Shown here: in pieces, positions 1 through 41,631 of the stretch
Numbering within the stretch: the stretch's first letter is position 1
How the letters are laid out: each line of letters begins with the position of its first letter
Source: Octopus sinensis
Taxonomy: Eukaryota
Assembly: GCF_006345805.1 (NCBI RefSeq)
Contig: NW_021835514.1
Coordinates: 1 to 41,631 of the forward strand
Direction of reading: 5' to 3'
Length of the DNA: 41,631 bases
Notes under the pieces: model-generated
Told to the model about the DNA's origin: nothing
What the model saw: only the letters and a program-made list of their open reading frames with translations
Databases searched by the model: none
Translations under genes and position numbers: made by a program

Positions 1-612
1 TTCTGTATGTTATATATACTGTTAGTTCTGTTGTTTTTGTTATGTATTTGTCTGAATATTTTTTTATCATACCTAATGCGCCTACTATAATAGGAATTGT
101 TTCTGTTTTTAGACTCCACATTCGAGTTACCTCTATTTCCAGATCTTTGTATTTTGAAAGTTTCTCCATTTCTTTTTGATGAACATTGTCATCTGTTGGT
201 ATTGATACATCGATTAGAAAACATTTTTATTTTGATGATCTCCGACAACTATATCCGGCCTATTAGCCTTAATTTCTCTATCTGTATGTATTGGCATATC
301 GTATATATGCTTTTTCATTTTCTGTGACCTTTTCTAGCGTGTGCCTATACCATCTTTTTTCTGTTGTTATTTCATAGTGTTGGCATAGCTTCCAGTGTAT
401 AGAAGTCCCAACACTATCGTGTCTGTGAACATATTCCTTCTTAGCCAGGACTGGGCAGCCAGGCACAATATGATTTATTGTTTCTTTTCTATCTCCACAT
501 ATTCTGCAGTTACTTGTATTTTTTTCCCTTACATGTTTTTGCTAATTTTTGGTGGGAAAGCTTTTGATCTTGTGCTGCAATTAAAAATCCTTCAGTCTCT
601 GCTTTGAGTCAT
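1..612 (-). mobile_element. R4/Dong-type (RLE-encoding) non-LTR retrotransposon, decayed 3' portion running off the window edge
   Basis: Minus-strand frames give ETEGFLIAAQDQ, CRICGDRKETINHIVPGCPVLAKKEYVHRHD (CCHC knuckle), then MPIHTDREIKANRPDIVV and DVSIP..EKLSKYKDLEIEV (PD-(D/E)xK nuclease), with frameshifts. Closely similar to the copy at 16115-16730. Confidence 0.85.
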
Positions 613-626
613 GAATTAGTAGAAAG

Positions 627-737
627 GATTATTATTATTGTTGTTGTTGCAGTTGTTGTTGTTGTTGTTGCTGCTGCTGCGCTGCTGCTGATGATGATGA
701 TGATGATGATGTTGTTGTTGTTGTTGTTGTTGTTGTT
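627..737. repeat. Compound trinucleotide microsatellite (ATT/GTT/GCT/GAT)
   Basis: Direct inspection. Confidence 0.95.
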
Positions 738-747
738 TAAGTCAGCC

Positions 748-960
748 AAGTGGCAGAATTGATAGCACGCCTAGGAAAATGCTTAGCAACATTTCGTCCG
801 TCTGTGCATTGTGAGTTCAGATTCTACCGAGGTCGCCTTTGTATTTCATCCTTTCGGGTTCTATGAAACTAGTACCAGTCGAACCCCGGAGTCTATGTTG
901 TCGATATAGCCCACCCCTAGAACTGCTGGCTTTGTGCCAAAGCTTAAAACCATTATGATT
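748..960 (+). mobile_element. tRNA-derived SINE, family C (diverged)
   Basis: tggcagaat..gagttcagattc..gaggtcg..tttcatcctttcggg..agtaccagt matches the better copies at 38075 and 41188. Confidence 0.65.
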
Positions 961-1099
961 GTCATGAAACTATTGAATGCCATTTCATTTACCAGGGATG
1001 TTAACAAGTTTTCTCTGCTCTCAAGAATCTTTATTTGAATTCTTCCAGATATAAGGATTGTACTTTTCTGTTTGTCGACAACCGAAGATACACGGTCCT

Positions 1100-1627
1100 G
1101 ATGGTGGTGGTGATGGCGGCGGCGGCGGCGGCGGCGGCGGTGGTGGTGGTGGTGGTGGTGGTGGTGATGATGACAGTGGTGGTAGTGATGACGACGATAA
1201 GAGAACGATGATGGTGGTGGTAGCGATGATGGTGATGGTATGGTAATGATGATGATGACGACGACGACGACGATGATGATGATGATGATAATGATGATGA
1301 GGAGGAGGAGAATGGTAGCGGTGGTGAAGGTTATGGTTATGGTGGTGGTGGTGATAGCGGCAGCGGCAGTTTGTGGTGGTTGTGGCGGTGGTGGGTGGTG
1401 GTGGTGGTGGTGGTGGTGAAGAGTTGGTGACGATGATAATAACGATGATGATAATGGCGGTGGTGGTAGCGATGAAGACGATGGGGAAAAAAGAACGATG
1501 ATGGCGGTGGTGGCGATGATGGTGACGGTATGATAGTGATGATAATGATAATGAGGATGACGACAATGATGATGATGATGATGTTAATGATGATGATGAT
1601 GATGATGATGAGGATGATGAGGATGAT

Positions 1628-1662
<35 letters not shown>

Positions 1663-1716
1663 TGATGATCATGATGGCGATGATGGCGATGATGATGATG
1701 ATGATGGCGATGGCGA

Positions 1717-1750
<34 letters not shown>

Positions 1751-1806
1751 GGTGGTGGTGGTGGTGGTGGTGATGATGATGATGATGATGATGACGATGA
1801 CGACGA
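1100..1806. repeat. Long mosaic trinucleotide array (GGT/GGC/GAT/GAC)
   Basis: Direct inspection; it is the source of the poly-M/H/I/P/S ORFs. Confidence 0.95.
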
Positions 1807-2059
1807 CAGAGAGTAAGAAAAGAAGCAAGAATCAAGAATGTCAGAGCGAAGAGTCTGGGCGACTGTGATGTCGCTGGCGGCGGGCAACGCGGTTCGTGGA
1901 GGTTCCTTTACGAGTCCTCTTCACCCCCAATGGCAAGTGAACGAACCGTTCACCTCCTTAAGACTGTTTATCTCGTAGAACAATCTTATTGTTAGCTCCA
2001 ATATGTAGGAAAACATGCATAGATATATGTCACATTGTAAGATATATCAGCTTAAGTTT

Positions 2060-2138
2060 ATATACGTACGTATGCATGTGCGTGCGTGTATGTATGTAAT
2101 TTGTATATAATTTTTATATATATATATATATATATAGG

Positions 2139-2169
<31 letters not shown>

Positions 2170-2316
2170 GAAGGAGAGAGGGCACGCAGGAGAAGAGGGA
2201 ATCAGACAGAGATATGAGAGTTTATATACAAGAGAAATATATTGCCAGAGATATATTACACTAGATGTATATCTGCGAATACACACCACACACCCACCCA
2301 CACACACACACCACAC

Positions 2317-2351
<35 letters not shown>

Positions 2352-3014
2352 TTGTGCATGTGTGTGTGTGCGTGCGACTGTATGTGTGTGTATGTATAAG
2401 ATATGTATAAATTTTTATATAGATAAGCATGAATATAATAATATATTATATATATATATATATATATATACAAACTTATACACACATACATACACGCACA
2501 CACATATATATGTATGTATAGATATATACACTCATGACCACAAACACGTACAAGTACATATATAACCATACTTGCATTCACGCATCCCGCTTATCCATGT
2601 ATATACATGTGCATATCTATACATGACACGACCATGTGAAGCATTTCTATACAAAATGAAAGATATTATATATAAGTGCTTATATATCAATGTATATCTC
2701 TTACGGTAAATACAGATATATATCACTTGCACGGTGAAGTTTATCTCTGATACTAAGAATACAAAGCCCCATACGATAAATGATGTACGTATGTGTGGTT
2801 TTATACATGTGTGTGTGTGTGCATGGACATGACTGTGTATTCATGTGGGATATATACATCTCTGTGTGTGTGTGTGTGAGCATGTGATTGTTTACAAGTA
2901 TTGATGTATGCACATGTAAATATATATATATGAATGTTTGCATGTGTATATTTGTTTATATATATATACATAATGTATGCATATGTGAATACATACACAC
3001 ACACACACACACAC

Positions 3015-3046
<32 letters not shown>

Positions 3047-3198
3047 ATATATATATTTGTGTGTGTGCATATATACACACAATCATATATACATATGTAT
3101 CTGTATAAAATACATATATATATTATATATGTGTGTGTGTGTGTCTATGTATGTTTGTATGTATGTATGTATCTATCTAGTTAGCTATATATATATAC
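2060..3198. repeat. Mosaic (TA)n/(CA)n/(GA)n microsatellite region
   Basis: Direct inspection. Confidence 0.9.
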
Positions 3199-3950
3199 TG
3201 GAGTAAACACAAAAATGTGAAACAAGGTGGAAAAAGAGTACTCAAATACCAGGGGTAGAGTAATATGCTTTATTTAAAAGCAGCAGAAATTCAACAAAAG
3301 CTGTTACTCGGAGTTTCACGTTCCCGTTCGTCGGACGAACGGGAACGTGAAACTCCGAGTAACAGCTTTTGTTGGGTTTCTGCTGCTTTTAAAAAATTTA
3401 TACACTTGACAAAACAGTAAGGAACGACTTACACCTTATAATATATTTTTCGCCTTTTCAAGAAGATGGATTCTTTTGAATATATATAGCATGGACTCTA
3501 TTGAATGTATGTAACAATTATGAACTGTTCCATTATACTCTTTATTATAAAAAAATTCTTTTTGATAAGGTTCGTTATTTCAAGAACCGAAACATGTAAA
3601 ATTAAAATTCATCTAATATAGTGGCATTTTCAAACTTCTTTTTTACAAATATATACCCACTCGTATACGATCTAATCTTATTATAAATATATATATATAT
3701 ATACTATATATAATGATAAATATCAAAGTGAGTTATATACAGTAGCGGTAACACATCGTGACGTATTTTTGCCATTTCAATATGGCTAACCCCTAAGGGT
3801 GGATGCTACTGTAGTTTTTAGCCCCAGGAGGACACACTCCTCCAGCTGGTTGTCTATGGCCAGCTGGAGGAGTGTGTCCTCCTGGGGCTAAAAACTACAG
3901 TAGCATCCACCCTTAGGGGTTAGCCATATTGAAATGGCAAAAATACGTCC
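3199..3950. mobile_element. AT-rich insert between (TA)n runs with two long palindromes and hammerhead-like motifs; putative Penelope-like terminal-repeat derivative
   Basis: Shares aaacaaggtggaaaa..agtactc.aatacc with 28932-28962. Palindromes at 3273-3393 and 3760-3949. GAAAC-AT-GTA motif at 3589-3598. Confidence 0.5.
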
Positions 3951-3958
3951 ACTATATA

Positions 3959-3990
<32 letters not shown>

Positions 3991-4034
3991 CATTATATAT
4001 ATATATATATAAACCTCACAGATAGATAATCATC

Positions 4035-4180
4035 TATTCTTTTACTTTATCCAGTCATTGGACTGCGATCATGTTGGAGCAGAGGGTTGAACCGAACAAG
4101 TCGGCCACAGTATTTATTGTAAGGCTGACGTTTACTCTATCGAAATCATTTTGCTGAACCGCTAACTTTTGGGAATTTAA
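4035..4180 (-). mobile_element. SINE family A, old 3' half
   Basis: Diverged match to the cttttacttgtttcagtcatttgactgcggccatgctggagc..gaaccgctaa tail. Confidence 0.55.
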
Positions 4181-4181
4181 A

Positions 4182-4342
4182 TGTAGGAATGGCTGTGTTG
4201 TAAGTAGCTTGCTTACCAACCACATGGTTCTGGGTTCAGTCCCACTACGTGGCACCTTGGGCAAGTGTCTTCTACTACAGCCCCGGGCCATCCAAAGCCT
4301 TGTGAGTGGATTTGATGGACGGAAACTGAAAGAAGCCCATCG

Positions 4343-4375
<33 letters not shown>

Positions 4376-4559
4376 ATATATTATATACAAAATAAGAAAA
4401 TGGGAAATATATCTAAATCATTCATCAACTATCAGATAATACCGAATCACATACTTTATTAAAACACTACACAAGAGCATTAAGATTAGACATTAATACA
4501 GTACAACAATTACAATCATTATAATGAGATATAACTAATAAATATATATATATATATAT

Positions 4560-4593
<34 letters not shown>

Positions 4594-4827
4594 CTTCTAA
4601 AATATGTATTTGTATTATTGTTATTTTATCTTATATTACCTATTCATTTATATAATATTTTGTTTGCTTTTGATGTTCTCATTTGTAAAATGAATAAATA
4701 ATCCAACATTATAATATCCCGTAATGATGAATATAAACCAAATTTGTTCCTCCATTTTCTTATTTGTATCATATATATGTGTATATATATATAACTATAT
4801 ATATAATATATATAATATATATATATA

Positions 4828-4874
<47 letters not shown>

Positions 4875-5098
4875 GTGTGTTATATGTTTGTGTGTCTGTG
4901 TTTATCCCCCAACATCGCTTGACAACCGATGCTGGTGTGTTTACGTCCTCGTAGCTTAGCGGTTCGGCAAGAGAGACCGATAGAATAAGTACTAGGCTTC
5001 CAAAGATTATGTCCTGGGGTCGATTTGCTCGACTAAAGGCCTTGCTCCAGCATGGTCACAGTCAAATGACTGAAACACGAAAAGAGGAAAAGAGTAAG
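4182..5098 (+). mobile_element. tRNA-derived SINE family A, split at its internal (TA)n by an insertion
   Basis: 5' half 4182-4343 (A box tggctgtg.tg, B box ggttcagtccc). The 3' half resumes at about 4871 and ends in the aaagag tail. Confidence 0.85.
4386..4768. mobile_element. Small AT-rich element with about 18-bp inverted ends, inserted in (TA)n
   Basis: tacaaaataagaaaatgg (4386) versus ccattttcttatttgta (to 4768). 4386-4520 is homologous to 22173-22300. Confidence 0.55.
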
Positions 5099-5634
5099 CA
5101 ACAGCAATTATGAAAGGGTGGTGAGTCAAAAGCAAAGATGCATACGTACGCATGCGTGTGCCCGCACACACACGCGCGCGCGCGCGCTCACGCACACATA
5201 CACTCGGTGACGCACACATCTCTACGCCTCGCATGTCTGTGCACATCTTATATAAAATGACGTACAAAAAAATTCATAAAATTTTGGAAAATATTTCTTT
5301 ACCCAGGAAGAGTAAGCGAATCGCTCTGTAGCGATTCGCACCGACTACAAATGAGAAATTCAGGTAATTCCAAGAACCAAAAAAGTTGTACATCTTACAT
5401 AAAATGACGTACAAAAAATTCACATTCCATGAAGGAATAAACGCTCTAATAGTCCCGGAGAAAAAATGGCAACTGTGAAGATATGTTTCTGCCTTAACAA
5501 GCGTCATCAACATTGCGAATCCTTGCCTTCCCTTCAATAGACAAAGCAATTATATCAAAATAGAGTGCAACGGATTCATGACCAGAGTAATTTTCACAAC
5601 GTGGCATTTGACTGGTAAGTACAACTGTGGTTGC

Positions 5635-6025
5635 TATTTGTTTGTTTGTTTGTTTGTTGAGCGAAGCGGTCTTCGTCCCGTCTGTAGTGGGAGAAGTCCG
5701 AAACGTGGTCCTTTGCTATTCGTAATACCCGCAGAAGAGAAAGCAGGTCAACACCCCCGACACCGAGAGCATCGACGGATGGATGAATGCGCATCCAGGC
5801 TCAGTGGTTGCGTAGGAAGTCGGGGACAAGAAACAGAAAGAAAGAGTGAGAGAAAGTTGGAGCGAAAGAGTACAACAGGGGTGCCCCCCCCCCACCTGCC
5901 GGAGCCTCGTGGAGCTTTAGGTGTTTTCGCTCAATAAGCACACACAACGCCCGGTCTGGGAATCGAAACCGCGATCCCCCGACCGCGAGTCCGCTGCCCT
6001 AACCATTGGGCCATTGCGCCTCCAC
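5635..6025 (-). mobile_element. tRNA-derived SINE family B with (AAAC)n tail
   Basis: Minus strand gtggaggcgcaatggcccaatggttagggcagcggactcgcgg..ggtttcgattccc; same head and body as 35810. Confidence 0.85.
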
Positions 6026-6915
6026 TTTGTGGTTGCTGCTGCTGCTACTTATGGTTTCTTAGGAGAGGGAGAGAAAGGGAGGGAGAGAGAGAGTGACTAT
6101 TATGAGATGAAAGAGAGGAAGTATATTCTCCTTAAGGGGAGAGAACTGTTTCAGGGTTTTATGTTATCCTTTGTTTGGTTTTCGTTTTTTACTTATCTGG
6201 AGAGATTTTTTCCACTAAGTGAAAGGGTTTCCATATTCCCATAAAATCAGTTTATTGGACGTTTCTCAATAATAGTCGTTGATAGCGTTATTTCGCCCTT
6301 ATTCTGGGTTCGTCAGTGCAATATAACTTAAAAACTTGATATTAGTCTATATCATTTGAAAAGTTTAAGAATGAAACATTTTCTTTCCATTTCGTTTCGG
6401 TTCCTTTTTGGGTCTTTTTTTTTTATAAAAAAAAATGAGCCAAGAGAAATAATTTAGAATATCCAAAGAGAAATATTTGAAGTACAAGGATGGATTAAGA
6501 TATATTAAATAATACACAAGATAAATTCTTGATTTATTGAAATTATCGCCACTTCCATAATGTTTGGACCTGTAACACGGTAGCATTTGGCACCAACTCC
6601 TAATTATAAGGAAAGATAATCTTAAAAATAAAATCTTTCTAACTGAAATGCCATTGAGGAAAAAGTGCGATTGTTCGAAGTCAAGAGGACCACTGTGGAC
6701 CGCATTAAACTCACTTTATTTCTCTCTGTTCAAATACACTTCTGTCCAGACTTCTTCTTTGGTCTTAATAGAATATATTTAATCGAGATAATATTTTCAC
6801 TCATTATTAATAACACAATCTCATCTATTTGGCAAATTTTTAATCCTTCAGGTGTAAAAATCTTCAGGTTTTGAAGCAAAGAAACACCCAATGTAATTTT
6901 TAACCTCTTTATAAT

Positions 6916-7157
6916 TAATCCTTTGTTAAAAACCCTTCCAACTAAAGGCACAAAATCTGAAATTTTCGGTTGTGTATGGGGGGGGGTCTAGTCGATTACA
7001 TCGACCCCCCGTGTTTCGATGGTTCTTAATTCATCGATATCGAAAGGATGAAAGGCAAAGTCGACCTCGGCGGAATTTGAACTCAGAACCTAAGGACGGA
7101 CGAAATGCCGCTAAGCGGTTTGCCCGGCATGTTAACGATTCTGCCAGCTCGCCGCCT
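6916..7157 (-). mobile_element. SINE family C (3' part of the tRNA-SINE chimera)
   Basis: aggcggcgagctggcagaatcgttaac..gagttcaaattccgccgaggtcgactttgcctttcatcctttcg..aaaggatta tail. Confidence 0.88.
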
Positions 7158-7166
7158 TTAAAATCC

Positions 7167-7279
7167 TACCCTGGGTGAAGTTCGAACTCATAACCGCCGC
7201 ATGTCTCCTGTTTTGGGAATAACACAAAGAAGATACTGTCTAATAAGTACGGCGCGTTAACCGATTGTGCCACCGGGGC
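7167..7279 (-). tRNA. tRNA-Ile(TAT) with 39-nt intron (7203-7241), probably a pseudogene
   Basis: GCCCCGG TG GCAC AATCGGTTA ACGC G CCGTA CT-TAT-T [intron agacagta...] A TGCGG CGGTT ATGAG TTCGAAC TTCAC CCAGGGT A. The anticodon stem pairs and the intron is at the canonical 37/38 position. Mismatches occur in the acceptor, D and T stems, and there is a T at position 37. Confidence 0.8.
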
Positions 7280-7432
7280 AGCTTTATAATCGATTAACTT
7301 TTTTCCCCTCAAAATATTGTTGCAATGATTATCTGTCAGAGCAAGGTCAGGAGAGTAAGGAGGGTGAAGCAAACCTTCCTTATTTTGTAGATATTTTCCT
7401 GAGTAAGTTGGACAATATGTGGTTTGGCATTA

Positions 7433-7797
7433 TCTCTCTATATATAAACCACAAAATGTCTGTGTGTGTGTCCTTTATACAAATCCACAATTATTCAGTT
7501 AGAGGGCTCGTACTTTCTATGGTCATTAAAAACCGTCCAAGGATGGTCGTGCACATCTTTACATTTCCCCAGTCACCCCGCAAAGCCATTAAAAAAATCA
7601 ATAGAAGTGACTTTTTTGTGAATTTTCTATCCAAAACCCAATCAAAATGCCCGAAACTTGATACGCCAATTAAATGACAGCTAGCTGTATTTGATTGGTC
7701 GGAGATTTGGACAGTACTCGCGTGTATGTGCGCACGCACGCAGCTGTATATGCATGCACTAGTACTATGACCCGGCAACGCCGGGTCATAGTGCTAG
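7433..7797 (+). mobile_element. Non-autonomous Helitron
   Basis: 5' TC(tctctatatataaa), 3' hairpin tatgacccgg-caacg-ccgggtcata then CTAG. Inserted between A7432 and T7798 with no TSD. Removal restores the mariner Q-D-N-A codons. Confidence 0.9.
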
Positions 7798-8392
7798 TCT
7801 TGTATAAACAACATACTTTTATGACTGATCAATGATGGACGCTTTTTCTGTAAACTTTTGTGTAATGCTTTCGCTTAACGATAATAATTCTCTGCATTAA
7901 CTGTTTCGTATAATACTTCATGATAGATGATTCTTTTCACACCCCACCAAACACAAAGCACAGATTTTTTCCAATGTAGTCCTGGTTTGGCGTTAGATTC
8001 ACTATTTTCATTGGGTGCTAACCACTTTCATTTTCGTTTGATATGATTATAGAGAACTCGATGATCAGATGGTAGCTCTTAGATCAATCTGAGAAGCAAT
8101 CAGGCAAAGAGAAACCTACTGACACTTTTCTGAATTCATAATTCATCAGAGTGTTTTATGATCGAAATGTGACTTAGATTGAACTGCTTTGCCAATTCTC
8201 ATGCAGTTTCCTTTTGATTTCCCCCAACGTCAGTTTTCAGCAAGTCGATATTGACAGAACTTAGTCGTCCACATTAAAGGAGATCTGCAGATGAAAAATT
8301 TCCAGAGCAAAAGTAGCCAAACCATCATTGGCATGTCTGAACACTAAAAGCTTCTTTTCTTTTAACAGAACGAATAATTCTTCAGCGTCTAT

Positions 8393-8815
8393 GGACCTTT
8401 TCGGTTTGAACGGCAGTTTTTCCTAGCGGTGTCATATGAAATTGTCACCCATAATTATGACCCTAGTATCGATCTATTGCATTTCAATCTGTTTTAAGGT
8501 TAGGGTTAGGGTTAGGGGTGGGGAGAAGGGTATCTTTTTTCTTCACAAATGTAAATAAACCCAATCTGTTTCTTAAATGAGGGACATATTCATACGGCAC
8601 AGAATGCTTTTTAACTCAATAGACGTCAGTGATTAGTTGAAATTGCAGAAATTGAAGAAAAAACAACAATAAATATCTTACAAACTATAGAATTTTCTCA
8701 ATAAAGCCAAGAGAAAAAGATGTTTTATAAACACATTCTACCAGTATACGAAGTTTAAAATTTTTTAGTCACCTAGAAATTATGTTAAAAACTGCCGTTC
8801 AAACCGAAAAGATCC
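8393..8815. mobile_element. MITE with about 28-bp TIRs and 8-bp TSD (hAT/Merlin/P class)
   Basis: ggaccttttcggtttgaacggcagtttt ... aaaactgccgttcaaaccgaaaagatcc. TSD gcgtctat (8385-8392) and gcttctat (8816-8823). Confidence 0.9.
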
Positions 8816-9063
8816 GCTTCTATTGGTAAATAGCCCCTTTTGAATTCATACAGCATAGAGTGTCTGATGCTGGACTAATCTAGCTTCATTTTAAAAGGGT
8901 AAGTATCGATAATAATGTAACCGCTAAGGTATAAAGTAATCTACAAAGAATGAAAAGATGAGAATGTGAGAATCAATGCATATTTCACTGTTAGAATTGA
9001 AAATGTCCCCTAAAATTAATAATGTGAAAAATGCGATAGGAAGATTTTCGAATTTAATATAAA

Positions 9064-9088
9064 TGTGTGTGCGTGTGTGCCTTGTGCG

Positions 9089-9122
<34 letters not shown>

Positions 9123-9212
9123 GTGTGGTGTGTGTGTATGTGTGTGTGTGTGTGTATGTGTGTGCGTGTGTGTGTATGTGTGTGTGTGTGTGTGTGTGCT
9201 TGTGCGTGTGTA
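9064..9212. repeat. (GT)n microsatellite
   Basis: Direct inspection. Confidence 0.95.
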
Positions 9213-9616
9213 TAAATTAGGAAAAAAAACACCTTTTATTAATTCAATAATAAAAAATTAAATTATACCATTTAGAAAAATTACATATTATAGAAAGATT
9301 AAATATACAATAAAACCAATAACAATGATTAAGTAATGTGCAAAATAATAAATAAAATGTATATATTTGGTAGAACAACGTATATATTTGGTAGAATATA
9401 TATATATATATAGGGAGAGAGAGTTTATAAGAGGTAATGGTGTCAGTAAGACCCAAAGGTGTCAGGTAACGCTGAGTAAGTGCTTTGGATAGACCTTAGT
9501 TAAGCTCCAGGTTCGGCGATTATGCGAATGAAGAGTCTAGCGTAGGTCATACATCAGCGTGTGTATATATAAAAAAAAAATTTTCAGAATGAGATAAAAA
9601 GAAAAGTGGCTGTGAT

Positions 9617-10030
9617 AGGCGCAGGAGTGGCTGTGTGGTAAGTAGCTTGTTTACCAACCACATGGCTCCGGGTTCAGTCCCACTGCGTGGCACCTTGGGA
9701 AAGTGTCTACTACTATAGCCTCGGGCCGACCAAAGCCTTGTGAGTGGATTTGGTAGACAGAAACTGAAAGAATCCCGTCGTATATATGTATATATATGTA
9801 TGCGTGTGTGTGTTTGTCCCCCTAGCATTGCTTGACAACCGATGCTGGTGTGTTTACGTCCCCGTAACTTAGCGGTTCGGCAAAAGAGACCGATAGAATA
9901 AGTACTGGGCTTACAAAAGAATAAGTCCCGAGGTCGAGTTGCTCGATAAAGGCGGTGCTCCAGCATGGCCGCAGTCAAATGACTGAAACAAGTAAAAGAG
10001 TAAAGAGTAAAGAGTAAAGAGTAAAAGAGT
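9617..10030 (+). mobile_element. SINE family A, full length
   Basis: aggcgcaggagtggctgtgtgg head, internal (TA)/(TG) run, (GAGTAAA)n tail. Confidence 0.92.
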
Positions 10031-10453
10031 ATATATATAGTAAAATACAGTTGATTAACGTGCCTCGCAATACGATCGAACCTGCAACCCCGTAGTTGTA
10101 ATGCAATATTCATAACCACAGATCTATGCCCACGCCTATACATTTATTAATATATACAAAAATATATGTATACAAAAAGAGATATATTTAATTATTTATG
10201 TATATACAAGATAAACATACATATATGTATATATGAATGTATGCATATGCATGAATAGACGCATATAGATATGTACACACGCACGGGCGCGCACACACAC
10301 TCACACGCAGACACGCACACGCACACATACAAACTCACGCACACCGACTTGGAAGAAATTGAGGTAATTTCGCTATTTTTTCCTTATCACGTATCCCTAT
10401 ACTGCTTGTGCCTGCCTTAGTGTGTGTGGAGGGGGGCATCTGTGTGTGTGTGC

Positions 10454-10484
<31 letters not shown>

Positions 10485-10852
10485 TGTGTGTGTGTACGTG
10501 CGCAAACTGAGTAATTTCTTTTGTGAATTAGGTTCCAATTAAGGAAAGACAAAAAAGTTAATAACCTTTTTTATGCGCGTTCGTGTACTGTGTACGCGTG
10601 TATACAAGTATATGTGTGCGTGCTTTATGTTTGTCTGTGTGTGTGGCTTTGATTATATAAATACACCCACCCACACACGCTCACACACACATGTAAATAT
10701 CTATCTATCTATATATATAATATTGTTTTATATATATGCATATATATATATGTATATATATATATATGTATGTATATATATATTATATATATATAAATAT
10801 ATATATAAATAATATATAAATATATATACATACATATATATATAGTATATAT

Positions 10853-10901
<49 letters not shown>

Positions 10902-11339
10902 TACATATGTGTAAGCTATTGTGTCACGTGTGCATATATCATTTTATGTTTGTACATATGCAAGATGGCGGTTTTAGCTAGTTAATATCGCTAAATTACT
11001 TGGAATAATGTCTGCAAGGGATTTTTTTTCCTTTTTTTATATTTCATGTTTTGATATTTTGATATTTTGGTATATTGGTGTATTGGTATTATGGTATTTT
11101 ATGATGATAACAAAAAAGAAATAATAGATGTCTTTTAGCAAAGAGATATTTATCGCATAGTCTTATCATAGACAATATCTTCGGTTGATCTTAGTTGGTC
11201 AGGCAGGCATCTTTGTGGTCGATTAGTCACGGGATACACAACGTATAGATATAGCAATGACAGAGAGAGAGAGAGAGAGAGGGCTGTGAAGGAGAATGAG
11301 TGAGAGAGATACACACACACCAGATCACAGAGACACAAG

Positions 11340-11380
11340 CGTACATACATACATACTTACATACATACATACATAAATAC

Positions 11381-11432
<52 letters not shown>

Positions 11433-11464
11433 TACATACATACATACATACATACATACATACA

Positions 11465-11497
<33 letters not shown>
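11340..11497. repeat. (TACA)n/(GATA)n tetranucleotide array
   Basis: Direct inspection. Confidence 0.95.
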
Positions 11498-11498
<1 letters not shown>

Positions 11499-11806
11499 AA
11501 ACATTTCTGTCTTTTTTCCGTCCTTGTTTTCGTATACATTCGCTGTTTTCTTCCAAGGAATGTAATGCTCTTAGCTTATTTTTCCTTGGGGCTGGCCAGA
11601 TTGGAGCAATCTCGAGTATAACCAGCCAAAATTGCAAGGATAATCTGGAACTCGACTGAGGATAGAAAACTCCAAATGATCCGTCCTTGTTTTCCTTGTA
11701 TCGTCTGTCTGGATATTTTGTTTTTCCTTTTTTGTTTGTTTCACCTAACTGTCTGGATGTTTTCCGTTCTTGCCCCATTTTTGTATTTTATGTATACATA
11801 TATATA

Positions 11807-12036
11807 GATTCAGATGAATATGGTACCTAAGTTGAGTACGATCGTTTCATGCAATTCCATTTAATTGAACAATGCAATCATTACATATTTAAAATGCAGA
11901 GCAATCTTCAGGTGCACAAAGACATAGAATTTAATTAAATTAGAACAGATGGACACATTAGTATTATTATACCTAAAATCTCCAAGAAGTTAAGGAGAGA
12001 GACAAAGAATATGCTGACTCACTCCAGCATAGAAGT
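11807..12036 (-). mobile_element. AT-rich insert between (TA)n runs with a hammerhead-like motif
   Basis: Minus strand CTGAAGA (11911-11905) ... GAAAC-GATC-GTA (11848-11837); (TA)n on both sides. Confidence 0.35.
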
Positions 12037-12490
12037 TATATATATATATATACAAGGGGACAGATTGACAAAGTTAACATAACAAAGACATACATGCATG
12101 CAAACGCATATAGACGCACACTGAGAGACAAACACACACGCACACGCACGCACACACACATACGCAAGCATACACACACATACATACACTCACACACACA
12201 TACACACACATATAACGCATAAGGGCGGGGACTCGTCGGTCATACAAACGGGTTCACACACATACACGCACAATGGACACACTGATCACACACGCACAGC
12301 CATGCTCAAATAAACAAACTCACACACACGGAGATCAACAAACGCCATATATTAAGGTTTAGTCCTTTTTTACACAATAAGGCGCGTGCGCGCATTTTAA
12401 CCCCCCTCCCACACACACACACATACACGCGCGCGCAAAATGCGATAGGACATCGACCTTACAAACGGAGACCACCCTTCGCGGCCAATA

Positions 12491-12520
12491 GATCTGCTAG
12501 AAATAGCAGCCAAATCTGCT
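12491..12520 (-). repeat. Motif of a further dispersed repeat family (atttggctgctatttctagc), also near 20777 (+), 38855 (+), 39252 (-) and 40442 (+)
   Basis: Five recognisable copies of the same motif; full element boundaries not resolved. Confidence 0.6.
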
Positions 12521-12917
12521 TCAAGATCTAAACGTGTACTGTTTAAAGCCGAGGAAGGTGACGCAGGATTAAGGTGCGCCAGGTAGGTGTGTGTGTGATG
12601 AAATGACAATGACGGAATGGTCATGGTCGGAACGCTTTTCGTCTTTCATGTCTGGTCAATTGGTAGCTGAGCGAGAGGTGGTAGACTCTGATTGAACACG
12701 AAAGTAAGAGAAGTGACAACAACAACATCATCACCATCATCAACAACAACATCAAGAACAACAACAGCAGCAGCAGCAGTAGCAGCAACAACAACAACAG
12801 CAACAACAACATAAATAATCAACGTTGACAATGAAGATGGTTGTTGCGGCGACAGAGAAGGAAGGACAAAATCTGCCACAGCTGTGAGGGAAAAAACCAA
12901 CAAGAAAAAACCGACAT

Positions 12918-13084
12918 AGGCGCAGGAGTGGCTGTGTGGTAAGTAGCTTGCTAACCAACCACATGGTCCGGGTTCAGTCCCACTGCGTGGCATCTTGGGC
13001 AAGTGTCTTCTGCTATAGCCCCGGGCCGACCAATGCCTTCTGAGTGGATTTGGTAGACGGAAACTGAAAGAAGCCTGTCGTATG

Positions 13085-13149
<65 letters not shown>

Positions 13150-13362
13150 TTGTGTGTCTGTGTTTGTCCCCCTAGCATTGCTTGACACCGATGCTGGTGT
13201 GTTTACGTCCCCCGTCACTTAGCGGTTCGGCAACATAGACCGATAGATAAGTACTGGGCTTACAAAGAATAAGTCCCGGGTTCGATTTGCTCGACTAAAG
13301 GCGGTGCTCCAGCATGGCCGCAGTCAAATGACTGAAACAAGTAAAAGAGTAAAAGAGTAAAG
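12918..13362 (+). mobile_element. SINE family A, full length
   Basis: Same head, internal microsatellite and tail as 9617. Confidence 0.92.
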
Positions 13363-13604
13363 AAAAGAATGAAAACCAACAACAATAACAACAGCAACAA
13401 GGACAACAACAACAGCAGCAACAAGTGTAAAAAAAAAAGCGACAATAACAATAAATGCAACTGCAGTTAAAATGGCGGTAAACAACGGCAGAAGCTTTGT
13501 CGTTTAGATTTCTGCAACTGGAGCGTGTAAGAGAGCAGTAATGGTGGGGATTGCTATATAATAGAGCAACAAGCAAACTAGCGGCTGTAATAGCAGCAGC
13601 AGCA

Positions 13605-14170
13605 GGAGGACCAGCAGCAAGAAGAAGAAGAAGAAGAAGAAGAAGAAGAAGAAGAAGAAGAAGAAGAAGAAAAGAAAGAAGAAGAAGAAGAAGAAGGAAT
13701 AAGAAGGAGAAGAAGAAGAAGAAGAGAGAAGAAGAGAAGGAGAAGAAGGAAAAGAGAAGGAGAAGAAGAGAAGAGGAGGGAGAAGAAGAAGAAGAAGAAG
13801 AGAGAAGAAGAAGGAAAAGGAGAAGAAGAAGAAGAAGAAGAATAAGGAGAGAAGAAGGAAAAGGAGAGAAGAGAAGAAAGAAGAAGAAGAAGATGGAGGA
13901 GGAGGAGAAGAAGAAGAAGAAGGAAAAGGAGAAGAAAAAAGAAAAGGAGAAGAAGAAGGAAAAGGAGGAGGAGAAGAAGAAGAAGAATGTGGAGAAGGAG
14001 GAAGGGTGAAAAAGAAGAATGAGGAGGAGGAGAAGTGAAGAAGGAGGGGGAGAAGGGATGAAGAAGGAGGAGGAGGAGGAGGGGTGAAGGAGGAGGGGTG
14101 GTGGAGGAGGAGGAGGGTGAAGAAGAAGAAGGAAAAGGGGAGAGAAAGAGAAGAAAAGGAAGAAGCAGAG
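13605..14170. repeat. Imperfect (GAA/GGA)n purine tract
   Basis: About 560 bp almost purely A/G on the plus strand. Confidence 0.95.
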
Positions 14171-14469
14171 AAAGCAGCATTAGTAACAACAACAGCAACA
14201 AAATAACAACAGCAGCAATAATTGTAAAGTGGTCAGCAACAACAAGCACAACAAAGCTAGAAACAACAGCATCAGCCATTGTGATTACATACAACGGAGA
14301 AGGTCTTTGATGCACAGTTTAACGGAAGAAAACGAGATGGCCATGGCTAGATTGTCTTTAATCATAGATCTAGCGGATTATAGCTGGCCTCAAGCTAAGT
14401 AACATCAATGACAACAACAACAATAGCAACTTACACTAACTCTTCGACGGGCATTTGAAAGGAATAAAA

Positions 14470-14698
14470 TATATTATTTTCTGCTCTGGACACAAGACCC
14501 GAAATTTTGGGGGAGGGGAGGAAGGGGGCAGTCGATTAGATCGAACCCAGTACGCAACTTGTACTTAATTTTTCGATCCCGAAAGGATAAGAGGCAAAAA
14601 TCGACCTGGGTAGAATATGGACTCAGAAAGTAAAGACAGAGAAAATACAGCTATGCATTTCGCCCGGCGTGCCAACGATTCTGGCAGCTTTGCTGCCT
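14470..14698 (-). mobile_element. SINE family C, diverged monomer
   Basis: Reverse complement of the family C head and body. Confidence 0.7.
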
Positions 14699-14716
14699 TG
14701 AAAGACAAATGATATA

Positions 14717-15492
14717 TTTGTTTCTTTATTTCCCACGGGAGACTAAACGTAGAGGGGACAAAGAAGGATAGACAAAGGGGTTAAGTCGATTACATGGACG
14801 CCAATGCGTAACTGGTACTTATTTAATCGACCCCGAAAGAATGAAAGGCAAAATCGAGCTCGGCGGAATTTGAACTCAGAACGTAAAGACAGACGAAATA
14901 CCTATTTCTTTACTACCCACAAGGGGCTAAACAGAGAGGACAGACAAACGGATTAAGTCGATTATATCGACCCCAGTGCGTAACTGCTACTTATTTAATC
15001 GACCCCGAAAGGGTGATAGGTAAAGTCGACCTTGGCGGAATTTGAACTCAGAACGTAAAGACGGACGAAATACCTATTTCTTTACCACCCACAAGGGGCT
15101 AAACACAAAGAGGACAAACAAGGACAGACAAACGGATTAAGTCGATTATATCGACCCCAGTGCGTAGCTGGTACTTATGTAATCGACTCCGAAAGGGTGA
15201 AAGGCAAAGTCGACCTCGGCGGAATTTGAACTCAAAACGTAACGGCAGACGAAATACCTATTTCTTTACTACCCACAAGGGGCTAAATACAGAGAGGACA
15301 AACAAGGACAGTCAAACGGATTAAGTCGATTATATCGAGCCCATTTCGTAAAATGGTACTTATTTAATCGACCCCGAAAGGACGAAAGGCAAAGTCAACC
15401 TCGGCAGAATTTGAACTCAGAACGTAACGGCAGACGAAGTATGGCTACGCATTTCGCCCGGCGTGTTAACGTTTCTGCCAGCGCGCCGACTT
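14717..15492 (-). mobile_element. SINE family C tandem tetramer (one head plus four bodies)
   Basis: Unit junctions gaaatacc|tatttc at 14902/3, 15074/5 and 15258/9; head at about 15440-15492. Confidence 0.88.
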
Positions 15493-15624
15493 GAGAGGTA
15501 AATAATATATTCAATAAGATCAGAACCGAGTAATGCCTGAGACCAGTGCTGGATTAAGATCCATAGAGGCCCCAAGCACTTAAAACATTTTGGTGCCCCC
15601 ATATAGTCTTTCATTCTTTTATTT

Positions 15625-15893
15625 TCATATTCGTTTCAGTCATCTGACTGCAGCCATTTGACTGCAGCCATGCTGGAGCACCGCCTTTCGTCGAACAAAT
15701 CGTTCCCAGGACTTATTCTTTGTAAGCCTAGAACTTGTTCTATCGATCACTTTTTGCCGAACCGCTAAGTTACAGGGACGTAAACACACCAACATCGTTT
15801 GCAAGCGATGGTGAGGAGACAAACACAGACTCACAAACATATATACATATAAATATATACAACGGGCTTCTTTCAGTTTCCATCTACCAAATC

Positions 15894-15895
<2 letters not shown>
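15625..15895 (-). mobile_element. SINE family A, 3' part only, truncated at (AAT)n
   Basis: Family match ends abruptly at caaatcca (15895). Confidence 0.85.

Positions 15896-15896
<1 letters not shown>

Positions 15897-15990
<94 letters not shown>
15897..15990. repeat. (AAT)n immediately followed by (ATT)n; self-complementary
   Basis: About 15 units of each; the switch is at about 15941. Confidence 0.95.
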
Positions 15991-15991
<1 letters not shown>

Positions 15992-16950
15992 TCTTCCGGT
16001 ACCGATGTCTACTTCTACATAGGCACATCCTCTTCCCAGTTATCTAAGAGAATTTCCAATCATTATTCTTCATTATTCTTCATTTAGGGATAGCAGTAAA
16101 TGTCATAGCACAGAGCTAAGAAGGAATATATTCACAGACATGACAGAGTTGGAACCTACATACATTGGAAGCTATGCCAACATTATGGAATAACAACAGA
16201 AAAAAGATGGTATAGGCACACACCAGAAAAGGTCGCAAAAAACGAGAAAGCAACCATACTCTGGGATATGCCGATACACACAGATAGAGAAAAAAGGCCA
16301 ACAGACCAGATATAGTTGTCAGAGATCATGAAGAAAAAAAATGCTTTCTAATTGATGTATCAATACCAGCAGATGACAACGTGTCTCTAAAAGAAATGGA
16401 GAAACTTTCAAAATACAAAGACCTGGAAATAGAGGTAACCAGAATGTGGAATCTAAAAACAGAAACAATTCCTATCATAGTAGCTGCATTAGGCATGATA
16501 AAAAAATATTCAGACAAATACATAACAAAAACACCAGGACTTACAAACACATATAACATACAGAAAATTGCACTACTAGGCACTGCACACATCCTACGCA
16601 GAACACTTTCCATACAATAACCATCAGAGCATCACAACAAATCACAGCACATACCCAAGGCACACAGAGCTGCGCTCGGTAGTGAAGTGAAAGCACGCTA
16701 TAAAAATAAAACTACTGAATAATAATAATAGCAATAAAAACATGGTTTTTGTCTCTGAGGACAACCCCAACAGAATTTAATTTATGCCTAATAATTCTAA
16801 GATCAAGAATTCTATATACCAGTGTAAAATTTCTGCCGGTACCGATGTCTACTTCTACATAGGCGCATCCTCTTCCCAGTTATCTAAGAGAATTTCAAAT
16901 CATTATTCATAATTTAGGGATAGCAGTAAACGTCATAGCACAGGGCTAAG
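15991..16950 (+). repeat. 120-130-bp direct repeat (15991-16120 and 16831-16950) around the LINE insertion
   Basis: ttct.ccggtaccgatgtctacttctacatagg...catagcacag.gctaag twice, with a few substitutions and one 10-bp indel. Confidence 0.92.
16115..16730 (+). mobile_element. R4/Dong-type LINE, 5'-truncated, with intact RLE C-terminus, 3' UTR and (AAT)n tail
   Basis: AKKEYIHRHDRVGTYIHWKLCQHYG..ILWDMPIHTDREKKANRPDIVVRDHEEKKCFLIDVSIPADDNVSLKEMEKLSKYKDL..LRRTLSIQ* (stop 16620); tail 16718-16730. Confidence 0.92.
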
Positions 16951-17558
16951 TAAATTGGTTTCGCATCTTAAAGACAACAATAAAGATTTTAAGTTAGTTT
17001 GGTTCATCCTGTCCATATCTTTTCCTTACGATAAGGGCAAGGGATTTTGTAACATTCGCAACTCTGAGCACTTCCATATTCTCTTCTCTAAGAATCACCT
17101 TGTTAATACACTTATAGAGCGATCTCACAAATGTAAGAACTGGCAGAAACATACCTTTAGCTCATATAAGTTTGAACAGTTATTTTAACTTGCACTTTAC
17201 TTCAATAAAGAAATCTGCTTCCAAGACTTTGAACATTTTTTCAACCAACGTATCCTTTTTTATTTGTTCTCTACTTATTATTTCTTTAACCCTTCTCTTT
17301 CTAGTATCTGCCTTTGACGTCGAATCTACTAACGGTTTTTTTAAATACGTAATAACGTTCTGTTTATCATTTATGCAGTCATCGTAATTGTTATAATGTC
17401 TTGTTGTTGAGATAGGCTCTCTTTCTTTCCTGATGACAAGATTGCATTTTACACCCTTTATTCCTTTGGAATAAAACCAATGTTGTCTTCGAAACATATG
17501 TCGAAAGTAAAATAATTTTAATAACATCTGCGTTCAACTCCATTTATTTACTTATATA

Positions 17559-17646
<88 letters not shown>

Positions 17647-17904
17647 TATATATATACACATGCATACGAATACATATAAATGAATACATATGTATGTGAG
17701 TGTATACCAGTATATGGAAAGGTGCTGATAGGGGAACCATCAGAGTGATCCTCAGAACGATACATGGTAGTTGAAAATATCAACTCTACTGCAGAAAGAA
17801 AGCTGACCCTCTCGTTCTCTTTCTCTTTCTCTGTATCTGTCTGTCTCCCCCCTCTCTCTCTCTCTCTCTCCTCTCTCTCTGTATATATATATATATAATA
17901 TATA

Positions 17905-18068
17905 CAACAGGCTTCTTTCAGTTTCCGTCTACTAAATCCACTCACAAGAGTTTGGTCGGCCCGAGGCTACAGTAGAAGACACTTGCCAAAGGCGTCACGA
18001 AGTGGAACTGAACCCGGAACCATGTGGTTGGTAAGCAAGCTACTTACCACAAAGCCACTCCTACGCCT
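17905..18068 (-). mobile_element. SINE family A, 5' half
   Basis: Reverse complement of the head up to the internal (TA)n. Confidence 0.85.
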
Positions 18069-18122
18069 ATGTATACTATATATATATATATATATATATA
18101 TACATACACACACATATATATA

Positions 18123-18175
<53 letters not shown>

Positions 18176-18659
18176 CATATATATATAATATATATATAAT
18201 ATATATGTCTGTATATATATATATATAAATATATACATATAAATACACCACACACACATATATATATATACATACACACAAATATATATATATATATACG
18301 CCAAACCTCAACAGTTTCAAATCTCTTTAATCCTAGAGTGAAACGGAGAGGTTTTCAAAGTTCATGCAACCCATCCACCGTCCTCAAGTTATTACTATCT
18401 TACAAAAATATAACACACACACAACACACCACACACACACACACACACATCTAGATATGTTTGTCAAGAAATAAAAAAAGCAAAAAAAGAAAGAACATGA
18501 AAATAATCAAACCTCAAAACCAAATAAGACATAACCAGGCAAGATGCTTTGAGTGATATATGGTTAGTTTAGAATAATTTAATGTTCCAATGTTAATGTT
18601 TCAATCCGAAAACTAAAAACAGTATCACCATTCGTTTGTGCAAACACAGACACATATGC

Positions 18660-18697
<38 letters not shown>

Positions 18698-19149
18698 ATA
18701 TATTATATACACATAGATATGTGTGTGCGTATATATATATATATGTATGTATCTATGTATACATATATATTATAATTTTTATTTATTTGTTTGCTTTTAA
18801 TCTTGTGGAGATAAGAAAACAGTTCAAGGAAGTAAAGAAGGTTTGGTTAAATCGATAGCAAGAATGGATCGTGGAGCAAACACATCGTAATATTAAAAGA
18901 ACTTATAAATCACTGATAAACCACGACAGAAGTATAACTTAATATGCAATAACAAAACAGAAAAATGATGAAAAGAAAAAGAAAAGAAAAAAGATTCAAG
19001 CCTACAACGTTGCCGTGTTTTTTCTTTCTTTTTTTTTTACATAATACAAATTTATATAGATATGTACATACACACACACATACATACACATATGTATACT
19101 AATAGATAATATGCATGCTTGTATGTATGTGTATGTGTACATATAAATT

Positions 19150-19670
19150 CCGTAAATCCTCGAGTATAGTCCGCCCTTGAGTATAATACGTAGGGGATTT
19201 TTAGGGGGCTGTACCTCTGAAAAACCTAAGCCTTGTGTATAATACGCACACCTTCTTTAACTTGAGTCGTGCGTAATTAAGCCAGCAGCACCTAGTCGAA
19301 CATACACTTCCGCGCATGCGTAATACAATAATGGTGATGTTCTTAACTATTATATGGGAATGTAAATATGTTTGCAAATTGTTTTTGTTACATGTTATTC
19401 TGTGTTCTGAATACTTTTATTTTAATAAATGTTGCTTACTGCAAGTTATGGATGATTCTTTTATGACTTCATTGCTTTCAGGCTTAGCTTAAGGTATTTT
19501 CGTGCCCGACATCACAAAATGCGTCTGAATAAACATTGCTGGACAGCAAATTGAGACTCGGACATTGCTTAGAAAACATTTTTCATTTTTAACCTCGTAT
19601 ATAGTACGCACTAGGGATTTTGACCTTTAAATTTTGGAAAAAAGTGCGGATTATACTCGAGGATTTCCGA
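19150..19670. mobile_element. MITE of the Tc1/mariner superfamily (pogo/Tc2-like CCGTA termini)
   Basis: ccgtaaatcctcgagtatagtccgc ... gcggattatactcgaggatttccga followed by TA. Confidence 0.8.
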
Positions 19671-19882
19671 TATATGTATGTATGTATGCATGTATGTATG
19701 CATGTATGCATGTATGTATGTATGTATGTATGTATGTGTGTATGTATGTATGTATGTATGTATGCATGCACGCACATAGAGAGAGAGAGGGATATGTATA
19801 TAAATACACAGCCATATATGTATACATACATGTATACATGCATGTATATGTGTTTGCGTGTTTATGTACGTTCAGGTATATA

Positions 19883-20351
19883 CGTAGTCTGATCAATAAG
19901 TATCCGGATTGTTATAATAACGAAGCTAAAACACGGAGAGTAAAGCAGCTTGGCGCAGATTGACCTTGAACTCTGCTGTGCATCCGTACTAAGTTTTAAC
20001 GTTGTAGCTCACTTCCGCTGTTTACAGCAGTGCTTGGAAGGAACGTGTGTAGCGTGTGATCGTCGCATTGACCATGACAAAGTTGAGCACAGAATCTGCA
20101 TCAAATTTTGCCAAAAGCTTGGAGATACTTGCTCAGAGGCCTACGCAAAGTTTTCAAAAAGATTTCATCGTTCTTGATACAATCAAGGAGATCTTGGGCA
20201 ACTGAAACCCCATATCCTTTTGGTCAGCTGAAAGCAGTTTTGGCAAAACTTGCTGGACACACGTCTCATACCCAAATCTTCAGCCTCACTTTGCGTGCAT
20301 TAGCTTCGTTACTATGGCAACAGTCCAGATACTTATTGATCAGTACTCGTG
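19883..20351 (+). mobile_element. Internally deleted and rearranged mariner
   Basis: TIRs ta-cgtagtctgatcaataagtatccgga and tccagatacttattgatcagtactcgtg-ta. Plus strand DKVEHRICIKFCQKLGDTCSEAY; minus strand DLGMRRVSSKF..KLLSADQKD..SVAQDLLDCIKNDE. Confidence 0.88.
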
Positions 20352-20353
20352 TA

Positions 20354-21758
20354 TCTTAATATATAAAATCGGTTCCGTCTGTCTGTCTGACTGTGTGTTT
20401 GTGCGCTTATAATTCGAGTATTCCTCATCCGATCGCGCTGAAAATTGAAACATAGATACATGAGAGAGCTGGGCATTCCTTAATCTAAAAAATTTCAAAA
20501 TCCTTAGTTTCAAAGTGGGAATCACTGTTTTTGTAATCTTTAATGTCCTGCTTGTTCCGCCATTAAAACAACCAGTTGCTCACACAGCCGGCATATACCA
20601 TTTCGCTAGCAACAAGGGGAGTACAGAATGACAGTCAACCAGAACCGTCGCTATGCTGTCTCTCTTCTTTCTTCTCTCTGTGGGGTTGATAGTCTTAATC
20701 TTTAGTTACAATTTCTCATTCAAACTACATAACAGGCAGAATTGTCGGATTAAGACAGTAGGGTATTTTGAGGAAGATTTGGCTGCGATTTCTACCAGGT
20801 CTAGCTACCATGTGGAGATCTGCCTCAATGATATTATATATTCCTTATGTTTTCCAAAACCGAGTTACAGATTTTGATGTATGGGGTATCAAAAGATTCA
20901 GTACTATTTTGGCTACAAATTTAACATATTCTTTTTCATAAATCAACTATCGTAAAATTTTATGCTATTACCTCACATATTCTATGTGTGTGTACCTTAA
21001 AAGACGTCAATCAACTCGACACACCTTCACTCACTCACTCTATCTCTTTTTCTCACTCTCTTTCTCTCTCACATACACACGCGCAAGCACGCATACGCAC
21101 ATGCACACACACACACACACACCACACACACACACACACACGTCCATTTCATATAGACGTACACACATCTTTCATTTTCTTTCTCTGTTCTTTTCGCTTT
21201 ATCTTCTTTCAATTTCTGCACTCTTGAAATGAAATTTTTACGGATGCAACGGCTTACAAAAATAGGGATTAATGTATAATTTCTCTCTGTGTTCATAATT
21301 TTTTGTTTACAACATTGAGAAAAATATGCCACCAAAGAAAAGACGTAATCTCTCCAGAAACAAGTATAAAGTAAGGAGGATTGTAGAAAACCGAAGGCGA
21401 GAATTTGAAGAGAGAAGCTAGATGAGATTTTCTCAAAATCAGCAAATGCATGTTGCAGCACTTAATGCTAGATCATTAGATCAATGTTTTAATGGTTAGA
21501 CAAAGGTCCTATAGAATAGCTCTCAGGAACAGACTACGTTCAAATTCGTTCCTCACAACTCCTGAAGCTGTTTTCAGATATGATCCATCCCATTCTTATA
21601 AAAATGATAACTCTGTCCAAATTGGTGTGCTGACCACAAATTGTCTTTTCTGTAGAGCTTTAAAATTTTCAAATGAAACAAATGGTATGTGCTGCTCAGG
21701 CGGTCATAAAACATTGCCAGCACTACCAGCTCCTTCTCAACCTCTGTGGATCTTCTAG
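20354..21758 (+). mobile_element. Helitron 5' portion with decayed Rep/helicase N-terminus (21326-21758), 3'-truncated
   Basis: A|TCttaatatataaaa..gtctgtctgtctg 5' end; MPPKKRRNL start; FRYDPS..VQIGVLTTNCLFCRALKFSNETNGMCCSGG.KTLPALPAP zinc-finger-like segment. Continuity of the two parts is inferred. Confidence 0.7.
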
Positions 21759-21811
21759 AATATATATACGTATAAGCGTCTAATATATATATATACGCTT
21801 ATATATATGCA

Positions 21812-21856
<45 letters not shown>

Positions 21857-22172
21857 GATATATATATATGCATATCTATGTATATATATATATAAATATA
21901 TAGATAGATAGATATGTATATATGTATGTATGTATATATATATATATATATATGTGTGCGTGTTTATGGACATATATATATATATTTATATATATATATA
22001 TAAATTGAGATGGTGGTTGTTAGTGCAACCCACCATGGGATAACATATATCCAATATACTGCCAGTAAAGCACCCAACAAGGTTAATATATAAATGTTAA
22101 GAATTGCGATGCAATTAATTCATTTATTATATTATATGGGCAAAGGTAAAATGTTTTACCACAAATTAATAA

Positions 22173-22647
<475 letters not shown>

Positions 22648-22829
22648 TTCTTTTATCCTTTTACTTGTTTCAGCCTTTGACTGTGGCTATGTATGTATAT
22701 ATGTATCTATCTATACATATATATTATGTATAAATATTATAAATATATATATATATGGCTTCCTTATTACTCCACCCGTATTTCTCCCACCGCTTGACCT
22801 TCTCCTAATACAGTGTTCTCTCTACATCT

Positions 22830-23182
22830 CTGTTTTTTATCATTAAGACTATTCTGCAGAGGCCTGAATAAGTGGAAATCTAAAGGAGCAATATCTAGTG
22901 AATATGGAGGGTGGGTAACACATCCCAGCCGAGCTGCAGCAATTTTTGTCTGGTTCCCAAAATATCAAGTGCCGAAAACGAACTTTCTTATCTTCCATTT
23001 TAAAGGGTTACAGAATTAATACAGGTTATAGGAACATAAATCTTCTTCCACGAAAAGATGGCTTAAACTGTGCTCTAAATGGAGGTGTAGTCAACTTCTA
23101 TTTTATGCACTCAGCCATGTTCTAAAATAAGTCGAAAAGTAAGCTTCTATAAATCGGCACGAACTTTCCGGACAACCCAATA
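22830..23182 (-). mobile_element. Mariner deletion derivative (one TIR plus YSPDL-region remnant)
   Basis: TIR tattgggttgtccggaaagttcgtgccgattt (23182-23151); TRQKLLQLGWDVLPHPPYSLDIAPLDFHLFRPLQNSLNDKK. Confidence 0.85.
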
Positions 23183-23533
23183 GAATTTATTCTTGGCACT
23201 AATTTGCGGAGTGTTAGAGACTTCGGTCCGGAACATTGTCTCTACTCTTGCCAAATTCCAGTATGTTTTGAGGACCCGTACGAAATACACCACACTTTGC
23301 TTTAGTCATTCTAGTGACTGCAAACTTAACCAATGGGCGATGGTAGCAGAAGACAATGAAACGGCAACGTATATAGGTTCTTGTTTTCATTCAACCCTTG
23401 GTAAAGACGCGCAGCTAAAAGGATAGGGATATTTGGCTGACGATTGTGAATACGTGAGTTCGTTTCCCAGCGGTGTGTTGTCTCCTAGAGCTCCACTCTG
23501 TTGCAAGCTTTCGGACAGGATTTTTGGTCTCTC

Positions 23534-23942
23534 TCTTTTACTCTCTTTTACTTGTTTCAGTCATTTGACTGCGGCCATGCTGGAGCACCGCCTTTAGTCG
23601 AGCAACTTGACCCCGGGACTTATTCTTTGTAAGCCCAGTACTTATTCTATCGGTCTCTTTTGCCAAACCGCTAAGTGACGGGGACATAAACACACCAGCA
23701 TCGGTTGTCAAGCAATGCTAGGTGGACAAACACAGTCACACAAACACACACATACATATACATATATATACATATATACGACAGGCTCCTTTCAGTTTCC
23801 GTCTACCAAATCCACTCACAAGACATTGGTCGGCCCGAGGCTATAGCAGAAGACACTTGCCCAAGATGCCACGCAGTGGGACTGAACCCGGAACCATGTG
23901 GTTGGTAAGCAAGCTACTTACCACACAGCCACTCCTGCGCCT
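23534..23942 (-). mobile_element. SINE family A, full length
   Basis: Complete reverse-complement match. Confidence 0.92.
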
Positions 23943-24090
23943 ATGAGAATAATTCCTTTACTTCTTTCCACCATTCTTCGTGGCCTTGACAAAAAGTCAG
24001 AGATCATAAAACGTTGTTTTTCCACCGTTGGCGAATGGATAGGTCACGTGGGAAAATGGCATGATGCTCACAACGGAACTGTTTTGGGTT

Positions 24091-24492
24091 TATCTTTTAC
24101 TTGTTTCAGTCAGTGGACAGTGGCCATTCTGGGTCACCACATTGAAAGGTTTTAGTTAAACAAATTAACCTCGGTACTAATTCTTTAGTTTGGTACTTAC
24201 TCTTTCAGACACGTTTGTCGAACTGCGAAGTTACGGGAACGTTAACAAACCAATACTGGTTGTCAAACGGTGGTGTGGACAAACACAAAGACACACACAA
24301 CCCTCACACACACACGCCTCACACACACACACACATATTATGGGCTTCCACACAGTTTCCGTCTACTAAATTCACTTAGAAGGCATTGGGTCTGTCCGGG
24401 ACTATAGTAGAGGTACCGCGTAGTGGATCTGAACTCGAAACCTGGTGGCTGGAAAGCGAACTTTCTTAACCACAACAGACATGCTTGCGCCT
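24091..24492 (-). mobile_element. SINE family A-related, older copy
   Basis: Diverged but colinear with family A. Confidence 0.75.
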
Positions 24493-24984
24493 ATAAGTCT
24501 GCTACCCACTCAAAACAAAAAAAAGAAACAAAAACAAAAACGACAGCAGCAACAAAAACAACAATCAAACCGCCATAAACAAAAATCCCCACCACCACCA
24601 CCACCACTACAACAACAACAACAACAACAACAATTACAAGAACAATGACCATCATAACAACAACCACAGACGCCCACCCACCCCTAAGTCCAGGGCCAAC
24701 AAAACCACAACCAACAAAGCAACACTACAATAACAACCACCTCACCACACTAAGATCTTGTTTCCACCACCCGCCCCCAACATCCAACTAACTAACCCGC
24801 TACGCCCCACCACCACCACCACCACCACCACCACCACCTTAAACCTCATTGTATACACCAGTCATTGAATAGCAACCCTTTGAAGATGTCGGCTGACTAT
24901 TGAGGTGTGTCTGTGTAAAGACTAGTTTCTCTTATGGGTATGACTGTCTCCGTTGAGCAAGACTTGGACTGGTGTGTGCTCGCG

Positions 24985-25670
24985 ACGGCGGCGGCGGCCA
25001 TTGCCATCACGACGACGATGACGACCATCACCACCACCACCATCGACAACAACAACATCTTCACTATCATCACCGCCCCCACTACCGCACTCACCACTGC
25101 CCTCACTATCTCCCGCACCACCACAACCATCACTACCGCAACCACCACTACCACAACCACCACTATCACAACCGCCACCACCACAACCATCACCACCACC
25201 ACTACCACCACTGTTACAACCACCACCACCACAACCACCACTACCACTACAACCACCACCACAACCACCACCACCACCACAACCACCACTACCACCACTA
25301 TAACCAGCACCCTCAGCACCAGCACCACCACTACCACCACTACCACCACTACAACCACCACCACAACCACCACCGCTGCAACCATCACCATACTATCACA
25401 AAAACTACTTGAGAAACGAAAACACTTTCACCACCATGACTACCACCCATTCCTCATTCCTCTACCACATCTACCACCACTGCCACCACCACCACCACCA
25501 CCACCACCACCACCACCACCAACCACCACCACCACCACCACAGCCGCAGCCACCACCACCACCACCACATCTACCACCACTGCCACCACCACCACCACCA
25601 CCACCACCACCACCACAGCCTCAGCCACCACCACCACCACCACCACGACCACCACACCGCCACCGTCACC
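24985..25670. repeat. Imperfect (ACC/ACT/ACA)n array
   Basis: Direct inspection; source of the poly-Thr/His/Pro/Val ORFs. Confidence 0.95.
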
Positions 25671-26141
25671 AGTAAGTAACTCACCATTTCTACAATCGTT
25701 GACAATCCTTACCGCCTAACCCACCGTCACCGTCAAGACAGCCCCTACTTCTGCCGTCACGACGACGACGACGATGACAAATACGACAACGACCACCACC
25801 ACCCAATATTATCCTCCTCTCCCCCTCCACCTTGCATAACAACACTTGCTGCCCGTTATAGATACCTCTGTGAACCACTCATTATTTGTACTCATTCACG
25901 TTTCCAGTTCTGCCATAACTTCGTCATCGCTTCTGCGTATCATTGTATGCTTATGTCTGCAGGTATGTGTATGTGTATGTGTGTGTGTTATGTATGTGTT
26001 ATGTGTGTGATGGGTATCAATGCGTTTGCATGGAAAAAAACTTTACTCATACACAGAAGCTCACGCACGCACACATCCACACACATCCACACACACAAGC
26101 CACGGGCGCCCATATGCAAACAAATACGTATACATACATGC

Positions 26142-26172
<31 letters not shown>

Positions 26173-26434
26173 CTAGCCGTATCGCCCGGCAGTGCTCGGG
26201 TTTCTTTCGACCCTCAGAATTGGAATTTTTGAAAAAGTAAGAATTTTGCATTATGTAGCTTGCTATTCTCTTTAAGTGAACATTTTTCTGGTTGAAATAC
26301 ACCGAAAAATGGCGACACAGCAGTAAAAAATCGTAAAATATAGGGATTTTCATAGAAAAAAAAGCACCTTTTTGAAGTAAATAATTTTTGGTGTTGAACA
26401 TGGTCCGATTTGAATTTTTTCTTCTACGATAAAA

Positions 26435-26487
<53 letters not shown>

Positions 26488-26491
26488 ATCT

Positions 26492-26495
<4 letters not shown>
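26173..26495 (-). mobile_element. Non-autonomous Helitron
   Basis: Minus-strand 3' end cccgagcactgccggg-cgatacgg-CTAG|T at 26173; the 5' end lies in the (TA)/(TC) run near 26495 (approximate). Confidence 0.7.
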
Positions 26496-26524
<29 letters not shown>

Positions 26525-26699
26525 TATAGAAAGCCGTGTGCAATGTTTTCTATATTGATATAATATATATATATATATATTATATATATATATATTTCCT
26601 TCACGGCTTTCGTAGAGACTGCACGTATCCCATCTGTCTCTCTCTCTCTCTTCTATCTTTTCTCTTGTCAAAGAGAATATTTCTCCACCGTTCGATATT

Positions 26700-27020
26700 T
26701 TACGTTCTTCTGGTCTAACGACCTTCCATGTTTGTTTTCCTTCGGTTCCTTGTATGTCTCTACTTTCCCGTTTTTGTTACCAAGTTTGACATTCCGCAAA
26801 TCCCAAATTTTATTTTGGTTTTCGGGAGCAACTGCCTTCGAAGACTCATCTTGTTGTTCAATGCTCGAAATGAGGAGTAGATGGACAGTCGACAACGGAA
26901 GAAGGGTCGTTCTTTATGTTACTTGTCCTGTTTTCCATTTGTTTCTCTCTTTGTTTATGTATTCAACTCTTTTGTTTTCGTAATTCATGTTGTTTACGGT
27001 TTGTGACGTCCTGTACCCAT
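26700..27020 (+). repeat. Dispersed repeat related to 33970-34215 (opposite strand); possibly Penelope-like terminal sequence
   Basis: Shared order of motifs ..tcgaaa..ggagt.gatg..gaagaaggg..gtcctgt..gtcctgtacccat. Confidence 0.4.
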
Positions 27021-27246
27021 TTATGCATATGTACATGTGTATGTATGTATATATACATACACATGTATATATGCACATATATACAAAGGGGTAGCAAAGG
27101 GGAGAAAAAAGAAGGAAAACGGGCAGTGCCGGCGGTTAATACACTGCCGGTATGTCCCGAAGTCCCGTCGGTGGGAATTTGTACTACCGACAGTGGAAGT
27201 TATGGCCTCGACCCATGTGGAGGAATAATTTTTGGTCTTCTTCCAC

Positions 27247-27658
27247 AGGCGCAGGAGTGGCTGTGTGGTAAGTAGCTTGTTTACCAACCACATGGTTCCG
27301 GGTTCAGTCCCACTGCGTGGCACCTTGGGCAAGTATCTTCTACTATAGCCTCGGGTCGACCAAAGCCTTGTGAGTGGATTTGGTAGACGGAAACTGAAAG
27401 AAGCCCGTCGTATATATGTATATTTATGTATGTGCGTGTATGTTTGTGTGTCTGTGTTTGTCCCTCTAGCATTGCTTGACAACCGATGCTGGTGTGTTGA
27501 CGTCCCCGTCACTTAGCGGTTCGGCAAAAGAAACCGATAGAATAAGTACTGGGCTTACAAAGAATAAGTCCCGGGGTCGAGTTGCTCGACTAAAGGCGGT
27601 GCTCCAGCATGGCCGCAGTCAAAATGACTGAAACAAGTAAAAAGAGAAAAAGAGAAAA
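27247..27658 (+). mobile_element. SINE family A, full length
   Basis: Complete family match. Confidence 0.92.
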
Positions 27659-28187
27659 TGAGGGGAGAAGCGATGGGAAAGTTTACTAAAAAGTTTGCCA
27701 GAGGAGGAGACATAACCTGCATTAAAGATCCTGGATGGCCTCCGCAGGTAGCAGTGGAGGTCATCTCAGATACGGATCTCATCAAAGTAATAAACGCCTT
27801 CGCAGAAGATGTATTCCGCTTCCGATTAAGGCGCCCTGAATTGGCACTATCGGGGTGCCAAAGTGACGCTTTGAGCCTGGTCGGGTGCCGGCAGGGCGGA
27901 AAATAGTAAAAATTAAGAGGCTTAGTGCCTCATTGTAAAGACCTTGTGTCCAATGGAACATTATTAAGAGGTTTATTACCCCAAATTGTATGTTTTGTAA
28001 AAGAACAATGATTTTAGAGAAGCAGAGATCGGTGGGCGTTGTCTGCTTTCCCTCATTAATACCAGTTCTTTTTTCATTTTTCATCTCATTAATGTTATTG
28101 TCCAGCCTGCAGCAACTACTTCTATATAATGCCTTGGCAACAAATTGAATGAAATAACATATGTACATACACACACACACACGCACG

Positions 28188-28269
<82 letters not shown>

Positions 28270-28270
<1 letters not shown>

Positions 28271-28822
28271 TGGCTGCCCCCTCGTTATCGAGTGTGGCCA
28301 TTGCACGAAGCTTAATCAATGTTGTTATCGTGCAATGCCTGTGCAAGAAGATTTTTTTTAAAGTGAGGAAAGGCTGTGCACTGAGTCAATCCCACTCACT
28401 AAGCAACAGCAGCCATAATCCGAAAAGAAGAACAAGTCAGCATCATCGGTAACCACTGAGCTGCAGGTTTTATGTCAGAGTTATCCCAGTTACCTGAGTT
28501 ACCTTCTCCTAGAAGGATGCCCTAACAAAGGCTGGGAGTCCTTCACTCCCAATGGTTTAACCGCGCGATCGGGTATTCAGTCCGATTATGTCTATGTCCC
28601 CGCGCATGATTCAGCCTTAAGACACTTATTGGATGGCCATTGACTCTCAAGAGTTCCTCCGCCCTTTGACGGGTTTTGTTTTTCATCCCGCAGGGTGTCC
28701 AATAAACACCCTCCTCACCAAGCAAGCTTGGTGGGGTTGCCGGTTTAGTCACAAACGACCCAACCATGCAACAGGTTGTACTGGGTTACATGTTACCAGT
28801 AGCACTCGAAAGTGACCTGACA
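28270..28822 (-). mobile_element. Probable RTE-clade LINE 5' untranslated region
   Basis: Minus strand ..cccagcctttgttagggcatccttctaggagaaggtaactc.. resembles RTE 5' UTRs (recalled motif); hairpin-rich 5' end; (TA)n flanks. Confidence 0.5.
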
Positions 28823-28855
28823 TATATATTATTTATATAATTTGATTTACAAGTA

Positions 28856-28900
<45 letters not shown>

Positions 28901-28929
28901 GTATACATACACAAGCATGCACATAGATG

Positions 28930-29150
28930 CCAAACAAGGTGGAAAATTAGTACTCGAATACCAAAAGCAGAGAAAAATGCATTTTTATTAAAATGGAAAA
29001 AAAATTCGCAAACTATTACGTAGAGTTTCTCGTGATCATCTCTCAGACAGTTGTGATAATATAGAATAATGGAATTTCATTTTTCTGACGAACGATCATG
29101 TGAAAATCTGAGAAGCAGCTAGTGCATTTTTTTACGGTCTTCAAAAGTAC
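28930..29150. mobile_element. Second copy of the 3199-type insert, with two inverted hammerhead-like motifs
   Basis: Homology to 3221-3330; motifs at about 29012-29053 (-) and 29085-29115 (+); (TA)n flanks. Confidence 0.55.
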
Positions 29151-29176
29151 TACATATATATTTCAAAAATAATGTA

Positions 29177-29214
<38 letters not shown>

Positions 29215-29298
29215 ATCTTTCTATATCATGTAATTTTTCTAAATGGTATAATTTAATATTTCATTATTGAATTGATAAAAGGTGGTCTTTTTTTTCTA

Positions 29299-29371
<73 letters not shown>

Positions 29372-29685
29372 GTGGGTATGCGGGCTCGTATGTGTAGGTA
29401 TGGACAGGCGTGCTTACGTGATTACTATGAACATTTTCACTCCCTTACCTTTACTCCCTTTCCTCACTTTGCGGTCATTCTGATAGCTCTTTTGTGTTAA
29501 TAACGGTCAATCACAGTAATTTTCCTTTATTTAATGGTCATTTTCATAGCATTTTTTCGATGGCCGGATAACGGAAAAGAAGGAGTCGTGGGTTTCCGCC
29601 CCGGCATCCGAAACTCGGAGTTTTATCATGGCTACCGAATAATTGTCACATTTTATATTTACAGATACATACATACATACATACA

Positions 29686-29722
<37 letters not shown>

Positions 29723-30004
29723 ATATATATATATGAGGTGTTTAGTTCATTGGTGATCTAAATGAATAAGTACGCAAATTAAATTCATGCAAACACTAGT
29801 CTTAAAAAACACATCTCTAAACTCAATCCCGGGAGTGGGGACATGCACCACTACTAGAAAAATTAACCCTTCCACTATAGATAGACAAACTAAATCCCCG
29901 CAAGAAACCTGGTAAGTCCTCAGGTGAGACGCTCTCGTCCGCCCTACACTCACTAACAAATACTATAGATTACACTTCCCATATATGGCCTACTAAAAGC
30001 GGGG

Positions 30005-31480
30005 GTAGATCGATTCTCTGGCTTATATCCCCATTCGCTTTAAACGTTAAGGGCTTAGCCAAAACCGACTTTCAAATAGTAGACTTTAACTTGCCACGTC
30101 ACCATAAATACCACCCAATATTCAATAGATCTACCATAAAATTATCCTATTCCTCTCCACTGAATATGGAATCTATTGTTACCTCTTTCAATAAACGTAA
30201 ACGTTAAGGGCTTAGCCAAAACCGACTTTCAAATAGTAGACTTTAACTTGCCACGTCACCATAAATACCATCCAAAATTCAATAGATCTACCATAAAATT
30301 ATCCTATTCCTCTCCACTGAATATGGAATCTATTGTTACCTCTTTCAATAAACGTAAACGTTAAGGGCTTAGCCAAAACCGACTTTCAAATAGTAGACTT
30401 TAACTTGCCACGTCACTATAAATACCATCCAAAATTCAATAGATCTACCATAAAATTATCCTATTCCTCTCCACTGAATATGGAATCTATTGTTACCTCT
30501 TTCAATAAACGTAAACGTTAAGGGCTTAGCCAAAACCGACTTTCAAATAGTAGACTTTAACTTGCCACGTCACTATAAATACCATCCAAAATTCAATAGA
30601 TCTACCATAAAATTATCCTATTCCTCTCCACTGAATATGGAATCTATTGTTACCTCTTTCAATAAACGTAAACGTTAAGGGCTTAGCCAAAACCGACTTT
30701 CAAATAGTAGACTTTAACTTGTCACGTCACCATAAATACCATCCAATATTCAATAGATCTACCATAAAATTATCCTATTCCTCTCCACTGAATATGGAAT
30801 CTATTGTTACCTCTTTCAATAAACGTAAACGTTAAGGGCTTAGCCAAAACCGACTTTCAAATAGTAGACTTTAACTTGCCACGTCACCATAAATACCACC
30901 CAAAATTCAATAGATCTACCATAAAATTATCCTATTCCCTCCACTGAATAATGGAATCTATGTTACCTCTTTCAATAAACGTAAACGTTAAGGGCTTAGC
31001 CAAAACCGACTTTCAAATAGTAGACTTTAACTTGCCACGTCACTATAAATACCACCCAATATTCAATAGATCTACCATAAAATTATCCTATTCCTCTCCA
31101 CTGAATATGGAATCTATTGTTACCTCTTTCAATAAACGTAAACGTTAAGGGCTTAGCCAAAACCGACTTTCAAATAGTAGACTTTAACTTGCCACGTCAC
31201 TATAAATACCACCCAATATTCAATAGATCTACCATAAAATTATCCTATTCCTCTCCACTGAATATGGAATCTATTGTTACCTCTTTCAATAAACGTAAAC
31301 GTTAAGGGCTTAGCCAAAACCGACTTTCAAATAGTAGACTTTAACTTGCCACGTCACTATAAATACCACCCAATATTCAATAGATCTACCATAAAATTAT
31401 CCTATTCCTCTCCACTGAATATGGAATCTATTGTTACCTCTTTCAATAAACGTAAACGTAATTCCTTCTACCTAAATATA
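30005..31480 (+). mobile_element. Penelope-like element coding remnant (RT-to-GIY-YIG linker), tandemly amplified
   Basis: GRSILWLISPFALNVK..KTDFQIVDFNLPRHHKYHPIFNRSTIKLSYSSPLNMESIVTSFNKRK matches the recalled PLE motif IIWFNPP(Y/F)S.NV.T..GK.F...D..FP..H..HKIFNR.T.K.SYSC..NM..II..HN. Confidence 0.75.
30042..31459 (+). repeat. Tandem array: 9 units of 157 bp (unit 6 is 156 bp)
   Basis: Unit starts aaacgttaag at 30042, 30199, 30356, 30513, 30670, 30827, 30983, 31140 and 31297; partial aaacgt at 31454. Confidence 0.98.
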
Positions 31481-31718
31481 TATAATCATAGCATAGGTCA
31501 AAGCCACGAAAACGCTAAGACCGTCATTGATAGCATACATCACACTCGCAACCCTAGCACTACAACCAGAGTTTACCTAGCTACAAACTTTCCTCTCTTC
31601 CAACGAAGATCGAAGTGAAGCTGAGGTAAAATGTTGATACTAATAGCACCACCACTAATACTAATGTTAATAACTCTAATACGACGACGACGACCACCAC
31701 CACCACCACACCACCACC

Positions 31719-31751
<33 letters not shown>

Positions 31752-31989
31752 TTAAAAATAATAATAATAAGACCAGTACTACTACTAATAATAACAACAA
31801 CAACGATGATGATGATGATGATGATGATGATAATAATAACTCTAATAGCAAGAGGGGCCTCATATCAGTGAGGGGCCTCATATCGGTGCGCATTGATGCC
31901 GTCGAGAGGTAGGCCCCGAAACGGCGCGCATTCTCTCCTGATGACCCCATACACTTGCTAGCTTCCGGTATACGGAGCTTTTAACTGGT

Positions 31990-32243
<254 letters not shown>

Positions 32244-32470
32244 TAGTTAGTTAAAGAGTTGGCGCTAACTCCAAACAACCACATCATTGTATCGCATCGA
32301 ATCAGCGAACGTAACGTAACGCCACGCTACGCCACACCTCGCCGCGCCGCGCCGCGGCACACCGCGTAACAACGCGCAACACTACACCATACCGCGCACC
32401 ACACCACTACCACTACCACTACCACACCACACTGCAACACATACTACTACACCATTTAATCTTTAATAAG

Positions 32471-32620
32471 GCGAACGGGCGGGATCTGGGGTTGACTGAA
32501 AAAGTTGTTTCCATTTTCTTTGAAGTGCTCCAACTGTTGATTAACCCCCAAGATCAGATCCGCGATAAAGGGCTGCGCATCACTCAACATCGCTCTACCT
32601 CCACCCCCCAGCCTCCACAG
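32471..32620 (+). CDS. Candidate internal coding exon of an unknown gene (50 codons, phase 0-0)
   Basis: tttaatctttaataag| ... ccacag|gtacac; open frame [50 protein letters not shown]; non-repetitive and GC-richer than the background. No homology recognised. Confidence 0.25.
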
Positions 32621-32812
32621 GTACACGCACACACGTGTGCATATCCTGATATGATGATGCTGTGTGCGCGTGTGTGTGTGTGCGTGTGGGTGTATACATA
32701 CGTACTCACACACACGCACAAACATACACACACACACGTGTGTAGATAGGCAAAAATGCTCATGCGCATATGCTTCGTACGCATGTATGTATGGGTGATG
32801 TATGCATGTATG

Positions 32813-32870
<58 letters not shown>

Positions 32871-33777
32871 GACAGACAGACATACATATATGCTTATATA
32901 TGTATATATGTATGTATGTATATATATGTGTGTGTATATATATATATGTATGTAAGTGTGTGTATATATAAATATATATATATATAGAGAGAGAGAGAGA
33001 GTGAGAGAGAGGGGGAGAGAGAGAGACAGACGTACATATATGCTTATATATGTATATATATATATACACACACTTACATACATATATGTATATATGTATA
33101 TATATATATATATATAGTATATATATATATACATATATGTATATATGTATATATGTATGTATGTATATATACATATATATATGTATAATACACACATATA
33201 CACACACACACATGTATATATATATTCCTTCATATCAACATCGAGAAAGATAACAGAGAACACATGTTACACCTAAGGGTGTGCACATTGCTATCAAGAA
33301 CAAACCTGCGCTGTATGTTATGCCTTCTGTACAGTAATTAGCTATCTATTCTGCACTGTTCCTATTTTCCCTCGTAATTCATAGATCGCTTTTTAGATGC
33401 CCACACCCATATAAGCATGTGCGCACACACGGACATATATTCAATCGCACACGCTTTGAGACGAGATATGCCTATACACGTACGCACGCGACACACACAC
33501 ACACACACACATACACACACACGCACGCACGCACACACGCACGCACATACACGTACATACACGTACACATGCACATCGAAACTGGGTTATATGTGTGTAA
33601 GTGCGTGTGTTTGTGTCTGTGTCCATGTGTTTATGTGTGTGTGGGGGGGGTGCGCGTGTGTGTGTGTGTGTGTGTGTATGCATACAAGCATAGGTAAGTG
33701 GTTAAGAAGTTCGCATGAGAAACGTGGACTTATTTCTTTTTAAAATATTGCAGTTTTGCAACTTCATATATATATTC

Positions 33778-33843
<66 letters not shown>

Positions 33844-33969
33844 ACAATCTTACTTAGAAAGGGATGCGTGCGTTCTGTCATATAATAAATTAATAAATAA
33901 ATAAAATATATGCATATATATATACATATATGTACGTACCTACCTCTACATGTATATATACATGCATAT

Positions 33970-34215
33970 ATGGGTACAGGACACCAAAAAAACGTCGAAC
34001 ACAATGAGAAACGAAAACATAAACACAAAAGCAAGGAAATGGACACTTTTTTAAAACAACGAAAAAATAGAGTACAGGACTTACAAAGCAAGGAAAATTC
34101 CCCTTCTTCAGTCGCCTTAATTTCATCAACTCCACGTTTCGAAGGTCAAGGCGATACATGTCTTCAATGAAATTTTCCTTCCCGCGAAAATCAAATTAAA
34201 TAAAATTTGAGGCTT
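33970..34215 (-). repeat. Dispersed repeat related to 26700-27020
   Basis: Shared motif order on the opposite strand. Confidence 0.4.
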
Positions 34216-34379
34216 TTTTGCGGTACTCTTAGAGCCGGGAACTTTTCAGCATCCCCTCCTACATACATACTTACACGAGTGTACATATTTGTATAAAGGA
34301 GTGAGCGTAAAAAATGAAATAAAGAAGCTCTCAGCACACTTGATGGGAGTTACGTGTCTGCTCTGGCTCCGCACATCTG

Positions 34380-34578
34380 ATGAGGTGAACATGGAATAAG
34401 CTGCCGGACGAGATAAGGAAGATGCCGACGACCGCTCGGTTCAAAGTCTCTCTTGACCAGAAATGGCCTGAACTCTTTGTATGACCACCCTCCCTGTACA
34501 TAACTCCCTGTCCCCCTACATGGCCTTGCTTTTACTTTTTGAGCCAATAAAAATTGAATTGAATTAAATTGAATTGAA
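34380..34578 (+). mobile_element. CR1/L2-group LINE 3' end
   Basis: WNKLPDEIRKMPTTARFKVSLDQKWPELFV* (WNxLP..FK..LD motif), short UTR, aataaa, (AATTG)n tail. Confidence 0.75.
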
Positions 34579-34738
34579 ATGTTCTACTTCTACGAAACTT
34601 CAAGTAGCTTGGAACTGAGTCAAAATGTTATTAACCACGCACGCACCCCCCTACACACACATACACAAACACGCAAACGCACACACACACACAACCTATT
34701 TTGGACTCACCAAATTTCATTCGAATTACTATGGAGGT

Positions 34739-35303
34739 GCCCCTAGCAAGCTCTCCGTAGAGTATGTCCTTGGGGATTCTGCCATCTTTCATACGGCTAA
34801 CATGTCCAAGCCATCTCATGCGTCTTTGTGTGAGGAGTGCAAACATGCTTGGTATTCCTGCTTGCTTGAGGACATCTTTGTTGGGGACATGATTCTGCCA
34901 TTTGATGCCTAGGGGCACTAGGTCTGTGGGAAAACCGTTCTTACGTTACAAGGATGTTTGCAAAAGGGACATGAAGGCCTGCAACATCAATATTAGCAAC
35001 TGGGAGGCAGCTGTCAGCAACCGTGGAGATTGGCGACGTAACGTAAAAGAGGGAACACGAAGGAGTGACAGAGAGAGAGAGGAGAAATGGAAAGACAAGA
35101 AGACATCAACAAGAAACTATGACATTACAACCAGTCAGGCAAAATCTTCGCTACATTTGCGGTACCTGCTAGAGGGAGTGTTTGTCCAGGAGAGGACTAC
35201 ACAGCCACAGCAGGAAATATATTAGAACATGAAATGTAAAAGCCGGACTAGATTATTTTATGCGCAACTCCATTGTCTCCCGAGACAAAAAGGATGCCAA
35301 CAA
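34739..35303 (+). mobile_element. RTE-BovB-type LINE, 5'-truncated with inverted 5' segment
   Basis: Minus 34910-34737: LGIKWQNHVPNKDVL..RRMRWLGHVSRMKDGRIPKDILYGELARGT. Plus from 34909: RGTRSVGKPFLRYKDVCKRDMK. 11-bp TSD actatggaggt (34728-34738 and 35304-35314). Confidence 0.92.
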
Positions 35304-35809
35304 ACTATGGAGGTAAGATCCGATTACTTTCCCACGTGGTTAATGATAATTGAACTGACCGGCGCCCTGTTCAAGGAAATGTTATGCCCTCGGTCACTTA
35401 AACATCATGGAAACGGGTAACCAGCCTTGTGAGTTCTAGGGTTCGAGATAAAGAAAAACGACATTACTTGGCTCGTACAATTTCAGATCCTTTACAAACA
35501 AAAAGTAGGACATGTTTCTGTAAAAACTATTACTTGAGCAGATATGGCAACGAGTTTAATGAGATGAGAAAGAGCGCTACTTACAAAATATCGCCTTGCA
35601 GGATTCCTCTTTGGTAATACATGGTATTAGAGAAGTAACACGGTGCACCAATTCGTAATTTGCTGCCGAGGATCACCTACCGGAGTTTGTAACACCTTGA
35701 TAATTTACCTGTGTAGTGTAGTTTCAGTAACTGGTAGTTCAACCGCACCAGAGCTAAGTTTCTGCAATTCTTAACTGTTTTTCTTTTTTCTATGAACATA
35801 TTGATTATT

Positions 35810-36119
35810 GTGGAGGCGCAATGGCCCAGTGGTTAGGGCAGCGGACTCGCGGGTGTAGGATCGCGGTTTCGATTCCCAGACCGGGCGTTGTGAGTGTTTA
35901 TTGAGCGAAAAAAAAAACACCTAAAGCTCCACGAGGCTCCGGCAGGGGATGGTGGCGATCCCTGCTGTACTCTTTCGCCACAGCTTTCTCTCACTCTTTT
36001 TTCTGTTGGCCTGCTCGCTTAGCCAGCGGGGTGGCGTCATTTGAAGGCAAAAAGAATGCGAAGCGCATTGTGACCAGCGATGTGTAACAACATCTGATAG
36101 CCTGGTCGGTCACGGTGAT
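35810..36119 (+). mobile_element. tRNA-derived SINE family B (alternative tail)
   Basis: Head and body as in 5635-6025; different 3' region. Confidence 0.85.
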
Positions 36120-36720
36120 TATTAGTTACACTAGCACGGTTTCATACTCCATTCTTTCCTCCAGCTTTCTTTGGTGTTATGCAGAGTCTTTGGGTTGCAT
36201 TTGACAGTTTGCATAACAAGAAAAGAAAACACGATATCTCGAAAATTTAAAAAATCAAAAAATATCAACTAAATTATAGTTGGGAGATAACAGTTTACTC
36301 TAAGTAGCTACCCTCAGCTTCACTCGCAGCTTCAAGACGGCTCCAGAACCTGGCGCATACGTGCCTCAATTTGACCTTTGGATGATCTTCGAACCGAACA
36401 CCTCCTTGATCTTGACACCAACTCGGCTTGGTATCGAAGGCAGAGTGACTTTTATCATTCTGAATAGCGTTCTACATAGAGTAATCCATAGAGTTATAGT
36501 CGGAGGATTTAGCAGGCCAGAAATTGGGGCTGGCAAAGCTGTAGAAATTTCCTGACAGCTATTTTTGACACTTTCCGGTGGTGTGGTAAGTAGCCGAACC
36601 CTGCTGCCACACAAATGGCCGTTCAGCAGCAACCCTCTCCGGCCAGGATTTGAACACAATCTCTAGTAGCATCACACAACCTTCTGAATTGAGTCTAAGA
36701 TCCTGTTCAAATATGTACGC

Positions 36721-36941
36721 TTACTCTTTTTTACTCTTTTACTTTTTTCAGTCATTTGACTGCGGCCATGCTGGAGCACCACCTTTAATCGACCACATCG
36801 ACCCCAGGACTTATTCTTTGTAAACCTAGTACTTATTCTATCGGCCTCTTTTTGCCAAATCGCTAAGTTACGAAGACGTAAACACACCAGCATCGGTTGT
36901 CAAGCGATGTTGGGGAGGGGGACACATACACACAAACATAT

Positions 36942-36973
<32 letters not shown>

Positions 36974-37153
36974 TATATATATATATACACGACGGGCTTC
37001 TTCCAGTTTCCGTCTACCAAATCCACTCACAAGGATTTGGTCGGCCCGAGGCTATAGTAGAAGACACTTGCCCAAGGTGCCACGCAGTGGGACTGAACCC
37101 GGAACCATGTAGTTCGTAAGGAAGCTACTTACCACACAGCCACTCCTACGCCT
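36721..37153 (-). mobile_element. SINE family A, full length
   Basis: Complete reverse-complement match. Confidence 0.92.
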
Positions 37154-37357
37154 GTGGGAAAGAATTTTGATGCAGCTGTCTGTATCACGTCTTACAGCCT
37201 TTAGAGTGTTTACAGAGCACTGTAAGCAGTCGTGATGTCGGCATTTTGATACCTGGCGCAAATCATCACCATGCAGGTAACTCTTTTCCAGTATTCAGAT
37301 GGCTTTCAGTCGTCCATATCAACTACAAATCTAATCTTTATGCTCTCCTACGCCGTT

Positions 37358-37853
37358 ATGATATGCATAAGATCTGGTCATCAAATCTTAGTAGAGACTT
37401 CAAACTTGAAATCTTCAAAGCCACAGTCGAACCAGTTCTATTATATGGCTCAGAAACCTGGACGTTATCAAAGAAGCTTGAGAAGCACTTAGATGGAACC
37501 TACACTCGCCTCATTATGAGAGCTCAAAATCTCTCATGGAAGCGTCATCCAACCAAAATGCAAATATATGGGAAACTACCACCTGTGTCATCTCTTGTGA
37601 AAGGTAGGAGAGTCCAGTTTGCTGGACATTGTTGTAGAGCTGAAAACGAGGCAATTTCTACTCTTCTCCTCTGGAAGACATCTACTCGCGATACCAGAGG
37701 GCGCACACTCTCCTACCCTGATGTAATCTCCAGGGATACAGGCTGGATGCAACAGGACATCCATAATGCTATGATGGACCGTGAAGTCTGGCGTAGCATG
37801 GAAAATTCCATTGTCTCGATCACGGTCGAACAATGATGATGATGATGATGATG
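37358..37853 (+). mobile_element. RTE-group (RTEX-like) LINE, 5'-truncated
   Basis: KIWSSNLSRDFKLEIFKATVEPVLLYGSETWTL..RRVQFAGHC..MMDREVWR..EQ*; (TGA)n tail; 8-bp TSD acgccgtt (37350-37357 and 37854-37861). Confidence 0.9.
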
Positions 37854-38074
37854 ACGCCGTTGACTGTTCACCAATACATGAAGCTGTTCCAGGAGACGTA
37901 GAAAATTGTCAGATTTAGCGCAAAACACCCTGTAATCCGGAGATCCGCCATATCTTGACTTAAACCAATCCGCTTCTACAACCGATAGCAGTTCAACCGT
38001 GACCAAGGCTTCTTCATTCAGATATTGTGTAGCTACGAACTACAAACACAGACACACAAACACACACACATATA

Positions 38075-38298
38075 CGAGCTGGCAGAACGTTAGCATGCCG
38101 GGCGAAATGCATAGCCGTATTTCGTCTGCAGTTACGTTCTGGGTTCAAATTCCGCCGAGGTCAACTTAGCCTGTCACCCTTTCGGGGTCGATAAATTAAG
38201 TACCATTTACATACTGGGGTCGATCTAATCGACTTAATCCGTTTGTATGTCCTTGTTTGTCCCCTCAGTGTTTAGCCCATTGTGGGTAGTAAAGAAAT
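38075..38298 (+). mobile_element. SINE family C monomer
   Basis: gagctggcagaacgttagc..ggttcaaattccgccgaggtc..gtagtaaagaaat. Confidence 0.9.
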
Positions 38299-38305
38299 AT
38301 ATATA

Positions 38306-38645
38306 CGAGGAGGTTTCTTTCAGTTTCCGTCTACCAAATCCGCTCACAAGGCTTTGGTCGGCCCGAGACTATAGTAGAAGACACTTGCCCAAGGTGCCAC
38401 GCAGTGGGACCGAACCCGGAACCATGTGGTTGGTAAGCAAGCTACTTCTACACCTGTATGTGTATCTTTGCGCTATTTATTTCCCAACAGCGATTGACGA
38501 CCGGCGTTGATTAGTTTGCGTCCTCATAACTTAGCGGTTCGGTATTAGAACGGACGTAGTAAGTACTGGAATCGATGTCTTAGATTAAACTCTCCAATAC
38601 GTTGCCCCAGCATGGCCGAAATGTAATGACTGACACAAGGAAAAG
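38306..38645. mobile_element. SINE family A 5' half (-, 38306-38450) abutting an old A-like 3' half (+, 38455-38645)
   Basis: Family motifs in opposite orientations. Confidence 0.7.
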
Positions 38646-38973
38646 ATAAAGGATAATAGACAAGAGGTTTAACGGGCGCACGCATACCCACACGCACGGA
38701 CACTCACGCACGCGCACACACGCACGGACACTCATGCACGCGCGCACACGCACGCGCGCACACGCACGCGCTCACGCGCATTCTCACGCACTCAATAACC
38801 AGAATGTTCTTTCTGTTTCCTTATTTGGTAGGGTGTGGCGTAGTTTGAGAGGGACTTGGCTGCTATTTTAACCATGTCGAGTGATCAAATAGCGACAATG
38901 TCGTTGGCTCGGGTCAAGAGTAGTAGCCATTGTACAGCCAACGGTATGGCGTCGTGAATGGTCACGAGTATAG

Positions 38974-39033
<60 letters not shown>

Positions 39034-39374
39034 AGAAAGTAAGAGAGAGTAAACTAGTGCAGAAGTTAAGAGGGTAGACATTTTGTCCTCGGGGTCGGTC
39101 AGCGATGACGTTGAGAGTGAATTGAGTGTCAAGAGTTGTATGCACTGAAGTCACCGAAGATGATGAGAACTTGAGAGAGAGAGGTGGGGGGAGGGGTGAT
39201 GGTTGGTTTGTGATCAATTCAATGAAGAAGCCCTTACATGATGTCTCAACCTGCCAGAAATAGCAGCCAAAATATCCCTAAACCCACACACAACCTCTTT
39301 GAATATCAGAAATGGTGATGGTCGTGGTGGTGTTGGTTTTGATGGTAGTGTTGGTTTTGATGGTGGTGGCGGTA

Positions 39375-39433
<59 letters not shown>

Positions 39434-39477
39434 ATGGTTGGCGGTTGCGGTATAGATGGTGGCGGCGTTGTGTTACT

Positions 39478-39612
39478 GTGGAGGCGCGTGGCTTAGTGGT
39501 TAGAGTATTGAACTCTTGATCGTAAGATTGTGGTTTCGATTCCTGAACTGGGCGATGCGTTGTATTCTTGAACAAAACACCTTGTTTCACGTTGCTCCAA
39601 CCCACTCACCTG
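39478..39612 (+). mobile_element. tRNA-derived SINE head related to family B
   Basis: gtggaggcgcgtggcttagtggttag..ggtttcgattcc. Confidence 0.65.
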
Positions 39613-40046
39613 GCGTCCCACCATTGCTGTGCTCTACAGTGAGCCCATGACCCTTTACAGGGCATCATCCGACACTGATAGGATGGAGCGGGTAATATAT
39701 CCTCAAACCAGAAGCCTGGCCAGAATGCTTACAACAAAGTGGGGCTTCGATAAAAGCAATCAAGCTTCTACGTTACAGTGTTGTTAAACTGGGCAACAGG
39801 TTGTGTTCCCACCTAAATACACCTTGGCGAATTTGGATTCTCAACTCAGACCCGGACAAAATACTGCCGATCTAGCTAAACTGATTCACATAACCACCCC
39901 CCTTTAATTTTGCTCAGATTGCTTCCAATTCTGGTGTATCGATGCAACTCTGAATTCTGATTACGATCAACCAATTACTTTATCTCGTAAATTAAAGAAT
40001 CTGATGTTATTTGGAATTAAAGTAGGGAAAATTTGGGGAATTTTAG

Positions 40047-40092
40047 CCAATCAACAGACAGCAACAGCTTGTTTCCATGACAACCGCACGTG
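40047..40092 (+). promoter_or_regulatory. CCAAT box + RFX X-box + E-box cluster (candidate)
   Basis: agCCAATc 40047-40051; GTTTCCATGACAAC 40071-40084 fits RYYNYY-WW-RRNRAC; CACGTG 40087-40092. Motif match only. Confidence 0.25.
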
Positions 40093-40599
40093 TCGTGTTT
40101 CACATCACCCGTACGCTGTGTTGTGTTGATTGTTCACACAACGAGAGTTACATCGGCCGCGTGTTTTGTTTTAATAAAAATTTATTTTTATCAATTAAAA
40201 TTTTATAGGAGATCGTTATCTTAATATATTACATGTTTTCCATATATTTTTCATATATATTATACATATATTTCGTGAAGTTTTTCTGTGTCTACATTCG
40301 TTCGAACGAATGCCTTTCAGTTTAAACCTAGGTCAGACCAGAATGAGTCATTCTGTATTTTTATTGAAGATGTAGGACAACATTATTTCATGTGTCCTTC
40401 ATTTCTAGAATGTGCGAGCATAATAAGCATAGTGCGAGGGAGATTTAGCTGTTATTTCTAGCAAATTCTTTTCTTGAGACTTTTTATCACATTTAAGAAT
40501 ATAAACACGTTTTTAAGTACAACACACACGGAGTAAAAAACAAACCACTAACTTATATCAGCACACCAGGGTCGGCACTGCGTGAACGACAGTGCCCTC

Positions 40600-41180
40600 T
40601 CTCCCTAGCGTGCAGCTTCCTATCTTGAGACAAGTTCCTCTGTTGTAGTCCTTAAACACAATGTCTGGTCGATTGGAGTCAATTTTTCTGTTTGTACAGG
40701 GAAGTTGCAAAGAGTGAGTACGCCCTCGCCATTTACTACACCCTCTGGATGGTGCCTGCACCACTTATCATGGGATTTAATTTTGTAGTATTTACAAGCA
40801 TTCCAGTGGATGTACTGCCCTAGTCTGTCATGTCTTATGAGGTACTCTTTTTCAGCGAGGACTGGGCAGCCAGAAACAACATGATCAATTGTCTCTAAAT
40901 TTTCCGCAATTTCTGCACGAGGGGTCCGATCCACATTTAAGGACGTTTGCTTGGTAGTTTCTGATAGGTAAGCTCAGATCTTGCGCTGCAATAACAAAAC
41001 CTTCTGTTTCCCCTTTCAGACCTATCCCTTCTAGCCATTGGTGTCTTAGATTTTTATCAATTCTGGCTTGGACAGGCGGTTAGGGTATTTTCCATGCAAG
41101 AGTTGTCTTCTTTCCAGTTGTCTTCTTTGCTTTTTGTTTGATGTTTTTTGCATCAATGATAGGTTTGTCAATATTTGGAT
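40600..41180 (-). mobile_element. R4/Dong-type LINE internal fragment (more diverged lineage)
   Basis: LHGKYP..HQWLEGIGLKGETEGFVIAAQDLSLPIRNY..CRNCG..ETIDHVVSGCPVLAEKEYLIRHDRLGQYIHW..SNRPDIVFKD. Confidence 0.88.
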
Positions 41181-41187
41181 CTCTTAG

Positions 41188-41519
41188 AGCGACGAGCTGG
41201 CAGAATTGTTAGCACGCCGGACGAAATGCTTAGCGGTATTTCGTCTGCCGTTACGTTCTGAGTTCAAAATCCACCGAGGTCGACTTTGCCTTTCATCCTT
41301 TCGAGGTTTATAAATTAAGTACCAGTTACGCACTGGAGTTGATATAATTGATTTAATCCGTTTGTCTGTCCTTGTTCGTCCTCTCTGTGTTTAGCCCCTT
41401 GTGGGTAGTAAAGAAATAAGTATTTCGTCTGCCGTTACGTTCTGAGTTCAAATTCCGCCGTGGTCGACTTTGCCTTTCAATCTTTCGGGGTCTATAAATT
41501 AAGTACCAGTTACGCACTG
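41188..41519 (+). mobile_element. SINE family C dimer (second unit partial)
   Basis: Restart at aagaaataag|tatttcgtc (about 41420), the same junction as in the 14717-15492 array. Confidence 0.88.
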
Positions 41520-41631
41520 AGGACGTCTCTCGTTGGAAGTGCTTTGCTGCGCCTCTGTTTTGTTTTGTTTGACAACGTAATTCTGGTTTTTCTGAAGAGA
41601 AAGCTGCAATATGGTATCCTTATTTAATCAG

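What the first reader, a model, noticed from the sequence alone, without database searches (positions are those of the whole stretch)
6907..7290. Intron-containing pre-tRNA-Ile(TAT) fused to a SINE and inserted as one unit
On the minus strand, TSD attataaag (7290-7282) is followed by 2 nt, a tRNA-Ile(TAT) with its 39-nt intron, the spacer ggattttaa, a full family C SINE with tail, and attataaag again (6915-6907). The duplication sits inside mariner coding sequence (DYK|EVKNY), so the tRNA did not originate here. Retention of the intron points to an unspliced Pol III read-through transcript or an RT template switch from SINE RNA to pre-tRNA. This could be a route for dispersing tRNA genes or an incipient dimeric SINE.
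Basis: partly seen in the sequence, partly recalled or inferred. Interest (0 to 1): 0.72.

Follow-up and report, generated by a model that had tools for sequence, protein, structure and literature searches.

The report
Dead pre-tRNA-Ile copy joined to SINE
A decayed copy of an unspliced isoleucine tRNA precursor lies head-to-tail with a short retrotransposon (SINE) inside one duplicated target site in a dead mariner transposon; it is a rare by-product of retrotransposition, and the short "spacer" between the two parts is a near-copy of the target, so one-step insertion is likely but not proven.

Summary
On the minus strand, ATTATAAAG (7290-7282) is followed by CT, a tRNA-Ile(TAT) with a 39-nt intron at the canonical 37/38 position (7279-7167), GGATTTTAA(AG), a full-length tRNA-derived SINE (7156-6916), and ATTATAAAG again (6915-6907). 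Joining the flanks with one repeat copy restores the mariner transposase frame (…LRGKKLIDYK|EVKNYIGCFFASK…). That frame aligns without a gap to SETMAR and Mos1, so the 9-mer is a true target-site duplication.

The tRNA is a decayed pseudogene and occurs once in the window. The SINE has nine other copies or fragments.

New finding: the "spacer" is not anonymous. GATTTTAAAG (7165-7156) matches the target GATTATAAAG at 9 of 10 positions, so the layout is [T]-tRNA-[T']-SINE-[T]. The same layout occurs around two SINEs at 15510-14454.

This opens a serious rival to the single-unit reading: two successive insertions re-using one target. I favour a single retrotransposition event (about 0.55), either a read-through co-transcript or an end-to-end template jump onto the U-tailed pre-tRNA. 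Two events get about 0.28.

No cephalopod genome was reachable, so copy number, source locus and orthologous sites are untested. This is a moderately interesting single dead locus.

The parts
7282..7290 (-). Left copy of the target-site duplication, ATTATAAAG. With G7291 it reads GATTATAAAG.
   Evidence: One copy restores the mariner frame.
7280..7281 (-). CT, a 2-nt putative pre-tRNA 5' leader. ARAGORN instead pairs T7280 with A7167 as an eighth acceptor pair.
7242..7279 (-). tRNA-Ile(TAT) exon 1 (38 nt). The A-box-like TGGCACAATCGG lies at 7272-7261.
   Evidence: Rfam alignment; ARAGORN; coordinates.
7203..7241 (-). 39-nt intron at the canonical position after nucleotide 37.
   Evidence: ARAGORN intron call. 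The Rfam alignment shows a 42-nt insertion in the anticodon loop.
7167..7202 (-). tRNA-Ile(TAT) exon 2 (36 nt), ending in discriminator A7167. The B-box-like GAGTTCGAACTTC lies at 7189-7177.
7156..7166 (-). Junction GGATTTTAAAG. It can be read as trailer GGA + T4 + AAAG. It can also be read as G plus a once-changed third copy (GATTTTAAAG) of the target GATTATAAAG. The last G is shared with the SINE start.
   Evidence: 9/10 match; only 4 such 10-mers in the window, 3 of them at this site; 5' flanks of other copies.
6916..7156 (-). Full-length tRNA-derived SINE. A box TGGCAGAATCG at 7146-7136; B box GAGTTCAAATTCC at 7084-7072; copy-specific 3' segment GGGTTTTTAACAAAGGATTA at 6935-6916.
   Evidence: Nine other copies or fragments at 71-85% identity. 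Same 5' start as four other intact copies. Alignment of the 3' part with two copies of the same subfamily.
6907..6915 (-). Right copy of the target-site duplication, ATTATAAAG.
6779..6906 (-). Host mariner transposase remnant, C-terminal end: EVKNYIGCFFASKPEDFYT*RIKNLPNR*DCVINNE*KYYLD*.
7291..7432 (-). Host mariner remnant upstream of the insertion: DNAKPHIVQ…LLHPPYSPDLALTDNHCNNILRGKKLID(YK). It carries one frameshift.

Best explanation
What it is: a dead retro-copy of a complete, unprocessed Pol III primary transcript of a tRNA-Ile(UAU) gene. It has a 2-nt leader, both exons, the 39-nt intron, trailer GGA and a T4 run. It is joined head-to-tail to a full-length tRNA-derived SINE, and both sit in one 9-bp target site in the C-terminal coding region of a degenerate mariner transposon, in what looks like an octopus-type genome.

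How it most likely arose (inferred): one LINE-mediated target-primed reverse transcription event. The reverse transcriptase started on the SINE's ATTA-type 3' tail, which overlaps the ATTA at the start of the target. It copied the SINE to its 5' end and then continued into pre-tRNA sequence. Two routes could give that continuation:
(a) The two were one read-through transcript from a source locus where this SINE lies just after the tRNA gene's weak T4 terminator. This would be a 5' transduction.
(b) The reverse transcriptase jumped end-to-end from the SINE RNA's 5' end to the oligo-U 3' end of a free pre-tRNA.
I cannot separate (a) from (b); I put each at about 0.27-0.3.

What is shown: the parts, their order, the target-site duplication, the precise empty site and the decay of the tRNA.

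The element has no present function.
For: - The outer 9-bp repeat and exact restoration of the mariner frame show that everything between 7281 and 6916 is inserted.
- Every hallmark of an unprocessed Pol III primary transcript is kept: leader, intron at 37/38, no CCA, and a 3-nt trailer followed by exactly T4. Mature or end-processed tRNA would lack these.
- The T4 abuts the point where the other four intact copies of the SINE begin. This is what an end-to-end join of two natural RNA ends predicts. It also fits a SINE sitting in its usual pyrimidine-rich 5' flank (YTYTYAA|G in 5 of 5 copies; absent from the second SINE family).
- Only the SINE supplies a 3' tail of the type seen on other copies, so a single event needs no tail-less priming.
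- Pol III read-through into tRNA 3' flanks is documented (PMC3141230). Chimeric retrocopies formed by template switching or RNA joining, flanked by one target-site duplication, are documented for LINE-1 (bioRxiv 10.1101/2025.02.02.635956).
- Weak hint: the SINE's 3' end AAGGGTTTTTAACAAAG resembles the tRNA 3' end plus spacer, as if the SINE's source-locus duplication had been carried along (P about 0.014-0.02 against random window segments, 0.10 against shuffles).
Against: - The junction 10-mer GATTTTAAAG matches the target GATTATAAAG at 9 of 10 positions. Apart from the three copies at this site, only 1 of 83,244 10-mers in the window is that close.
- A single-event model must put this down to target-site or microhomology preference plus chance. 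My rough estimate is P about 0.01-0.06, resting on only five flanks.
- The window holds an unambiguous case of two SINEs sharing three copies of one 21-nt target, so re-use of a target does happen here.
- T4 was an efficient terminator for human Pol III in vitro (PMC3141230).
- The tRNA part is single-copy in the window. No source locus or second composite could be looked for.
Confidence: 0.55

Rival explanations
1. Two independent retro-insertions re-used the same staggered target. One element, SINE or pre-tRNA, inserted first and duplicated (G)ATTATAAAG. The second then inserted into one of the two copies using the same nick sites. This gives [T]-CT-tRNA-G-[T]-SINE-[T]. A later A-to-T change in the middle copy created the T4 run. 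Under this reading the pre-tRNA copy is a free-standing 'tailless' retropseudogene, possibly primed through complementarity between its trailer and the nicked target.
For: - The middle 10-mer matches the target at 9 of 10 positions. This is far beyond chance without a motif assumption.
- The tRNA segment therefore has its own 10-bp flanking repeat.
- An independent [T]-SINE-[T]-SINE-[T] arrangement has three copies of a 21-nt target (minus strand 15510-15490, 14717-14697, 14474-14454; 15-17 of 21 pairwise).
- Tail-less tRNA retro-copies whose targets are complementary to the RNA's 3' end are known in mammals (PMC5322556).
- One substitution in 10 nt fits the decay level seen: the SINE is 11.9% from its consensus, and the tRNA has at least 6 structure-breaking changes in 74 nt.
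Against: - The one change in the middle copy must be exactly the transversion that creates a T4 run 3 nt after the discriminator. That is 1 of 30 possible single changes, and transversions are the rarer class.
- The copied RNA would end at A73+G. This is neither a primary transcript end (U-run), nor an RNase Z product, nor a CCA end.
- The pre-tRNA would need priming without the SINE/LINE tail. The described tailless class is specific to therian L1 and is truncated at loops (PMC5322556); this copy is full-length.
Confidence: 0.28
2. The composite is one member of a multicopy dimeric SINE family. Its left monomer is an intron-containing tRNA-Ile gene that supplies the Pol III promoter. Its right monomer is the SINE, which supplies the LINE-recognised tail. 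This is a special case of the read-through model in which the composite itself became a master copy.
For: - A- and B-box-like motifs are still recognisable in the tRNA part.
- The composite has a SINE tail and a target-site duplication.
- Dimeric SINEs formed by fusion of Pol III units are a known kind (from memory; not checked here).
Against: - The tRNA part and the junction occur once in the 41.6-kb window, whereas the SINE alone has nine other copies or fragments.
- Pattern scans for the junction in the available collections found nothing, but those collections are not cephalopod genomes.
- There is no positive evidence of multiplicity.
Confidence: 0.1
3. The segment did not arise by retrotransposition. 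It would be a DNA segment (tRNA gene plus adjacent SINE) copied from elsewhere during double-strand-break repair, or an assembly artefact.
For: Only indirect evidence. Short similarities at both junctions (AAAG, GATTA) could serve as microhomologies.
Against: - A clean 9-bp duplication with exact frame restoration.
- The insert ends precisely in a SINE tail overlapping the target's ATTA.
- The insert starts 2 nt before the tRNA, so its extent equals a transcript rather than an arbitrary DNA piece.
Confidence: 0.07

Closest known systems
Chimeric retrocopies of small Pol III RNAs fused to a LINE-1 or Alu 3' part (U6/L1 type; tRNA/L1 chimeras in bioRxiv 10.1101/2025.02.02.635956)
   Same: Two different RNAs are joined in the same orientation. 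The small RNA is on the 5' side and keeps its natural 3' end. One target-site duplication brackets the whole. The proposed mechanisms are template switching during target-primed reverse transcription, or joining of the RNAs beforehand.
   Different: - The 3' partner here is a full-length SINE, not a 5'-truncated LINE.
- The 5' partner is an untrimmed, intron-containing pre-tRNA. The reported tRNA/L1 chimeras (21 loci) are mostly half-tRNAs in antisense orientation.
- The host is a mollusc whose LINE partner is unknown.
- The junction carries a near-copy of the target, which those chimeras are not described as having.
Tailless tRNA-derived retropseudogenes of therian mammals (PMC5322556)
   Same: A tRNA-derived retro-copy with no A-tail and its own short flanking repeat. 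The target resembles the RNA's 3' end.
   Different: Those copies are truncated at internal single-stranded loops, come from processed RNAs, use the L1 target TT/WAAAA, and are described as therian-specific. This copy is full-length, unspliced and lies in a cephalopod-type genome.
[quoted passage not shown]
   Same: An upstream transcription unit reads through a weak terminator into downstream sequence. The retroelement's 3' end then mobilises the whole transcript.
   Different: 5' transduction is described for Pol II-driven L1 and SVA (from memory). I found no report of a SINE carrying an upstream tRNA gene. No source locus is shown here.
Tandem SINE insertions sharing a target-site duplication
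   Same: The [T]-X-[T]-Y-[T] layout, as at 15510-14454 in this window.
   Different: At the focal locus one of the two units is a pre-tRNA copy without a LINE-type tail.

Membership tests
Functional eukaryotic tRNA-Ile(UAU) gene | Cloverleaf with intact stems that scores above the curated threshold | tested here: not met
   Rfam tRNA scores 22.9 bits against a gathering score of 29. There are two D-stem mismatches, C5:A68 and A49:C65. ARAGORN calls it at default stringency only after the intron is removed.
Functional eukaryotic tRNA-Ile(UAU) gene | Anticodon TAT with an intron directly 3' of position 37 | tested here: met
   ARAGORN reports Ile(tat) with a 39-nt intron at the canonical site. 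However, position 37 is T rather than a purine.
Functional eukaryotic tRNA-Ile(UAU) gene | Native genomic locus, not nested in another element | tested here: not met
   It lies inside the mariner transposase reading frame, between duplicated target copies.
LINE-mediated (target-primed) retro-insertion | Target-site duplication and a precise empty site | tested here: met
   A 9/9 repeat. Joining the flanks gives a gapless alignment to SETMAR and Mos1 (E=2e-12) and to P0001-P0003.
LINE-mediated (target-primed) retro-insertion | The 3' end carries the tail recognised by the LINE partner, adjacent to the duplication | tested here: inconclusive
   The insert ends in …GGATTA|ATTATAAAG. Other copies end in AATAAT or ATTATGATT. 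The LINE partner was not identified.
Single-event chimeric retrocopy (template switch or co-transcript) | Both parts in the same orientation within one duplication, with no target-derived sequence between them | tested here: inconclusive
   Orientation and the outer duplication are met. However, the junction 10-mer matches the target at 9 of 10 positions.
Single-event chimeric retrocopy (template switch or co-transcript) | A source locus (tRNA gene followed by the SINE), or further copies with the same junction and different duplications | not testable with these tools
   No cephalopod genome is in the collections. Scans of metagenome, genome and viral contigs found nothing. Protein-word routes found nothing.
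Tailless tRNA retropseudogene (PMC5322556) | 3' truncation at an internal single-stranded region of a processed RNA | tested here: not met
   The copy is full-length with leader, intron and trailer.
Tailless tRNA retropseudogene (PMC5322556) | Its own flanking direct repeats, with the target complementary to the RNA's 3' end | tested here: inconclusive
   GATTATAAAG … GATTTTAAAG brackets the tRNA. The same sequence can be read as trailer plus T4.
Dimeric or composite SINE family | Many dispersed copies sharing the same junction | tested here: inconclusive
   The tRNA part occurs once in the 41.6-kb window, against nine other SINE copies or fragments. The genome-wide count is not testable here.

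The most novel reading that the evidence does not exclude
The locus is an offspring of an active tRNA-Ile(UAU)-SINE co-transcription unit, in effect a newborn dimeric SINE. Such a unit would spread intron-containing tRNA-Ile gene copies through the cephalopod genome by retrotransposition. Some copies would still be transcribable, which would make retroposition a route of tRNA gene dispersal.
Probability: 0.1. Interest if true: 0.7.

Novelty: new variant of a known kind. Interest (0 to 1): 0.4.

Why it matters
If this was a single event, it shows that a non-mammalian LINE/SINE system can reverse-transcribe a wholly unprocessed Pol III primary transcript and paste it next to a SINE. That is how composite or dimeric SINEs and dispersed tRNA pseudogenes could be born, and the kept intron acts as a barcode for finding the source gene. 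If it was two events, it shows strong re-use of target sites and a tail-less pre-tRNA retro-copy outside therian mammals. Either way it is one decayed locus with no present function. Its value is as a lead for a genome-wide search, not as a finding in itself.

Tried and rejected
- ARAGORN relaxed mode with introns as evidence for the tRNA: rejected, because it makes about 0.5 false calls per simulated window. I replaced it with the intron-removed test.
- Rfam on the whole window: nothing at gathering score. In E-value mode it returned only microsatellite-driven miRNA noise.
- Fetching other copies through proteins:
  - The antisense SINE-junction ORF found no word match.
  - The mariner translation found only 31-36% identical relatives with no cephalopod context.
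  - The reverse-transcriptase ORF at 37246-37836 is not on record.
- DNA pattern scans for the junction and for the SINE core in metagenome, genome and viral contigs: no hits.
- Literature:
  - Searches for printed SINE sequence found nothing.
  - A supplement search of the O. vulgaris repeat paper found nothing.
  - The octopus genome paper is not held.
- A single-event mechanism that would itself produce three target copies (the reverse transcriptase copying the top-strand overhang before jumping to the pre-tRNA): considered and rejected. In that case the pre-tRNA cDNA would be a flap lost at second-strand synthesis.
- Pfam on the mariner C-terminal fragment: no match. I used the PDB sequence search instead.
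- Target-site duplications for SINE copies at 749 and 41196: none recognisable.

Full report
**What is there.** The coordinates below are on the minus strand.

| Feature | Coordinates |
|---|---|
| ATTATAAAG (left) | 7290-7282 |
| CT | 7281-7280 |
| tRNA exon 1 (38 nt) | 7279-7242 |
| Intron (39 nt) | 7241-7203 |
| tRNA exon 2 (36 nt, ends in discriminator A) | 7202-7167 |
| GGATTTTAAAG | 7166-7156 |
| tRNA-derived SINE | 7156-6916 |
| ATTATAAAG (right) | 6915-6907 |

The window is 39% G+C and is full of microsatellites and tRNA-derived SINEs. From memory, the SINE sequences look like octopus SINEs. I could not confirm the organism with any tool.

**Is the tRNA real?** Rfam's tRNA model aligns end-to-end with a 42-nt insertion in the anticodon loop. 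It scores 22.9 bits, below the gathering score of 29, and nothing in the window reaches gathering score.

ARAGORN finds the tRNA only in relaxed mode with introns allowed. I tested that mode on 80 simulated or shuffled windows and it makes about 0.5 false calls per window. It is therefore not evidence on its own.

After removing the 39 nt in silico, ARAGORN at default stringency calls tRNA-Ile(TAT). The same 80 control windows give no intron-less call at all. The exons therefore form a genuine tRNA, and the intron sits at the canonical 37/38 site.

The tRNA is decayed. It has two D-stem mismatches, C5:A68, A49:C65, G53:T61 and T at position 37. The tRNA part occurs once in the window.

**Is the 9-mer a target-site duplication?** Joining the two flanks with a single ATTATAAAG gives the reading frame …LLHPPYSPDLALTDNHCNNILRGKKLIDYK|EVKNYIGCFFASKPEDFYT…. 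This aligns without a gap across the junction to the human SETMAR mariner domain (E=2e-12) and to Mos1 transposase. It also aligns without a gap to three database mariner transposases.

The ancestral mariner therefore had one copy of the 9-mer, and all 366 nt between the copies are inserted.

**The SINE.** Nine other copies or fragments of the same superfamily are in the window at 71-85% identity. The focal copy starts at the same position as the four other 5'-intact copies (G[G/T]C[G/A]GC…). It is 11.9% from a six-copy consensus.

Two copies, at 14688 and 749, share its 3' half. After …TTGTGCC(N5)…AAAA they diverge into short ATT/ATTA-like tails. The focal copy has an extra GGGTTTTTAACAAAGGATTA. 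The ATTA at the end of the tail overlaps the ATTA at the start of the target, as expected for priming by microhomology.

All five intact copies have a pyrimidine-rich flank ending in …AA(G) directly upstream: CTTTCAAG, CTCTCAAG, GTTTAAG, CTCTTAGA and TTTTAAAG. The second abundant SINE family in the window lacks this flank.

The "spacer" is not anonymous. GATTTTAAAG (7165-7156) differs from the target-plus-one GATTATAAAG (7291-7282) at one position. Of 83,244 10-mers on both strands of the window, only four are within one mismatch of GATTATAAAG. Three of them are the copies at this site.

The layout is therefore [T]-CT-tRNA-G-[T']-SINE-[T], and the tRNA has its own flanking repeat.

The window holds an independent example of this layout. 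Three copies of a 21-nt target lie at 15510-15490, 14717-14697 and 14474-14454 (minus strand): ATATATTATTTACCTCTCAAG, ATATATCATTTGTCTTTCAAG and ATATATTTTATTCCTTTCAAA. They bracket two different SINE copies. Re-use of one target by two insertions therefore does occur here.

**Weighing the mechanisms.** Three models fit the outer duplication equally well.

- **M1:** one Pol III read-through transcript (tRNA gene, weak T4, SINE) from a source locus, mobilised through the SINE tail.
- **M2:** the reverse transcriptase reached the 5' end of the SINE RNA and jumped to the oligo-U 3' end of a free pre-tRNA.
- **M3:** two successive insertions into the same target, followed by an A-to-T change in the middle copy.

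M1 and M2 naturally explain why every mark of a primary transcript is present: leader, intron, no CCA, and a 3-nt trailer followed by exactly T4. They also explain why the T4 abuts the normal SINE start. They must put the 9/10 match down to target or microhomology preference plus chance. I estimate P of about 0.01-0.06 from the five flanks, which is a small sample.

M3 explains the match directly but has three costs:
- The single change must be the one transversion that creates a T4 run 3 nt after the discriminator. That is 1 of 30 possible single changes.
- The copied RNA would end at A73+G, which matches no natural tRNA 3' end.
- It needs tail-less priming, which is described only for therian L1 and only for loop-truncated RNAs (PMC5322556).

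The likelihoods come out within a small factor of each other, and the priors tip towards a single event. I give about 0.55 to a single event, split roughly evenly between M1 and M2. I give 0.28 to M3 and the rest to other explanations.

A weak extra hint for M1 is that the SINE's 3' end AAGGGTTTTTAACAAAG resembles the tRNA 3' end plus spacer CAGGGTAGGATTTTAAAG. This gives P of 0.014-0.02 against random window segments but 0.10 against shuffles. I do not lean on it.

In human in vitro assays T4 terminates efficiently, although Pol III often runs into tRNA 3' flanks in vivo (PMC3141230).

**Comparison with what is known.** The closest known things are:
- chimeric retrocopies such as U6/L1 and the 21 tRNA/L1 loci recently catalogued (bioRxiv 10.1101/2025.02.02.635956). 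That paper stresses the same problem of telling chimeric from sequential insertions.
- tailless tRNA retropseudogenes (PMC5322556).
- composite SINEs.

The present case differs in four ways. The 5' partner is a full-length, unspliced, untrimmed pre-tRNA in sense orientation. The 3' partner is a full-length SINE. The host is a mollusc. The junction carries a near-copy of the target. I found no report of such a composite, but my literature search was limited.

**What could not be done.** No cephalopod genome was reachable. Protein-word searches with ORFs across the tRNA and the junction, exact look-ups, and pattern scans of metagenome, genome and viral contigs all returned nothing. The mariner search returned only distant relatives. 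Copy number, the source tRNA gene, its trailer and the orthologous site are therefore untested, and these are the decisive data.

**Verdict.** This is a single, decayed, non-functional locus and a new variant of known chimeric or adjacent retro-copies. Interest is 0.4.

Noticed in passing
window 7433-7797 (+): A Helitron-like non-autonomous element of 365 bp. It starts with TC and ends in a 19-nt-stem hairpin (7758-7798) plus CTAG, and is inserted between A7432 and T7798. Removing it restores the mariner frame LFIQ-D-NAKPH across the catalytic HDNA motif.
   Followed up: partly
window 15510-14454 (minus strand): A [T]-SINE-[T]-SINE-[T] arrangement. Three diverged copies of a 21-nt target (15-17 of 21 identical pairwise) bracket two different SINE copies. 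This suggests strong re-use of target sites by this SINE's LINE partner.
   Followed up: partly
window 14758-15438 and 41236-41525: SINE copies carry internal tandem arrays of a 184-bp unit of their own body (3.8 units at about 85% identity in the first). SINE-derived satellite formation appears to be in progress.
   Followed up: no
window 8393-8815: A 423-bp MITE-like unit with 29-nt terminal inverted repeats (97% complementary). It abuts the N-terminal side of the mariner remnant and contains an interstitial (TTAGGG)3-like run at 8494-8517.
   Followed up: no
5' flanks of SINE copies at window 749, 7156, 14696, 15489 and 41189: All five 5'-intact copies of this SINE are preceded by a pyrimidine-rich run ending in AA(G), of the form YTYTYAA|G. 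This is either a top-strand nick or microhomology preference, or a transcribed leader. The second SINE family lacks it.
   Followed up: partly
window 4183-5099, 9615-10026, 12915-13374, 17882-18072, 23531-23945, 27244-27658, 36721-37160: A second abundant SINE of about 420 bp has at least seven copies at 82-93% identity. Its head starts CATAGGCGCAGGAGTGGCTGTGTGG, it has a CORE-like centre, and its tail is (AAAAGAGT)n.
   Followed up: no
window 30041-31459: A 157-bp satellite with 9 units at 98% identity, so it is very young or homogenised.
   Followed up: no
window 37246-37836 (+): An intact 196-aa ORF resembling the C-terminal part of a non-LTR reverse transcriptase. It lies upstream of a 5'-truncated SINE copy at 38075 whose duplication is ATATAC(GAG). 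The exact protein is not on record in the collection.
   Followed up: partly
window 6939-6923 versus 7173-7156 (minus strand): The SINE's 3' end AAGGGTTTTTAACAAAG weakly resembles the tRNA 3' end plus spacer CAGGGTAGGATTTTAAAG. P is about 0.014-0.02 against random window segments and 0.10 against shuffles. It could be a carried-along source-locus duplication, or chance.
   Followed up: partly
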